A stretch of DNA of 64,000 nucleotides from Nanobdellota archaeon (GCA_018816245.1 JAHIVW010000003.1:45195-109194); one strand, 5' to 3'. Shown: positions 1 to 64,000, counted from the first letter of the stretch. The notes: generated from the sequence alone by a model not told the origin. Program-made: numbers and translations.

Positions 1-1
1 G

Positions 2-97
2 AACGTATGGATCGGCTCGTACATGCTTGCAGGGGACGATCTCGATCAGAATGGGGAATACCGTCCTCTGGAAGTCAAACTCTACATTTGGGAGTAA
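2..97 (+). CDS. 3' end of a hypothetical protein (truncated by window edge)
   Basis: Open frame from nt 2 (NVWIGSYMLAGDDLDQNGEYRPLEVKLYIWE*) ending 3 nt before the next ATG. Confidence 0.55.
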   Translation, partial: NVWIGSYMLAGDDLDQNGEYRPLEVKLYIWE

Positions 98-100
98 AAT

Positions 101-646
101 ATGAAAGGACAATTCTACGTACTCGGTGCCCTGGTGTTGATCGTCATCCTCTTTGCTGGCATTCCTCTGGAGCGGCCTGTCCTTGTTCAGCAGTCCAAGG
201 ATCTTGACTACCTGCTCACAAACATCAAACAAGAGTTTCCCCGGGCAGTCAACCTTGGCAGAAACCAGAGCACGGCTCTTTCTGTGCTCGAACATTTCAC
301 GAGCTTTACAACAAGCCGGCTTGCAGAGAAAGCAATCACCTTCAACACCTTCTGGATGCTTGTCCAGAACACGAGCGGAAGCGACGTCACGATTGATATT
401 GGCAACTATTTAGGAACACCCCTTTCGGTTGTCCTCACCTTTCCGAGTGAGACACAGATCATCGTGGTGCCGGCAAACACGACCAATGAGACAACGTATA
501 CCGTGAGCAGCGACCCGTACAATCTCACCATCAACTTCACAATCGCGAACAAGACCGTGCGGTGGTACGAGGACAAAACCAACTTCTATGGGTATTTCCG
601 CCTCCAACGAGGAGAGAATATCGTGGTTGACGACATTGAAGCGTAG
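101..646 (+). CDS. Pilin-like surface protein with class III signal peptide
   Basis: N-terminus MKG|QFYVLGALVLIVILFAG (KG/Q cleavage motif plus hydrophobic helix); multiple N-x-S/T sequons. Confidence 0.65.
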   Translation: MKGQFYVLGALVLIVILFAGIPLERPVLVQQSKDLDYLLTNIKQEFPRAVNLGRNQSTALSVLEHFTSFTTSRLAEKAITFNTFWMLVQNTSGSDVTIDIGNYLGTPLSVVLTFPSETQIIVVPANTTNETTYTVSSDPYNLTINFTIANKTVRWYEDKTNFYGYFRLQRGENIVVDDIEA

Positions 647-702
647 AATCAGAGGTGTAGGGCGTACGAGGCCACCCTACCCCGTTGAACCTGATTCAAT
701 GA

Positions 703-825
703 TTAGACAGCAACGAGGCGGGGACCCCGTTGCAATTCGTACAGCGCCTGCAGTTCAATATAGTCATCCTCTTGGTTCCGCAGCATCTTTGGTGTCTGCA
801 ACACGACCTTTGCTTTTCCGAACAT
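703..825 (-). CDS. Small 40-aa hypothetical protein (MFGKAKVVLQTPKMLRNQEDDYIELQALYELQRGPRLVAV)
   Basis: GGAGGTG Shine-Dalgarno just upstream of ATG; fills an otherwise empty gap; below the ORF-track size cutoff. Confidence 0.55.
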   Translation of the reverse strand: MFGKAKVVLQTPKMLRNQEDDYIELQALYELQRGPRLVAV

Positions 826-898
826 AGGGCACACCTCCAAGAAGACGATCGTTGTGCATTGGCTTTAAGTTAAGCGAGGCAGCGTGCCGGCTGGGCCG

Positions 899-1282
899 TT
901 ATTCTTTCTTCTCCTTGACTTCCTTCTTCACCACGACCTCCCGTTTCCCGCCGAGCAGCATGTTGAGGAAGCGGTAGACCATAGAGAGGATTGCATAGAG
1001 AATGAAGAGCCCGACGGCCATGGTTGCGAACCAGATCATGCTCGAGATGGTCACCGGAAGATCCCAGCCAAGAAACCAGTTCGCCCCGATCGGGAACAGT
1101 GCTGCAACAAGCCCAATCGTGACCACGCGCATGGCGAACTGGAACATCCGGAAGGCAACGAACACGAAGACCCCGAAGACAATGAGGAGGAGAATGGGAT
1201 TGACATTGGAAATGAAGCCGAGTCCGCCAGTGACAATATCAGTCAGGAACTCAAGAACCATACCTCCCTTTTGGGGAGGCAT
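899..1282 (-). CDS. Hypothetical membrane protein
   Basis: Three to four hydrophobic segments and a charged KE-rich tail; true start may be the downstream MVLEF. Confidence 0.7.
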   Translation of the reverse strand: MPPQKGGMVLEFLTDIVTGGLGFISNVNPILLLIVFGVFVFVAFRMFQFAMRVVTIGLVAALFPIGANWFLGWDLPVTISSMIWFATMAVGLFILYAILSMVYRFLNMLLGGKREVVVKKEVKEKKE

Positions 1283-1325
1283 CCTTATACTGGTTTTTAA
1301 GCTTCTCGAGCCAATTTCCTTTCAC

Positions 1326-1433
1326 GCCTCCGTAGCTCAATTGGTAGAGCATCTGACTTGTACCTGATCTATGGAGCTTCGGCTGTGACAGCAGGAGATC
1401 AGAAGGTTCTGGGTTCGATTCCCAGCGGGGGCT
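1326..1433 (+). tRNA. tRNA-Thr(UGU) with 35-nt intron at 37/38 (1363-1397)
   Basis: GCCTCCG/CGGGGGC acceptor; D arm GCTC/GAGC; TCTGA-CT-TGT-A[intron]A-TCAGA; T loop TTCGATT. Confidence 0.93.
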
Positions 1434-1434
1434 T

Positions 1435-1839
1435 ATGAAACAGTTCGGTCCGCACCTCATGATCGATGCATCCAAGTGCAACCAAGAAACGCTGCGCGAT
1501 CAGGATCTCGTCCGCCGTGTCCTCAGAGAACTCCCTGAACAACTTGGCATGACGATCATTTATCCACCAACAGTCGTTGAATGGACCGACAAATGGGCAA
1601 CGGTTCCTGGATATTCAGGCTTCGTCATGATCGCCGAAAGCCACATCAGCATCCATACGTTCCCGGACAACGACTACGTCTTCATGGACATTTTTTCGTG
1701 CCGCCCGTTCGATATTGAGACAGCAAAAAAGTACTTACTCGCTGCGTTTGATGCCAAGCAAGCAACAGTCTCCCTCGCCAAACGGGGTCAGGGCTTTGTA
1801 AAATCTCCCCATCAGATCGCTTCTGCAGCAATGCGGTAA
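1435..1839 (+). CDS. speD: Pyruvoyl-dependent S-adenosylmethionine decarboxylase family protein
   Basis: GYSGFVMIAE-SHISIHTFP autocleavage motif, DIFSC; paralogs of this family can be arginine decarboxylases. Confidence 0.85.
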   Translation: MKQFGPHLMIDASKCNQETLRDQDLVRRVLRELPEQLGMTIIYPPTVVEWTDKWATVPGYSGFVMIAESHISIHTFPDNDYVFMDIFSCRPFDIETAKKYLLAAFDAKQATVSLAKRGQGFVKSPHQIASAAMR

Positions 1840-2447
1840 TGGACGATATCCCTCACCGTTCCCACGGGAACAAGTTCGAATAGGGCGTATGCACCAGCAG
1901 GCACACTACCAACCAACGTCACTCCGACAGCAACAAGATCGCCTGCAGCATCAAAGAACGCGCCTGCTACCTGGACGGTTGCTGCTGTTGCTTGGGTGTT
2001 CTGGACAAACCCTTCAAGTACTGCTCCGTTCCGAACCACGACGACAGGAAGCGTCACCATAGAATGTTCGCTTGTCGTTGCCTGAACCGACAACGTCAGC
2101 TTTGTCGGATTCTTGATGTTCGGGAGAAACACACGGAACGGCACCTGCTCACCGGACGCAAGGCGCTCACGCACAGCAGCGCCGGTTGCGTAGGAGATGA
2201 GGTCATCTGCACCTGTGGCAACAACAAGAACATTGACATCTTCAACAACACGACCGCCGTTGTTCGTGACATAGCCGAGAATCAAACTTCCGCCGTCGAG
2301 GGAAAGTACACGATAGCCATCAACGACAGCAGGGCCCTGGTCTGCAATAACATACGCTGTTGCCGGGAGATGCAGGACGACGAATATTCCAAGAACAATC
2401 AATAGAAACACTCCAGTAGCAATCTGGCGGGCAGCCATACTCTTCAC
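1812..2447 (-). CDS. Membrane-anchored Ig-like (FxLYD-type) protein
   Basis: N-terminal TM helix; two repeats of G.V.N...V....F.D..G.LV. Confidence 0.6.
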   Translation of the reverse strand: MKSMAARQIATGVFLLIVLGIFVVLHLPATAYVIADQGPAVVDGYRVLSLDGGSLILGYVTNNGGRVVEDVNVLVVATGADDLISYATGAAVRERLASGEQVPFRVFLPNIKNPTKLTLSVQATTSEHSMVTLPVVVVRNGAVLEGFVQNTQATAATVQVAGAFFDAAGDLVAVGVTLVGSVPAGAYALFELVPVGTVRDIVHYRIAAEAI

Positions 2448-2462
2448 TTTCTTTCAGGTTAT

Positions 2463-3143
2463 TTAAGCTGGCTTTGCTTGCAGATGCGCCCGCTTTACGA
2501 GGTAGGTCCCTGTCTCCCCGTCCCAGGTTGTTGCTGCGTCATCAATCACCAGCTGTTTCTTGAATACTGGACAATCAAGGACAAGTGATTCGTATTCCCC
2601 ACCCTCACCTGCTGGATGGAAGCGGAACTTTTTGCTCAAGGCAAGCAATGCATCGATTGTTGTCTTGTCAATTGTTTTCCCAAGCCATTCCTTCCCGAGG
2701 CCCTCGCAGGCGACCTTGGTCAGACAGTAGACAAACCCTTCGTCACCAAGTGTGCGGACATACGCTTCTGGGTCCTGCTGCCAGACAGGAGCATAGACAG
2801 CGAGCCCAAGCTTCTTGCAGATCATTGTCACACGATCGTGTTGATATCGTGATGCCAGTGCTCCGGCAGCGACACCATCAATTCCTTTGAGGATTCGAAG
2901 TGCCTGTTCCAAATCCTGTAGTTCGTGCTCTTTCTTCCCAGCAGTTGGGACCACCGTTTGTGGGATGGTCAATGCTTGCGCGAGCAGGTTCGTGAGGTGA
3001 ATGTTTGGATGGTGGAACATGTATGAATCAGGATTCTTCGGCGCGAAGCTGATCAAGCGAACAACATCATGGCCGTCCTGAAGCGCTCGATGTACAACGT
3101 ACGTGCTGTCCTTTCCGCCGGAAAAGAGTGCTGCAAGCTTCAT
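2463..3143 (-). CDS. dph6: Diphthine-ammonia ligase / PP-loop ATPase
   Basis: LFSGGKDS PP-loop, SYMFH, GEGGEYES. Confidence 0.9.
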   Translation of the reverse strand: MKLAALFSGGKDSTYVVHRALQDGHDVVRLISFAPKNPDSYMFHHPNIHLTNLLAQALTIPQTVVPTAGKKEHELQDLEQALRILKGIDGVAAGALASRYQHDRVTMICKKLGLAVYAPVWQQDPEAYVRTLGDEGFVYCLTKVACEGLGKEWLGKTIDKTTIDALLALSKKFRFHPAGEGGEYESLVLDCPVFKKQLVIDDAATTWDGETGTYLVKRAHLQAKPA

Positions 3144-3171
3144 GCATTCCCATGTGCAGGGAGCTTAAAAA

Positions 3172-4221
3172 CTAGCGCTTGCGCCGCTTTGTTGGTTTCC
3201 GCTTCACAACCCGCTTGCTCACATATCGTTTCCGGACTGGCCGTCTTTTCGTCAACCGTTTTCGCATCTTCTTCTGAACAGGCTTTCGGTGTGGTTTCCT
3301 TCGTGCCACCCACGTCTTTCTGACTCGTTTTCTTCGGATTGCCTTCTTCACTGCTTTCTTTCGGACAACCTTCTTCCGTTTGTGTACCTTCTTTTCGACC
3401 TGTGCGTCAAGGCACACCTTCCACTGCCGCGGTCCATATGGCAGCACCTTTCTAACTGTTACAGCAACAAGCTTGTAGCCTGCCTTCTTGCAGGCATCCT
3501 TGAGTGTTCGCTTTGCGCCAGCGAAGGACGTGCTTTCCCGTTCAACGGTGTAAAAATGAACCCATCCTCGGTGTCTCAAGGAACGGATTGCATCCTCAAG
3601 GAACAGATGACCTTCCTTCGGGAGCGGCATAATAACCCGATGGTACTTACCATGATGTTTCTGTTCCGCAAGAACGTGTTTCGCATCACCGAGAATCGGT
3701 GTTACTTGCTTGTCGACTTTGTTGAGCATGGCGTTCTGGCAGAGGTAGTAGAACCCATGCGGATTGATTTCAACAGCAACGATTTTCACCTTCGGTTGTT
3801 TTTTTGCAATAGCAATTGCGTACGGACCGACTCCAGCAAACAAGAGCAGGACCTGTTCTTTCTTCTTCACAGCACTGGCAACCCGTTGCCGCTCCTCTCC
3901 TTCCCGAGGAGAAAAGTACACGGTTGCGACATCCATAAACAAACGGTAGCCGTATTCAATGTGCGTTGTTTCCGTTGTGCCGCCGTAAATCACTTCAAAG
4001 GTCCGGAGCCGGTGCGGGCCGCTTCGTTCCCCTGTTTTCACCAGAATGGTTTGCAATCGCGGGTGGGTTTCGAGAATGGTTTTCACAATCCATTTGCTCC
4101 AGCGCAGCAACTCAGAGGGAATATCCAGAATGGCGATGTCCCCGATGATGTCAAAACTTTTCGGTAGGTTGGCGAGCTGGTTGGGGGGAATCTTTCCTAT
4201 AAGCGCCTCGCGAAGGTTCAT
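3172..4221 (-). CDS. trm5: tRNA (guanine-37-N1)-methyltransferase Trm5/Taw family with basic C-terminal tail
   Basis: FDIIGDIAI, YFSPR, LFAGVGPY SAM motif, VIMPLP. Confidence 0.85.
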   Translation of the reverse strand: MNLREALIGKIPPNQLANLPKSFDIIGDIAILDIPSELLRWSKWIVKTILETHPRLQTILVKTGERSGPHRLRTFEVIYGGTTETTHIEYGYRLFMDVATVYFSPREGEERQRVASAVKKKEQVLLLFAGVGPYAIAIAKKQPKVKIVAVEINPHGFYYLCQNAMLNKVDKQVTPILGDAKHVLAEQKHHGKYHRVIMPLPKEGHLFLEDAIRSLRHRGWVHFYTVERESTSFAGAKRTLKDACKKAGYKLVAVTVRKVLPYGPRQWKVCLDAQVEKKVHKRKKVVRKKAVKKAIRRKRVRKTWVARRKPHRKPVQKKMRKRLTKRRPVRKRYVSKRVVKRKPTKRRKR

Positions 4222-4811
4222 TCTATCTCCTTTTTGGTGTCAGGAGCATAAAACAGTTGCGACGGTTTCCTGAGGGGGATCACTGCAACATCCCGATACA
4301 CCGCCCCACCTGGACGCAGCTTACTTTCTTTTAGTTTGATCTCGGTCACGCCGAAGAAGCCAAGCGACGATTTCTTTGCACGAATCGCATCAAGGAGTGC
4401 CTCCTTCCCTCGCGGGCCGAATACCCGGCCAATGGTCAGATGGGGAACAGGGGGCAATCCTGTTTCTGTTTTGATCGGCAGTGTCGTGTTGCATGCCTTC
4501 ATCAAAGCTGCGATTTCCTCCTTTCCTTGAGTCGGGCCAATCCAGATCACATGGATAAACCGATCGTTCCCAAAGAACCCGAACTGGTCCAAATCAGCCG
4601 TGAACGGCGGCCGTGCCGCGATTTCCTGAAGCTTCTGCTGCAATGACGGAACAGCAGCTTCAGCGATTTCACCGAGAAACGTGAGAGTGAAATGGAGGTT
4701 CTCTGGAGCAACCCACCGGACTTGGGCGTTTGTCTTCTGGAACTCGACGATGACGTTTGAGATTGCTTCCCGGAGGGGCTGAGGAAGATCGATCGCGACG
4801 AAGAGCCTCAT
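4218..4811 (-). CDS. thpR: RNA 2',3'-cyclic phosphodiesterase (2H family)
   Basis: MRLFVAID start; two HxT motifs (LHFTL, PHLTI). Confidence 0.9.
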   Translation of the reverse strand: MRLFVAIDLPQPLREAISNVIVEFQKTNAQVRWVAPENLHFTLTFLGEIAEAAVPSLQQKLQEIAARPPFTADLDQFGFFGNDRFIHVIWIGPTQGKEEIAALMKACNTTLPIKTETGLPPVPHLTIGRVFGPRGKEALLDAIRAKKSSLGFFGVTEIKLKESKLRPGGAVYRDVAVIPLRKPSQLFYAPDTKKEIE

Positions 4812-4841
4812 AAAGAAGAATTGATTCAAGGGTTAAAATAT

Positions 4842-5003
4842 CTTCACATGAAACTTCACACGACCTTCACAAGAAGAAATAGGAAACGACCTTTTAATGG
4901 AAACCTTCATCACAGCTTCACCGAAACCCTTTCTTCATATAAAAATCACAGCTTTATTCACAGAACCTTCATAACAGCGTTTTTTCTTCACACCATCTTC
5001 ACA
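4842..5003 (+). repeat. Array of about 9 CTTCA(C/T) direct repeats in an AT-rich intergenic region
   Basis: Copies at 4842, 4854, 4865, 4905, 4916, 4933, 4967, 4986, 4997. Confidence 0.75.
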
Positions 5004-5040
5004 TATTTAAATCTAGAACACACCTTCTCCTAGGACCACT

Positions 5041-6096
5041 ATGAACGAAAACCGCTTCTCCCTTTTTAATTGGTCACAAAACCCTTTTACCTTCACTATT
5101 TTCCCGAAATTATTCGTGAACCACGAAAAAGAGTTCGGTGCTCTGTTCAACTCTCTCAATGGCGGTGATAAGTTTTCTATCCTTTTTGGTCCGACAGGAT
5201 CAGGAAAGACAACCATGCTTCGTTCGCTCCAAGAACGGTTCGACGGCCACCGCGATGTCCTCTACTTGGCGAAACCACCGAACACCCCTGAAGATTGGGT
5301 AACGGTCTTCCGGCGCATTATCCAAGGTCGGCTTTCCTTCCTCTCCCGGAAACAAATTGATTTATATTCCCTTACCGACGCATTGAACCAGAAACTCAAA
5401 ACAAAGCGGCTTCTCCTGTTCGTTGATGAAGCACATGAAGCAACACGCGAAAGTCTTGAATGGCTCCGCGTGATTGTCGACCAGGTTGCCAACCTGTACA
5501 TTGTCATGGCAGCGCTTCCAACCTTTGAGCGGACCCTCAAAGAAAACCTTGAAACCTTCCTGAAACGAATCAACACAAAAGTCGAGCTCGGCAGCCTGAA
5601 CCGTTCTGAAACGCGCGAACTCATCAAGCGGAGAATCGAACGAGTTGGTGGATCGGACATCAACCCGTTTACCAGCGAAGCAATCGAGTGCGTGTTCCAG
5701 CAAACCGGCGGCTTCCCCCGGGAAGTCCTTCGCATCTGCAATGATGTTGCAACCCAGGCGCTTGACAAACAACTCACCACTATTCATATTGATTTCTTCA
5801 AGGATGTTTCTGAACCCAAAGAACCAGAACGCATCACTCCAGAAACCCTTGAGGAATTACCGGAACGGCAGCGGAAGCTTCTGGAAGTGCTCGCCCAAAA
5901 AGGAACTGCATCCCCAGCCCAGATTGTAAAAGCCCTCGCCGCAGAAGGCTACAAGAATCGGGACAATGCTGTTCGGTCAATCAACAACCTCCTGAAGCGC
6001 CTGATGACGCAAGGATTTGTCGAGCGCCAGAAACGAGGGAAGACGTACAAATACCAGGTTTCTCCGAAGTATCAAAGCATGTTAGTAACAGCTTAA
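5041..6096 (+). CDS. AAA+ ATPase (ExeA/Cdc6-like) with C-terminal winged-helix domain
   Basis: GPTGSGKTT Walker A, LLFVDEAH Walker B, TGGFPRE sensor, C-terminal wHTH (LPERQRKLL...GFVERQKRGK). Confidence 0.8.
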   Translation: MNENRFSLFNWSQNPFTFTIFPKLFVNHEKEFGALFNSLNGGDKFSILFGPTGSGKTTMLRSLQERFDGHRDVLYLAKPPNTPEDWVTVFRRIIQGRLSFLSRKQIDLYSLTDALNQKLKTKRLLLFVDEAHEATRESLEWLRVIVDQVANLYIVMAALPTFERTLKENLETFLKRINTKVELGSLNRSETRELIKRRIERVGGSDINPFTSEAIECVFQQTGGFPREVLRICNDVATQALDKQLTTIHIDFFKDVSEPKEPERITPETLEELPERQRKLLEVLAQKGTASPAQIVKALAAEGYKNRDNAVRSINNLLKRLMTQGFVERQKRGKTYKYQVSPKYQSMLVTA

Positions 6097-6764
6097 CGAA
6101 ACAGCGCTTCAAATTCAAGACCAGTTTCTTCCTTAATTCCATTCAGCAGATACCAGAAAATCAGCCCAAGGACAGCAATCATTGGGAGAGCGATCACCGG
6201 AAAACTCAATGCAGTCATGTACCCAAGTTCATTGTTGAATGCAACTGTTCCTGGCGGGCTTACAACAATAATTTTTGCAAGCATGTAGTTCAGTGCTGCA
6301 GACAAGAAGAAGGATGCACCAAAGAAATATGAGGCGTGTGAGAACCGGCGATCAAATGCGTCCCGTGTTCCTTGGTGGTGAAGTGCTGCAGTGATCTTCT
6401 CCATGGCCAATACCTTCTCAAAGAGTTTCCGGACAATAGAAAACCGCGTTTTCTCAGAAATAATAATGATCAGGCCGATCGTCAATGGAACTCCTGCTTC
6501 TTTAATTGCAACAAGTTCAGGATCGAGATGCAGGATGCCGATACTGCCAGTCAATCCCACCCCAATGATGCCAATAATCGAGAGCAGGTTCACGTTCCCT
6601 GCAGCTGCCAGATCATAGATACCGTAGCCAATGGGGAAGGCGATCGCAAGAAGCAATCCGTACAGCGGCCCAAGATATGTTGGTCCGCTGAAGCGGAGGA
6701 GGATAATCACGGGAATGACAATGTTGATAAGGAGACTGATCAAAACCGCTTTTCCTTCTGCCAT
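6093..6764 (-). CDS. VC0807-like integral membrane protein
   Basis: NIVIP..IL, LGP..GLL.A.AFP, AIKEA..P, FN.ELG.MTALSFPVI motifs. Confidence 0.7.
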   Translation of the reverse strand: MAEGKAVLISLLINIVIPVIILLRFSGPTYLGPLYGLLLAIAFPIGYGIYDLAAAGNVNLLSIIGIIGVGLTGSIGILHLDPELVAIKEAGVPLTIGLIIIISEKTRFSIVRKLFEKVLAMEKITAALHHQGTRDAFDRRFSHASYFFGASFFLSAALNYMLAKIIVVSPPGTVAFNNELGYMTALSFPVIALPMIAVLGLIFWYLLNGIKEETGLEFEALFR

Positions 6765-6813
6765 ATGCTTGCCTAGATTTCTCGTTAATAAATCAGCAAT
6801 TGTATCAGAACAC

Positions 6814-7524
6814 ATGAAGCTGCTGGTGGCACTGATACTTGTGGCACTGGTTGCAGGCTGCACGCAGGGAGGTGGAACCGTGAGCGAGCAAGTACAGTTT
6901 CAGACACTCGATGGTTTCGAGATCCATGGTACCTTTTATGCAAATCCCGAAAAACCAGGACTCATCCTCTTGCCTATGCTCGGAGAGACCCAGTCGAGTT
7001 GGAACCAGTTCGTTCCCTACCTCACGAACGATTTTCAGGTGCTCGTGATCGATCTGCGCGGTCATGGAAAGAGCACCAAGCAGAACGGCCAGGGAAAGAG
7101 CTGGAACCTCTTTCTGGAAAACGATTTTAAGAACATGGTATTCGATGTCGCAGCTGCAAAACAATTCCTCCAGCAGCGCGGCGTGACCTCCATAGGTATC
7201 ATGGGAGCGAGCATTGGCGCGAATGTCGCCTTGAACGAGGTTACTAATGTCGATGCTCTTGTTCTTCTGTCACCGGGTCTGGACTACAAAGGTGTAAAGA
7301 CGCTCGAGGCAGTGAAGCTGTATACCAAACCACTTCTGATCATTGCCAGTGAGGACGATCCTTCCTCCGCAGCGGCGTCGCGGCAACTCTACAACGCTTC
7401 ACCACTTTCCCCTGAACAGAAGGAGCTCGTGGTCATGCAGGCAGCCGGGCACGGGACAGCCATGCTGTTCAAGGAGACGACGAATCAGGTGATCCTGAGC
7501 TGGCTGAAGAATGAGTTCGGTTGA
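6814..7524 (+). CDS. Alpha/beta hydrolase lipoprotein
   Basis: Lipobox LVAGC; DLRGHG; GASIG nucleophile elbow; C-terminal GHG. Confidence 0.85.
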
Positions 7525-7685
7525 TTTTTCTCTTCTCCCAGGTTGTTCTTGTTCTCAACCGCAGGTACTTCTGGTCTCCAGAAAAGCAGGACATGCTTGC
7601 GGCCCAATCGGCCCTTCCCCACCGGGAACCTTTAAAAAAGTCAGGAGTTAAGACAAGCATGTCACAAATGCGCACCGTCGTTGTT

Positions 7686-9872
7686 ATGGATAGCCCTACA
7701 GCATTCCGGGTTGAGGATCTGCCTGGTGTCGGAGAGAAGATTGCCGAGAAACTCAGGGCCGCAGGCTATATTGATGTTATGGCACTCGCTGCAGCAAGTG
7801 CTGGCGAGCTCATGGAAGCGACCTCCATTGGTGAGGAGACCGCGAACAAGATTATCAACGCCTGTCGCAGGAAATTGAACATGGGATTCGAACCAGCGAC
7901 TGCTGCCATGGAACGGCGGTTGCAGATCGGCAAGATTACGACTGGTTCAAAGAAACTGGACGAACTTCTTGGTGGTGGTGTCGAGACGCAGGCGATCACT
8001 GAGGCGCATGGGGCCTTCGGATGCCTTACCGGTGATACCAAGATCACCCTTTCAAACGGACAAATGGTTCCTATTGGCTCGCTTGCACGAGGCTACCAAG
8101 CTGGAGTTCATCCGTTTTCACTTTCTCTTCTCAGCATGTCCGGAAACGCGCTTATTCGTGCACGTACTTCAAATCTTCACGTTTACGATTGTCCGGAGGT
8201 CCTAAAGGTCACACTTGGAAATGGGATGAACGTTTCCGTTACTCCCAATCACCCACTAATGACCCCGGGCGGTTGGAAGGAGGCAGGGGCTCTCACATCC
8301 AAAGACACTATCAAAATCGTTCGTGACGATAATTTCTCTGAGAAGCAGGTTATTCTGAATACGAACGTTTCTGTGAGTAAATATGCTCCGAACACAGAGC
8401 GGTTTATTCTTCCTAAAAAACTTTCCTCTGAGCTTGCTGAGATTCTCGCCTATGTCCTCGGAGAGGGATGGAACGAACGCTGGAGGCCCCACTTACGCGT
8501 TTCCCGCATTTGTTTCACAAATACGAACAAGAAAATGCTTGATAAGTTTGCCGAGAATGTAAATACAGTCTTCAAAAAAGATGTGAACATCCGCTATCGA
8601 CGAGAAAATATTACAGCATATTCAATTGATTCCGTCTGTATTGGCGAATTTTTTGAGCAGTTCCAAGGACTTTATCATCATGCAAAAGAGAAATATGTTC
8701 CTGCTCAGATATTCAGTTCACCCAAAGACGTTGTTACACGATTCCTTGCGGCATTCTATGACTGTGAGGGACACGTGAAGCATGATATTGAGAAAAAACG
8801 CGACAAAATGGTGTCATGGAAACTGAAGGACGGAACAGAGCAATCGAAAGCCTATTCAGTGGCAAGCTTTGGTCGGGATATTGACCTCAGAAGCGCCAGC
8901 AGGAAACTTCTTAACGGTATTCAGATTCTCCTCACAAAACTTGGCATTGACACTTGGATTAACGAGGATGTGAGGACACTTGATAGGAAGACTTTTACTG
9001 GTTACAAACTCCATGTCACCGGTAAATACAATATCCAGAAATTTTACGAAGAAGTTGGTATTCATACAATTCGACTTCGTGATAAAATCGAAGCCTGCCT
9101 TGAAAGCTACAGGCGATCTGTCAGAAAACGGACTTCCGACTTCCTTGGTGTTCGTGACATTCGGCGCATAGCGACACCTGACGGCAAAGTCTATGATCTT
9201 GAAGTCCCACAATTCCATAATTTCCTTGCAGATAATATCCTCTCTCATAATTCAGGCAAATCCCAGATCGCACATCAACTAGCTGTTACAGTTCAGTTAC
9301 CGAAAGAACGTGGAGGCCTAGATGGGAATGCAATCCTGATAGATACAGAACAAACTTTCAGGCCCGAGCGAATAGTCGACATGGCGAAGGCACTGGACCT
9401 TGATTCTGACCAGGCACTCGAGCGGATCTTCATGGCACGTGCGTACAATTCTGATCACCAGATGTTACTTGTTGAGAAGGCAGAGGAGCTGATCAAGGAG
9501 AACAATGTGAAGATAATTATCGTCGACTCGTTGACCGCGGCGTTCCGGAGCGATTACACCGGGCGGGGAACCCTTGCCAACCGGCAGCAAAAACTGAATC
9601 GACATTTACACAAGCTGCAGCGGCTGGCGGATGTGTACAACGTTGCGATCTATGTCACCAATCAAGTCATGAGCAGGCCTGATATTCTCTTTGGCGATCC
9701 CACAGCCCCGATTGGCGGGCATATTGTTGGCCATCAGGCAACCTATCGGCTCTACCTTCGGAAAAGCAAAGGCGAGAAGCGGGTTGCGAAGATGATCGAC
9801 TCGCCGAACCTGCCGGAGGCGGAGTGTGTGTTCGGCGTCGGGCTGGCCGGGATCAGGGATATGGACGAGTGA
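7686..9872 (+). CDS. radA: DNA repair/recombination protein RadA containing an intein
   Basis: DLPGVG HhH, LDELLGGG, split Walker A GAFG|[24 protein letters not shown]; start may be 7659. Confidence 0.95.
8022..9251 (+). mobile_element. Intein (410 aa) with LAGLIDADG homing endonuclease in radA
   Basis: Starts CLTGDT; block B TPNHP; LAYVLGEG and [10 protein letters not shown] motifs; ends VYDL...HN followed by Ser; AT-richer than flanks. Confidence 0.95.
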
Positions 9873-9880
9873 GCGAACCT

Positions 9881-9903
9881 TTATAAACTATAGTTCTCTA
9901 TAG
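9881..9903 (+). promoter_or_regulatory. TATA box plus palindromic operator of the TA module
   Basis: TTATAA overlapping the AACTATAGTT palindrome (9886-9895), second CTATAG at 9898-9903. Confidence 0.5.
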
Positions 9904-9909
9904 TACACT

Positions 9910-10128
9910 ATGGTGACAACAATCCAAATCAGTGAACAGCTCCAAAAGGAGCTGACTAAACAGAAATTTGTGCAAAACGAGACGTACGAAGAGGTCATCT
10001 GGGACCTTCTTGAAGATATACGCGAGCTGAGCGAAGAAACGAAGCGGGATCTTGCCCTTGCTCGTACCGAAGTGAAACAAGGAAAAATAAAGACATTTGA
10101 ACAAATTAAAAAGGAACTCAGTCTGTAA
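9910..10128 (+). CDS. Type II antitoxin (RelB-like archaeal)
   Basis: 72 aa, TTIQIS...L...K....ETYEEVI; translationally coupled (TAATG) to a RelE toxin. Confidence 0.8.
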   Translation: MVTTIQISEQLQKELTKQKFVQNETYEEVIWDLLEDIRELSEETKRDLALARTEVKQGKIKTFEQIKKELSL

Positions 10129-10376
10129 TGTATACCATCCTTTTCTCTCTCGTTGCAAATCGCCAGCTCAAAACATTGCCAAAACACATTCAAACGAGAA
10201 TCATGAGCGTCCTTGAGCGGATACGGATCAGACCGGAACAACATGTTCGCAAACTTGTTGGAGATCCGGGGTACAGACTTCGCGTTGGTGATTACCGGGT
10301 CATTCTCGATATTGAGAGACGAGAACTTCAGATTCTTGTAATTACGATAGCACATCGAAGAAATATTTACAAATAA
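10128..10376 (+). CDS. relE: RelE/ParE family toxin
   Basis: YRLRVGDYRVI...I.HRRNIY motif. Confidence 0.9.
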   Translation: MYTILFSLVANRQLKTLPKHIQTRIMSVLERIRIRPEQHVRKLVGDPGYRLRVGDYRVILDIERRELQILVITIAHRRNIYK

Positions 10377-10931
10377 CTATCGCTTCCGGAATTCTAACAC
10401 ATCAGAACGAGACACAATCCCCGAAATCGTTCCTTTCGTTGACACAACCACCGCTGGATGGTCCTTCAATGTTGGCAACACCGCTGTGACTAGTGTTGTG
10501 TCCGGTACCATGGGTAATGGCCGTTCCATCACTTCATTCACCGGTACATCCTTGAATTCTTCCTGGTTCATCCCGTAAATCAGTTTCTCAAGAATCGCGA
10601 CTTCAGTAATCGTCCCGACAATCTTTCCGTTCTCAATCACTGGCGCTTGGGAAATGTTGTTTGTCTTCAAGAGTTTCGCGGCTTTGGACAGCAGTTCCTG
10701 GGCATTGACCAAGATCACATCGTGCGTCATGATATCCCGAACGCGAATAGCAACCTTCTCTTCCAAACGATCCAGTGCTTGGTAGATTCGTGCCAGATCC
10801 ACTTCTACATGCGGATTCCCTGCTTCCAGCTCCTTGAGCATTTCCCGGGAGACGCCAGCCTCTTGCGCAAGCTCGGGCATGGAGATGCCGAGGGCCTTTC
10901 GTCGCTTGGCAATGTCAAGGGGAGACACCAT
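10377..10931 (-). CDS. XRE-HTH + CBS-pair transcriptional regulator
   Basis: RRKALGIS..ELA..AGVS HTH followed by two CBS domains. Confidence 0.85.
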   Translation of the reverse strand: MVSPLDIAKRRKALGISMPELAQEAGVSREMLKELEAGNPHVEVDLARIYQALDRLEEKVAIRVRDIMTHDVILVNAQELLSKAAKLLKTNNISQAPVIENGKIVGTITEVAILEKLIYGMNQEEFKDVPVNEVMERPLPMVPDTTLVTAVLPTLKDHPAVVVSTKGTISGIVSRSDVLEFRKR

Positions 10932-11019
10932 AGAGAAAGATTCAACAGAAAATCTTAAATTCGAAAGAAAAGCGCAGCATCGGGCACGGGCCGTCATAGC
11001 AGCGGAATTGGGGGTGTTT

Positions 11020-11247
11020 TTAGACCTCTTTAATCCATTTTGCAATAAAGTCCTTGATCTCCGCTTCGTCCGGGATGGCGATCGACTTCTTGAAACGACG
11101 TGCTCCGTCGGGTAGGAAAAACCCTCGGGAGATCGCAACGAACTCGTTCTCGCCTTCCTCGGCAACGGCTTTCTTTCGGGCAACTTCCAAGAAGTTGTTC
11201 TTCCCGAACTTCATTTCTTCAGCTTTCATTACCTGGAATTCTACCAT
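11020..11247 (-). CDS. Small archaeal protein (75 aa)
   Basis: AAGGAG SD; globular-looking sequence FGKNNFLEVARKKA...ISRGFF. Confidence 0.75.
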   Translation of the reverse strand: MVEFQVMKAEEMKFGKNNFLEVARKKAVAEEGENEFVAISRGFFLPDGARRFKKSIAIPDEAEIKDFIAKWIKEV

Positions 11248-11424
11248 TGGTACCACTCCTTTTTGAGGCACGGTCTTACAAAAACAGCCAGTGCCGGTAC
11301 TGTGGATTTCGAAGTATGGGTAGGAGGGTATATAAAGGTTGCGAGTTCGACACCCAGTTAAAGGGTCAAAGGGCAGGCTTTTAAGCTCCCCCCGCTATAC
11401 CTCCCTCAGGAGGCGATTGACGCT

Positions 11425-11664
11425 ATGGATGTGAAAGTGTATTCAACCCCGACCTGCCCGTTCTGTCACCAAGAGAAGGCATGGTTGAGTGACCATAAGG
11501 TCAAATTCCAAGACATCAACGTGGCTGTGGATCAGAAGGCAGCAGAGGAAATGATCGAGAAGAGCGGTCAGATGGGTGTTCCTGTGACAATTATTGACGG
11601 CAAGACTGTCATTGTCGGTTTTGACAAAGCGCGGCTCCAGAAGGAGCTCGGACTCAAAAGCTAG
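11425..11664 (+). CDS. Glutaredoxin (NrdH/YruB-like)
   Basis: YSTPTCPFC, SGQMGVPV, GFD. Confidence 0.9.
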   Translation: MDVKVYSTPTCPFCHQEKAWLSDHKVKFQDINVAVDQKAAEEMIEKSGQMGVPVTIIDGKTVIVGFDKARLQKELGLKS

Positions 11665-11734
11665 CAGGTTTAAATACCTTCGCTTCAATACAAAGAGGAA
11701 GCGATTGCGCTTTTGATGTACTGGGGTGCATGCT

Positions 11735-11998
11735 ATGGCTGAAGACCGTGTTCGAAGCAAGAAACTCGTTGGAAAGATTCTGATTTCCGAGGAAACTGGA
11801 AAAAAATTCGGTGTAATCGGTGATATAGACTATATCACCGAGTCAGGCGAATTGATCAATCTGGTCCTTTCTGAGAATACACCACATACCCAAACCCTCA
11901 ACCTCCAGCAGGACGAGAAGGGTCGGCTGCTTGTTCCGTTCTCCGCTGTCAAGAGTGTCGGGGACTTTGTGATTGTATCCGAAAAAGATATTGTGTAA
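11735..11998 (+). CDS. PRC-barrel domain protein
   Basis: LVGK.L....G.K.G.I.DI; VPFSAVKSVGDFVIV. Confidence 0.85.
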   Translation: MAEDRVRSKKLVGKILISEETGKKFGVIGDIDYITESGELINLVLSENTPHTQTLNLQQDEKGRLLVPFSAVKSVGDFVIVSEKDIV

Positions 11999-12005
11999 TG
12001 TTCAT

Positions 12006-13700
12006 ATGGGGGACCTGAAACTCCTGCGCAAATACACACTCCAGAACGCGGTTTTTTACGAAGGGAAAGCGAATCTCAAGGCAGTCCTTGGAAAGATGCT
12101 TGCGAACGAGCCTGCATTCCGGAAACATGCGACAGAACTCGAAAAAGAACTCCTTCCTGTTGTTGCGGAAGTAAATGCACTTTCGTTGGAGGAACAGCGT
12201 GCTGAACTTGAGCAGCTTGCCCCTGAATTGTTAGTAAAGGAAGAAAAGCAGCAGGACGAGCTGCCGCCGTTGAAGAACGCGATCGACGGAAAGGTGGTGA
12301 CACGGTTTGCGCCTGCACCGACCGGGCCCTTGCATTTGCCGCACGTGTTGCGGGCCGCTATGCTGTCCATGTTGTACGCGAAGAAGTACAACGGGACGTT
12401 CATCGTCCGACTGGAAGACACGGATCCCAAGAAGGTGGAAGCACCGTTCTACGAGTGGATTCAGGAAGACCTGAAGAACGCGGGAATGACGTGGGACAAA
12501 CTGTACATAGAGTCTGATGACATGCCGCTGTACTACGAGTATGCGGAGAAGTTGCTGTCGCAAGACGTTGCGTACGTCTGTACGTGTTTACAAGAACAGT
12601 TTCAGGAATTCAAGAAACGGAAACAATCCTGTCCCTGCCGGAACAACGGGCCGGACAAGCAGCTTGAGCGCTGGGAATACATGCGGTCAGGTAAGTATCA
12701 GGAAGGCCGTGCTGTTGTCCGGTTGAAAATCGGGATGGACCGGCCAAACCCTGCGATCCGGGATCCGGCCTTGTTGCGGATTGCGCAAGCGAACCACCCG
12801 CGGCGGAAGGACAAGGTCTGGCCGTTGTACAACTTTGCGAACGTGATCGAGGATCACACACAAGGCGTGACGCACGTGTTCCGTGGGAAAGAACACCAGC
12901 ACAATACTGAGATTCAGGAATTTGTATACAAGGAACTGGGATGGATGCCACCAACCGTGGTGAACTTCGGGATGATCATTCTCACAACAAAGGATCCCAC
13001 AACAAAACAAGCGAAAGATGTTGTGCTGCACACGCGGGACATGAAGAAAGGGATCGCTGAAGGAGCCTTCGACGCGTGGGACGACATCCGGCTGCCGACC
13101 GTGCGCGCGTATCTGCGGCGCGGGTACCAGCCGGAAACGTTCCGGCGGTTCGCACTCACCTGCGGCCTGTCGAAAACCGACATCCGAATTGATCATGAAA
13201 ATCTTGACGCACTCAACCGGCAGGAACTTGATCCGGCTGCCGACCGGTTCATGGTTGTCATCGATCCCGTGAAACTGCAGATGGATGAGGTGCTCAAGAA
13301 AGCCGGGATCAAAAAAACCGTTCGCGTCAAAGTGCATCCGGAAAAAGAAACCTACCGGGATGTTGTAGTGTCCGGGACGATTTTTATTACAAAGGACGAT
13401 TTCGAGCGTCTCGAGAATAAGCACGTCCGGTTGATTGACTTGTGTAATGTTCGTCTTGAAAAGAAGCCAATCTACACTGAGGATCAGGACTTCGACGCGC
13501 GGACGAAGAAGATTCAGTGGGTTGCTGAGAAACACGTGAAGGTGACGATCGTGACGCCGGACGGAGAACATCATGGAATCGGCGAACTCGCGCTGAAGAA
13601 ACTTCCGGTTGGAACCGTGATCCAGATGCTGCGAATTGGGTTTGGGCGGATCGACAGTAAGACGAACGATTCAGTTACCATCTGGTGGGCGCACAAGTAG
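12006..13700 (+). CDS. gltX: Glutamyl-tRNA synthetase (archaeal type)
   Basis: VVTRFAPAPTGPLH, RLEDTDP, YVCTC, THVFRGKEH. Confidence 0.92.
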   Translation: MGDLKLLRKYTLQNAVFYEGKANLKAVLGKMLANEPAFRKHATELEKELLPVVAEVNALSLEEQRAELEQLAPELLVKEEKQQDELPPLKNAIDGKVVTRFAPAPTGPLHLPHVLRAAMLSMLYAKKYNGTFIVRLEDTDPKKVEAPFYEWIQEDLKNAGMTWDKLYIESDDMPLYYEYAEKLLSQDVAYVCTCLQEQFQEFKKRKQSCPCRNNGPDKQLERWEYMRSGKYQEGRAVVRLKIGMDRPNPAIRDPALLRIAQANHPRRKDKVWPLYNFANVIEDHTQGVTHVFRGKEHQHNTEIQEFVYKELGWMPPTVVNFGMIILTTKDPTTKQAKDVVLHTRDMKKGIAEGAFDAWDDIRLPTVRAYLRRGYQPETFRRFALTCGLSKTDIRIDHENLDALNRQELDPAADRFMVVIDPVKLQMDEVLKKAGIKKTVRVKVHPEKETYRDVVVSGTIFITKDDFERLENKHVRLIDLCNVRLEKKPIYTEDQDFDARTKKIQWVAEKHVKVTIVTPDGEHHGIGELALKKLPVGTVIQMLRIGFGRIDSKTNDSVTIWWAHK

Positions 13701-13754
13701 CTCCGTTCTTCCCTGGTCAAGTGGTTTTAAACTATTGCTTACAAGAGAGGGGGT

Positions 13755-14996
13755 ATGCTTCCACTTGAGAAGAAACTGCTCTCCCGGACCATCGCTCCCG
13801 GTCTGCTCATGCCGTCGTACGAGGGCTACTGCATTGCCAATATCATGGCCTCAATTCTCCAGCAGTTCGGGGCCAAGCAGCAGGGAACGCCCCTGGCAGA
13901 CGGCCTCCTCCCCGAGGATGCAACTGAGGCAGAAAAAGTGGTTCTCTTCGTTGCAGACGGCCTCGGCTACGACCAGTTGCAGACAGAGATTGCCCGGCGA
14001 AACGCTCCGGGGTTGAAGTCTTTTGCTGGATCCGTGATTCCCCTCACTGCCTGCGCCCCCACGGCCACCACCGCAAACCTGTGTTCCTTCGTGACCGGTG
14101 TCCCGCCAGGAATCCACGGCTTCCTCGGCTACAAGTCAGAGTTGCTCCTTCGGTCACTGGATCCTGCTGCCTTCAAGCTTGGACCAGGAGGCGCTGGCCA
14201 GAGACTTGCTGATATTGATTTACACGCAGCGGACATCCGGGAAGTGCCGCTTGCAACACAACTGTTGATGGACGCAGGCATCCAGGTGGTGCAGTACAAC
14301 CGCCGGGACTACTTGCGGACGCCGTTAAGCGAGATCTTGTACACCAACATGAAGGTGCATGATTACGTTGACCGGGAAGATCTGCTCGTGCATGCACGCA
14401 AGCATCTCATGACAACAAAAGGGAAACTGTTTGCCTGGTTGTACTGGGACATGATTGACGGGATTTCTCATGTTCACGGCGCCTTGTCAGACTTCCATGC
14501 CGCCGAGGTGCGCGCGCTCGATGCAGGAATCATTACCGAACTACTTGAGCCGTTGGAAGGGAGTAATACACTCTTCATCTTTACTGCAGACCATGGCCAT
14601 ATCAACCGGAACGAAGAGCGGGTCGTGGATCTGACCGAAGACGCAGGATTGATGAAGCTGTTGCAGTTCGCACCGCAAGGGGATGTTCGTGAAGGGCGGT
14701 TGAACTTTTTCTATACAAAGAAGGGCAAGGCGAACGCGACGTTGCAGCACCTGCAGCAGCATTACAGTCAGGACTCCATTGCCATGCTGTCCGATGACGC
14801 GCTGAAGCTGGGATTGTTCGGGACGACGAAGATGACGCCGACGGTTCGGAAGCGGATTGGCGATGTGGTGATGATCGCGAAGGACGACGCGTTGCTCGGG
14901 TCGCGACCGATTGAGGAAATGCTCCGGTTGTACGGGTATCATGGCGGGCTGACGCGGCAGGAAGTGCTGGTGCCGTTTATTGCGAAGGTGCTTTGA
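13755..14996 (+). CDS. Alkaline phosphatase superfamily nucleotide pyrophosphatase/phosphodiesterase
   Basis: VLFVADGLG, PTAT nucleophile region, D..SH..G, TADHG, HGGL...E..VP. Confidence 0.85.
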   Translation: MLPLEKKLLSRTIAPGLLMPSYEGYCIANIMASILQQFGAKQQGTPLADGLLPEDATEAEKVVLFVADGLGYDQLQTEIARRNAPGLKSFAGSVIPLTACAPTATTANLCSFVTGVPPGIHGFLGYKSELLLRSLDPAAFKLGPGGAGQRLADIDLHAADIREVPLATQLLMDAGIQVVQYNRRDYLRTPLSEILYTNMKVHDYVDREDLLVHARKHLMTTKGKLFAWLYWDMIDGISHVHGALSDFHAAEVRALDAGIITELLEPLEGSNTLFIFTADHGHINRNEERVVDLTEDAGLMKLLQFAPQGDVREGRLNFFYTKKGKANATLQHLQQHYSQDSIAMLSDDALKLGLFGTTKMTPTVRKRIGDVVMIAKDDALLGSRPIEEMLRLYGYHGGLTRQEVLVPFIAKVL

Positions 14997-16302
14997 GCTT
15001 CTCGTACTCTTTCTGGCTGCATGCGTACACATCAAATCCTAAGGTCCGCCAGCGTGCGGCAACGTGTTTTGACTCGACGCCGATCGGGCAGACAATACAG
15101 TATTGCTTCCCTTTCTTCAGGTACGGAGCAAGATCGTACTTTGCTGCGGCAATGGGAATGATCTCCATGCCGGTGAGTGATTTGGGTCGATAGTCTTGTG
15201 CGGGAAGGGTTGCTGACAGTGGCATGGTTTGGATTGTGTCAAAAGAGAACGCCGGTTCAACGACCCGTACTTCTTCGAGGGTCGCCTTGTCTGTTGCGTG
15301 TTGCTGGGTGATGTTGCAGAACTCTTTCACCTTTTCGCTTGCGTCGTGCGTGCCGATCTCCCGTGCTGCATGAATAATCTCGGTCTTGTCGAACGCGAGC
15401 AGCGGCCGGTGGACGGGGAGCGTGATCGCCTCCTCGATCACCGCGAGGTTGGTCATGGTTTGCGTCGAGACTTGGCCGAGCGACTCACCGGTGCCGATGG
15501 CAACGCAGTGTTCTTGATTTGCAACAGCTTCGGCAATCCGGTACAACGCACGCTTGAACACGACCTGTTTCAGTCGGTCAGGGACGGTTTTCTCGATATG
15601 CTTTGTGATGTCCTGTCCGTCGACCATGAGGAGCTTCGTGTTCGGGAAGTGCCACTTCGTAATTAATTCACGATACACCGCGACCACGTCTTCGGTCAGC
15701 GCCGGGCCAATTGGGTTGTAGAAGAGGAACGTGAGTTCGCAGCCGCGCTTTGCCAGACGCCAGGCAGCAACAGGCGAATCGAAGCCGCCGGAAAAGAGCA
15801 TAAGCACCTTGCCTTGGGTACCAGCGGGGAGGCCGCCGACACCGGGAGCAATATTGGTGAACACGTACGCATTCTTGTCGCGGACTTCGATGTGGATCGT
15901 GGTGTCAGGTTTGGAGAGATTGACCGTGAGGTTTGTGTTCTTGACAACTGCGGCACCGAGTTGCTTGTCGAGTTCCTGCGACGTGAGTGGATAGGACTTC
16001 ATGCGCCGGGAGCGGACGGCGAAGGTTCCTTTGAGTTCCTTTGCGGATGCGAGGACAGTTTGTTCAATGGTTGCGTACTCATTCGAGATTTTTTGAACGA
16101 TACTTGCGGAAACAACACCGAAGGTTTTTGTTACTGGAGTAAGATCATCCACGTTTTCAATGAAGATGCGGCCGGGCTCTTTCCGGAACGTGGCGGTTGC
16201 TGGGAGAACCGCTTTCAGGTTGCGGATCAGGACGTTCTCCATGCTGGCGCGGACACGGGGGCCCTTGAGGGCGATTTCGCCGTAGCGGACGAGGATGGTC
16301 AT
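14977..16302 (-). CDS. thiI: tRNA 4-thiouridine synthase ThiI (THUMP + PP-loop + C-terminal rhodanese-like segment)
   Basis: VRYGEIALKG, GGLP.GTQG, SGGFDSPVA, GESLGQVSTQT; C-terminal C..G..S. Confidence 0.92.
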   Translation of the reverse strand: MTILVRYGEIALKGPRVRASMENVLIRNLKAVLPATATFRKEPGRIFIENVDDLTPVTKTFGVVSASIVQKISNEYATIEQTVLASAKELKGTFAVRSRRMKSYPLTSQELDKQLGAAVVKNTNLTVNLSKPDTTIHIEVRDKNAYVFTNIAPGVGGLPAGTQGKVLMLFSGGFDSPVAAWRLAKRGCELTFLFYNPIGPALTEDVVAVYRELITKWHFPNTKLLMVDGQDITKHIEKTVPDRLKQVVFKRALYRIAEAVANQEHCVAIGTGESLGQVSTQTMTNLAVIEEAITLPVHRPLLAFDKTEIIHAAREIGTHDASEKVKEFCNITQQHATDKATLEEVRVVEPAFSFDTIQTMPLSATLPAQDYRPKSLTGMEIIPIAAAKYDLAPYLKKGKQYCIVCPIGVESKHVAARWRTLGFDVYACSQKEYEKLKAPSQ

Positions 16303-16408
16303 GAAATAAGAGTCGGTGGTTTGTTTATAAAACAATCGGAAGAGAGCCTCACGTTCTCGAAAGGTATAGCCCGATAAGCATATAGTTCATCCTAATCTAT
16401 AGCTCATA

Positions 16409-16879
16409 GTGATCAGTGTCGTCCCCTTTCGGAAGAACTACCAGAAGGATGCAAAAACGCTTATTCTCTCGATCTTGAATAAGGAGTTTGGCCATATACG
16501 GGTCCCTCGACCCGATCTCGATAACATTGCCAAAACATACCAAAGTAATGAAAGAAGTAATTTCTGGATTGCTCTAGACAAAAGAAAAATTATTGGTACC
16601 GTTGGTCTTCTGGAGATTGATCACCCAGACGCCGTTCTCAAAAGACTTTGTGTTATAGAGAAATATCGCAGAAGAGGTGCTGGCAAAAAACTTATGCAAA
16701 CACTACTCCAATTCGCCAAAGACAGAGGCTATAGTAACATCTTCCTGCAAACAACAACTGAAATGAAGATCGCAAATAGTGTTTACGAATCATATAGTTT
16801 CAAGAAAACAAGGCGGCCAAAGAAAATGGGTGAGATAACGATATACCCGACAAGTATTTTTTACAAGTTAAAACTTTGA
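16409..16879 (+). CDS. GNAT family N-acetyltransferase
   Basis: IIGTVGL, LKRLCV...YRRRGAGKKL acetyl-CoA motif; AT-rich gene. Confidence 0.85.
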   Translation: MISVVPFRKNYQKDAKTLILSILNKEFGHIRVPRPDLDNIAKTYQSNERSNFWIALDKRKIIGTVGLLEIDHPDAVLKRLCVIEKYRRRGAGKKLMQTLLQFAKDRGYSNIFLQTTTEMKIANSVYESYSFKKTRRPKKMGEITIYPTSIFYKLKL

Positions 16880-16940
16880 GATCCTCTTCTACGATTGGGG
16901 AGAAATCCACTCATTAGCCAAAGCCTCGTGGATAAGCATT

Positions 16941-18164
16941 CTATTCCAAATCCTTCTTCGCCAGCACCGTGATCGGCGTGTTGAACGAGTCCTTGTCCAT
17001 CCCGACCAGGAACTCAACACCCTTCCGGCGCGCAATCGAGTTCAGGCTGTAGTTCACTTTCCCGTCGAACACAACCGCACGCGGCTTGTCGAGCGTTTTG
17101 AGCGTGTTCTCGAGCTCAGCAACCGGCACCTTCCCGAGCAGCTCGTTGTTGGCGTCGAAGATGCACGCTGCCCGCGATCCAACGAGATCAGTCAGCGTCT
17201 TCTTGAACAATTCCTTGTCCTCGTCCTTGATTCGGAGAGCACGAGGCTTGTCATCACGTCGTTCCCGGACAGGGCGCCGTTCCGGCAGGGGCGGGCGACC
17301 ATTGTTGCTCTCGTAGCGCCGGTAGTTGCCGTTGTCGCCCTTGTGTTCGGACAGAAACTGCTGCGGCGTCACCTTGTCGCGAAGCGCCTTGAACAGTTCC
17401 TTCTTGACCAGTTCCTCGACTTCGCGGCCGCTCGGCGCCTGGGCAACGAAATCAATCTCCGTCCGTTGCATCAGTTCCTTGACGATGAGCTCGCCGCCGC
17501 GGTCGCCGTCCACGAGCGCGGTCGCGGTCTTCTCGCGGCAGATCCGGTCGATCACCTGGGGAACGGATGTCCCGCCGATGGCGACAGTGTTCCTGATTCC
17601 GTACTTCAAGAGGTTCAGGATGTCTGCCCGGCCCTCGACGATGATGACCTCGTCGCTCTCCGCGACCGTCGGCCCAGCTGGCAAGCCTTCGTAAACACTA
17701 ATCTCCTCGATCCGGATGGTTTCCTTGATTTTGTCGCTCAGCTCAGCCGAGCTGGGAACACTGGACTCCACCAGCTTCCGAAGAATCTCCTTGGCCCGGT
17801 CGATAACATAGTCCCGTTTCAAAGAACGGGTGTCCTCGACCTTGTCGAGCTTGATCTCTGCAGTGCAGGGACCGACCCGCTCGATGGTTTCGAGGGTCGC
17901 GGCGATGAGCGCGGTCTCGGTCGCATCCAGCGAGGACGGAATGATGATGTCGCCATCAGAACTGCCGCCGCTCGAATGAAGGTTCACTTCGATCCGGCCA
18001 ATCCGCCCGGTTTCTTGTAATTCCCTGAGGTCAAGATCCGAGCCAAGCAACCCTTCGGTTTGCCCAAACACTGCTCCGATAACGTCGTGTTTTTCGATAA
18101 CTCCTTTTGCCTTGATTCGTGCTTTTACGAGATATTTTATTGATGTTGGCGCTAATTTCGCCAT
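16941..18164 (-). CDS. dnaG: Archaeal DnaG (Toprim primase / exosome-associated)
   Basis: DVIGAVFGQTEGLLG..LDLRELQ..GRIGRI, IIVEGRAD, DGDRGG. Confidence 0.93.
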   Translation of the reverse strand: MAKLAPTSIKYLVKARIKAKGVIEKHDVIGAVFGQTEGLLGSDLDLRELQETGRIGRIEVNLHSSGGSSDGDIIIPSSLDATETALIAATLETIERVGPCTAEIKLDKVEDTRSLKRDYVIDRAKEILRKLVESSVPSSAELSDKIKETIRIEEISVYEGLPAGPTVAESDEVIIVEGRADILNLLKYGIRNTVAIGGTSVPQVIDRICREKTATALVDGDRGGELIVKELMQRTEIDFVAQAPSGREVEELVKKELFKALRDKVTPQQFLSEHKGDNGNYRRYESNNGRPPLPERRPVRERRDDKPRALRIKDEDKELFKKTLTDLVGSRAACIFDANNELLGKVPVAELENTLKTLDKPRAVVFDGKVNYSLNSIARRKGVEFLVGMDKDSFNTPITVLAKKDLE

Positions 18165-18519
18165 AAGTATCAGCCTCCTTCAGACTGTCTAATTCCTCGA
18201 TCGTTGTCCGCCCGAATGAGCGGACCAGCTGCCGCAACCGGTTGTTGCTTTCGATTTTGTACATGTGCATCATACGCTCCAATTGTTGTGCAAGCTTTCG
18301 ACCTTCCCGGTCGAAGTCAGTGAGTATCACGACTTCCCTGATCCCCCGCGAGGCAAGCGCCTCGACCACGGTGATCAGCGGCTTACTGTTGATCGGTAGA
18401 ATATCCGGTATCCCCAGGGTTTTTAAAGCCCCCTCATCGTGCTTCCCCTCGACAATCACCGGGTAGTCGGCGACTTCCGCGAGGACGCGCTCAATGTGCT
18501 CGGGGCTTGGGTCTCGAAT
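18031..18519 (-). CDS. Small Toprim-domain protein (start uncertain: ATT 18519 or an upstream ATG)
   Basis: VIVEGKHD, VILTDFDREG Toprim motifs. Confidence 0.8.
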   Translation of the reverse strand: MRDPSPEHIERVLAEVADYPVIVEGKHDEGALKTLGIPDILPINSKPLITVVEALASRGIREVVILTDFDREGRKLAQQLERMMHMYKIESNNRLRQLVRSFGRTTIEELDSLKEADTYGEISANINKISRKSTNQGKRSYRKTRRYRSSVWANRRVAWLGS

Positions 18520-19507
18520 AGCGACCCCTCCTTCGGGCCCTCTGCTGAGGGTGATCGAGCCGATAACGGTGTTTCTGGGCAGTATAGCCTTCATCCCATT
18601 CACGCTGGGGATCAGGCCAGGGACGTTCCCTGAGAGGCGGGGCGTACCGGCCATGTTCTCGTGTCCAGATTCGCTCCACGACGGGATGGTCTACACTCTG
18701 GAGGACCGCTTCAGCAATATCTGTTGTGGTCAAGATTCCTTGGAGCGCTGCCTCGTCCGTCACGGCCACACCGTCCAGATGATTGGAACGCATCTGATGA
18801 GCAGCAAGCCGAAGGTTTTCGTGAGGCGAGAATGAGATGATTTTGCGGTTCATGGCATCCCGGACACTGGCTTCAGGGAGGTGATAAAGCTCCTGCTCTC
18901 GCACGAAGCGGAGAATATCCCGAGGGGTGATCATTCCAATGTGGACGTCCTTCTGCACAATCGGGAAACGGTGGTATCCAGTGTTAACGAACAGGAGCGC
19001 GGCATCGATAAGAGAGAGATCAGGGGACACGTGGAGTGGATTCGCGCTCATGGCTGCGGCAACAGGAATACCAGGAACAGGAAGCGCACCCAAGAGATGC
19101 GGGAAGGATGCCATGGTCAGGAGCTTACCATCCTGAACAACAGGTAACGCGTGCTGCCCGGTTTTCCAGAGCCCAACAAGCGCGTCGCCGAGCGAGCTCT
19201 GGGAGCGGAGGGCAGCGATCTGGGTGGTCATAACGTGCTGGATCGGCACATCCAGTTTCTGGGGATGGCGCTGGTATTCAACAAACCGGGTCCCTGCACC
19301 AAGATACTCAAGCAACGTTGTTGCTGTGAGCATACCCTCCATCCGGCCGTCAGTGCCGACGACCGGGAGACGGGAGGTGTGCTTCACGATCGCGTCCATG
19401 CCGTTTCGGATTGATTCCAAGGATTCGCAGAAGAGGGTGTGTGGTGTTGTGTGATCGATCAGTGACCGCTCCAATGCAGTGTGGCCGTGGAACAGGAAGC
19501 GTGACAT
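18491..19507 (-). CDS. Four-CBS-domain protein
   Basis: Repeated CBS motifs (RLPVV...G.L, HRFPIV....IGMIT..DI). Confidence 0.85.
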   Translation of the reverse strand: MSRFLFHGHTALERSLIDHTTPHTLFCESLESIRNGMDAIVKHTSRLPVVGTDGRMEGMLTATTLLEYLGAGTRFVEYQRHPQKLDVPIQHVMTTQIAALRSQSSLGDALVGLWKTGQHALPVVQDGKLLTMASFPHLLGALPVPGIPVAAAMSANPLHVSPDLSLIDAALLFVNTGYHRFPIVQKDVHIGMITPRDILRFVREQELYHLPEASVRDAMNRKIISFSPHENLRLAAHQMRSNHLDGVAVTDEAALQGILTTTDIAEAVLQSVDHPVVERIWTREHGRYAPPLRERPWPDPQREWDEGYTAQKHRYRLDHPQQRARRRGRYSRPKPRAH

Positions 19508-19628
19508 AGAATGGTTCTGTATAGGATCCAAGTTTTAAAAGAGTCACTTTGAAAGAGGTGAATTGTATGGAACATTTTTCCATTCTTTCGGAGGGTTTTT
19601 AAAGTTTTCCTTTTCAAATAATCACAAT

Positions 19629-20129
19629 ATGAAACTATCTGACTATGTTCGAACTAGTGTATTGACCCTTGGTGGGTTTCTCGCAGGATGTTCGGACATT
19701 GATGAATCTCTATTTGCTCACTACCTCAAAACAGACCATCCATCGTACGTTGTTCTTGCTATCCCTGGGGCCGGTGCGCCCGGTGATGCAGGACCTGACC
19801 AAGACCTTTCCTACCTCGTCAAAGAACTTGAAGCAGCAGGCTATCATCGAGCATCAAAATCTGGTGATATTGGAAAGAAAGGCTTCTATGAGATTCAACC
19901 CGTGCTGGGCGATCTTGTCAAGGCAAGTCTGTTGAAATGGCCTCAACAACTCGAACAACTGCCGGAAGGGTTTGATATTGTCTACGCGGGCGATCCGAAC
20001 GGGCTCGTGGACAAGTTTGAAGGCCTTGAAGACACTTATGCGGGGGTTGGAAAAACCGTTCGAACATACGTTGCCGAGCTCAGTGAAGCTGACGGGAACG
20101 TGGACTTCAAACGGATGACAAAGGATTGA
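19629..20129 (+). CDS. Hypothetical lipoprotein
   Basis: Lipobox FLAGC after a short signal. Confidence 0.6.
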   Translation: MKLSDYVRTSVLTLGGFLAGCSDIDESLFAHYLKTDHPSYVVLAIPGAGAPGDAGPDQDLSYLVKELEAAGYHRASKSGDIGKKGFYEIQPVLGDLVKASLLKWPQQLEQLPEGFDIVYAGDPNGLVDKFEGLEDTYAGVGKTVRTYVAELSEADGNVDFKRMTKD

Positions 20130-20464
20130 TGCTCATGAAAAAGAAACATTTGTTTTTGGTCTCGATTGTTGTGCTTTCGCTTTTTGCGCTACCAGCGTGG
20201 GGGGCAACACAGGGGAATGTTGTCTATAACCCGAACTTTTTCCCCGTTTCCTGTGCTGAGGTTGGTGATCCGGTGAAAGGATGCAACCTTGCTTCGTTCA
20301 CCGGCGTCATTGCTGGTAACGATCATCCGGGTATTGGAAACAACGTCACGGAGATTGCAGGGCGCCTGATCAATAAGACCGGTGGCCCTCATCCAGGAGG
20401 CTACATAACAGATGACCTGATCGATGCGTATGCTGAAATTCTCAATGACGTAGGAGGCCCGTAA
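20129..20464 (+). CDS. Hypothetical secreted protein
   Basis: Basic-hydrophobic signal peptide (MKKKHLFLVSIVVLSLFALPAWG). Confidence 0.6.
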   Translation: MLMKKKHLFLVSIVVLSLFALPAWGATQGNVVYNPNFFPVSCAEVGDPVKGCNLASFTGVIAGNDHPGIGNNVTEIAGRLINKTGGPHPGGYITDDLIDAYAEILNDVGGP

Positions 20465-20465
20465 C

Positions 20466-21050
20466 ATGGAACCGTATCAGCGAACGATCATCGGCGTCTT
20501 GGTTGGGTGCCTCTTTCTCCTCTTTCTCGCAACAACAACCCATGCGCAGGCATCGTCGGATCACGTTCGGGTTCTCCGAATTGGAATCATTGATGGGTCG
20601 AATTGGGTTTTGACGCCGAGCGTGACTGATATAAACAAAGGAAAGCTCCAGGGGAAACACTATAAGGGCGTATACCCAACCCTGAAGAACATCACCGATG
20701 CGCTCGCGGAAAACGGGTCTGTCATCATCACAATCTATAATGAAACAACAAACCTTTCCCACGTTGTTACGATTATCAATGTCACCCTCACTGGTAATGA
20801 AATAACAACACCAGGAGGCAATTTTACCTGGTATAACGTCACCATCTGGGACCCGACCTATAATACAACAGAAACAACCGTCTTCCAAAAAAATGAAAAC
20901 AGTACGTTGCTGTGGATCTACGGTGACTGGGAATGGATTGTTGACATGGTCGCCTTCTTCGAAGTGAGCGTTCCTGCACCGCCACCGGTGCGGCACGCGA
21001 CCACAAGCGTGGTAACAAATCCCATCCTGGTGACGCGGAAAGGCGGCTAA
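20466..21050 (+). CDS. Hypothetical secreted glycoprotein
   Basis: Signal peptide; nine N-x-S/T sequons. Confidence 0.65.
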   Translation: MEPYQRTIIGVLVGCLFLLFLATTTHAQASSDHVRVLRIGIIDGSNWVLTPSVTDINKGKLQGKHYKGVYPTLKNITDALAENGSVIITIYNETTNLSHVVTIINVTLTGNEITTPGGNFTWYNVTIWDPTYNTTETTVFQKNENSTLLWIYGDWEWIVDMVAFFEVSVPAPPPVRHATTSVVTNPILVTRKGG

Positions 21051-21883
21051 CCAAAGAACAAGAGGCTCCCGAACAGGACAGTCACGAGAACGGTCACGGC
21101 AAACACCGGGGCAAACCGCACTCCCTCTTTGACGAGAATCGTGCCACCCCGCTTCTTTAATTTTTGGATTTCCTTTTTGTTGAGCACACGCCACCGGCCA
21201 CTGGCAGGCACATCCCCTTCGCGGAGCTTGGCCACAGGAATCCGCCGGTGGAACATGTACTTTTCAATAAAGCGGCCGTACTGGACGAACAAGAGGATGC
21301 CAATCAGGAAGAATGGAAAGATGATCACGAGTTCATAGAACCGCGGCGGGACAGCAACCGTTGTTGCGACAGAAACCGCAAGGACCACTGTTGCAACCGT
21401 GAAGACAATCACAATCTGCGCAATTCCTTTTGCCTCTGTGCAGAGTTGTTTCTTGAACTTTGGCAAGAGCTTCCGGTTCTTCAACCCGAGGACAAGTGAG
21501 TACGTGAGCAAATACAGGACCGCCAAAATAAAGAAGTTGAAGAGCAGGATGATTGGGAACGGGATAGTACCACTGATCCCGAGGCCAGCTGCATCAGGGA
21601 AGAGGAATCCCAATGCACCGAGGAGCCAGGCATCACCGTCGCCCCACTGCTTGGTGTAGTAGAGGCCCAACCCAGCGCCGAGGAACGCGAGGCCGACGAT
21701 CACTGAATTGAGCAGGAAGGACCAGTCCGCGGTGAACCAGGAATAGCCGCCGCGGATCGCGAGTGCACTGATAATAACAGAATAGGGAAGCCAGTCTGGA
21801 AACTCAGTTGTGGTCAGGTCCTTGTAGCCTGCGGCCCCGAAGCCGACGATGCCGACTGCTGCCAGCAGCCACGGAAGAACCAT
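21047..21883 (-). CDS. Prepilin peptidase (A24 family)
   Basis: YKDL...E.PD, WGDGDAWL (GxGD), C-terminal EGVRFAP. Confidence 0.88.
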   Translation of the reverse strand: MVLPWLLAAVGIVGFGAAGYKDLTTTEFPDWLPYSVIISALAIRGGYSWFTADWSFLLNSVIVGLAFLGAGLGLYYTKQWGDGDAWLLGALGFLFPDAAGLGISGTIPFPIILLFNFFILAVLYLLTYSLVLGLKNRKLLPKFKKQLCTEAKGIAQIVIVFTVATVVLAVSVATTVAVPPRFYELVIIFPFFLIGILLFVQYGRFIEKYMFHRRIPVAKLREGDVPASGRWRVLNKKEIQKLKKRGGTILVKEGVRFAPVFAVTVLVTVLFGSLLFFG

Positions 21884-21949
21884 GGAGTTCTATTCGGTCC
21901 TGGGAGCATAAAAAGGAGCTTAAGATACCCCCAAACCAAATGATACTGT

Positions 21950-24082
21950 ATGGGGAAACCGAAGCGGAAACTCCCGCCGCCATCCGAGGTGATGAAGCGG
22001 TACGGGGTCCGCAAGGAACTTGTTCAAGCAGCGTACCAGCGTGCCCATCCCAAGCGGTATCCGAAGCCAACGGTCAGAAAATATTACCAGCCACCGTCAC
22101 TTGAAAGCCGCGAATATCAACTGTTCAAGAAGCGTCGCGAGCATCCGCGCAACTGGTACGAGCACGTGGTGAACCGCTTTGGCAATGTCATCACCATGAC
22201 CCCGGAGAAAGGGGCGCTCAAGCGGATGCGTGCTGATATTACCTTCACGGAATTGCGTGTCACCCCAGACCAGGTCATGGGTTCCATGATCCTGATGTCA
22301 CTTCTCTTCCTGATTTTTGGCGGTACATGTATTGCTCTGGGAATTTTACCCATTCTTCCCGGGATTGTGGCGACCATTGCCGGGTTCCCGCTCGGGTTTT
22401 ACCTCTACAAGTACCCGGGCATGCGCGTGAAAGCAATGCGGATTCAGGCGAGTTCGCAGGTCGTGCTCGCGATCCTGTACATGGTCGTGTCCATGCGGAT
22501 TTCACTGAATCTGGAACGCGCGTTCCGGTTTGCGGCCGCGAATATTTCTGGTGCCCTTGCGGTGGACATGCGGCGGCTGATCTGGGACATCGAACTTGGA
22601 AGGTACCACTCCGCACGGCAAGCCTTAGACACCTACGTCGAGAAGTGGAAGAGCGAGAATGAGGAGTTCTCCGAATCCCTGCGCCTCATTAAGAATGCCG
22701 AGGAGCAGACGGTTGAGAAATCGCAGCTGCTGCTTGACCAGGCACTGGAGAGCATCTTGGAGGGGACCAAGACGCGCATGAAACACTATGCGCAGGACAT
22801 GCGCATGCCGGTCATGGTCATCCACATGATGGGGATTGTACTCCCGATTTTGGGGTCGATTATGGCGCCGCTTGCGGCAGTGTTCTTGTCCGACCTGGTG
22901 ACGCCGTGGCACTTCGTGCTCGGGTACGACATTGTTCTGCCAATCATGCTGGTGTGGTTCATTGCGAACACCTTGAACAAGCGGCCGGTCACATTCTCAC
23001 AGGTTGATATCTCGGATCATCCATCGTTACCGAAACCAGGATCATTCCGAGTGAAGGGGAAGGACGTTCCCGCGTCCCTGATTGCCATCGTGGCTGCAGC
23101 GGCGTTGATCGTGCCGTCAGTCTGGTACTTTGTCACCAATCCGGAGATCTTCTTCCAAGGTGTTGCGGATCGAGAATTCACCATGACCTCGATCATCATG
23201 TCCGGCCTGATGATTCTCGGGATCGCTGTTGGGATTTCCGTGTACAGTATCTTGTCGACCTTCCAGCGCGTTCGATTGAAAGATAATATTGAAAAGACAG
23301 AAAGCCAGTTCGAGTTGGCTCTGTTTCAGCTTGGCCACCGGGTGTCCGGCGGGACACCAATCGAGGTCGCGGTCGAGAAGGCACTTGACGATGTCAAGGA
23401 TCTGGAGATTTCGAAGTTCTTCAAGATCACCTTGCGAAACATCCGGACGCTGGGGATGACCTTTGAGCAGGCAATCTTTGACAAGCAGTACGGGACTCTT
23501 CGCTTTTATCCGTCGCGCTTGTTGCGGAACGTGATGTACACAGTGACCGATACCGCACGGAAGGGCGTGCAGTACGCGTCTGAATCTGCGCTGCGAATCA
23601 GCCGCTACCTGAAGAACATCCGGGAGACGCAGGAGTACATCCGGGATTTGCTCGAGGAAACATCGTCGAGCATGAAGTTCCAAGCGTACTTCCTGACGCC
23701 GTTGATTACTGGGCTAATCGTCTCGATTGCGGACGTGATTGTGAAGGTGCTGGTGCAGCTGGGCGCGTATCTTGATACCATCGGCTTGAATGATGAGGCA
23801 GGCTTCGGGAATGTCTCGGGTATCTTCGGAAACCTGGAAACCTCGGTGTCGCCGGAGATCTTCCAGTTGATTGTAGGGATCTACTTGATTGAAGTGGTCA
23901 TGATTCTCGGATACTTCCTGACGAAGATTTCTCGCGGAGACGATTCCGTCAATCAGTGGTACCTCACGGGGAAGATGCTGCTGCTGTCGGTGATTATTTA
24001 CTTCATCGTCGCGGTTGCGGCGAGCATGGTGTTCGGGGACTTGATCCGGTCAGCACTTGCTGGCTTGGGTGTTGGGTTGTAA
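21950..24082 (+). CDS. Type IV pilus/T2SS membrane platform protein (TadC/ArlJ-like, duplicated T2SSF)
   Basis: Two T2SSF-like halves (NLERA.RFAA; G.P.E.A), multiple TMs, divergent from the prepilin peptidase. Confidence 0.8.
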   Translation: MGKPKRKLPPPSEVMKRYGVRKELVQAAYQRAHPKRYPKPTVRKYYQPPSLESREYQLFKKRREHPRNWYEHVVNRFGNVITMTPEKGALKRMRADITFTELRVTPDQVMGSMILMSLLFLIFGGTCIALGILPILPGIVATIAGFPLGFYLYKYPGMRVKAMRIQASSQVVLAILYMVVSMRISLNLERAFRFAAANISGALAVDMRRLIWDIELGRYHSARQALDTYVEKWKSENEEFSESLRLIKNAEEQTVEKSQLLLDQALESILEGTKTRMKHYAQDMRMPVMVIHMMGIVLPILGSIMAPLAAVFLSDLVTPWHFVLGYDIVLPIMLVWFIANTLNKRPVTFSQVDISDHPSLPKPGSFRVKGKDVPASLIAIVAAAALIVPSVWYFVTNPEIFFQGVADREFTMTSIIMSGLMILGIAVGISVYSILSTFQRVRLKDNIEKTESQFELALFQLGHRVSGGTPIEVAVEKALDDVKDLEISKFFKITLRNIRTLGMTFEQAIFDKQYGTLRFYPSRLLRNVMYTVTDTARKGVQYASESALRISRYLKNIRETQEYIRDLLEETSSSMKFQAYFLTPLITGLIVSIADVIVKVLVQLGAYLDTIGLNDEAGFGNVSGIFGNLETSVSPEIFQLIVGIYLIEVVMILGYFLTKISRGDDSVNQWYLTGKMLLLSVIIYFIVAVAASMVFGDLIRSALAGLGVGL

Positions 24083-24106
24083 CGTTCCGGAAATGATTCA
24101 ATTTAA

Positions 24107-25114
24107 TCAGAATCGTTCCCGATACGGACAATACCCGTCAAACGTTCCCGGATTGTGGATCGGAAACCGCTCAAGAATCTTCTTCCGCAACGCGGTAATA
24201 GTCTCTGTTTTTGCATTCCCTATAATGGTTTCGTTCCCCACACATGGGGCTACCCTTCCGTCACCGTAAATACACATGAACTCGAGACACCGACACGTAA
24301 GAAAATTGTTCATTACGTCATGTTTGAAGCCATATTCTTCATCGACCTTTCGTATTATATCCCGGACCTGCTGCTTTTCTCCCTTTGAGAGTGAGAGGGA
24401 GATATCAAAAGAAGGTTTATTGCTTCTCCCTGCTGGAATATAGAAGGTGAACATAATCCACAGGTTGTGTTCTCGACAATACCGCAAGGTTTTCTCGACT
24501 TCGGTAACGTTTTTCTTGCAGACAACCATATCGAACCCAAGGCGTGTTGTCCCATCGGGTGTTGTTTTTGCGAACCCTTCCTCGATGAGGAGGTCAAGCG
24601 CTTCCTTCCTCTGGTCGAAATAGTGTCCTGTCGTATCACCCACAACCCAGTTTTGGAATTCCTTGTTCCACAGACTGTCGCATTTGAGACAGACGCTTGC
24701 ACCAGACTGGTAGAGTCGTTTCACGAACGCTTTCTCTCTCAGCTTTGTCGCACCATCGGTAAACACAACGGGCTGGATCCCCTTTGCTGCCGTGTATTCG
24801 ATAATATCGAAGAAATCCTTGTCGAGGGTTGGTTCCCCTTCCCCGAGAAAATCGATGGTCTTGGTTCTCAGGTCAGCTAACTGATCGATGATACTCTTTA
24901 TCTCTTCCAAGGTCAGCGTTTTCTTGAGTTTGTCGGTAAAGCAATGAAAACAATTCCATTGACAGGCATGCGTCATTGCCCGGAAATCAACGACCGAGAG
25001 GGCGTCGGGGTTCTTGACGTGTTCCTCTGGAATATTCCACCCTTTGATAATCGCACCGATTCCGATCGGGACATGGCCAAGACCACTGTAGCGTTCCTTT
25101 GAATATCCTTCCAT
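24107..25114 (-). CDS. Radical SAM protein with SPASM/twitch-like C-terminus
   Basis: CQWNCFHC, GEGEPTL, C...DGRVAPC...GN. Confidence 0.88.
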   Translation of the reverse strand: MEGYSKERYSGLGHVPIGIGAIIKGWNIPEEHVKNPDALSVVDFRAMTHACQWNCFHCFTDKLKKTLTLEEIKSIIDQLADLRTKTIDFLGEGEPTLDKDFFDIIEYTAAKGIQPVVFTDGATKLREKAFVKRLYQSGASVCLKCDSLWNKEFQNWVVGDTTGHYFDQRKEALDLLIEEGFAKTTPDGTTRLGFDMVVCKKNVTEVEKTLRYCREHNLWIMFTFYIPAGRSNKPSFDISLSLSKGEKQQVRDIIRKVDEEYGFKHDVMNNFLTCRCLEFMCIYGDGRVAPCVGNETIIGNAKTETITALRKKILERFPIHNPGTFDGYCPYRERF

Positions 25115-25115
25115 A

Positions 25116-25817
25116 CTACCACTGCTCATGCTGTATTTGCTTTGCAGTCACTCCAAGGTCCTGCAACATCTCCTTGAATGCGGTCACCAGTTCAGGAGAG
25201 CCGCACAGGAAGAACAGTGCCTTTGTTGGATCAGAGACGACCTCCATAATCCTCTCTTTAGTGATGCGTCCTGTTGCCCCGTTCCATGGTGCTTCATCAA
25301 GTCGCGTGATCGTCTGATAGTACGTCACGTTCTGGTGATTCTGATCGAGTGTTTCAAGTTCTGCACGGTAGATAATGTCCTGTGGTCTCCTGACGGTATA
25401 CAGAAGGACCAGCTGCTTGGGAAGCTGTTGCTGCAACGCGTACTGTAGCATGCACCGCAGCGGCGCAATTCCCGTTCCTCCACCAATGAATACAAGGATG
25501 TCTGCTTTGTCAGAAAACGTGAAGTTTCCAAAGGGCCCGGCTGCCTCAAGCTCGTCACCCTCTTTGATGTTATACAACCGGGAGCTCATTCTCCCTCCGG
25601 GAACGAGGTTGAAGGTAATCTGAAAGGTTCCTTGTTCGTTCGGCACGCTTGCAATCGAGTACGCTCGCTTTGCTGTCTGATCGGGATCACCGGGAAGCCG
25701 GATCATCACAAACTGACCGGGAACAAAGGAGAACACACCGGGATACTTGAGCGTGAACGTTTTCGTGTCCGGTGTCTCCTGCACGATCGTCAGTACCTTG
25801 ACGCGAACGAACTTCAT
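25116..25817 (-). CDS. Ferredoxin-NADP reductase-like FAD oxidoreductase
   Basis: F.PGQF, RAYSIAS, GGTGIAP, LCG, terminal E.W. Confidence 0.9.
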   Translation of the reverse strand: MKFVRVKVLTIVQETPDTKTFTLKYPGVFSFVPGQFVMIRLPGDPDQTAKRAYSIASVPNEQGTFQITFNLVPGGRMSSRLYNIKEGDELEAAGPFGNFTFSDKADILVFIGGGTGIAPLRCMLQYALQQQLPKQLVLLYTVRRPQDIIYRAELETLDQNHQNVTYYQTITRLDEAPWNGATGRITKERIMEVVSDPTKALFFLCGSPELVTAFKEMLQDLGVTAKQIQHEQW

Positions 25818-25879
25818 ACCACAGAGGTTTGTTCCAATGTATTTAAAGCTAGACAAAAAGCTCTGATGGGGGGAATGGT

Positions 25880-26365
25880 GTGAAGCAACCAACAATTCAT
25901 CCATCGGCATTCGTGGCACCGAATGCAACAGTTCTCGGAGATGTACAAATCGGCGCGCGCTCGAGCGTCTGGTTTGGCGCCGTGATCCGCGGGGATGAAG
26001 CGCCGATCCGCATTGGAGACGAAACAAGTGTTCAAGACAATTGCACCTTTCATGGTGATCAGGGAAAAGGAACAACGGTCGGCAACCGCGTCACGGTTGG
26101 TCACAATGCTGTGGTGCATGCGGCAACGGTTGGCGATGATTGCATCATTGGCATGGGGGCAATCATTCTCAGTGGTGCAACCGTCGGAAAGAACTGTATT
26201 GTTGGCGCGGGCGCAGTGATCAAGGAGAACGACACAATTCCGGACAATAGTCTGGTGCTCGGCATTCCTGCAACGGTCGTGCGGCAGCTCACGGACAAAG
26301 AACGCGAGCGCATCAAGCAGAATGCACATGTGTATGTGGATCTTGCACAAACATACTCAGTGTGA
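25880..26365 (+). CDS. Gamma-carbonic anhydrase family protein
   Basis: Hexapeptide repeats, AVIRGD, QDNC..H, TVGH.A.VH. Confidence 0.9.
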   Translation: MKQPTIHPSAFVAPNATVLGDVQIGARSSVWFGAVIRGDEAPIRIGDETSVQDNCTFHGDQGKGTTVGNRVTVGHNAVVHAATVGDDCIIGMGAIILSGATVGKNCIVGAGAVIKENDTIPDNSLVLGIPATVVRQLTDKERERIKQNAHVYVDLAQTYSV

Positions 26366-26770
26366 CTGCAGGAACTCGTTTGCTTTCTTCAAGATATTCT
26401 TGGCATTGTCGTAGGTGACTTGTCTGACTGCTTGCTCGAAGGGGAGCCACATAAAGTTCTTGTGTTCCTTGGAGAGGGTGACAACCTCTTCGTCTGTTGT
26501 TGCGAGGAAGAAGTAGACGTCCTTCACGATCTTCTCCTTGTTGTGGTAGAAGAAGTAGCGGATGTGCTCGCGGAAGCCAGGGAGAATCACTGCTGCAGTA
26601 ATTCCGGTTTCTTCTTCCAGTTCTCGGAGTGCGGTTTGGGTTTCACGCTCGTTTGATTCGATCTTCCCTTTGGGGTTGTCCCAGTGATTGGCCTTGGCAT
26701 GCTGGAGTAAGAGGAAGGTGTGATCAGCAGGACGGTAGACCACGAGGCCGCAGGATTTCTGGTGCTGCAT
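26357..26770 (-). CDS. NUDIX hydrolase (Ap4A hydrolase-like)
   Basis: KSCG, HWD.PKG.....E....TALRELEEETG. Confidence 0.9.
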   Translation of the reverse strand: MQHQKSCGLVVYRPADHTFLLLQHAKANHWDNPKGKIESNERETQTALRELEEETGITAAVILPGFREHIRYFFYHNKEKIVKDVYFFLATTDEEVVTLSKEHKNFMWLPFEQAVRQVTYDNAKNILKKANEFLQSH

Positions 26771-26831
26771 GGGTTCCCTTTTTGACAGAGCTTTATGAAT
26801 GTTTTTAATCCTCGCAAAAGAAAGAGAGGGT

Positions 26832-27929
26832 ATGGATTCGCAGCAGCGGCTGGAGCTCATTCTGGGCGTGGGAGAAGAGGTCATTACGAAGGACGAGCTG
26901 AAGCGCCTTCTTGAGACAACACCCCATCCCGTTGCCTATGATGGCTTTGAACCATCAGGGCTGGCCCACCTGGCATTCGGTATCTTTCGGCCATTGCTCC
27001 TGAAGGACATGCTCAAGGCAGGCGTGACCTTCAGACTGCTGCTCGCGGATTGGCATGGCTGGATCAACAACAAAATGGGAAGCGATCTGGATGCGATCAA
27101 GCAGACTGGGGAGTACTTCCTGGAGGTATGGAAGGCCGCGGGCGTGGACCTCGGAAAAGTGAAACCTACCTGGGCAAGTGAGCTGGTTGCAGATCCGGCC
27201 TACTGGAAACAGGTTGTGACGGTTGCGAAGAACACCTCGGTGCAGCGGGCGACGCGGTGTCTGAGTATTATGGGCAGGAAGCAGGGGGAACTATTGGAAG
27301 CAGCGCAGTACTTCTATCCAGCGATGCAGGTTGCTGACATTTTCGAGCTTGACGTGGACATTTGTCAGCTGGGGCTGGACCAGCGGCGAGCGAACATTTT
27401 GTCACGGGAGATCGCAGACAAACTCAAGCGGAAAAAGCCAGTGCTGGTGCACCACCACATGCTTGCGGGATTGCAGGGGGATGTGCACCTGGACAAGGCA
27501 CAGGTATTTGATGAAAACAAAAAATGGGACACAGAAATTGCGAGCAAGATGAGCAAGTCGAAGCCGCAGTCTGCCATTTTTGTGCATGATTCGTTTTCAG
27601 AAATCAAGAAGAAGGTGAACCAGGCGTACTGCGCCCCGAAGCAGGTGCAGAATAATCCATTGCTCGATTACACAAAGCATATCCTGTTTCGTTCATTTTC
27701 AGAAATTATGGTTGACCGGCCGGCGAAATTCGGCGGCGCAGTGACGTACGGGTCGTTCCAGGAGCTCGAGCAAGCGTTCTCGAAAGGAGACCTCCACCCA
27801 CTTGATTTGAAAACCACGGTTGCTGTGCATCTGGACAAATTGATTGCGCCGATCCGAACGCATTTCGAGAAGAACGCAAAAGCAAAAAAACTGTACACAT
27901 TCGTTGCATCACAGAAGGTGACAAGGTAA
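26832..27929 (+). CDS. tyrS: Tyrosyl-tRNA synthetase
   Basis: AYDGFEPSG, YPAMQ.ADI, G.DQR, KMSKS. Confidence 0.93.
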   Translation: MDSQQRLELILGVGEEVITKDELKRLLETTPHPVAYDGFEPSGLAHLAFGIFRPLLLKDMLKAGVTFRLLLADWHGWINNKMGSDLDAIKQTGEYFLEVWKAAGVDLGKVKPTWASELVADPAYWKQVVTVAKNTSVQRATRCLSIMGRKQGELLEAAQYFYPAMQVADIFELDVDICQLGLDQRRANILSREIADKLKRKKPVLVHHHMLAGLQGDVHLDKAQVFDENKKWDTEIASKMSKSKPQSAIFVHDSFSEIKKKVNQAYCAPKQVQNNPLLDYTKHILFRSFSEIMVDRPAKFGGAVTYGSFQELEQAFSKGDLHPLDLKTTVAVHLDKLIAPIRTHFEKNAKAKKLYTFVASQKVTR

Positions 27930-28247
27930 ATGCAGCTCGAGCAGCTCCACCAACATAAACGGCGGAAAAAACAGAAGCGCCGTTCCTGGCGGGTTGAGTT
28001 CCTCGACAACCTTGTGCTCATCGTTGCTGTTGTCTACCCGTTGAGCACGATCCCGCAGATCCTCGACATCTGGGTCGGCAAGAACGTTGCCGGGGTGTCG
28101 CTGCTGACGTGGACCTTGTTCCTGTTTCTGCAGTCGATTCTGTTACTCTACGGACTTGCGCACAAAGACAAAAAACTGACGGTAATGTGGGGACTCTGGG
28201 TGCTGATGTATTTCCTTGTTGTCGTCGGGCTGGTCTTGTTTAGGTAG
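27930..28247 (+). CDS. PQ-loop/SemiSWEET family small transporter
   Basis: TIPQ motif, K...GVS..TW, three TMs. Confidence 0.75.
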   Translation: MQLEQLHQHKRRKKQKRRSWRVEFLDNLVLIVAVVYPLSTIPQILDIWVGKNVAGVSLLTWTLFLFLQSILLLYGLAHKDKKLTVMWGLWVLMYFLVVVGLVLFR

Positions 28248-29370
28248 TGGCCCACATCTTCTTCGCGAGCTTGCCGTCGTACATGTACTTCTTGACAAGC
28301 GACTTTGTTTTTGCCTTCGCTTTTCTGTGTTGCGCTAAGAACGCGTTCAGGTTTTTAATTAAGTGATCTTTCATCTCGCCGGTTGACACGGTTCCTTTCT
28401 TGTATCCTGTTCCAAGGTTATTCACCTTCGCGTCATCTGGCTCGAATAGAATGGACAGCCATTGAAATGCGACGTCCACATCAGGGTTCCCGCCTTTCGT
28501 CCGGTGTTCTTCAAGCGATCCTGCACCACCGGAGAACGCGTACTTGTAGATCTTCTTCTTCACCGTCTTCTCGTCGTCGGCCAGGTAGATCGCGGTTTTC
28601 TCTTCAGACGAAGACATCTTCCCGTCAGTTCCGGTCAAAGGTGGCAAGAGTTTGCTGTGGATGGCCGCGGTTTTCAGGTAGCCAAGGTCTTCTGCAATGT
28701 CGCGCTGGATGCGCCAGTACGGGTCCTGGTCAATGGCCGCGGGAATCAGACACCGCTTCTTCTCGAAAAAGGTCGGGATTGTTTGGTACGCTGGATAGAA
28801 AATCATGCCGAGGTTTGTCTCGTTTGTAAAGCCGAAGACGGCTTTCGCGGTTGAGAACGTAATCTTGCGGGCAGCTTCCAGGATTTTGGGGTAGACGTGT
28901 CGGATGTACTCACTGTCTTTGAAGATGAACGTCTTGTCCGGATCAAAGCCGAGCGCTGCAATGTCCAGGATGTCCGCATCAGCTTGCTGCTGGATGTCCT
29001 TCCATGAGCGTTCCCGTTTCTGCAGGAACTTTTCGTCGTCCGTGATTTCAATGTAGAGGTTGACGCCGAACACGTCCTGCAGCCATTTGCAGGTCAGGAA
29101 GGGAATGAGATGGCCAAGGTGCATGGCACCGGACGGACCGCGGCCAGTGTACAGGAAGAATCCTTTCTTTGCTTCGATATCCTTCAGGAGCAGGTCCAGA
29201 TCGCGATGGGAGTAGAAGAAGCCGCGGCGGAGGAGCGGATGGAGCTCGGTCTTGGCTGCCTTCTGGAGGCGGGCGCGCAGGCTGTCGGTGATAGGCTTGG
29301 TGCCGAACTTCTTGATCAATTCAGAATAATCTATTTTCCCTGAGACTTCCCAGGGGGTGACAGAGTACAT
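28240..29370 (-). CDS. trpS: Tryptophanyl-tRNA synthetase
   Basis: VTPWEV, YTGRGPS..MHLGH, IDQDPY, KMSSS. Confidence 0.95.
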   Translation of the reverse strand: MYSVTPWEVSGKIDYSELIKKFGTKPITDSLRARLQKAAKTELHPLLRRGFFYSHRDLDLLLKDIEAKKGFFLYTGRGPSGAMHLGHLIPFLTCKWLQDVFGVNLYIEITDDEKFLQKRERSWKDIQQQADADILDIAALGFDPDKTFIFKDSEYIRHVYPKILEAARKITFSTAKAVFGFTNETNLGMIFYPAYQTIPTFFEKKRCLIPAAIDQDPYWRIQRDIAEDLGYLKTAAIHSKLLPPLTGTDGKMSSSEEKTAIYLADDEKTVKKKIYKYAFSGGAGSLEEHRTKGGNPDVDVAFQWLSILFEPDDAKVNNLGTGYKKGTVSTGEMKDHLIKNLNAFLAQHRKAKAKTKSLVKKYMYDGKLAKKMWATT

Positions 29371-29461
29371 ATCCCTTTTCTTAGGAGAAAGAGGCTATTA
29401 ATGGCCAGCGTATAAGAATGTTATACTTCATGTTATTTAGGCAGCAAACGAAAGTGATGCT

Positions 29462-29932
29462 ATGCCTGCCCGGAAGGTTCGAAAAGCTGCTCCCAAGAAG
29501 AACCCTGTTCGGCGAAGCGCGATCACGAAACAGGACATCGCAATCACCCCCTTGCTTCATAATCCCCGGATCATCAAAGGGACCGTGAAGAAGGGACTGG
29601 GAGAAGGAGCCCGTTACGTTGCTGCGTACAAGAGCGTGCTGAAGCGCAAGCTCGGCTTCGAGCCCTACATCGGCACGCTTAACATTCACATGAAGGGAAA
29701 GCAAGACCTCCGCTTCTTCGACGATCCGATCATGGTTCCTGCGCCGAAAAAAGGCCTCTGCCAGGTCGCGTGCTATCCCATTGCAATCAACTACACCCTC
29801 GAGGGGGCTGTGGTCATCCCCAAGAAGACCAGGAACCCCAAATCAGTCATTGAAATACTTGCACCCGTAAATCTCCGTGAGACCCTCGGTCTGAAGGATG
29901 GAGATGACGTGGTATGCCTACGATTGGTATAG
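29462..29932 (+). CDS. ribK: CTP-dependent riboflavin kinase
   Basis: G.V..GLGEG..Y, LGF.PY.GTLN, EILAP.NLR..L.LKDGD. Confidence 0.88.
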   Translation: MPARKVRKAAPKKNPVRRSAITKQDIAITPLLHNPRIIKGTVKKGLGEGARYVAAYKSVLKRKLGFEPYIGTLNIHMKGKQDLRFFDDPIMVPAPKKGLCQVACYPIAINYTLEGAVVIPKKTRNPKSVIEILAPVNLRETLGLKDGDDVVCLRLV

Positions 29933-30381
29933 CAGACACGACCTTTGCGCGTGTTGACATGGCAGCAGACGCGATCGCTGCGATTAAGGAAGCAGATGCA
30001 TCTCTCACGATCGAACGGTACACGGTTCCTGGGTTCAAGGATCTTCCGGTTGCAGCAAAGCTGTTGCTTGAGAAGTACAAGTGTGACATTGTGTTAGCCC
30101 TTGGATGGGTTGGTGGTGCTCCTGTTGATGAAGTGTGTGCGCACGAAGCATCACAAGGATTGATCCAGGTGCAGTTGCTGACAAACAAGCATGTGCTTGG
30201 TGCGTTTCTTCACACATCAGAGGCACCGAACGACGAGAAGAAGCTTGTTTCTATCGCCCGTGACCGCGCGCGGAAGCATGCGTTGAACTGCGTTGCGCTG
30301 CTGAAAGGGAAGACCGAACTGACCCCGAATGCAGGCAAGGGAGTGCGGCAGGGAAATGACAACGAAGGAGCACTTACATGA
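29914..30381 (+). CDS. ribC: Archaeal riboflavin synthase
   Basis: IGIADTTFARVDM, TVPG.KDLPVA, CAHEAS.G. Confidence 0.92.
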   Translation: MPTIGIADTTFARVDMAADAIAAIKEADASLTIERYTVPGFKDLPVAAKLLLEKYKCDIVLALGWVGGAPVDEVCAHEASQGLIQVQLLTNKHVLGAFLHTSEAPNDEKKLVSIARDRARKHALNCVALLKGKTELTPNAGKGVRQGNDNEGALT

Positions 30382-30770
30382 AGATCGCGATCGTCGCCAG
30401 CCGGTTCCATCCGGAGATTGTTGACGAGATGGTGTCGCTTGCCGAGAAACGGATCAAGGAAAAAGCAACACTCGGTCCGGTTGTCCGCGTTCCTGGCGCG
30501 TACGACATCCCGTTCGGGGTGCGGCAGGTGATCGAGAAGGTTGACGGCGTAGTGACGTTGGGAGCATTGGTGAAAGGCGAAACCAGCCACGACACATTGA
30601 TCGCGCACGCTGCAGCAGAAGCATTGCAGCACCTTTCTCTGCAATATAACAAACCAGTTGTGCTCGGGATTACTGGTCCAGATCAAACCAAGGAACAGGC
30701 AGTTGGGCGGATCGGGCGGACAGACGAGATCGTGGACGCGTGTCTTGCGTTGTTACAACTCTCCCCGTAA
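30378..30770 (+). CDS. ribH: 6,7-dimethyl-8-ribityllumazine synthase
   Basis: IAIVASRF, VPGAYDIP, G...KGETSH, KPV.LG. Confidence 0.92.
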   Translation: MKIAIVASRFHPEIVDEMVSLAEKRIKEKATLGPVVRVPGAYDIPFGVRQVIEKVDGVVTLGALVKGETSHDTLIAHAAAEALQHLSLQYNKPVVLGITGPDQTKEQAVGRIGRTDEIVDACLALLQLSP

Positions 30771-31379
30771 GAACGCATTGATTTCTTGGATTCTGTCAGC
30801 ATCAAGTCCTTCCCAGGAAAAGACGTAGATGTTTCCATGTCGTCCTTCATCAAGATCACTTCCTTGATTTTGGGAGAGCAAGGCCTTTCCCCATGCCGTT
30901 TCAGCTGCAATCGCGTGTTCGGGTTTATGGGTTAAGTAAGACTTGAGACTGTACCCATCAGGCTCCATGAGTTTTCCAACAGCACGAAAGGTTTGTGGGT
31001 CAGTTCTGTCCGCCCCTTCTGTTTCATACGCACCGTCAATCGGAATGCCATGCTCGTCCTGATAGAATCGAAGTGATCGCGCTGCTGGCGCTCCTGAGTA
31101 AATAACAAATTTGAAACCAGCACCCTGAATGCCCGCGATAAGGTCTTGAGCACGCTCTTGGAAATGAGGAACGCAGATTTCCTCTCTGATAGCATTATTT
31201 CGTCCTCGTACAATTGAGTGTTCATGAAGAGCAAGTTCATGTCGTGGCTTCCGGGCCAAACCATAGGCGTCTTCCCCAAAGCGGGCAATATAGTGATGTT
31301 GAAACCGAGGATTCCTTGACATGTCGTTTTCAAGCGTTCCGTTTCGATTGCTTGCAACAATTCGTTTATAATCTCCCAT
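30753..31379 (-). CDS. Hypothetical protein, possibly a degenerate HAD fold
   Basis: IVASNRNGTL resembles DxDGTL; FVIYSG resembles motif II. Confidence 0.5.
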   Translation of the reverse strand: MGDYKRIVASNRNGTLENDMSRNPRFQHHYIARFGEDAYGLARKPRHELALHEHSIVRGRNNAIREEICVPHFQERAQDLIAGIQGAGFKFVIYSGAPAARSLRFYQDEHGIPIDGAYETEGADRTDPQTFRAVGKLMEPDGYSLKSYLTHKPEHAIAAETAWGKALLSQNQGSDLDEGRHGNIYVFSWEGLDADRIQEINAFLRGEL

Positions 31380-31387
31380 GGGAACCT

Positions 31388-31618
31388 CTAGTTCACAATA
31401 AACCGTCCGTGCTTATCTTTTAATGTTCTGGTATCGTCCTCGTCCACCACCATCCCAATCGTGATCGGGAGTCGGGGGAGCTTCTCCGGACTGGTCACAG
31501 CAAGGAGCGTGTCGAACACAACCTGCCAGATCTCCTTTGCATCTGCCTCAAGGAGATCATCGAAGTCGTAGTCGTATTCCTCAAGGAGATTCTGAATGAC
31601 CTGCTGGAGTTCGCTCAT
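31388..31618 (-). CDS. Small acidic hypothetical protein
   Basis: GGTGAT SD upstream; fills the gap in tandem with the next gene. Confidence 0.6.
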   Translation of the reverse strand: MSELQQVIQNLLEEYDYDFDDLLEADAKEIWQVVFDTLLAVTSPEKLPRLPITIGMVVDEDDTRTLKDKHGRFIVN

Positions 31619-31698
31619 GAAATCACCACTACAGCAAAGTAGTGACTATTTAAAAGCTTATACCCAGCCGATTTAAGCCTCAGGATCATGAGAACACT

Positions 31699-32397
31699 AT
31701 GGAGCTCTGCCCCCCTGACCCCTTCTCGACCCTGCTTCCCATTCTTGAGCCAGCAGCGATCACGAACCTCTACGGGCCTCCTGGTGTGGGGAAGACCAAC
31801 ATCTGTCTGATCCTTGCCCTGGCCTGCGTCAAGGGCGGCGGAACGGTCGCGTACATCGATTCCGAGGGGGGCTTTGCAGTGGAACGAGTGAAACAGCTCG
31901 AACCGGAATGCGAATCCGCGCTTCAGAGGATTGATCTCATTCAGCCGAAGAACTTCAAGGAACAGGCTGCTGCCATCAAGGCGCTCAGAGAAAAACCCTA
32001 CGATCTCGTTATCCTTGATTCATCGGTTGCCTTGTACCGGCTGGAATATGCAGAACAGGAAACCAAGAAAGGCAGGTTTGAAAACCAACACGTTCTGGAA
32101 GCAAACCGAGAACTTTCGGTGCAGCTTGCAGCACTCTCAACCTTGGCACGTGACCGCAACATACCAGTGTTGATCACCGCGCACGCATTCAACCGGTTTG
32201 AAGACAACGGCTTGGATGTGGTTGGTGGCGACGCGATGAAGTACTGGTCGAAAACCATTGTGCAGATCGAGCGTGTTGGAACACCAGGAGAACGATTGGC
32301 GACATTAGTGAAGCACCGCTTTCGTCCTGAGGGGATGCAAGTGAAATTCGAAATTGTAGAAGCAGGGATCAAACCCGCTGGGTTTCGGATGTTCTAA
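31699..32397 (+). CDS. radB: DNA repair protein RadB
   Basis: YGPPGVGKT, YIDSEGG, ILDS, KHR basic patch. Confidence 0.9.
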   Translation: MELCPPDPFSTLLPILEPAAITNLYGPPGVGKTNICLILALACVKGGGTVAYIDSEGGFAVERVKQLEPECESALQRIDLIQPKNFKEQAAAIKALREKPYDLVILDSSVALYRLEYAEQETKKGRFENQHVLEANRELSVQLAALSTLARDRNIPVLITAHAFNRFEDNGLDVVGGDAMKYWSKTIVQIERVGTPGERLATLVKHRFRPEGMQVKFEIVEAGIKPAGFRMF

Positions 32398-33326
32398 CGG
32401 AGTTCCTGTTGCAAGCGGCGATATTCTTTTAGGAAGAGTTCGATGGTAGGTCGGATGTCCCCACGTTCTTCATAGGCACGAAGCGCATGGTAATAGGCTG
32501 CGCGGTCAGCAACCTTGATGTTGAGTGGAGGAAGGTTGTGTCTCAAGAGCACGACATTGAGGAGCAGCCGCCCAACCCGCCCGTTCCCATCTTGGAACGG
32601 ATGGATGTTCTCGAACTGATTGTGGACAACAGCAGCAAGAACAAGCGGATGATAGCGGTTTTTGTTCTTCGTATACCAATGGATGAGCTCACGCAAGAGT
32701 CCGGGAACCTGTTGTTGCGGTGCCCCCCGATGGAGGATGTGACCCAGTGCATCAACAACAGCAACGTCTACCCCCTTCCCTCTGAATTTTCCGGCAAACG
32801 GTTTCGAGTTCTTGAACACCAGCCGGTGGAGTTTCTTGATCAGCTGAGGAGAGGGGGGTTCGCGTGTTGTACGGATGAAGGTAACAGCAGCAGCGACTCC
32901 GTACGCTTCGGCGATTTCATCTCGCGGGCGGTCCGGCCAGCGGTCTGTTTCGAGCATCCCCTTGACTTCAGGGAGGGTGATGGTCGACCCCTCGATGGCG
33001 TTTGTGTTAAAGGTGAACAGCTCGATAAAGTGGTGCCAGTCTGCTTCCGTCAGATGACGAGCAGGAATCTTCTTTCCGATAAGCTTCGCAAGAAGGTTCT
33101 GTTCTTCTGGGGATAATATCGTGTGCAGCGGATCGCGAATGTGTTTGTATGCTGCGAGTTTTTCCTTGATAGCGATTTCCGCGTTCTTTTGTCTCGCAAC
33201 TACCTCTTGTTTTGAAAGATTCTTCCCGAGATAGCGACGAACCTTTCTCACCTTTCCATCGTCTCGGAATGAGTGAGCAAGATAGTAGAGGTTCACCTTC
33301 CCCCGCTTTTGGATCTCGATGTGCAT
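32394..33326 (-). CDS. Fic-domain protein
   Basis: HPFQDGNGRVGR Fic motif; TNAIEGST. Confidence 0.92.
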   Translation of the reverse strand: MHIEIQKRGKVNLYYLAHSFRDDGKVRKVRRYLGKNLSKQEVVARQKNAEIAIKEKLAAYKHIRDPLHTILSPEEQNLLAKLIGKKIPARHLTEADWHHFIELFTFNTNAIEGSTITLPEVKGMLETDRWPDRPRDEIAEAYGVAAAVTFIRTTREPPSPQLIKKLHRLVFKNSKPFAGKFRGKGVDVAVVDALGHILHRGAPQQQVPGLLRELIHWYTKNKNRYHPLVLAAVVHNQFENIHPFQDGNGRVGRLLLNVVLLRHNLPPLNIKVADRAAYYHALRAYEERGDIRPTIELFLKEYRRLQQELR

Positions 33327-33334
33327 ACAAAGGT

Positions 33335-33395
33335 ATATGACTACATATTTAAAAATGTTTCCCAATATGACTACATTACAAACATAGTAGTCATA
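33335..33395. promoter_or_regulatory. Repeated operator upstream of fic
   Basis: ATATGACTACAT at 33335 and 33365; inverted GTAGTCATA at 33387. Confidence 0.6.
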
Positions 33396-33464
33396 CAAAA
33401 ATCGAAGTCGATTTTTGCTGCTTCCGTCGTTCGGTAGCCTTCCTCAAAAAGGAGTGACAGCACG

Positions 33465-33842
33465 TTACGCCAGCTCGTAGCCGATCTTGTCTGCAAGGGT
33501 TTGCATGGACTGCTCGCCGAGCAGAGTCGTCCCGTCTGGGAACATCCAAGTTGGATAGGCGTTGACACCAGCGTCCTTGCAGGCTTGAGTCTGGTCGCTG
33601 CGGTCAGGAAGCGAGCATTCAACGTAATCAATGTACTGCCAGCTTGGGCCGAATGCGGCCTTCTGTGCCTGACAATGACCGCACCAGAACGTGCCGTACA
33701 TCTTCACGCCGTTCTCAGTGAGCGCCTTGGCGAGGCCGTCGTAGTCGCTCGGCTTTGCGGCGAAGTAGCCGCTGGCACTGAGACCAATACCGCCGATCAC
33801 GAGGATCGCGATCACGAGGACAATGACGTATAATCCCTTCAT
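33465..33842 (-). CDS. Membrane-anchored thioredoxin-like protein
   Basis: N-terminal TM; MYG.FWCGHC..QK..FG; YVEC; YPTW. Confidence 0.85.
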   Translation of the reverse strand: MKGLYVIVLVIAILVIGGIGLSASGYFAAKPSDYDGLAKALTENGVKMYGTFWCGHCQAQKAAFGPSWQYIDYVECSLPDRSDQTQACKDAGVNAYPTWMFPDGTTLLGEQSMQTLADKIGYELA

Positions 33843-33883
33843 AGTGAAAAACGAATGCAGGAGAGGTTATAAACCTTCTCCTA

Positions 33884-33898
33884 TATAACAGTGTTATA
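33884..33898. other. Palindrome TATAAC-AGT-GTTATA (end of island A)
   Basis: Same core as at 39068, 41345 and 44907. Confidence 0.7.
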
Positions 33899-33955
33899 AT
33901 TGAATTGACAGAACGATCGTACCCGAAGGCCGGCCGTTCCGTCGTTGTTGCAAGG

Positions 33956-34057
33956 TCATTGCGGAAAGATGAGATCGTTGTACACAATCGCAATGATGAT
34001 CAACGCGATCACAACCGCTCCCACAATGGTCAGGGTGTCGAGTGTTTTTTTCTTCAA
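33956..34057 (-). CDS. 33-aa single-TM peptide (MKKKTLDTLTIVGAVVIALIIIAIVYNDLIFPQ)
   Basis: TTG start with a purine-rich SD; clean basic-then-hydrophobic profile. Confidence 0.55.
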   Translation of the reverse strand: MKKKTLDTLTIVGAVVIALIIIAIVYNDLIFPQ

Positions 34058-34070
34058 GGTAAAACCCCCT

Positions 34071-34274
34071 TCACCGCAGCTGTGTGTAACCACACGAACA
34101 CTGGTAAACAGACATGACCGGTTCGTCGCCGGCAGTCGGGAGCATATACGAGAAATGGATCACTCCCCCACATTCTGGACAAACCAATGGTTCAGTCGGC
34201 ATGCGGGAGGCGACGATAACCAGAACAGCTACTGCAAGAACAAAAATGACGAGCATTGTGATGAGAAACTCCAT
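34071..34274 (-). CDS. Small TM + Zn-ribbon protein
   Basis: GGAGGGAG SD; TM helix, CPECGG...CSCG. Confidence 0.65.
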   Translation of the reverse strand: MEFLITMLVIFVLAVAVLVIVASRMPTEPLVCPECGGVIHFSYMLPTAGDEPVMSVYQCSCGYTQLR

Positions 34275-34372
34275 GATTCTCCCTCCGAGGAAAGAGACGC
34301 CCGGGTGTGCACGCTGCAGTCGCCTGGTCGCCCCACCATTAACTCCAACATACTCCCCGGGCGTCGTTCTTG

Positions 34373-34816
34373 TTACGGATTGTCTTGTGTTTCGACCTGG
34401 AATGCATACCAGATCTTCCCTCCCTCGATCTTCTGCACCTTCAAGATCCAGGAAAACCCGAGGAAGTCCGAGACGTCACCGAAGAACTCATGCGGCACGT
34501 CATTGACAAGCAAATACACACTTTCCCGATGGAACCTGTCCCCTTCCACCACAGCGAATCGGGGAGGAGGGGATGTCGAATAAGCGGTCACTTCTTCGGG
34601 ATCGTAGAAGACCAGAACCGACGGATCCGGAGTGACAAGCTGCTGGCCAGCTTCAGCGATGCGCACAACGAGTCCGTCGAAGCCCTCATGGTAAATAGTA
34701 ACAGCGCTCTTGGTATCGTCCATACCACTGCCCCAAAAGGTGAGGCCGATGATGATAAAGATGACACACAGAATACAGACCATCAGGACTTTTTCGATGT
34801 TTCCAACGTTTCCCAT
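34373..34816 (-). CDS. Membrane-anchored hypothetical protein
   Basis: AGGAAGGA SD; N-terminal TM. Confidence 0.6.
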   Translation of the reverse strand: MGNVGNIEKVLMVCILCVIFIIIGLTFWGSGMDDTKSAVTIYHEGFDGLVVRIAEAGQQLVTPDPSVLVFYDPEEVTAYSTSPPPRFAVVEGDRFHRESVYLLVNDVPHEFFGDVSDFLGFSWILKVQKIEGGKIWYAFQVETQDNP

Positions 34817-34849
34817 TGTTCATTCCTTCCTATCATGCGCCTGTGCTTA

Positions 34850-35059
34850 CTATCGTCTGGTCCGCTTGACGACGTACTGATCGATGTCACTCGGATGGAA
34901 TCGTAGAATAGGACGCCCGGTCACATCAACACCGGGGATTGCACGGAGCTCGCCGTCGTTGACAAGTCTCCTCAATTCTTCCTCAGTCTTGCCGGGAATG
35001 CCGATCTCCTTACACTTCGCCATCACCTGCCCAGACGACAGGGGCCCTCTCTTACTCAT
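34850..35059 (-). CDS. Excisionase/MerR-like small HTH protein
   Basis: AAGGAG SD; ELRRLVNDGELRAI...RFHPSDIDQY pattern. Confidence 0.6.
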   Translation of the reverse strand: MSKRGPLSSGQVMAKCKEIGIPGKTEEELRRLVNDGELRAIPGVDVTGRPILRFHPSDIDQYVVKRTRR

Positions 35060-35297
35060 GACAATCTCCTTCTGTCTCGCGAGAGACTTCTGTGAAAAAA
35101 TAGATTCCCATCACTCCGTACACCGCGTCCTTCCCAACTGCTATCGGTCAGATAACCTGGACGTTATGGAGTGATCTGTGAGCATGAACTGCTCAGAGGT
35201 AAGCCCCTGAACAATATAAATACCGCTGATAGGAGAAAAAAGAAAAAGAAGGAAACAACCGATGTGTGGAGGGGCCAGCACACCGGATGTTTCAGAT

Positions 35298-36419
35298 TTA
35301 GCGTACCATTTTGATGCCGAGCTCTTGCGAGAAGTCCCGCACGTGCTGGCCATTTGCCGAAGCTTCGCGCTCAGCAGGACCGAGGATGTACGGACTCTTG
35401 ACGCCCGTGACAATCGTGATCACCCGGATCTTGCCCTTGAAGTCGTTGTCAATGCGTGCACCCCAGATGACCGGTGCGTCAGGGTCCAATTGCTTGGACA
35501 CGTATTCCCCGATCAAGTTCACTTCGTCCAGTTTGAGGTCCGGACCGCCAGTGATGTGGATCAGTGCGCCGGTCCCGCCGTCATAGTTGACCTCGAGCAA
35601 CGGGTTGCTCATGGCCTTGATCACCGATTCTTCTGCGCGGTTCTTGGTGTCTGATTCACCAAATCCAACCGCAGCAACACCACCAGAATGCATGATGGTC
35701 TTCACGTCGGCATAGTCGAGGTTCACCAGGGATGGTTGTGAAATGGTTTCGGTAATACCCTTGATGATGGTTGCGACCAGGTTGTCTGCAACGGCAAATG
35801 CTTGCTGCAGCGGCAGGTCGCCGGCAATCTTGAGCAACCGGTCGTTCTCAATAACGATCACGGTGTCGCACATCTGTCGCAGGTGCCCAAGCCCGTCTTC
35901 AGCACGGCCAATGCGCGCGCCTTCGATCTTGAACGGCATGGTGACACAACCAATAACGATTGCGCCCATTTCCTTGGCGATGCGCGCCAGCACGGGTGAC
36001 GACCCTGTTCCGGTTCCGCCACCAAGGCCAGTGCAGATGTACACCATATCGACCCCTTCCATCTGTTTCTTGAGTTCTGAATGGCTTTCTTCGGCAGCCT
36101 TCATCCCGACTTGGGGATAGCCGCCAGCGCCGAGGCCGCGAGTCAATTCCTTCCCGATCAGCATCTTCTTGTCTGCTTGGCTGATGGACAGATGCTTTGC
36201 ATCAGTGTTGATAATCAATGTTGTTGCACCTCTGATGCCCATTTGGGTGAGCCGTGTCACGGTGTTGTTTCCGGCACCGCCCGACCCAATCACCATAATC
36301 CGGGCCTCTTTTGCAGCTACTCCAAACTCGTCGGCAACATGCTGCGCATCAACCTTTGGGGTTGAGTAATCGCCGACGGATGCACGCTCTTCAAAGACGC
36401 GCTGAACCACTGAATCCAT
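35298..36419 (-). CDS. ftsZ: Cell division protein FtsZ
   Basis: GGAGNN, NTDAKHL, GLGAGG, GGGTGTG, NLDYAD. Confidence 0.96.
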   Translation of the reverse strand: MDSVVQRVFEERASVGDYSTPKVDAQHVADEFGVAAKEARIMVIGSGGAGNNTVTRLTQMGIRGATTLIINTDAKHLSISQADKKMLIGKELTRGLGAGGYPQVGMKAAEESHSELKKQMEGVDMVYICTGLGGGTGTGSSPVLARIAKEMGAIVIGCVTMPFKIEGARIGRAEDGLGHLRQMCDTVIVIENDRLLKIAGDLPLQQAFAVADNLVATIIKGITETISQPSLVNLDYADVKTIMHSGGVAAVGFGESDTKNRAEESVIKAMSNPLLEVNYDGGTGALIHITGGPDLKLDEVNLIGEYVSKQLDPDAPVIWGARIDNDFKGKIRVITIVTGVKSPYILGPAEREASANGQHVRDFSQELGIKMVR

Positions 36420-36615
36420 AGACTCCCCTCCATTTTGTTTTGCCCTCACGGGCTGTGGTTCCGCCGGTGGAACGTATATACCCGAGCATATACATCTTTC
36501 CAGCGAAATCTTTATGTGTACCCATGACTAAGGATACTGCAGAAGTCGTCTTCCCAAGATGCTTCCTCAGTGCTTCAGGTCCGAATGGCAGTTCGGATCT
36601 GAAGAGTTTTCTCAT
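36391..36615 (-). CDS. Possible small ORF upstream of and overlapping ftsZ
   Basis: GTGAT SD-like element; 74-aa frame; no recognisable domain. Confidence 0.3.
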   Translation of the reverse strand: MRKLFRSELPFGPEALRKHLGKTTSAVSLVMGTHKDFAGKMYMLGYIRSTGGTTAREGKTKWRGVYGFSGSARL

Positions 36616-36738
36616 TTTTGTATCACACGGTATCGGAAGCTAGTTCTATTATTCAAGCGCTACTTTATAAAGCTTCAGAAAGTTTTGTCGCTGTTCGCAG
36701 ATGTCGACAGTTAAAAAGCTGCGGGCCGTTGTAATCCT

Positions 36739-37146
36739 ATGCAATCCTATGACGAGTTATTGAAACGCGGCATGGCGCAGGTGCCGGAGAAAACCAAAGC
36801 CGATGACCGATTCGAAGTCCCGAAGGCCCATGTCATGCGTGCAGGACTGAAGACTATTGTTACCAATTTCAACGAGATTGTAACGGCGTTGCGCCGGAAG
36901 CCGGACCATTTGTTGAAATTCCTGCTGAAAGAACTGGCGACCAAGTACGAGTGGTCAGGAAACCAGTTAATCTTCCAGGGAAAGTTCCCGCCGGAGTTGA
37001 TCGACAAGAAGATCGACCTGTACGTCAAGACCTATGTGGTCTGTCCGGAGTGTAAGAAACCAGACTCCAAGATTATCAGAGAAGGGATTCACTCGTTCCT
37101 GAAGTGCGAGGCGTGTGGCGCGAAACACGTTATCAGCAAAGTATGA
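36739..37146 (+). CDS. eif2b: Translation initiation factor 2 subunit beta
   Basis: RFEVP, NF.EI...L.R...HL.KFL..EL, YV.CPEC..PD, CEACG. Confidence 0.93.
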   Translation: MQSYDELLKRGMAQVPEKTKADDRFEVPKAHVMRAGLKTIVTNFNEIVTALRRKPDHLLKFLLKELATKYEWSGNQLIFQGKFPPELIDKKIDLYVKTYVVCPECKKPDSKIIREGIHSFLKCEACGAKHVISKV

Positions 37147-37868
37147 TGGATTTCGTTCACTGAGTAGGAGCTTGCTGCTGGTTTTGTGTATATTAATAGT
37201 GAAACACTAAATGAAGTCATATCTTGCATACTCATCAGTCACTCACCATAACGTCTCAGTTGCATAAAAGCAACATATAAGAGAAGAACGTGGCGCATAT
37301 ACCCCTTTTTGCCGCGCCGACAGCGGCAGTTCTGAGTGGCTGGATTTCTGACGAAAGTCAGAAGGAAGACAGACAAAAGACGCGCGCGGTGTGTTGGGAA
37401 TGGACTCCAGTTCGTTGTCAAATGACAAGATCTCTCTTCCTCCCCATGCATGGGAGAGACACATTGCGCGTTTCAGGTAAATGCGCGCTCGTGACGGACT
37501 AACCAATTGGTGGGGCGAGTGGTAAGGCTAGACCGAAAACCGAGCGCGCAACAACCATGCCGCACAGCAGTATCTGAGTGCTCCACCGGCCCCGATCATT
37601 TCCTCAGATGCTGGCCTTCGCTCAATCCACCCTCCTCCCTGAGAAGGTTGATGTCCTCGGAGAAAAGGTCCGATTTGACGCTCGTGTTTCGCCAAATGGG
37701 AGAAGGACATCCTGTGCACTTTTCAACAACTGCGCGCATCCGCTGATCAAGAAGGGAGGTGTAACCGGGACGAAAGTTAAACGACAATCCCTTCACGTTG
37801 ACCCCTTGGGTGCGCGCACGTTCAGACAGGCCGATACCGGAAGGACCCAGAGAAAGGAGGAGAGATCC

Positions 37869-38006
37869 GTGAACTGGGCATTGTGGTTGATCGGGTTCAT
37901 AGTTCTTGGTGGCATCACACTATGGTGGTGCCGACCTATCAGACCCACAATCGAGACACCTCAGGACCCTTTCCCTGAAGGGTACCCAGAGGATGCAACA
38001 CATTGA
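37869..38006 (+). CDS. 45-aa single-TM peptide
   Basis: AAAGGAGG SD; GTG start; WALWLIGFIVLGGITLWW. Confidence 0.55.
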   Translation: MNWALWLIGFIVLGGITLWWCRPIRPTIETPQDPFPEGYPEDATH

Positions 38007-38550
38007 CCCGACCGCTTTCAGACCGCGCCTAGAGGACAAAAGTGAAGCCACACAACCGGACCTTCCCCATCGTTTGTGTGCCTGGCGTGCCAACACCGGG
38101 ATGAGACTTTGCTTCTGCGTCCTTAAGGCGCGATCTTTGCCTACCACGTGCTTCTTCTTCCCGGTTGCTTGTGGTAGGTGTTGTTCCCGTTCCCTGTTGT
38201 CAGCTGTGATGAACCAGCTGAAGCCCAGGGCAACAAATGGGAACGGAAGGTGCTGTGTGCCATCGCGGTACCAGGAGGTGTACGAGTGGGTATAACCTCT
38301 TGGGCACAGCAGCACGAGGCTGATGACCTCAGAATGCCGGGCATCAGTGACCAACTGGGGGACACTGATCGGTTCGTACCAAAGCCCATTTGAGTCACGT
38401 GAAGGGACACAACTGGGAACCGAGACCCGGCTTCTTTTTTCAGACACCAATGTCGATACCGGTTTCTTTGCCGAGCCTGGCCGGCGGTTGGAAAGGAGTG
38501 TGCCAGGAAAAACGGTTTGGAGAGAGTTTTTTGTCTGACGAGAGGAGAGT

Positions 38551-38730
38551 ATGGGAACTGGAAAGCAACGAGGGAGAATGAAATCCCCCAAGAGCGTCCG
38601 AGAAGAGCGGGCCACACGACGCCTACAGCTCGAAAACTTCAGGCGGCTGGGGTTGGATGAGTTCGAAGACGAACCCGAACAGCGACCTTGCATGAAGCCC
38701 AACGGACGCTCAGAACGTCCTCCCATGTGA
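38551..38730 (+). CDS. 59-aa charged hypothetical peptide
   Basis: GAGAGGAG SD; MGTGKQRGRMKSPKSVREERATRR... Confidence 0.4.
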   Translation: MGTGKQRGRMKSPKSVREERATRRLQLENFRRLGLDEFEDEPEQRPCMKPNGRSERPPM

Positions 38731-39006
38731 ACTCTCCCTGAACCTGCGTCACGTTGAGGTGAACTCCCTCCTATAGGCTTGAATGCCTCTCTCATTACCG
38801 GTGACAGAGGAGCAATCCTTAGTAGCTGGAACGACACACCTCAACAACATCTTCAGGAGAAGAAGGGGCATGTGCCAATTGGGTCTTCGTCCCCGAGACA
38901 TCCCCGACACCAATTGGCACTTTCTGGCGGTGTGGAGGATTAGTATAGGAAAAAGCCGTCGTGCCATTGCCTTCCGGTCCGACACCACTTTAGGTAGTGG
39001 CACAAG

Positions 39007-39062
39007 AAGACATTGGGAGTCCTGCCAAAATTCCTTGAACTATACGCTCCCAATGTCTTTTT
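39007..39062 (+). terminator. 13-bp perfect hairpin plus T tract closing island B
   Basis: AAGACATTGGGAG (39007-19) / CTCCCAATGTCTT (39047-59). Confidence 0.55.
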
Positions 39063-39096
39063 CCCTAATATAACATTGTTATATATCACCAAGAAA
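39061..39096 (+). repeat. 36-bp direct repeat, copy 1
   Basis: TTCCCTAATATAACATTGTTATATATCACCAAGAAA, identical to 41338-41373. Confidence 0.95.
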
Positions 39097-39097
39097 A

Positions 39098-39700
39098 TCA
39101 AAACTTCTCGAACTCCGAGGTATCGATCTCCTCGAACTCGTCAACGTCGTCTAGGTCGTCATCCTCTCGATGCTTGTCTTTCTTCTTCGGCTCCTCTTCT
39201 TCAGGCGGCTCTTCCTGTGGCTCAGGCTCTTCCCGTGGCGGCGGCTTCACTGGCTCAGACGGCTTCAGCACCGGCGATCCCTTCCGGATCGTCTCTGCGA
39301 TCTGCTGCATGCTCTTCTCGTCCAGCTTCTTGGGCTGGAGGATGGCCTCGAGTGCCAGCGGCCCCTCGTTTGAGAACCGCGGGATGATGTGGAAGTGGAG
39401 GTGCGCAACCACCTGCCCTGCTGCCTGGCCGTTGTTCTGGATAATGGAAATGCCCTGCGCCCGGACCCCGGCCTTAACTTGCTTGGCAACCCGCTTGACT
39501 GCCCGGAGGTAGGCCTCGTCCTGTTGGTCAGGGAGGTCCATCAAGGTCTCAACATGGCCCTTGGGGATCACCAACGTGTGGCCAGGATTCCGCGGATTGA
39601 TGTCCAGGAACGCCAGGGTTCGGTCATCCTCAAAGATCTTCTTGGTAGGGATTTCTCCCCGGACCATCTTGCAGAAAATGCAGTTGGCTGTGTCAACCAT
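39098..39700 (-). CDS. HIT family hydrolase with acidic tail
   Basis: CIFCK, AFLDINP..PGHTLVIPK, HLHFHIIPR. Confidence 0.92.
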   Translation of the reverse strand: MVDTANCIFCKMVRGEIPTKKIFEDDRTLAFLDINPRNPGHTLVIPKGHVETLMDLPDQQDEAYLRAVKRVAKQVKAGVRAQGISIIQNNGQAAGQVVAHLHFHIIPRFSNEGPLALEAILQPKKLDEKSMQQIAETIRKGSPVLKPSEPVKPPPREEPEPQEEPPEEEEPKKKDKHREDDDLDDVDEFEEIDTSEFEKF

Positions 39701-39982
39701 GCCCTTCTCTTTTTTCGAATCCTTAAATCCCTTCAAAAAGGTTTTATAGGTTGTTTGCCAATTATTGGTAGCATGCTTCTCTCCCTGAATTCCACAACCA
39801 CGCTGTCCAAACGACAGACTATGGGCTAGCAGAACGTCGATCGATCTCTCGCTGAGCGAACGATCACGGCTAGCCAAAGCAGGGGACGTGGAAGGACGGA
39901 AGAGGACAAAAGACACGGGAACGGTCCCGGTGTCTTTGGTGTTCTGGGCGTTCGTTTCTCTGTACACATGGGGCAAACTGTT

Positions 39983-40069
39983 ATGATTGTACGTAACGCC
40001 AAGAAGTCCACTCAGAAGAAGGTCGCCAAGAAGAAGGCCACCAAGACGAACCGGCCTCTGTTGGAGTAG
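39983..40069 (+). CDS. 28-aa Lys-rich peptide (MIVRNAKKSTQKKVAKKKATKTNRPLLE)
   Basis: AAG-codon-rich frame followed by a hairpin/T tract. Confidence 0.45.
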   Translation: MIVRNAKKSTQKKVAKKKATKTNRPLLE

Positions 40070-40105
40070 CAGCCCGCCTGGCGAATACCCCAACTACGTG
40101 ACCAC

Positions 40106-40143
40106 GCCGCACCGGTAGGTGGTATCCGCGGTGCGGCCTTTTT
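40106..40143 (+). terminator. Intrinsic-terminator-like hairpin
   Basis: GCCGCACCG...CGGTGCGGC followed by CTTTTT. Confidence 0.55.
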
Positions 40144-40670
40144 GAAATCAACGACGGAAACGTCGAAACTATATCTCGCGGGCCTGAACTCTGGGTTCTC
40201 GGGAGAACCGGTCGGTCTTTCTTTTCGAAAGTCAAGACTGCGGGTAACTGACCAGAGGCTGACCGGTGCTTTTTCCTTTCAACACAACGTGAGCCTTGGG
40301 AACTGCGATCCGTTCCTTTTGGCTCCGAGCGCACCGGTCGGAAAGAACAGGATCCAGCTCTTCTGGGGAGAAGTTGTGATCGACGGCTCCCGACCGGTGC
40401 GTTTTTCCTTCAACAACTCCCTTTTTTTGTTTTGTGTTTCTGCAGAAGTCCACGTGAACGGTACGGCACGTGTCGTACCAGTGTGGCAATGGTTGCAATA
40501 TTCGCGGAAACCTCGAGAGGAGATTCGCTTATGATTGCCGCCAGTTGGAAGACGGTGCTGAAGCAGAAGAACGCTCACGACGGCGACTCTTCCTGACAGA
40601 AGCATCAACGTTCTCGAACGCGCCGGCTGGATTCACCTCGGAGTGTCTCTGGCCGGCGCTCCTTCATCTT

Positions 40671-40750
40671 GCGGGTGTAGCTCAGTGGTTTAGAGCGAAG
40701 ACACCTTGCCAAAGTCTAGGTCGTGGGTTCAATTTCCATCACCCGCTCCA
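40671..40750 (+). tRNA. Atypical bacterial-type tRNA-Gly(GCC) with expanded anticodon arm
   Basis: GCGGGTG/CACCCGC acceptor, U73, encoded CCA, TT-GCC-AA loop with extra nucleotides in the 5' stem strand. Confidence 0.7.
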
Positions 40751-40783
40751 GACAACCGAGTCCTCTTTGAGGAGGGGTTCTCT

Positions 40784-41104
40784 ATGTTTCTGAAACCCGT
40801 GACCGCGCTGTTCCGGGACGCCCTCAGGTTCATGAGGATTGCAGCAACGAACCCTGAACCGAAGGACAGTCCAACCACGGTCACATCACCCGGACCGTCT
40901 CGCGGCGCTCTGCGTTCTGGTCGTCCAAGACGATCACCACAACGAGGCCGGGGGCGGCCGGCACGGCAAAAGCTGATGCACCGGACGGACCCGTTCCTCT
41001 TCGATGTAGCGGGGGGCCCCCAAAATCCTCCTTCCAATAAATGGAGGGATAATCGCAATACGTTCACGGAGAAGGCTTCGGGGGCCGGTTCTTCGACGAC
41101 GTGA
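40784..41104 (+). CDS. Hypothetical basic, disordered protein
   Basis: GAGGAGG SD; R/P/G-rich 106 aa. Confidence 0.35.
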   Translation: MFLKPVTALFRDALRFMRIAATNPEPKDSPTTVTSPGPSRGALRSGRPRRSPQRGRGRPARQKLMHRTDPFLFDVAGGPQNPPSNKWRDNRNTFTEKASGAGSSTT

Positions 41105-41183
41105 GCGTGATGGCATGAAGGATACTCCTAGTGTGTGTGCATCACAGATTTGGTCTAACAACCAGCTGTGATGCACACCTTTT

Positions 41184-41256
41184 TTGGCCGTAGCTCAGTG
41201 CAGAGCGCTACCTAGAGTGGTAGAGGTCAGAGGTTCAATTCCTTTCGGCCCAACCA
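41184..41256 (+). tRNA. tRNA-like element with 6-nt anticodon loop (Pro-like)
   Basis: TTGGCCG/CGGCCCA acceptor, GCTC/GAGC, CTACC-TAGAGT-GGTAG, TTCAATT loop, A-CCA. Confidence 0.6.
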
Positions 41257-41259
41257 CAT

Positions 41260-41334
41260 GGACCCGTAGTTTAACATCTAAAAACGCCGGATCACGCGAA
41301 TCCGGAGATGCAGGTTCCAGACCTATCGGGTTCA
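41260..41334 (+). tRNA. Degenerate tRNA-like element with 9-nt anticodon loop
   Basis: GGACCCG/CGGGTTC, GTTT/AAAC, CCGGA-TCACGCGAA-TCCGG, imperfect T arm. Confidence 0.5.
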
Positions 41335-41337
41335 TCA

Positions 41338-41373
41338 TTCCCTAATATAACATTGTTATATATCACCAAGAAA
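41338..41373 (+). repeat. 36-bp direct repeat, copy 2
   Basis: Identical to 39061-39096; contains the stop codon of the convergent DUF255 gene. Confidence 0.95.
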
Positions 41374-42817
41374 CAGCCTTGTTCACCAGCCGGTCAACCG
41401 CAATCCCGAACCCCGCGCCCAGCACACCCTGGATCCGGTACACCCCTTTCACGGACTCAAGCGCCAGCTTCGCAAGCGCGTGGTCCGGCGCGTCCCCGGT
41501 CGCGTCAAACAGATCAAGGTAGAACTGCGCTGCCTGCACGTTCAACGAAAACACCGTCTGCTGCTGCTCCAGTTTTCCAACATCATCCTTCTGGCCGATC
41601 CGGTCAAGGAAGCCTCCGCCCCGTTCCAGGAAGTTTGTTTCCACGATTTCTGCGATCTCCTGCGCCTTCCGCAGTGCTGCTCCGCGCTCAAGTGCTTGGT
41701 ACAGTGCCACGTATGCACGTCCCATGGCAACAGAATCAGGCAGCCACCCCAAATGCACTACCCGCTTCCCTTCGATGTAGTGGGCAAAGCCGCGTTTCTT
41801 GTTGTATGCTGTTTCAAGCCGCTCGAATGCCTGCAACACTGCCCGGCGCGCGCGCCGGTCCTTGCTCGCCGTGAAATAGTCCAGGAACGCAACCAACGCA
41901 TGTCCGTTCTTGTCAACGAAAATCCTTGTGTCAACCTGTGCTTTCTTCTGTTGAGCGGTGATCTGACCTGCATACAACCCTCCATCAGGGTCAGCGAGGT
42001 TCCGAAGCAGGTAGGTTGCTGTCTTCCGGGCAAGATCCAGATGCTGTTTTTTCTTGGTTTGTTGATAGGTCAACGACAGCATGCGGAGCAATGCTGCGTT
42101 CGTGTCAAGCAGCTTCTCACGATGCGGCTCCCGCCAGTCGCGTGAAATCGAATACCGGAACCACCCGCCCCGGGTATCGAGCAACCCGCGTTTCATACCC
42201 GTGATACTTTTCTCGACCATGGACAGGTACGGGGATCGCATGACCGGCTTCTGTTTCGTTGTTTGCAGGCCACACGTCCTCGCGTGTAATCGGAGGCAGA
42301 ATTCAAGGGCATCAGGATGGGGAAACTTCGGTTCGCTGCCAAACCCACCATACGTGCTATCAAATGACGTCCGCAGCAACGACGCAATCTTGTCTACAGT
42401 TGCCGGTGCCAGTTCGCCGTGTCCCAGCCGCATGCCAGTGAAGGCAAGGGTTTCCAACGGCTTCCTGCTGCCACCTTTCACCTTATCCACGGCCACCTGC
42501 ACTCGTTTCGCCATCATCTCCGGCGGAATGAACAACCCGCCGTCGAGGACGCTCCCATCATGATCAAGCAACACCGTTGACGGCCAGCCGCCCTGGTTGT
42601 ACCGCTGGTTGATGTCCGGCCGCTTGTCGGTGTCGACCTTGATTGCAACAACATGCTTGTTGATCAGGTTCGCAACAACAGGATCGTTGTAGGTCCGCTG
42701 CTCCATTTCATGACCTAACACACACCACGTGCCAGTGATGTGCAGGAGAATTGGTTTGTTTCCTCGTTTCGCTTGGAGGAACGCTGCCCTGGACCAGTCG
42801 CGCCACTGAACCCCCAT
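41363..42817 (-). CDS. Thioredoxin-domain (DUF255/YyaL-like) protein
   Basis: W..W...AF..AK..NKPI, IKVD.D.RPD, GGWP, D..YGGFG..PKFP. Confidence 0.85.
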   Translation of the reverse strand: MGVQWRDWSRAAFLQAKRGNKPILLHITGTWCVLGHEMEQRTYNDPVVANLINKHVVAIKVDTDKRPDINQRYNQGGWPSTVLLDHDGSVLDGGLFIPPEMMAKRVQVAVDKVKGGSRKPLETLAFTGMRLGHGELAPATVDKIASLLRTSFDSTYGGFGSEPKFPHPDALEFCLRLHARTCGLQTTKQKPVMRSPYLSMVEKSITGMKRGLLDTRGGWFRYSISRDWREPHREKLLDTNAALLRMLSLTYQQTKKKQHLDLARKTATYLLRNLADPDGGLYAGQITAQQKKAQVDTRIFVDKNGHALVAFLDYFTASKDRRARRAVLQAFERLETAYNKKRGFAHYIEGKRVVHLGWLPDSVAMGRAYVALYQALERGAALRKAQEIAEIVETNFLERGGGFLDRIGQKDDVGKLEQQQTVFSLNVQAAQFYLDLFDATGDAPDHALAKLALESVKGVYRIQGVLGAGFGIAVDRLVNKAVSW

Positions 42818-42871
42818 GCTGAAACCTTGGCGTAGAAGTTCTTTAAATAATCAGAACGCCACCTTCAACCT

Positions 42872-43174
42872 ATGGCCAGCATGAACCAGGTGATCGAGGC
42901 CATAAAGCTCTGTCTTGATCCGGAAATCAAGATCGATGTCTGGACCCTGGAACTCATTTACGGGATTGACCTCACTACAGCAGGGACGGTTTCGGTGAAG
43001 ATGACTTTTACGACGCCCTCCTGTCCCTACGGGCCCCAACTGATTCAAGATGTCCACGATAAAATCAAGGTGCTCGAGGGCGTGGCGCACGTTGTCATTG
43101 ACGTTGTGTTTGATCCGCCCTGGCAGCCGTCCGACGACCTCAAGACCATGATGGGCATGACAAGTGGTGTGTAA
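42872..43174 (+). CDS. DUF59/SufT metal-sulfur cluster assembly factor
   Basis: DPEI.I.V..L.LIY, T.P.CP, FDPPW. Confidence 0.88.
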   Translation: MASMNQVIEAIKLCLDPEIKIDVWTLELIYGIDLTTAGTVSVKMTFTTPSCPYGPQLIQDVHDKIKVLEGVAHVVIDVVFDPPWQPSDDLKTMMGMTSGV

Positions 43175-43467
43175 TGCACGGCAAGGCAACTGAAAAGATT
43201 CCCGGCGGCAAGCTGCTCCGCGTTGCTGCGGATTTTGGGAACACAATTACCAACGTAGAAATCACCGGTGATTTCTTTCTCTATCCAGAAGACGGACTGC
43301 CTCATCTTGAAGCATCACTCATTGGTGTTTCTCTCCCAATCGATGAACATACTGTGACAAAAATACTTGACACTGTCGTGAAACAACACAAGCTGCAGCT
43401 CCTTGGCATCACGCCTGACGCAATTGCGCATTGTTTAAAAGCAGCAACGGAGGAAGCCCATGGCTGA
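43174..43467 (+). CDS. Lipoate-protein ligase C-terminal domain subunit (LplB-like)
   Basis: K.PGGKLL.V, ITGDFFLYPE. Confidence 0.85.
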   Translation: MHGKATEKIPGGKLLRVAADFGNTITNVEITGDFFLYPEDGLPHLEASLIGVSLPIDEHTVTKILDTVVKQHKLQLLGITPDAIAHCLKAATEEAHG

Positions 43468-44221
43468 GTTCACGTGGTGGCGAATCGTCCCGCTGGCAAC
43501 CAACACTGCTGCGATGAACATGGCCATTGACGAAGCCGTCATGGAAACCGTTGGCGCCGGTCGGGCGCCGCCAACCATCCGCTTCTATCGCTGGAAACCG
43601 TCTGCGGTGTCCATCGGCTGTTTTCAGTCATTGAACGACGAAGTGCGAACCGATGTTGCGACAAAACAGGGCATTGACATTGTCCGCCGCCGAACCGGTG
43701 GCGGTGCGGTCTATCATGATTACGACGGGGAAATCACGTACAGTGTCATTGGCAAAGAAACATTATTTTCCAAAGGAATCACGGAATCGTATCACGAGAT
43801 CTGCGGCTGGATCATCAAAGGACTTGCACACCTCGGCATCAAGGCAGAATTCAAACCAATTAACGACATTGTTGTCAACAACAAGAAGATTTCCGGGAAC
43901 GCGCAAACACGACGAAACGGTGTCTTGCTGCAACACGGCACGATCCTCCACGATCTTGATGTCAACAAAATGTTTTCGGTGCTAAACGTCAGCCAAGAAA
44001 AGATTGCTGATAAAATGATTCAGGCAGTTGAAGATCGGGTCACGCGCGTCAAGGACGTTGTTCCACAGGCAACGCTCACGGACACATACAATGCGCTGCT
44101 GAAAGGCTTCACCGAAGGCAAGGAACAGCGGTTTGCGTTGTTAATCAAGGACGAACTCGCACGTGCCCAGAACCTTGCCAAGAAACGATACAGCACCAAG
44201 ACGTGGACAGGATCACGATGA
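43460..44221 (+). CDS. lplA: Lipoate-protein ligase A
   Basis: NMAIDEA, RRRTGGGAVYHD, NDI...KKISG.AQ, QHGT. Confidence 0.92.
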   Translation: MAEFTWWRIVPLATNTAAMNMAIDEAVMETVGAGRAPPTIRFYRWKPSAVSIGCFQSLNDEVRTDVATKQGIDIVRRRTGGGAVYHDYDGEITYSVIGKETLFSKGITESYHEICGWIIKGLAHLGIKAEFKPINDIVVNNKKISGNAQTRRNGVLLQHGTILHDLDVNKMFSVLNVSQEKIADKMIQAVEDRVTRVKDVVPQATLTDTYNALLKGFTEGKEQRFALLIKDELARAQNLAKKRYSTKTWTGSR

Positions 44222-44667
44222 AGGAAATCTGGACCGAGATCGAGATCAACGCGCCAGTGTCCGTTGTCTGGAACGTCTTGACGGATTTTCTTAACTACGC
44301 GCGGTGGAATCCGTTCATCCGCCGCGGCACCGGCACAGCAACGGTCGGTTCCCGGTTGGAATTCCTGATCCAGCCACTCGGCAGCAACGGCATCGTGTTC
44401 CGGCCGATGGTTACGCGCGCCACAGTCAACGAGGAACTGCGGTGGGTTGGCCATTACCGGCTGCCGGGATTGTTTGACGGGGAACACGTATTCTTGTTGG
44501 GTGAGATCGAGCAGCACCGGACCCGGGTGGTGCATCGCGAACGACTGAGCGGTCTGCTCGTCCCGTTTTTGTGGAAGCAGTACGGCAAAGCGACCGAACG
44601 CGGGTTCTCTGCTATGAACAGCGCTTTGAAAGAACAGGTCGAACTGGTCCAGAAACACAAAACATAA
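44218..44667 (+). CDS. SRPBCC domain protein
   Basis: TEIEINAP...VW.VLTDF..Y..WNPF; F..MN.ALK. Confidence 0.88.
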   Translation: MKEIWTEIEINAPVSVVWNVLTDFLNYARWNPFIRRGTGTATVGSRLEFLIQPLGSNGIVFRPMVTRATVNEELRWVGHYRLPGLFDGEHVFLLGEIEQHRTRVVHRERLSGLLVPFLWKQYGKATERGFSAMNSALKEQVELVQKHKT

Positions 44668-44695
44668 TTTAAAGGTACGAGACAATGGGGTTTGC

Positions 44696-44890
44696 ATGAA
44701 ACATATGAAATGCAGCGACCTCGGTGGCGGGTGCGACTTCGAAGCAACGGGCGAGGACGCAGAAGAGATCAAGATCGCGTTGTTCGAACATGCCGCGACC
44801 GAACACCCGGAGGAGTTCAACGTCATGACCGACGAGGAACGGGACGCTGCGGCGAAGAAGATTGACGTCTTTGTTGAAGCGCAGGAGTGA
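44696..44890 (+). CDS. DUF1059 small metal-binding protein
   Basis: C.DLG..C.F...G....E......HA...H. Confidence 0.8.
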   Translation: MKHMKCSDLGGGCDFEATGEDAEEIKIALFEHAATEHPEEFNVMTDEERDAAAKKIDVFVEAQE

Positions 44891-44906
44891 TGTTTTTCTT
44901 TTCAAA

Positions 44907-44920
44907 TATAACAGCGTTAT
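44907..44920. other. Palindrome variant TATAAC-AGC-GTTAT
   Basis: Matches the island-terminal palindrome; lies just upstream of the tRNA-Leu TATA box. Confidence 0.55.
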
Positions 44921-44958
44921 CTACGCATTATAAGCGCTCCGGATCTAACAATCCTCAC

Positions 44959-45086
44959 GCGAGGGTACCCAAGCGGTCAACGGGGCAGGACTTAAGTTCC
45001 CGTCGGACGGACTTACGTGCCGATGCGCAAGCGATGAGGTATCCTGTGGCTGAGCGCCTTCGGGGGTTCGACTCCCCTCCCTCGCA
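44959..45086 (+). tRNA. tRNA-Leu(UAA) with 44-nt intron (44997-45040)
   Basis: GCGAGGG/CCCTCGC-A; CAGGA-CT-TAA-G[intron]A-TCCTG; long variable arm. Confidence 0.92.
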
Positions 45087-45147
45087 TTACAAACCGCCTC
45101 GTGAATCTACCAAATAAGAAAATAACGTTTTACTTCTTCTACTGACT

Positions 45148-45774
45148 ATGGACTCGAGATCTTCACTCAGGCGCAGAACAGAGGCCGTGAGCGGGTATTT
45201 GACTCATTTTGTGGAAAGCACCTTAGAAACGTACCTAAATGGGAGGGGAAAGGTTGTTTTTATTGGACGCTCATCTCGACCCTTCTACAACATTGCATCA
45301 ACATATACAGAGAGTGATATTGAGTTTATTGATGTGCCAAGAAAGCTTCTCGAGCAAAATCCCGATGATCTCGTGTTTCAGTATTTGGAAGATAGCGGCG
45401 CTTTCGCTGATGATACTGTAACACTTGTTGATGATGGAGGAAGAGGATATTTTATGAGAAAATTAAGAGGTGTTATTGAACGAGAATCAAGAAACACAAT
45501 TGACGTGACATCTCAGACGCTTTTCTGTCTTGATCCACGACAACCATGTCGTTTGTACCAACATCCTTCTGAAGCCCCTTATATTGTGAGATCCCTCCTC
45601 TTTCTCGGCAAACAACCACATCCATACCGATTAACAGGCGAGTTAGTTGAGAAAGATGGTGTTGTTTCTGCTGTTTCCTATCCAACATCCCTTTCCGAAC
45701 AAAAAGATGCTCAAGAAGTAACATCTATTCTAAAAAACAAAGCCCTCTCGAACGCAAAACGTATTTTCTGTTGA
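45148..45774 (+). CDS. Hypothetical protein (PRTase/HAD-like motifs)
   Basis: VVFIGRS and VTLVDDGGRG motifs; AT-rich, next to the tRNA-Leu 3' end. Confidence 0.55.
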   Translation: MDSRSSLRRRTEAVSGYLTHFVESTLETYLNGRGKVVFIGRSSRPFYNIASTYTESDIEFIDVPRKLLEQNPDDLVFQYLEDSGAFADDTVTLVDDGGRGYFMRKLRGVIERESRNTIDVTSQTLFCLDPRQPCRLYQHPSEAPYIVRSLLFLGKQPHPYRLTGELVEKDGVVSAVSYPTSLSEQKDAQEVTSILKNKALSNAKRIFC

Positions 45775-45783
45775 AGAGTTCCA

Positions 45784-46449
45784 TCAACCAGCAGCCGCCA
45801 GCAGCTGCGGAATAATGTCAACAATCCCGTTGATGAAGAACTGAACAGCAATCGCCATCACGATCAATCCCATCAGGCGTGTGACCACGAGCCGTCCCCC
45901 TTCCTTGAACACCTTGTTCACCCGCTGGGAATTCACCATCATCAAATAGGAGATAAGCAGCGTGACAATGATCCCTACAAACACCCCGGTCATGCTTAAA
46001 ATCCCGATCGTATACCCGTACGTCTGCAACAACGCTGTTGCCTCAGTCATCAACACGACCGTGGTGATAATGGTTCCTGGCCCCGCGGTGAACGGAATCG
46101 ACAACGGCATGAACGCGATGTTGTGGTAATCGACTTCCATTTCTTTTTCTGTATGTTTCGGGTTGAGCATGCTGATCGCCATGGTAAACAACAAGACCCC
46201 GCCGGCGATCCGGAAGGCCCCGATGCTGAAGCCGAACAAGTTGAATAACAATAGTCCAGTCAATGCGAAGAACACAAGGATGTACGCGGAATAGCGGATG
46301 GATTCGCGCGCCAAGAGGATCTTTTCCCGCTTTTTCCACCGTTCCGTGAGCGCGATAAACACCGCTGAGGTTGAAATCGGGTTCGAGATCACGAGGAGCG
46401 AGAGAATTGCCCCTGCAATAAATCCACCGGCAATGGTCAGATCGACCAT
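45784..46449 (-). CDS. MarC family membrane protein
   Basis: NPI, FRIAGG.LL, PLSIP..AGPG, TRLMGL. Confidence 0.92.
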   Translation of the reverse strand: MVDLTIAGGFIAGAILSLLVISNPISTSAVFIALTERWKKREKILLARESIRYSAYILVFFALTGLLLFNLFGFSIGAFRIAGGVLLFTMAISMLNPKHTEKEMEVDYHNIAFMPLSIPFTAGPGTIITTVVLMTEATALLQTYGYTIGILSMTGVFVGIIVTLLISYLMMVNSQRVNKVFKEGGRLVVTRLMGLIVMAIAVQFFINGIVDIIPQLLAAAG

Positions 46450-46480
46450 ACTGCTCTTTCGGACTCTGTCCTAATAAGAG

Positions 46481-46552
46481 GGCCACCGCCGGGATTTGAA
46501 CCCGGACCAAAGGATCCACAGTCCCGTATGCTACCGTTACACCACGGCGGCC
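46481..46552 (-). tRNA. tRNA-His(GUG) with encoded G-1
   Basis: G-GCCGCCG/CGGTGGC-C; CT-GTG-GA loop; TTCAAAT. Confidence 0.93.
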
Positions 46553-46581
46553 ATTGTGTGTATTCTTCGACCAGTTGGCTA

Positions 46582-47052
46582 TTAAGCTGTTTCGTGGGTA
46601 ATGTCGACAATTACCGCCTCGGTGGCTTCAAGAATCACTTTGGGAGAGATTTTCAGGAGCGTGGTCCTGCTTCCCCCGCCACCGACAACCCACTCATGCT
46701 CCAGGATCTTCGGGTCAGCGAATGTTCGCAGCTGCTTCTGATGCCCGACTGGTGGCACGCCGCCAACGGAATAGCCAGTGAGCCGGGCAGTCGCTTCCGG
46801 TGCACAGAACGATACTTGTTGCACCCCAGCTGCTGCGCACAGTTTCTTGAAATCCAGTCGTAATGGTCCAGGGATAATGGCAAGCAACGGTTCATTATGT
46901 TCATCAACTAACACAAGTGTTTTCACATCCTGCGCAGGATCAAACCCTGCCTTTGCGACGTCCTCCACGGTCGCCACTGGCTGGTCCAACTCAAAAATTG
47001 TGTGCTCGATTCCCCGCTCTTTCAAATACAACACCAAACTTCCGGTGTCCAT
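46582..47052 (-). CDS. YbaK/EbsC aminoacyl-tRNA deacylase
   Basis: VKTL, TGY.VGGVPP.G, GGG. Confidence 0.88.
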   Translation of the reverse strand: MDTGSLVLYLKERGIEHTIFELDQPVATVEDVAKAGFDPAQDVKTLVLVDEHNEPLLAIIPGPLRLDFKKLCAAAGVQQVSFCAPEATARLTGYSVGGVPPVGHQKQLRTFADPKILEHEWVVGGGGSRTTLLKISPKVILEATEAVIVDITHETA

Positions 47053-47053
47053 A

Positions 47054-47692
47054 TCAACCAACAAGCGCACGGATCAGGTCTGGTGTTACTTCATTCAATG
47101 ATGCAACCTGCCGGTCCGCCGCGCTCAAATCAGGATGGTACCGCGGATCAGGAACCCCGATCACTTTCATGCCTGCTTTTCGCGCGCCGCGGACCCCGTT
47201 CTGGCTGTCCTCGATGACCACGCAGGTCGCGGGCGGCACGTGCAGTTTTTCCGCAGTACGCAGGAAGATGTCTGGCGCTGGCTTCCCGTTCTCCACTTCC
47301 TCGCCGGTCACGATGACTGGGAACAGGGACCTCAGGCCGATCGTTTCAAGAATAACCATTGCAACCGAGCTGTGCGTGGTCGTTGCCACGGCAACCGGAA
47401 ACACCGCGGCCAGCTGCCGGACGCATGCGATCGCGCCGGGCATGGGCTTGGCTTCATGCTGCGCCCGGTTCCTGACAATGAACCGTTTCCGTTCAACCAG
47501 CTCGCTCACGTTTCCCGGCATCCCTTCCTTTGCCAACAGGGCCCCGAAAAAGACCTCATCAGGCAATCCGTTCCCGTCTTCACTGTACCGGAAGGGAATG
47601 TTCAAGGAGCGTAAGATCACCTGCCGCGCCTCGAGGTGGATGTAGTTCGTATCGGAGAGGACGCCGTCCATGTCGAAGATGACTGCTGTCAT
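47054..47692 (-). CDS. HAD family phosphatase
   Basis: VIFDMDGVL, GKPAPDIF, IEDS..G. Confidence 0.9.
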   Translation of the reverse strand: MTAVIFDMDGVLSDTNYIHLEARQVILRSLNIPFRYSEDGNGLPDEVFFGALLAKEGMPGNVSELVERKRFIVRNRAQHEAKPMPGAIACVRQLAAVFPVAVATTTHSSVAMVILETIGLRSLFPVIVTGEEVENGKPAPDIFLRTAEKLHVPPATCVVIEDSQNGVRGARKAGMKVIGVPDPRYHPDLSAADRQVASLNEVTPDLIRALVG

Positions 47693-47722
47693 AGTGTCGC
47701 TTTGCCCGGTGATTTTTATAAA

Positions 47723-48376
47723 TCACCTGCTCCGCAGGACGTTGATTCGCTTGCAATATGGCCGGATGGCGCAGCGGGAGCACCAGGGACTGGTTGGATG
47801 GCAGATATTCTGTCCCCAAGTCACCAACACATCATTATACACGATCCAGTGTTTCTTAGGTAATTTCTTTCGTAACGCAAACTCGGTCTGCTCCGGTGTT
47901 TTTGTTTTTACGTATCCTAAACGATTTGAAATTCGGTGCACGTGGGTGTCAACACAGATGCCTAATTTATTGTAGCCAAGCGTCACCACAAGATTCGCTG
48001 TCTTTCTTCCAACACCAGGAAATTTCAGCAGCTCGTCGATGGTGTTCGGTATGTTTCCACTATATTCATCGAGCAGAATGCTGCATACTTCATGCAACCG
48101 CTTCGCTTTCGCCTTGTAGAATCCGACGGGATAGATCAGTTTCTCAAGTTTTGAAATGGGAAGCTTCACGATAGCATGTGGTGTTCGTGCAACCGCAAAC
48201 AGCCGTTTCGACGCAGCGGCTGTTGTTGCATCCTTTGTACGCAACGACAACAACGTTGACACCAAGACCCGAAACGGATTCCGGTGCCATGAATACTGTG
48301 TTACAATCGGCGTGACCAGGAATTTTGTTTCGCGTTTCAGAATCCTGATAACCGTGTCAACGTTCGTATTGTCCAT
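47723..48376 (-). CDS. nth: Endonuclease III
   Basis: HhH LLKFPGVGRKTA, VDTHVHR, C......C..C.....C 4Fe-4S motif. Confidence 0.94.
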   Translation of the reverse strand: MDNTNVDTVIRILKRETKFLVTPIVTQYSWHRNPFRVLVSTLLSLRTKDATTAAASKRLFAVARTPHAIVKLPISKLEKLIYPVGFYKAKAKRLHEVCSILLDEYSGNIPNTIDELLKFPGVGRKTANLVVTLGYNKLGICVDTHVHRISNRLGYVKTKTPEQTEFALRKKLPKKHWIVYNDVLVTWGQNICHPTSPWCSRCAIRPYCKRINVLRSR

Positions 48377-48442
48377 ACGCACACCGCTGTATTCACTTCT
48401 CGTCAGAGAATATTATTAAAATAATCAATACTAAATTTGTAT

Positions 48443-49120
48443 ATGGAAATAATACAAGGAATTCGCGGAGAAGCGTATGAAACCGGGTATGATATTCTTC
48501 AAGAGAGGGGAGCTTCTCTCGTTCCTGTATGCCCTGGCAATGGCCATTTTAATGCAAAAACAATTGACGAATTAATCAGAATAGCTTCTGAAAACTTCTC
48601 TGTGGTCATCATTTTCATCCCAGATAAACCAACAGAGCATACCTATCGAGCAATGGGATACACAGACGCAAAAGCCAAGCAAAAAGCCCGTCACCAAGGG
48701 AATAATCTCAGGAACAATACTATGAGAAGCATTGATAAAATAAGAGAGATTCGAGGGATCACCGTCCCCAAAATCATTAACTGGGTCAATGATGTTGAAT
48801 CGCAAAACACATTCCAAGAGGAACTAAGAAAATTAAAGCAATTATACCATCAAAATGTTGCGTTCCATCAATTAGTTCGAAATGAAACACATTCTGTAAT
48901 AAAAGAAAGAACATCAGAGGAGAATGATGTGCAAACCAGAATTGATGAAGGAATTAATTATGTGTTAGAAGAATTAGCATGGTTGACCACAAGCCCATCT
49001 CTTCTTGGGGTTTCCCACCTTGCCTACATCTATCATAAAGAATGGTTTCTTGATGATTTTATTGCAGGAAAATACGATGGGACGAAGAAAGAAAATCTCG
49101 GCTTTGTTATCATTCGTTGA
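48443..49120 (+). CDS. tRNA-dependent cyclodipeptide synthase homolog (NYH type)
   Basis: VCPGNGHF (equivalent to GxSxxNxYF), IPD....TY.A.GY, INW, YVLEELA, YH. Confidence 0.78.
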   Translation: MEIIQGIRGEAYETGYDILQERGASLVPVCPGNGHFNAKTIDELIRIASENFSVVIIFIPDKPTEHTYRAMGYTDAKAKQKARHQGNNLRNNTMRSIDKIREIRGITVPKIINWVNDVESQNTFQEELRKLKQLYHQNVAFHQLVRNETHSVIKERTSEENDVQTRIDEGINYVLEELAWLTTSPSLLGVSHLAYIYHKEWFLDDFIAGKYDGTKKENLGFVIIR

Positions 49121-49555
49121 TTACGCAAAGTGCTTCCGCACGTCCAGCAGTTCCAGCGTCTTCCGGTTGCTGAACCCTTCGGTGACCCCGTGCCAGTGGG
49201 CGATCTTCTGTTCGCCGTGCTTCCAGCACAGAAACACCGTGTTCCCGTCTTTCTCATGATAGAAATCAATCAGGCCCGTGTGCACATCCTTCACAATTGC
49301 GCCGGTCTTCTGGATCTCTTCGACGTGCCCCTGAAGCGTGCGTGCCGCCTCTTCCCGTTCGCGAATTTTGGTGGTGTAGAGATGATGATCCACGTTTTTC
49401 TGTTCAGTGACCTCGTTCCCCCAAATGTCGAAGAGCAACCGAATGTCTGCCGTGAGACCGCTGATCCGTTCATTGACGCCAGAAATTTTCTCAAGGGAGT
49501 CTGCCAACTGCGGGATCAAGCTGTTCGCTTCTGAAAGTGTGAAAATTTTTGCCAT
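49121..49555 (-). CDS. DUF2203 family protein
   Basis: FTL.EAN.L.P, VKD...GLIDF, LCWK.GE..I..WH....GF..RK. Confidence 0.85.
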   Translation of the reverse strand: MAKIFTLSEANSLIPQLADSLEKISGVNERISGLTADIRLLFDIWGNEVTEQKNVDHHLYTTKIREREEAARTLQGHVEEIQKTGAIVKDVHTGLIDFYHEKDGNTVFLCWKHGEQKIAHWHGVTEGFSNRKTLELLDVRKHFA

Positions 49556-49649
49556 ACCCCTTTCTAAACGTTGCCTGCAAACCCTCTTAAAGGTTCGCCG
49601 AGGAGTGGCCCGCAAACGCTTTTAACATTCTCCGGCCAATCATTTGCCG

Positions 49650-50540
49650 ATGACAGCCTTCCTGACGATTCTCCGACCGGCAAACGCCCTCATGGCAGTC
49701 CTGGCTGTCTTTGTTGGCGGACTCATCACCATGCAGGCCACGGCTTTCTCATCCCTTTCCCTTGGATTGGCCCTCCTTGCTGCCTTCCTCATCACGGGCG
49801 CCGGCAACGTCATCAACGATTACGTAGACATTGAGGCAGACAAGATCAACAAACCAAAACGGCCGATTCCCTCTGGCCGGATTTCTCCCAAAGGAGCGCT
49901 TACCTACGCCATCACCCTGTTTTTGGTTGGCATTGCGCTTGCAAGCCAGGTCAATCTCGTTGTCCTCCTGATTGCGGTTATCAACAGTTTAGTCTTGATC
50001 GGCTACGCGATCACCCTCAAACAACGTGCCCTTGTAGGCCATCTCGCGGTCAGCTACCTTGTCGGGTCCACATTCCTCTTCGGTGGTGCTGTGGCAGGGA
50101 ACCTGAAATTGACCTTGATCCTTGCGCTGCTCGCTGGCCTGGCGAACTTCTCCCGGGAAATTATCAAAGCCCTTGAAGATGTTGAAGGCGACCGCGCCCA
50201 TTTTCTGAAGCGTATGGTGAAGAAAGTTAGGAAAGAGATCGCTTCCCGGTTCAAGCTGAAAGGCGACAAAGTCGAACTTACCTACGGGAAACGTGTCCAC
50301 CTGACCCTCGCAACCCTGTCACTCTTGCTGGCGATTCTCATTTCCCTGATACCGCTCCTGCTGCACATCCTGAACGAATCCTATCTCATTCCAGTAATGC
50401 TCGCCGATGTGGTCTTCATTGCAGCCATGATCCGGTTTCTCCGCGCCAAAAAACCAAAGGATTACAGGAAGGCGAGCAAGTGGATCAAATACGGGATGTT
50501 CCTGGGATTGATCGCGTTCATCGTGGGCGCGCTCGTGTAA
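49650..50540 (+). CDS. Digeranylgeranylglyceryl phosphate synthase (UbiA family)
   Basis: GNVINDY.D.E.D.INKPKRPIPSG; REIIK..EDVEGD. Confidence 0.85.
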   Translation: MTAFLTILRPANALMAVLAVFVGGLITMQATAFSSLSLGLALLAAFLITGAGNVINDYVDIEADKINKPKRPIPSGRISPKGALTYAITLFLVGIALASQVNLVVLLIAVINSLVLIGYAITLKQRALVGHLAVSYLVGSTFLFGGAVAGNLKLTLILALLAGLANFSREIIKALEDVEGDRAHFLKRMVKKVRKEIASRFKLKGDKVELTYGKRVHLTLATLSLLLAILISLIPLLLHILNESYLIPVMLADVVFIAAMIRFLRAKKPKDYRKASKWIKYGMFLGLIAFIVGALV

Positions 50541-50576
50541 TTTCCTTATATAGATTTGAATCAATAATTATTCTCT

Positions 50577-51026
50577 ATGAGGGGGCGGTTCAGACAGCGT
50601 CGTTGGGATAGCACTGTTACGCGGGCCCTTCTGATCGTTGCGTTGCTTGCTGTTATCTTTCTAGGAACTTTCGCTGTTGGCAATGTTGCTTCTGATGTTG
50701 CTGCAGGACAGTTCAGCTTGTGGGATTTGTTCTCTGGGCGAGCCTTCCGTGCTTCACCTACGCCGGTTGGTGTTCAGGGATTTGGCTACGTGTTTACGGT
50801 GGACGGGGTCATGAACAGCGCCCTGCCCATCTTGGATACAACACAACTCTATACTCCGGAAGAGGCAGCAACAAGCTACGCTGAAGCGCTCCAGAGCGGG
50901 ACAAGCCTGTCATTTGTGTGCGGTCCGTTTGAAAACACTAACGAGAAGTACTGTTTGCGTGTTCTCCCGGAAATCCAAACCGAAATGGTTGAAGCAGTCC
51001 TCGAAGGCATGAGGAGGAGCATCTAA
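50577..51026 (+). CDS. Membrane-anchored hypothetical protein
   Basis: Basic N-terminus plus TM; coupled to the next gene. Confidence 0.6.
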   Translation: MRGRFRQRRWDSTVTRALLIVALLAVIFLGTFAVGNVASDVAAGQFSLWDLFSGRAFRASPTPVGVQGFGYVFTVDGVMNSALPILDTTQLYTPEEAATSYAEALQSGTSLSFVCGPFENTNEKYCLRVLPEIQTEMVEAVLEGMRRSI

Positions 51027-51027
51027 C

Positions 51028-52506
51028 ATGCAGCCAAAAAAACTTTCCCTCCTGCTTATAATTGTTGTCGTTGTCGCTGGACTCGGGGTTTCCCTTGGGT
51101 TCAGAACAACCACCGTTGCTGCTGATGGTGGTGTGTGGGATGTTGTGGTTGATGAAGTTGTCAGTCAAGTGAATACCCCTGGTCGTGCCATTACAACAAT
51201 CGTCTCTTTACCGCTTGCTGCAGCAAGTGAAGCAGCTGGGATTGTTTCTGGTCTCAATTCACTGGGAGCCTGTTTTGGAATTGCCGAACAGTGCTCTGAA
51301 GATGATGGAAACAGCGGCTTTTTTACTAAAGCTGCGGGTGCTGTCAGTACCTGTTTGTGTGCACCCAAGACAGCTGCCTCCTACACCATTGATCAACTTG
51401 TTACCGGAGGGATTGTTGGTTGTGGAACCGATAGCTCAAGCGGCATGTGCAGTGGGCTCTGCGGACCAGGGACCGAATGTGCCCTTCAAAGCGTGTCGCT
51501 CCCGTTTCTCGGCGACGTTGCCTTATGGTGCGGGTGTCTGCCGAAAGATAGTATCACCGGGGGGGTTACATCTCCAAGAACCCCAGGAGGCAATCCCAAT
51601 GCAAAGGAGTGCGAAGCATCGTATTTGGGGAGCAATCGGAAGATGATGTTAGAACTTGCCATGTCAGGCATGCCATTGGACCAGATTAACGATCTTCTCG
51701 AGAGCGGCCTACTCGAACAAGCAGTCTGTAGTATCCGATACTGTCCAACCGAAGAATGTTCGGAAGCTCCCACGTGTGTCTATTATGGTGAAGGATGGTG
51801 TGATTGTCCAGGCTGTGGTAAATGGGAAGAGACCGATCCAGGCACAACAACGCCAACTGGGAATCCTAACCCAGGGACAGGTCCGATCACCCCACCAGCA
51901 ACCCCAACTCCCCCAACGCCGCCTCCCGGTCCAACTCCCGGTCCTGTCACCGGTGGTGGAACACCCCCAACCACCCCTCCTCCACCGAGTGGCATTCTGT
52001 GCCCTCAAAAGACACTGAAGTCAGTAGAACTCGAATTGCTTGATCTCATAACGAGTGGGGGAAATATGAATGATTACCTTGTTGATACGGATCCTGATCC
52101 TGACGTATTCAATTTCGAGATCGATGAAGAACACGTCTTCAATGACGCATGTGCCAAAGCAAAGTGTGACAAACCTGAAGAAACGTGTCAGTGGGCCGGA
52201 GGAGGTTCAACAAGTTCCAATCTCTGCATCTGCGAAGGAGGTTCCTGCGGCAACGATGAAGTTGTTTCTGACCCGAATGGCGGTGTTCCAACAGGACCTG
52301 AACCTGACCCGGTTGCGGTCTGCATTGTTGACGAATACCATCCTGAATATGATCTCATTGACGTGTGTTCACCAAAAGGAGGGTGTACGTATCCCCTCCC
52401 ACCAGCATCGTTCCGCATTCTTGTCGCCCCGTACGCGCCACCATGGGCAGATACTGGAACAGCTGGCTCGAGTTCTTCCACTGAGCCAGGAACTGTTCCG
52501 GAATGA
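51028..52506 (+). CDS. Cys-rich, Pro/Thr-linker secreted/surface protein
   Basis: Signal/TM, about 28 Cys, PT-rich linker. Confidence 0.7.
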   Translation: MQPKKLSLLLIIVVVVAGLGVSLGFRTTTVAADGGVWDVVVDEVVSQVNTPGRAITTIVSLPLAAASEAAGIVSGLNSLGACFGIAEQCSEDDGNSGFFTKAAGAVSTCLCAPKTAASYTIDQLVTGGIVGCGTDSSSGMCSGLCGPGTECALQSVSLPFLGDVALWCGCLPKDSITGGVTSPRTPGGNPNAKECEASYLGSNRKMMLELAMSGMPLDQINDLLESGLLEQAVCSIRYCPTEECSEAPTCVYYGEGWCDCPGCGKWEETDPGTTTPTGNPNPGTGPITPPATPTPPTPPPGPTPGPVTGGGTPPTTPPPPSGILCPQKTLKSVELELLDLITSGGNMNDYLVDTDPDPDVFNFEIDEEHVFNDACAKAKCDKPEETCQWAGGGSTSSNLCICEGGSCGNDEVVSDPNGGVPTGPEPDPVAVCIVDEYHPEYDLIDVCSPKGGCTYPLPPASFRILVAPYAPPWADTGTAGSSSSTEPGTVPE

Positions 52507-52575
52507 CCCCGCTGGGAATCGAACCCAGATCAAAGGCTCCGCAAGCCCCCATTCTATCCGTTAAACTACGGGGTC
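52504..52575 (-). tRNA. tRNA-Arg(GCG)
   Basis: GACCCCG/CGGGGTC-A; GGGGC-TT-GCG-GA-GCCTT; TTCGATT. Confidence 0.92.
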
Positions 52576-52608
52576 GCTACAACTGTTGTGCAGCAGCGGG
52601 TTTAAAAC

Positions 52609-53784
52609 CTACGAAATCACCTTGAGGTCGCGCCCGACTTTCTTGAAGGCGTCGAGTGCTTCGTCCAGGTCTTCTTTCGTGTGCTGCGCCGTCACCATGG
52701 TGCGGATGCGCGCCTTGTCCTTGGCGACGAGTGGGAACACGATCGGCTTGGCCCACACGCCGTGCTCGAACAGCGCCTTGCTGAACCGCTGTGCAACAGA
52801 CGATTCCCCGAGCATCACCGGTGTGATCGGGGTCTTTGAGTTGCCTGTGTCAAATCCAAGTGACTGGAGCTGCTCTTTTAAGTAGTTTCTATTCTCCCAC
52901 AGCTGTTTCAAGTGGTGCGGTTCATCCTGGATCATCGTAAGCGCTTCTGAACACGCCGCAATGGTTGCCGGTGGATGCCCGGTCGTGAAGATAAACGACC
53001 GCGCGCGGTTCACGAGGTAGTCCGTGAGTTCTGGTTCCCCGGCAATGTATCCGCCGATGCACCCGAACGCCTTGGAGAATGTTCCCATGTCAATGTCCAC
53101 GCGGCCTTCCAGCTTGTAGTGACTGATAATCCCGCGGCCATCCTTGCCGAGCACGCCATCACCATGTGCGTCATCAACCATGGTGACCGCACCATACTGT
53201 TCGGCAAGCTCAACGATCTGGTCCAGTGGTGCAATGTCCCCATCCATGGAGAAGACCCCGTCAGTAACCACTAAGATACGCCGTGCTCCTTTGGACGCTT
53301 CCAGCGCCTGCTTCAGTTCGTCCATGTTGCCATGCTGATAAATCTTTCGGTCTGCCTTGGTCAACCGGACACCGTCGATGATGGAGCCGTGGTTCAGTTC
53401 ATCGGAAATAATTACGTCGCCTTTGTCGAACAGCGCTTGGATTGTTCCCCGGTTCGCGGCAATCCCGGCCGTAAACATCAATGCTGACTTCGTCTCCTTG
53501 TAGACAGCAAGCTGCTTCTCGAAATCCATATGGATGTCCATGGTCCCGGCAATCTGGCGTACGGCACCCGTGCCGAATCCCCATTTGTCGATTGCGCGTT
53601 TTGCTGCTTCCCGGATCCGCGGATTGTTTGCAAACCCGAGATAGTTATTGGAACAGAGCATAATCACTTTTTTTCCGTTTAGAGTGACACGCGCTGCCTG
53701 CTCAGTACTCATCACCGGTAATGTCGTGAACAAGTTCTGTTCTTTCAAGCTGTTGATCTCATCTTTCAGAAAGTCAAGTGCCAT
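52609..53784 (-). CDS. kbl: Glycine C-acetyltransferase (2-amino-3-ketobutyrate CoA ligase)
   Basis: CSNNYLG, SDELNHGSIIDG, DGVFSMDG, DDAHG, GTFSKA; divergent from tdh. Confidence 0.9.
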   Translation of the reverse strand: MALDFLKDEINSLKEQNLFTTLPVMSTEQAARVTLNGKKVIMLCSNNYLGFANNPRIREAAKRAIDKWGFGTGAVRQIAGTMDIHMDFEKQLAVYKETKSALMFTAGIAANRGTIQALFDKGDVIISDELNHGSIIDGVRLTKADRKIYQHGNMDELKQALEASKGARRILVVTDGVFSMDGDIAPLDQIVELAEQYGAVTMVDDAHGDGVLGKDGRGIISHYKLEGRVDIDMGTFSKAFGCIGGYIAGEPELTDYLVNRARSFIFTTGHPPATIAACSEALTMIQDEPHHLKQLWENRNYLKEQLQSLGFDTGNSKTPITPVMLGESSVAQRFSKALFEHGVWAKPIVFPLVAKDKARIRTMVTAQHTKEDLDEALDAFKKVGRDLKVIS

Positions 53785-53898
53785 AAAATCCACCTCACCA
53801 AGCACTACCCGCGGAGGTTTAAATGAGTATGCTTCGCTATCTGACGAACTCAACCGAACGGAGATTTAAAGCTCCAACCAAAGCATACTCTGATTTCC

Positions 53899-54933
53899 AT
53901 GCAGGCAGTACGAAAACTCTCCCCCCAACCAGGGTTCGAACTCGTTGATATTCCAGAACCAACGCCAGGACCGCGCGACCTTCTTGTTAAGGTCCGCGCG
54001 ACATCCATGTGCGGCACTGATGTGCACATCTACAATTGGGACCCTCCGTGGTCCACCGGGCGGATGTCCCCACCGAAAACAATTGGTCATGAAGTATGTG
54101 GTGAAGTCATCGAGCTCGGGAGTGACATTACCGGCTTCGAGGTCGGTGATCTGATATCCGCAGAGTCGCACATCTTTGACGACACATGCGATCTCTGCAA
54201 AACAAACAACAAGCACATCTGCCGGAACGTCAAGTTCTATTCCATTGACACCGATGGCTTCTGGGCAGAATACGCGCTCATTCCTGTTGTCTCTGCATGG
54301 AAAAATCCCAAGGACATGAATCCGGAAATCGCAACCTTGCAGGAATCCATGGGAAACTCTGTCTACACGGTTGCTGCGAGCAATGTCAAAGACAAGGACG
54401 TTGCTATTTTCGGTCTTGGACCAACAGGGTTGTTTTCTGTTGGGATCGCGAAAGCGCTCGGCGCCAAGACCGTGTACGCGGTCGCTGGCTCAAAAATCCA
54501 TCTCGACATTGCCAAGAAGATGGGCGCTGATGTGATTATCAACCGGCACGATGGCAATCCCGAACAAGTGATCATGGACGCGACGGACAAGCTCGGCGTT
54601 GATGTGTCGTTGGAAATGGCAGGCAAGGACGTTGCCCTGCAGCAAGCACTCAATGTCCTGAAACCGACCGGCCAGGTGACGATCCTCGGGTTACCAACCA
54701 AGGAAATCTCTCTTGATGTCTCCAAGCAGATCGTGATGAAAGACGTCACGGTGCGCGGTATCTACGGCCGCCGTATCTGGGAAACCTGGGAGCTCACCAC
54801 CAAACTCCTTCGTGACGGCCTTGATATCTCTCCCATCATCACCCACAAGCTTCCGCTGAGCAAATTCCAAGAAGGCATTGACGCCATGAAGTCAGGAGAA
54901 AGCGGCAAAGTCGTGATGTTTCCGGGAAAATAA
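53899..54933 (+). CDS. tdh: L-threonine 3-dehydrogenase
   Basis: CGTDVHIYNWD, GHE, ESHI, GIYGR...ETW. Confidence 0.9.
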   Translation: MQAVRKLSPQPGFELVDIPEPTPGPRDLLVKVRATSMCGTDVHIYNWDPPWSTGRMSPPKTIGHEVCGEVIELGSDITGFEVGDLISAESHIFDDTCDLCKTNNKHICRNVKFYSIDTDGFWAEYALIPVVSAWKNPKDMNPEIATLQESMGNSVYTVAASNVKDKDVAIFGLGPTGLFSVGIAKALGAKTVYAVAGSKIHLDIAKKMGADVIINRHDGNPEQVIMDATDKLGVDVSLEMAGKDVALQQALNVLKPTGQVTILGLPTKEISLDVSKQIVMKDVTVRGIYGRRIWETWELTTKLLRDGLDISPIITHKLPLSKFQEGIDAMKSGESGKVVMFPGK

Positions 54934-54934
54934 A

Positions 54935-55630
54935 TTAGAGCACGCCGAAGAGCAACCCAATCGAATACCCTGCGCCAGCAGCGAGCATCCCGACAACCAT
55001 CATCTCAAGGGCGCCAACAACAACATTCGTCTTCGCCAACCGCGATTTCATGCTACCGAACACCAGCAACCCTCCCATGGTCAATACGAACGCAACTAAT
55101 AGCGCAGTCACACCCTCGAACACAAGGAACGGGGCAAGCGTAACAAGCCCACCGGGAACGAACGCGAGCGCGATCGCAGCCGCCGCCTTCCACGAGCACT
55201 CCGTTGGTTTGCTCATGTTCAGCTCGCCTTCCATCATGGCGTTGATCCACACCTGTTTGTTGGAGGTAACGAGCTTCACCATCTGGTCAAGCTGTTTTCC
55301 CTTGAATCCCCTGGCCCGGTAGATGTCTCGAATTTCCTTGCGTTCAATGGCAGGCTGATGGTCAATCTCCCACGCTTCGCGGGCAGCCTCCCGCTTATAC
55401 AGTTCCCGCTCTGATTTGGTCGACAGGTACGTTCCTGCGGCCATGGAAACTGCCCCGGAAAACATTCCCGCAAGCCCGGCAAGGAGCACGACCATGTTCC
55501 CAGCAGCAGCCCCGCTCACTCCGGCCACGATCCCGAGCGTTGAGATCAAGCCGTCCTCAACACCGAAGACAATCTCACGGAGGTAGGTCCGGCTCCTCAA
55601 TGACGAATGCGCCTCTTTATGGAGGTTCAT
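54935..55630 (-). CDS. VIT1/CCC1 family metal transporter
   Basis: REIVFG.EDGL, SMAAG.YLS.KSE. Confidence 0.9.
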   Translation of the reverse strand: MNLHKEAHSSLRSRTYLREIVFGVEDGLISTLGIVAGVSGAAAGNMVVLLAGLAGMFSGAVSMAAGTYLSTKSERELYKREAAREAWEIDHQPAIERKEIRDIYRARGFKGKQLDQMVKLVTSNKQVWINAMMEGELNMSKPTECSWKAAAAIALAFVPGGLVTLAPFLVFEGVTALLVAFVLTMGGLLVFGSMKSRLAKTNVVVGALEMMVVGMLAAGAGYSIGLLFGVL

Positions 55631-55681
55631 TACTCTCTTCTTGGGTGAGGATAATAAAATGCCTGCATCCAAGAAAACCGT

Positions 55682-55990
55682 ATGGTCGTCTCCATCTCTG
55701 TCACCTGCGCTTCTGAAGAGGAGGCCACGAAGCTTGCGAAGACCCTTGTTCAGGAAAAGCTCGCAGCCTGTGCCAGCATTATCCCGAGCGTGACCTCGGT
55801 CTACTGGTGGAAGAAGGAGCTCCACGAGGACCAGGAAGTATTAATGATTGTGAAAACAAAGAAATCCACAGCACCTGCTGTCACGAAGCGCATCAAGGAT
55901 CTCCACTCCTACGAGTTTCCCGTGATCACGGTCACCACTGTTGAAACCGATGATGCGGTTGCCCAGTGGGTGGAGGAGTGTGTCACATGA
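55682..55990 (+). CDS. cutA: Divalent-cation tolerance protein CutA
   Basis: LAAC, S.Y.W, KT, LHSYE.P. Confidence 0.92.
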   Translation: MVVSISVTCASEEEATKLAKTLVQEKLAACASIIPSVTSVYWWKKELHEDQEVLMIVKTKKSTAPAVTKRIKDLHSYEFPVITVTTVETDDAVAQWVEECVT

Positions 55991-56331
55991 GTAAGAAAAC
56001 CGTGTATGCGCTATTCTCCCGGCTCAATCGCAAGCACAAGATTCACATCAGCAAGTTTGTTCTCGATCAGGGTGCTATCCCGAGCTTCCCGACAATTGTT
56101 GAAGACTTCTACAACACCAAGCCACTCACAACGGTTGAAACCATTGCCGAACGCAAAGATGCGATCGTCCGCCGTGCAGACGAAGTCTGGGTGTTCGGGG
56201 AAATCTCTGACGACATCCTTGACGACGTGTTGCTGGCGCGGCGACTGGGAAAGAAACTGCGCTACTTTGATGGGCTGCCGAACATGATTGCAGAAGTGAG
56301 TGAAGGGGATTTGCGTCCTTCAAGTGAATAA
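55987..56331 (+). CDS. Hypothetical protein (nucleoside deoxyribosyltransferase-like fold)
   Basis: VRRADEVWVFGEIS...V..A...GK..RYF. Confidence 0.6.
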   Translation: MSKKTVYALFSRLNRKHKIHISKFVLDQGAIPSFPTIVEDFYNTKPLTTVETIAERKDAIVRRADEVWVFGEISDDILDDVLLARRLGKKLRYFDGLPNMIAEVSEGDLRPSSE

Positions 56332-57099
56332 TTATTTGAGCAACGGTAGAACAAAATGCTCTTTTTGTTCTCTTGTCAAGTGCAAGACATCGGCGATAGC
56401 ATCTTGTTCTGTTTCGCCGTTCGCACCAACAATAATGAGGCCAGGTTTGCTATACGGGTTAATGTCTTTGAGGCCGTACATGGTTGCAAGGACATGAAAT
56501 GATCCGTCTTTATATCGATCTCTTGTCTGTGACAAATCCCGTGGGGCATCATAAAGATGCCGAATCAGTTCATGCATTCCTTCAATGGTGACGTATTCAG
56601 CAAGGCCAGCGAGAAACCGGTCCAGATCTTGTTCTGGATCAAAGCCGAGGTTTGTGATATAATCAGTTCCTCGTTCAACAAGAGGAAGCAACCTCGATCC
56701 TTGGTTGCGAATGCATGGAGGAAGTTCACTCCGCTGGGTAACCGTGTTATATGCAGCCGTGACACCACCGCAATCTGTGTGCCCCTCGATTCCCCCAAGA
56801 ACAGCGTGTTTGACTTCTTCAAGAAAATTCGTACTTTCAACACCATCAAAGAACACGTTTGCTGCTGGTGAACGAACCTCGATAATATGGGGTTGGCCTG
56901 TAGAGAATTCTCCACAACCATACCGGTGTGGAAATGCCGGGAGGCGGGGATCGACACAACAGTTCAGGGCAGCGTACGGGACAACGTGATCCCGTTTTCC
57001 GTCATTGGAAAGGAAAAGGCCCTCATCAAGTTCCACTGGTTCGCCAAGAAGCCGCTGAATAACCTTGTAAGCGATGTCAGGAGTAATCTCGTGTTCCAT
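56332..57099 (-). CDS. Beta-carbonic anhydrase-like protein
   Basis: CVDPR, R...ANV, GHTDCGG zinc ligands. Confidence 0.7.
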   Translation of the reverse strand: MEHEITPDIAYKVIQRLLGEPVELDEGLFLSNDGKRDHVVPYAALNCCVDPRLPAFPHRYGCGEFSTGQPHIIEVRSPAANVFFDGVESTNFLEEVKHAVLGGIEGHTDCGGVTAAYNTVTQRSELPPCIRNQGSRLLPLVERGTDYITNLGFDPEQDLDRFLAGLAEYVTIEGMHELIRHLYDAPRDLSQTRDRYKDGSFHVLATMYGLKDINPYSKPGLIIVGANGETEQDAIADVLHLTREQKEHFVLPLLK

Positions 57100-57179
57100 A
57101 GGATCAATCGGAATAAGATGGGAGTTAAGGAGGGTGGCTTTAAGTAGATTCCCCCTCCCACTCCCACTTGGGGGGTGTG

Positions 57180-57196
57180 TAGTCAAATTTTGACTA
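57180..57196. promoter_or_regulatory. Perfect palindrome TAGTCAAA-T-TTTGACTA in the divergent beta-CA/ATP synthase promoter
   Basis: 8-1-8 inverted repeat adjacent to TTTAAA/TTTATAA boxes. Confidence 0.55.
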
Positions 57197-57321
57197 AAAG
57201 GGTTTTTAAAGTTATCACCCAAGGGTGGTTTATAAAGGTTTGGTCTTCTCCAACTTCGACAATAGCCTTAAATAGCAAGTATCGTATACAATCATGTCCT
57301 CAGCAGAGGACGTTTTTGCCT

Positions 57322-57666
57322 ATGTCTTCAGCGCATCAAGGCTCCGATGTGAAGTCTGACATTCTGCTCCATATCAAGGACGCGGAAGAGCAGGCCCGCA
57401 CCCTCGTGTCCGAGGCGATGGATCGCAAGGATGTGCTGATCCGGGAAGCGGCTGAAAAGGTTGCTGCGTGGGAGGCGAAGGAAGCGGACGAGATCCGCAC
57501 TGCCTTTGCTGACTCACTCAAGAAAGAACTTGACGAGATTCACAACGCGCCTGAGCACTCCCGGAAAGCAAGCTCAGCTGCGACCATCCGCCAGGCAGCG
57601 GAAAAAAAGCGGTCTGCGGCCTTGGACATCCTTTCCAGGGAGTTTGATGTATTGATTACTGGGTAA
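57322..57666 (+). CDS. atpH: A/V-type ATP synthase subunit H (G-like)
   Basis: IL..IK.AE..A..L coiled coil; first gene of the operon. Confidence 0.75.
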   Translation: MSSAHQGSDVKSDILLHIKDAEEQARTLVSEAMDRKDVLIREAAEKVAAWEAKEADEIRTAFADSLKKELDEIHNAPEHSRKASSAATIRQAAEKKRSAALDILSREFDVLITG

Positions 57667-57668
57667 CT

Positions 57669-59489
57669 ATGTTTTCTCCAGAACCAATGGTTCGAGTCAC
57701 GGTAGCGGCGCCCCGAGAAGTATTAAACGAGACCATCGAGACGCTCCACAAAGCAAAGCTCCTCCATCTCGATCCGCACGATCCAAAGGACGGTGTCGGT
57801 ATTGGTGACCCGCTCCCGAATGCTGACCACATCTCAAAACTGCTCGTGAGTTTGGCAGGCCTTCGTGCACTCGTTCCGTCGAACAAACCGCCTGTAGACA
57901 TGAAACTCACGATCAAGAAGGCAGAAGAAATCGAACAGCGCGTTCGTTCGCGTGCACAGAAGTTTCACATAAGAATACAAGAAGCAGAGCATGACATTCG
58001 TGCAGCCGAGGAAGTCCTCGAGCAACTCTCGTTCTTGGACCAGCTCGGCATCAAAGAAACAAAGATGTTAACAGGCTACGAATACCTGTCAAGCGCCATT
58101 GGAACGGTTTCCAATCCTGACGCACTTGAGCAGCTTCCTGCTTCTACCATCCAGTTTAGTTCCCCACGGAAGCGAAAAGCAGAAGGGGGCATTGCCATCT
58201 TCTATTCCCATGAACAAGAGGAACAGGTCCGCGACATACTTGCAGTCGCCGGCTTCACACCGGTTACGGTTCCCGTACAGTTCACTGAAATCATAATTAA
58301 GAAGGAGATTGCACTTGTCACGAAACGCAAACAAATGGCAACCGCAGAATGTAATGAAGCACGGGCAGGCTTGCAGAAGATTGCTGATGAAGAAGGCCCG
58401 ATCCTTGCGGCCGTTGAGAACTTCATTACTGCTGAAGTTCGGAAAGGAGAAGCACCGCTCCAGTTCGCGGTGAGTGATTTCACTTTTGTTATCTCTGGCT
58501 GGCTTCCAAAAAAAAACAAAGAAGATTTAGAGACCAAACTGCACGCAATTAACAAGCATATTTACATACAAACAGAAGAGGCAACGCAAACCGCGCCCAT
58601 CAAGTTTAGGAACAACCCCGTGACTCGCCCCTTTGAGTTCTTCCTCCGTTTGTACACGCTCCCGCGGTACGGAGAATTTGAACCAACCCTCTTGACCTTC
58701 TTGACCTTTCCCATGTTCTTTGGGATGATGCTTGGTGACATTGGGTACGGAATCACGGTGTTCCTTGCGTTCGGCTTGCTCCGCTGGAAACTTCCCCAGT
58801 ACGGCGGCCTCTTCCTGATCTTCATGATATCATCCGCCTGGACCATTGCCTTTGGTTATTTCTTCGGTGAATTCTTTGGTGCTGAAGAAGTCTTTGGTTA
58901 TCACTTATACCCCTTCATTCACCGCGTCACTGAGGTAAGTCAAATGCTCGTCGCGACCTTGGTAATTGGTGTTGCCCATATCGGGCTTGCCTACACGATC
59001 GGCTTTGTCAACAAACTCAAGAGCCACGGCATCAGGCACGCCATCTTTGGCAAAGGGTCCTGGCTCCTCCTCGAAGCAGGTGGGGTCCTCTGGTTCCTGG
59101 ATGTGTTCAATGTCTACGCGTTCAACCAGCTCTACTCTCTGGGTATAGTTGGAATTGCCATTATCATGCTTTTGGTTGGTGAAGGACCGCTCGGTCTGAT
59201 TGAAGTGCCAGGCCTTGCCTCAAACATCCTTTCCTATACCCGACTTGCAGCTGTTGGCCTTGCCTCAGCGTCACTCGCAGTCCTCGCGAACACTATGGCA
59301 GGCCAGCTATTCGCCCAAGGTGGATTCATGATCGTTGCTGGCGTCCTAGTCCTGCTCGCGATCCACACACTCAATATCTTAATTGGATTGCTTGATTCAT
59401 TCCTGCAATCCCTGCGTCTCCACTACGTCGAGACGTTCACAAAGTTTTATCAAGGGAATGGTGAGGCATATAAACCATTCGGATCATAG
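57669..59489 (+). CDS. atpI: A/V-type ATP synthase subunit I
   Basis: FFGMMLGD.GYG, SYTRL.A, LRLHYVE.F.KFY. Confidence 0.95.
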   Translation: MFSPEPMVRVTVAAPREVLNETIETLHKAKLLHLDPHDPKDGVGIGDPLPNADHISKLLVSLAGLRALVPSNKPPVDMKLTIKKAEEIEQRVRSRAQKFHIRIQEAEHDIRAAEEVLEQLSFLDQLGIKETKMLTGYEYLSSAIGTVSNPDALEQLPASTIQFSSPRKRKAEGGIAIFYSHEQEEQVRDILAVAGFTPVTVPVQFTEIIIKKEIALVTKRKQMATAECNEARAGLQKIADEEGPILAAVENFITAEVRKGEAPLQFAVSDFTFVISGWLPKKNKEDLETKLHAINKHIYIQTEEATQTAPIKFRNNPVTRPFEFFLRLYTLPRYGEFEPTLLTFLTFPMFFGMMLGDIGYGITVFLAFGLLRWKLPQYGGLFLIFMISSAWTIAFGYFFGEFFGAEEVFGYHLYPFIHRVTEVSQMLVATLVIGVAHIGLAYTIGFVNKLKSHGIRHAIFGKGSWLLLEAGGVLWFLDVFNVYAFNQLYSLGIVGIAIIMLLVGEGPLGLIEVPGLASNILSYTRLAAVGLASASLAVLANTMAGQLFAQGGFMIVAGVLVLLAIHTLNILIGLLDSFLQSLRLHYVETFTKFYQGNGEAYKPFGS

Positions 59490-59548
59490 AAGGAGATTCA
59501 ATCTATAATATCACTCCCCGTTTACGGGATGAAAAATGGAGGTAGAGT

Positions 59549-59758
59549 ATGACAGAATATATCGCAATCGGTGCTGCGCTGGCAATCGGGTTGTCCGCAA
59601 TCGGCGCAGGACTTGCAGAAAAAGAGATTGGTGCTGCTGCAATCGGCGCGATGGCGGAAAAGGAAAGCCTCTTCGCAAAGGGGCTGATTTTGACCGTCAT
59701 TCCGGAAACCCTCGTGATTTTCGGACTCGTCGTTGCGTTGCTGATCACTGGTTTGTAA
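59549..59758 (+). CDS. atpK: A/V-type ATP synthase subunit K (c), single hairpin
   Basis: Two TMs, IPETL with the conserved Glu. Confidence 0.93.
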   Translation: MTEYIAIGAALAIGLSAIGAGLAEKEIGAAAIGAMAEKESLFAKGLILTVIPETLVIFGLVVALLITGL

Positions 59759-59792
59759 GTGATCAGCACACAACCACCATACGTGAGGAACT

Positions 59793-60371
59793 ATGGGCCT
59801 TGACACTGTCTTGGAAAATATCCAGAAGAATGCAAAGCAGGCAGCTGATGCTGCGTTGCAAGAAGCCAAAGATCACGAAAGCAGACTCATGGCAGAAGCA
59901 AAGGATAGGCTTGCTGCACTCCGGACCGCGGAGCAGCAGCATGTTGAACAAGAGCTTATGGCAATCAAGTCGCAGCTTTCGGTGAGAAAGGAACTCTCAG
60001 AACGAGTATCGATCCTTCTTACAAAGAAGCAGGCAATGGATGCTGTCTATGACGCGTTTGAGAAACAGCTGACGACCGGGGCAGCACGCGGTCGTTTGTT
60101 TACCAAACTTGTCTCAACTGCAAAGGCTGCAATGAGTAAACCAGGAGCCGTCTACGTTGACGCGGCGGATGTTGCCCATGCAAAGAAGGCGTTTCCACAA
60201 GCAACCGTGAAAACGCAAACCATGCGAGGCGGTCTTGTTGCAGAAAGCAAAGACGAAAAGCAGCTCGTTGATCTGCGCCTCGAAACCATCATCGATGTGC
60301 TCCGTTCGCGAATTGATGCGCGCGTCGCCGAAGCGTTGTTTTCAGAAAAGAAGGTCATGAAAAAGAAGTGA
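59793..60371 (+). CDS. atpE: A/V-type ATP synthase subunit E
   Basis: MGL..V...I, GG......D. Confidence 0.85.
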   Translation: MGLDTVLENIQKNAKQAADAALQEAKDHESRLMAEAKDRLAALRTAEQQHVEQELMAIKSQLSVRKELSERVSILLTKKQAMDAVYDAFEKQLTTGAARGRLFTKLVSTAKAAMSKPGAVYVDAADVAHAKKAFPQATVKTQTMRGGLVAESKDEKQLVDLRLETIIDVLRSRIDARVAEALFSEKKVMKKK

Positions 60372-60375
60372 TCGT

Positions 60376-61446
60376 ATGAAACACTCCTCCCTCTCCGGCA
60401 AACTGTCGTTCGGCTCCTATCCGTACACCATTACTCGGGTGAAGGTTATGCAGTCGTTCCTGATCAAACCAGACGACTATTACCGGATGAAGAAGATGGG
60501 AACGAACGAAATTGTGCGCGTCCTAGAAGAGGGAGAATATAAGAAAGAGATTGACGCACTCTCGAACGACTACCAAGGACTGGAACTTATCGAACTCGCC
60601 TTGAACGAGAATCTTGCGAAAACCATGAACAAACTCCTGAAGATTGCCATTGCCCCTCCAGTGCAACAGGTGATCCGGAGCTATGCAAACAAGTGGATTG
60701 TCAATAACTGCAAGGCAATTATCCGGGCGCGGTTCAACCAATCAAGTCTTCAGGATCTTCAGTACGCCATTATCCCGATCGTCCCAATTACGTATCAGGA
60801 TGCCGAGGTGTTCCTTCGCGAACCACTTGAAGACATGGCACTCCGATTCGCTTCGTTCACTGGTGCCGATAGAAGTGAACTGCAGGCTGCGGTCCGTGAC
60901 GGGAATGGAAGCCATATTGAGTACGTACTCGACCGCGCTTATTTCAACAATATGATCAAGCTGCGACTCCAGTTGAACCTCAAACCAACTGACCCACTCC
61001 GTGAGTTCCTGCGTAACTTAACCACCGCACTCAACATCAAAAACATCCTCCGGCTCCAGGCCGTTGGAACCGATCAGGAGACTATCAGGAAATTCGTTCT
61101 CAGGGGACGCCACCGCTATGGCAACCCACAGCGAAACCTGCTTGCAAATCTTCTGCATGCCCGAGACTTCTCGGAATGTATTTCGATTATCAAAGCATCT
61201 CCCTTTCACACGCTCGTCACAGAAGGGATGGAGAAAAATCTCACGGTCCTCGAAGACCGGCTCGAGCAGTTCCTCCTCCAGCAGGCATCGTCACTGTTGC
61301 ACCGGAAACCGCTCTCTATCTCACCAATCTTCGGGTATCTCCTTCAAAAAGAGATTGAACTGCGAAACATCCGCCTGCTCCTCCACGCACGCAACCTCGG
61401 ATTACCAGAGGAGTTTGTTGACCAAAATCTCTTGATTGCATCGTGA
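60376..61446 (+). CDS. atpC: A/V-type ATP synthase subunit C
   Basis: YPY..TRV..M, GYL..KE.E.RNIR. Confidence 0.88.
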   Translation: MKHSSLSGKLSFGSYPYTITRVKVMQSFLIKPDDYYRMKKMGTNEIVRVLEEGEYKKEIDALSNDYQGLELIELALNENLAKTMNKLLKIAIAPPVQQVIRSYANKWIVNNCKAIIRARFNQSSLQDLQYAIIPIVPITYQDAEVFLREPLEDMALRFASFTGADRSELQAAVRDGNGSHIEYVLDRAYFNNMIKLRLQLNLKPTDPLREFLRNLTTALNIKNILRLQAVGTDQETIRKFVLRGRHRYGNPQRNLLANLLHARDFSECISIIKASPFHTLVTEGMEKNLTVLEDRLEQFLLQQASSLLHRKPLSISPIFGYLLQKEIELRNIRLLLHARNLGLPEEFVDQNLLIAS

Positions 61447-61450
61447 TCCT

Positions 61451-61783
61451 ATGGAAACAAACATCGCTATTGTCGGCGACGAGTACTTCGTTGTGGGCTT
61501 CCAGCTCGCTGGGGTCAAACGAACCGTGATCGCTGACGAAGCGACCATTAACAAGAAACTCGAGGCTGTCCTTGATCGGAAAGACATAGGTATCGTGATC
61601 ATGCAGCACACAGACTTTGAGAAACTGAACCAGCGACTCAAGGATCGCGCGATGACACAAGTCAAACCAACAGTTGTGGTGCTCTCGCACGATACGTCAG
61701 CAGAAGAAAATCTGCGTCTCATGATCAAACGGTCATTGGGTATTGACCTGTGGTCAAAGGAGAACGCGCACAAAAGCGCATGA
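61451..61783 (+). CDS. atpF: A/V-type ATP synthase subunit F
   Basis: IAIVGD...V.GF.LAGV; IKR.LG.DL. Confidence 0.9.
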   Translation: METNIAIVGDEYFVVGFQLAGVKRTVIADEATINKKLEAVLDRKDIGIVIMQHTDFEKLNQRLKDRAMTQVKPTVVVLSHDTSAEENLRLMIKRSLGIDLWSKENAHKSA

Positions 61784-61792
61784 GGTGGAACT

Positions 61793-63541
61793 ATGGTGAA
61801 GAAAGGAACAGTGTATCGCGTCTCAGGACCCGTAGTGATGGTTGATGGACTCGATGCAAAGATGTACGACGTTGTTCGCGTCGGATCTGAAAACCTGGTC
61901 GGTGAAGTAATCCGAATCGATCCGGATAAGATTACGGTCCAGGTGTACGAAGATACCAGTGGGCTCACGCCCGGGGAACCGGTTGAGAACACCGGCAATC
62001 CACTTTCGGTGGAACTCGGTCCCGGTCTCCTAATGGGTATCTATGATGGGATCCAGCGCCCCTTGAACGAGCTCATGAAAAAAACAGGGGACTTCATCAC
62101 TCGTGGTGCAACAGCAAACGCGCTTGACCGGTCCAAGAAGTGGGCATTCACGCCCCGTGTCAAGAAAGGCGACACCGTCGGACCAGGGACCGTTCTCGGA
62201 ACTGTGCAGGAAACCGAGACAATCGAACACAAGATTCTTGTTCCACCAAAGGTCTCAGGAAAGATCAAGGACATCAAGAAAGGCTCATTCACAATCGAAG
62301 AACCTATTGGATCCCTTGCAGACGGAACCCCCCTTCGCCTCATACATATCTGGCCGATCCGGCAGCCTCGTCCGGTGACAAAGAAACTGACACCAGAACT
62401 CCCCCTTGTGACCGGGCAACGCATCCTTGATGCACTCTTCCCGCTTGCAAAAGGCGGGACCGCAGGCATTCCTGGCCCGTTCGGATCAGGAAAGACCGTT
62501 ACCCAGCAACAGCTGGCAAAATGGAGTGACACCCAAGTTGTGGTGTATATTGGGTGCGGTGAACGCGGGAACGAAATGGCCGATGTGCTGAAGGAATTCC
62601 CAGAACTCATCGATCCCAAGACCAACAAGCCGCTCATGGAACGAACCATCTTGATCGCAAACACATCCAACATGCCCGTGGCAGCACGTGAAGCATCGAT
62701 TTACACCGGCATCACGATTGCAGAATACTACCGGGACATGGGATATGACGTCTCTTTGATGGCTGACTCAACAAGTCGCTGGGCAGAAGCCATGCGAGAG
62801 ATTTCATCCCGACTTGAGGAAATGCCTGGTGAAGAAGGCTATCCGGCATACTTGTCAACACGATTGTCTGAATTCTATGAGCGCGCCGGTCGCGTCCAGC
62901 CACTCGGGAAAGACGACATCGGTTCGATCTCAATTATCGGTGCGGTCAGCCCGCCGGGCGGTGACTTCTCCGAACCAGTAACGCAATCAACCCTCCGGGT
63001 AGTAAAAACCTTCTGGGCACTTGACGCAAAACTGGCACAGCGGCGTCACTTCCCAGCCATCAACTGGTTGACCTCCTACAGCCTCTACCAGAAAACCCTT
63101 GGACCATGGTATGCGGAACATGTCGCTTCAGACTGGAACGAGGTCATGGCAAAGGCACGAACCATCCTCCAAGAAGAGGAACGGCTCCAAGAAATCGTGC
63201 AGCTTGTCGGTTCTGATGCGCTCCCTGATCCGCAACGGTTGACCTTGGAAATTGCGCGCATGTTGCGTGAATTCTTCCTGCAGCAGTCCGCATTCCACGA
63301 GATTGACGCTTATTCCGATCTCAAGAAGAGTTATCGCTTGGTGAAAGCGATCTTATCCTTCGAAGAACGCGCCAAGGATGCGCTCAAGAACGGCGCTCCG
63401 ATCAACGACATCCTGGAAATGGAGGCGAAGAATAATATCGCAAATGCAAAGTTCACTAAAGATGACGAAAAACTACTTGCAGAAACAGAAAAAGAAATTC
63501 AAAAGGAGCTCATGTCGCTTGTGAAAGCAGCGACAGTATAG
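61793..63541 (+). CDS. atpA: A/V-type ATP synthase subunit A
   Basis: [28 protein letters not shown]; no intein. Confidence 0.97.
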
Positions 63542-63551
63542 GGAGGATACT

Positions 63552-64000
63552 ATGGCATCACTCAACGTAAAAGAATACAAAACTATTGACAGCGTTGCAG
63601 GACCACTCCTGTTCGTCAAACAAACTCATCCCGTGGGGTATGGCGAGCTTGTCCGGATCACGTTATCTGATAAAACAACTCGGCTTGGTCAGGTTCTCGA
63701 TACCAGCAACGATCTCGTGGTTGTCCAATCATTCGAAGGAACGCGCGGTATTGACAAGAAGGCGTCGGTCCGGTTTCTCGGTGATGTGATCCGACTGAAG
63801 GTATCCGAAGATATGCTTGGCCGCACCTTTAACGGCCGCGGTGAACCGATTGATGGCGGCCCTGCGGTTATTCCTGATGCCGAACTGGACATCAATGGTG
63901 CAACGATTAACCCGTATGCTCGCGGGCCACCTGCTGATTTTATCCAGACCGGGATCTCAACAATCGATGCGATGAACACGCTGGTGCGTGGTCAGAAGCT
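63552..64000 (+). CDS. atpB: A/V-type ATP synthase subunit B (partial)
   Basis: [37 protein letters not shown]; runs off the window. Confidence 0.95.

Follow-up and report, generated by a model that had tools for sequence, protein, structure and literature searches.

What does the palindrome TATAAC-N3-GTTATA do in the 64,000-nt stretch of archaeal DNA analysed here (the window)? Three exact copies (TATAACNNNGTTATA) start at 33884, 39069 and 41346, compared with 0 expected from 100 shuffles, and a fourth, variant copy with the core ATAACAGCGTTAT was confirmed further downstream. A sequence-only reading of the window had placed the palindrome at the ends of three RNA-rich islands (A, B and C) and proposed an integron- or dif-like cassette system or, as a fallback, a regulon marked by a boundary-binding protein. 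The genome (G000; 886 kb, 88% complete) probably belongs to the Aenigmatarchaeota, with groundwater as its probable source. Gene positions, spacer classes and intergenic status were taken from crude in-house calls made with a codon-usage gene caller, by which about 12% of the DNA is intergenic. The explanation that we favour and consider probable is that the palindrome is no recombination site but the putative operator of a conserved sequence-specific DNA-binding protein, likely a small HTH protein that regulates its own gene.

The core motif (ATAAC-N3-GTTAT) occurs 51 times in the genome, compared with 0–2 times per shuffled genome (five shuffles), and 26 copies match the strict motif (TATAAC-N3-GTTATA). 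By the crude gene calls, 49 of the 51 core copies are intergenic and 33 stand no more than 150 nt 5′ of the start of a called protein or tRNA gene; the motif is over-represented, intergenic and palindromic, as looked for in an operator. Across 429 upstream regions, TATA-like words reach their maximum at −30 to −26 from the start codon (121, versus 2–48 in the other bins); the genes of this organism are mostly leaderless. In the closest class of promoter sites, the palindrome ends 6–9 nt before the TATA-like box. The motif stands far above background, but across the genome it bears no relation to island boundaries, an outcome that the sequence-only reading had itself named as telling against its proposal.

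Two of the four copies in the window are upstream elements of ordinary promoters. The first, an exact match (TATAACAGTGTTATA, 33884–33898), has its centre 49 nt 5′ of the ATG (at 33842) of a minus-strand thioredoxin-like gene (33465–33842, 125 aa; Pfam Thioredoxin, E 4.6e-05), with a TTTATAA box in between, and this gene is its likely target. The variant copy (44908–44920) is followed by a ATTATAAG box and, 45 nt from its centre, by the start of its own likely target, a plus-strand tRNA-Leu(UAA) gene with an intron (44959–45086), which was called in the intron mode of ARAGORN and coincides with a weak tRNA-clan Rfam match. The other two copies lie in 36-bp repeats that are 100% identical. The first repeat (39061–39096, palindrome 39069–39083) is 1 nt from the stop codon of a minus-strand HIT-family gene (39098–39700; Pfam HIT, E 9.9e-32), which lies between the two repeats, and is free of TATA-like boxes for about 100 nt in both directions. 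The second (41338–41373, palindrome 41346–41360) extends over the final codons and stop codon of a minus-strand DUF255/thioredoxin-like gene (41363–42817, 484 aa; Pfam Thioredox_DsbH, E 1.4e-25).

Among relatives, 53 of the order's 61 genomes have the motif, whereas the reversed pattern, used as a control, gives 0–1 per genome; phylum-wide, the motif is present in 103 of 151, usually in 1–10 copies. Five low-copy genomes (3–5 sites each) carry sites at orc1 and at the gene for a 243-aa HTH protein in 5/5 cases, at hjc and at a small HTH gene in 3/5, and at lhr in 2/5. Targets are poorly kept between families: one of nine site-downstream genes of genome G027 with a homologue in G000 also has a site there.

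The small HTH gene (C4:317073–317381 in G000) encodes an uncharacterised 102-aa protein of the Cro/C1 type, with orthologues in 59 of the 61 genomes of the order. An exact core was found within 80 nt upstream of 23 of 30 such loci, typically against a TATA box (TTTATAAA), and all six loci of family f6 have a one-mismatch version on a TATA-like box. This placement of the site on the gene's own promoter contrasts with 1 of 30 loci for the thermosome control, the one being that of G000 itself; the small HTH gene of G000 has a degenerate site of its own, with two mismatches. The recognition-helix region is invariant across 24 homologues, and the structural model of the protein is all-helical and confident (pLDDT 91.6). 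The association of the site with the gene's own promoter points to the small HTH protein as the most likely binder, and the position of the site, abutting or overlying the TATA box, suggests self-repression as the direction of regulation.

Taken with the observed distribution, conservation and positions of the site, this reading would make the promoter of the small HTH gene ancestral, together with 1–5 copies in the AT-rich origin region upstream of orc1/cdc6, with further conserved sites at neighbouring replication and repair genes (the 243-aa HTH gene, hjc and lhr). In G000, the set would have expanded to about 50 spacer sites between transcription units, for the most part immediately 5′ of the BRE/TATA of leaderless genes. 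Within the window, two copies would serve the thioredoxin-like gene and tRNA-Leu; the other two, identical duplicates, close islands B and C and face convergent genes at their 3′ ends. The islands themselves would be separate from the site, A being a small-gene operon, and B and C non-coding, hairpin-rich and probably foreign. The fallback of a regulon marked by a boundary-binding protein comes close to this picture of an operator in spacers between transcription units.

A bound palindrome may, in G000, act mainly as a boundary or roadblock that stops read-through and shields the next promoter, which is compatible with an operator and which we regard as possible, if on the doubtful side. Many copies abut a BRE/TATA, yet convergent spacers are equally dense in sites: relative to the numbers expected from spacer length, 14 versus 15.5 sites lie in divergent, 25 versus 24.6 in tandem and 9 versus 7.9 in convergent spacers. 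This even density counts against a pure promoter operator, which would be expected to be depleted between convergent genes. Nine of 56 convergent spacers contain a site, several of these sites lying, as judged by eye, between two hairpin-plus-T-run elements, and in tandem spacers the site follows the upstream stop codon by 3–24 nt. The copies at islands B and C match the convergent-spacer pattern and are among the 11 of 15 orphan sites examined for which the roughly 100 nt of each flank contain no TATA-like box. However, convergent spacers may conceal uncalled small genes, as at C1:82040, and in most relatives the sites are too few for a boundary role across the genome. The site at C1:82040, first classed as an orphan, proved to precede a TATA box and an ATG, so that an uncalled small gene is possible there.

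The operator might also belong to another binder, either Orc1/Cdc6 at an accessory origin element or the 243-aa HTH_3 protein (P0001), an assignment that we consider unlikely. Between one and five copies lie upstream of orc1/cdc6 in 25 of 30 loci of relatives, in origin-like DNA of 80–94% AT, and the palindrome is present in 7/7 such loci of family f6. The site is as frequent upstream of orc1 as at the small HTH promoter, and for this reason either protein could be the binder. Of 52 orthologues of P0001, 12 have a site upstream; the protein is encoded beside the origin, its gene adjoining orc1 and hjc in many genomes. However, many of its sites are common to the adjacent orc1 or hjc, and the same origin regions are already occupied by separate repeats, which we take to be ORB-like, and by G-strings. 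The association with the small HTH promoter is also the tightest and most uniform, with the site overlapping the BRE/TATA. The palindrome as an ORB in its own right was rejected: it is not confined to origins, about 50 further loci of G000 carry it and other ORB-like repeats lie alongside.

The small HTH protein remains the preferred binder, and the islands pose a separate question. Island A had been described as RNA-rich and as carrying an excisionase-like HTH; instead, it is coding DNA made up of four small minus-strand ORFs in the ORF listing (33956–35059), at 34850–35059 (69 aa), 34373–34816 (147 aa), 34071–34274 (67 aa) and 33956–34093 (45 aa). The supposed excisionase is an HTH_17 match of 19.5 bits, under the Pfam cut-off of 27; it is the only Pfam match of these ORFs, for which no PHROGs or NCBIfam match was found, and no island ORF has a paralogue anywhere in G000. 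Islands B and C are gene-poor and hairpin-rich on the plus strand, as judged from gene calls, fold z-scores and hairpins. Island B (1.95 kb, 37147–39097) contains small SD-led putative ORFs; in island C (1.6 kb, 39737–41362) there are T-run hairpins together with three tRNA-like elements. In neither does any ORF pass the codon-usage gene caller, nor was a Pfam or PHROGs match found. Of the 57 windows (120 nt each) on the plus strand of the two islands, 12 show z < −2.5, versus 1 of 59 in the coding stretch 41380–44860. The proposed layout of a terminal element followed immediately by the palindrome was borne out for these two islands, B ending in a terminator-like plus-strand hairpin (39004–39062; 16-nt arms, 94% complementary, followed by a T run) and C in a tRNA-like element.

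The three tRNA-like elements of island C are all on the plus strand. The first (40671–40750, 80 nt) is Gly-GCC-like and of a foreign-looking type, with an oversized anticodon loop, an encoded CCA and 77–80% identity to phage tRNA-Gly genes; the canonical tRNA-Gly(GCC) of G000 is elsewhere, at C1:33163. In the second (41184–41256), the anticodon loop is abnormal and was called with a four-base anticodon, and a CCA is again encoded. The third (41259–41336) is Ala-CGC-like with mismatched stems, the canonical tRNA-Ala(CGC) being at C6:33483. Functional tRNA genes were rejected as an identity for these elements, given their odd or oversized loops, mismatched stems and A33 (ARAGORN) in place of a 7-nt loop with U33. 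Compared with 60 relatives, island C gave a single match, that of one tRNA-like element (the first) to a relative in a gene-poor stretch of genome G015, and island B gave no match in 40 relatives other than its palindrome end.

Islands B and C are probably of foreign origin. A more specific proposal, which we hold to be quite unlikely, is that the 36-bp repeats are insertion or duplication scars, with the HIT gene plus island C (2.28 kb), or B plus C, as foreign DNA at a pre-existing palindrome. Identity over 36/36 bp is unique to this pair, the flanks of the other copies being different. Several features would suit such an origin: tRNA-like elements that differ from the tRNAs of G000 itself in their encoded CCA and phage-like sequence; SD-led ORFs and hairpin-plus-T-run terminators, both unusual where most genes are leaderless; and the related tRNA-like gene in G015. 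However, the segment includes a HIT gene of housekeeping type under a promoter of its own, a search for viral or plasmid matches gave none, and no relative is close enough to reveal an empty site. The repeat is also 87–89% like the upstream element of the thermosome gene, so that local duplication of a regulatory module explains it equally well.

That the palindrome is a selfish miniature repeat of the REP or MITE kind, spreading in intergenic DNA, is very improbable. Lineage-specific bursts (in the order-wide scan, 38 copies in G000, 21–41 in family f4 and 18 in G049) and the even density across spacer classes would be in keeping with spread. However, the conserved part is 15 bp, with flanking information of about 0 beyond roughly ±10 nt, placement at orc1 and the HTH promoter is stable across the phylum, and no transposase partner is evident. 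Flanks shared between copies, by which membership of such a family would be recognised, were found in the B and C copies only.

Least credible, and largely refuted, is the original model of non-autonomous cassettes mobilised in trans by a recombinase at the palindrome: two islands share the identical 36-bp end, island C has its foreign-type tRNA-like elements and the 2.28-kb inter-repeat stretch forms its own assembly unit, Logan contigs breaking at both repeats, but the site is a genome-wide intergenic element, most of its 51 copies lying at ordinary gene boundaries, two of those in the window stand at ordinary promoters, and conservation at orc1 and the HTH gene is phylum-wide. Nor do the islands form one sequence family, as had been supposed, B and C having nothing in common past the 36-bp end, to which A and D are 61% alike. 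No PF00589 (Phage_integrase) tyrosine recombinase was found in G000 (88% complete) by a search that matched 14/14 control genomes. Contigs from a second study contain B and C at 100% identity, with no island-skipping joint or empty site found in them, and contig depth between the repeats (18.1) is near that of the flanks (19.7 and 20.1).

Among known systems, attC and dif/Xer sites resemble the palindrome in being short palindromes at the 3′ end of units, here two adjacent ones. An attC is imperfect, 57–141 bp long and ends a promoterless single-gene cassette, whereas here a 15-bp site stands at promoters genome-wide, with no recombinase and no promoterless cassette array. An integron assignment was discarded in view of the lack of a credible gene in B and C and of a shared end of 36 bp with a 15-bp perfect palindrome, and a dif/Xer module in view of the missing PF00589 match and of 51 sites in place of a single dif. 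ORB and mini-ORB elements are archaeal origin recognition boxes bound by Orc1/Cdc6. Like them, the palindrome is dyad-symmetric and present in 1–5 copies in AT-rich DNA beside orc1/cdc6, but distinct ORB-like repeats adjoin it, and it also occurs on the TATA box of the HTH gene and at about 50 loci.

Reb1, a yeast general regulatory factor, binds upstream of promoters and also blocks read-through transcription. The sites described here similarly occupy spacers between transcription units of every orientation, although the proteins are unrelated and a roadblock is, in the archaeon, a proposal by analogy. CtrA of Caulobacter is a transcription factor that also binds several sites within the replication origin. 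As with CtrA, one motif has several origin copies and also precedes many genes, some of them for replication and division, an analogy of layout; CtrA is a response regulator, whereas the candidate here is a small HTH protein from another domain of life, known from its sequence. By this analogy, the 102-aa protein might be a master regulator of the Aenigmatarchaeota replication cycle, with the spread sites of G000, those between convergent genes included, also serving as boundary or roadblock elements, an extension that is speculative and on balance improbable. If it were true, the protein would bind the origin as well as the orc1, hjc, lhr and polB promoters (in some genomes also that of ftsZ), and origin firing would be coupled to transcription, as with CtrA.

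The closest parallel may be the self-regulated HTH repressors of the Cro/C1 (XRE) type with palindromic operators, among them Aca11 of Streptococcus, whose inverted repeat has TATAACA/TGTTATA half-sites, a 2-nt centre and 11-bp arms and controls one or two operons in a bacterium (PMC12658196). Compared with the Aca11 repeat, the palindrome differs in its 3-nt centre (1 nt if A/T positions are counted in the arms), in its archaeal TATA/BRE promoters and in its spread over the origin region and about 50 loci, and the homology seen goes no further than the HTH. The two systems are alike in combining a small HTH protein with a perfect inverted repeat of similar half-site letters, placed as a putative operator over the regulator's own core promoter.

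The palindrome TATAAC-N3-GTTATA occurs in the window as TATAACNNNGTTATA at 33884, 39069 and 41346, where none is expected from 100 dinucleotide-preserving shuffles, and its core returns as a variant, ATAACAGCGTTAT, at 44908. Between the copy at 33884 and the ATG of a minus-strand thioredoxin-like gene, 49 nt downstream of it, stands a TTTATAA box; a ATTATAAG box likewise stands between the copy at 44908 and an intron-containing tRNA-Leu(UAA) gene that begins 45 nt downstream. The other two copies, at 39069 and 41346, face the 3′ ends of genes (HIT and DUF255, respectively), and the DNA flanking them lacks a TATA-like box for about 100 nt in both directions. These two are embedded in a 36-bp stretch, identical at 39061–39096 and 41338–41373, which the copies at 33884 and 44908 match at only 61% and which is 87–89% like an element upstream of the thermosome gene. 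The identity of the two 36-bp stretches is most likely the product of either a local duplication or an insertion beside a pre-existing site. Two GC-rich hairpins, at 33921–33945 and at C4:460548 (C4 being the contig that contains the window, at 45195–109194), adjoin palindrome copies and have the core CCCGAAGGCCGG and similar flanks in common, and each follows closely on the 3′ end of a small gene for a membrane or pilin-like protein.

The genome under study, G000 (886 kb in six contigs, 88% complete), carries 26 strict palindromes and 51 cores of the form ATAAC-N3-GTTAT, compared with 0–2 in five shuffles; the window DNA is also present in groundwater metagenomes. For two of the G000 proteins the nearest homologues that bear a name are labelled 'Candidatus Aenigmarchaeota archaeon', and the organism is thus probably a DPANN archaeon of that phylum. 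Genes were called with our own caller (codon log-odds trained on long ORFs, greedy selection), which covered 79–90% of the four large contigs and is crude, a caveat on all counts that depend on it. By these calls, 49 of the 51 core copies are intergenic and 33 are followed within 150 nt by the start of a called protein or tRNA gene. The conserved core spans 15 bp, T-ATAACA-N-TGTTAT-A; a weak A/T preference extends to about ±10, and the sequence farther out is uninformative. Across 429 upstream regions, TATA-like words peak at −30 to −26 from the start codon (121, vs. 2–48 in other bins), suggesting that most G000 mRNAs should be leaderless; an SD-like word is found in only 102 of these regions. 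In the closest class of sites, centred 40–50 nt from the ATG, the palindrome ends 6–9 nt ahead of the TATA-like box and thus abuts the BRE position. The genes downstream of the sites are mixed, including CTP synthase, ribosomal proteins, thermosome, prefoldin, topoisomerase I, RtcB, archease, Lhr, a GTPase and transporters, and one site precedes 5S rRNA. One copy, itself followed by a 5S rRNA-like sequence and tRNA-Asp (C4:283451 onward), adjoins a LAGLIDADG endonuclease-like ORF (169 aa, C4:282890–283399).

The motif extends well beyond this genome. The form ATAACANTGTTAT was found in 53 of 61 genomes of the order, where the reversed motif, used as a control, gave 0–1 per genome, and, in a phylum-wide sample, in 103 of 151. 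Most genomes hold 1–10 copies, and higher counts of the ATAACANTGTTAT type occur in G000 (38), the family f4 (21–41) and the relative G049 (18). Among the genes downstream of sites in another relative, G027, nine have homologues in G000, a single one of which also carries a site there. The targets are not conserved wholesale, yet a conserved core is present. It was read from five genomes with only 3–5 sites each, by scoring sites upstream of orthologues: Orc1/Cdc6 and a 243-aa HTH_3 protein have a site in all five, Hjc and a 102-aa HTH_3 protein in three, Lhr in two, a metallophosphoesterase in one, and PolB and NAC likewise in one.

Locus-by-locus scans were made for four genes. The gene of the 102-aa HTH protein (C4:317073–317381 in G000; orthologues in 59 of 61 genomes) has an exact core within 80 nt upstream in 23 of 30 loci, the right arm usually lying against TTTATAAA, and versions with one or two mismatches occur at four further loci, G000 included. 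One to five copies lie within 700 nt upstream of orc1/cdc6 in 25 of 30 loci, and three of the five loci without a site had less than 250 nt of upstream DNA to scan. For the 243-aa HTH gene the count was 12 of 52, several of these sites being common to the adjacent orc1 or hjc. The thermosome control gave 1 of 30, namely G000 itself, and a thermosome or stress regulon was rejected because the palindrome upstream of this gene is not conserved. The family f6 has few copies of the ATAACANTGTTAT type; there, 7 of 7 genomes have TATAAC-N3-GTTATA with other centres some 200 nt ahead of orc1, and in 6/6 a palindrome with one mismatch overlies the TATA-like box of the small HTH gene. In G000, the genome with the most palindrome copies, the promoter copy of this gene (C4:317020–317072) is degenerate, with two mismatches, yet it is perfect in most relatives.

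The copies upstream of orc1/cdc6 are spaced about 70–110 nt apart in DNA of 80–94% AT, and they adjoin separate TTTC..TGGAA-type repeats and G-strings, which we take to be ORB-like. In G000 the orc1-proximal spacer (C6:7141–7409, on another contig) contains five ORB-like repeats and, in its AT-rich core, the palindrome, and the region C6:5917–9239 is likely a replication origin. The layout of this region is orc1/cdc6 (C6:5917–7140), the AT-rich spacer, the metallophosphoesterase gene, then the 243-aa HTH_3 gene (C6:8081–8812) and hjc. Many genomes of the order likewise have orc1 paired with the 243-aa HTH gene.

The pattern is most likely the operator of a sequence-specific DNA-binding protein, as judged from a dyad that is perfect, intergenic, phylum-wide and placed on the core promoter of a DNA-binding protein's own gene. 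The 102-aa HTH protein is the first candidate for the predicted binder. Its recognition-helix region is invariant across 24 homologues, and its structure is confidently predicted as six helices (pLDDT 91.6). A Foldseek search of this model against the PDB gave no match at E ≤ 0.001, the HTH core alone resembling Cro/434/SinR-type domains, and neither a PDB sequence search nor NCBIfam returned a characterised relative of the 102-aa or the 243-aa HTH protein. We infer binding and the regulatory steps as follows. Bound over the BRE and TATA box of its own gene, the 102-aa protein would repress itself; bound at the origin and orc1 region, it could control orc1 expression, initiation, or both; and bound just upstream of the BRE at other genes, it might repress or activate them. 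It is possible that Orc1/Cdc6 or the 243-aa HTH protein is the binder instead. With the 102-aa protein as candidate regulator, the comparisons describe a new, phylum-wide putative operator that is unusually expanded in G000 and whose regulator would be tied to the replication origin.

How the sites are distributed in G000 bears on what a bound protein would do there. Divergent, tandem and convergent spacers hold 14, 25 and 9 sites, respectively, against 15.5, 24.6 and 7.9 expected from length, and a site is present in 9 of 56 convergent spacers. Among 15 orphan sites examined, 11 are without a nearby TATA-like box, the copies of islands B and C included, and by eye several of these TATA-less sites fall between the hairpin-plus-T-run elements of two converging genes. 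In tandem spacers the site lies 3–24 nt past the upstream stop codon. The even spread, the TATA-less orphans and the post-stop placement do not fit a plain promoter operator well, and they suggest a boundary-marking role. That the protein, in the expanded set, also or mainly marks transcription-unit boundaries is a tentative reading that we consider rather unlikely, and it is compatible with the operator model. The fallback of the sequence-only reading, a boundary-binding protein, came near the mark.

The main proposal of that reading, three low-coding, hairpin-rich islands forming one family of mobile cassettes, is very probably wrong. Its description suits islands B (37147–39097) and C (39737–41362) and fails for island A (33956–35059, minus strand), which is made up of four small ORFs (69, 147, 67 and 45 aa). 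The sole family match in A is a sub-threshold HTH_17 hit (19.5 bits vs. the Pfam cut-off of 27); its ORFs have no PHROGs or NCBIfam match and no paralogue in the genome. No ORF of B or C passes the codon-usage gene caller, and the longest, of 305 aa in B (37920–38837, minus strand), was rejected as a gene for its low codon score and low-complexity Ser/Arg/Pro-rich translation. Stable plus-strand folds (z < −2.5) were obtained in 12 of 57 windows of B and C, compared with 1 of 59 in the coding stretch 41380–44860, and several hairpins in both islands are followed by T runs. The small SD-led ORFs of B and C are conspicuous against the mostly leaderless G000. The two islands share sequence with each other and with the rest of the genome only in the 36-bp end, which leaves no single family of three. 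Searches with the DNA of B against 40 relatives and of C against 60 gave only the palindrome and one tRNA-like match; PHROGs gave none for 10 island ORFs; viral contigs yielded neither an exact match to tRNA-like element 1 nor relatives of the 106-aa and 147-aa ORFs; the sole phage BLAST match was a tRNA-Gly-like stretch; and Rfam (E ≤ 1, 33500–45500) returned tRNA-clan matches plus two at chance level. B and C are two unrelated patches of non-coding DNA, probably of foreign origin.

Island C contains three tRNA-like elements (40671–41336) with oversized or odd anticodon loops and mismatched stems, two of them encoding CCA. The tRNAs of G000 itself are canonical and without encoded CCA, and normal Gly-GCC and Ala-CGC genes are located elsewhere. 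Element 1 is 77–80% identical to phage tRNA-Gly genes. A relative, G015, has a well-formed tRNA(TCT) (C45, locus L203, 1501–1572) with the acceptor and D-arm letters of element 1, set in a gene-poor, hairpin-rich stretch; it and the island C elements may be members of one family of mobile or viral elements that carry tRNAs in these archaea. ARAGORN in intron mode reported intron-bearing tRNA genes for Leu, Met, Trp, Pro, Ser and Arg in G000, and an Rfam tRNA match at 1326–1433 in the window suggests another, since it covers 108 nt.

The genome-wide intergenic distribution of the palindrome speaks against mobilisation through it, as does the recombinase search, in which no Phage_integrase-family (Xer-type) gene was detected in the 88%-complete G000 and all 14 control genomes were matched. 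In the probable source run, Logan contigs end at each of the two 36-bp repeats, the behaviour expected when a repeat exceeds the assembler's word, and the 2,301-bp piece between them has a depth of 18.1, compared with 19.7 and 20.1 in the flanks, evidence at contig level in which an inserted 2.28-kb segment and a circle look alike. Joints that skip an island were absent among the contigs, and parts of B and C appear in two runs of another study without differences. Three ftsZ-anchored loci have only aIF2-beta and ftsZ in common with the window, a metagenome scan with HIT returned only relatives at 39–46% identity, and the collections searched held no close relative able to show an empty site. 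Integron, dif and REP/MITE membership was rejected, as the defining features failed.

The Aenigmatarchaeota belong to the DPANN archaea, are uncultured and have genomes near 1 Mb, and to our knowledge nothing is known of their gene regulation or replication control. A search of the literature in full text returned no account of the motif or regulon for Aenigmatarchaeota or DPANN. The motif allows a site to be matched with candidate proteins in a concrete, testable way, useful for DPANN biology even as a system of known kind, and the predicted core regulon comprises replication and repair genes. Its lineage-specific growth from a few to about 50 sites illustrates how, in a streamlined genome, a regulon or boundary element can expand. 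It is also a cautionary case: considered across the whole genome, a striking palindrome beside odd islands turned out to be most likely an ordinary regulatory site.

Several known systems invite comparison. Origin sites would be combined with a transcriptional regulon as they are for CtrA, and the boundary-like spread resembles that of the yeast general regulatory factors; both are likenesses of layout only. The half-sites of the bacterial Aca11 have nearly the same letters as those of the palindrome (PMC12658196), which is a resemblance and not homology. The closest known kind is that of the Cro/C1-type HTH repressors, which regulate themselves through a palindromic operator.
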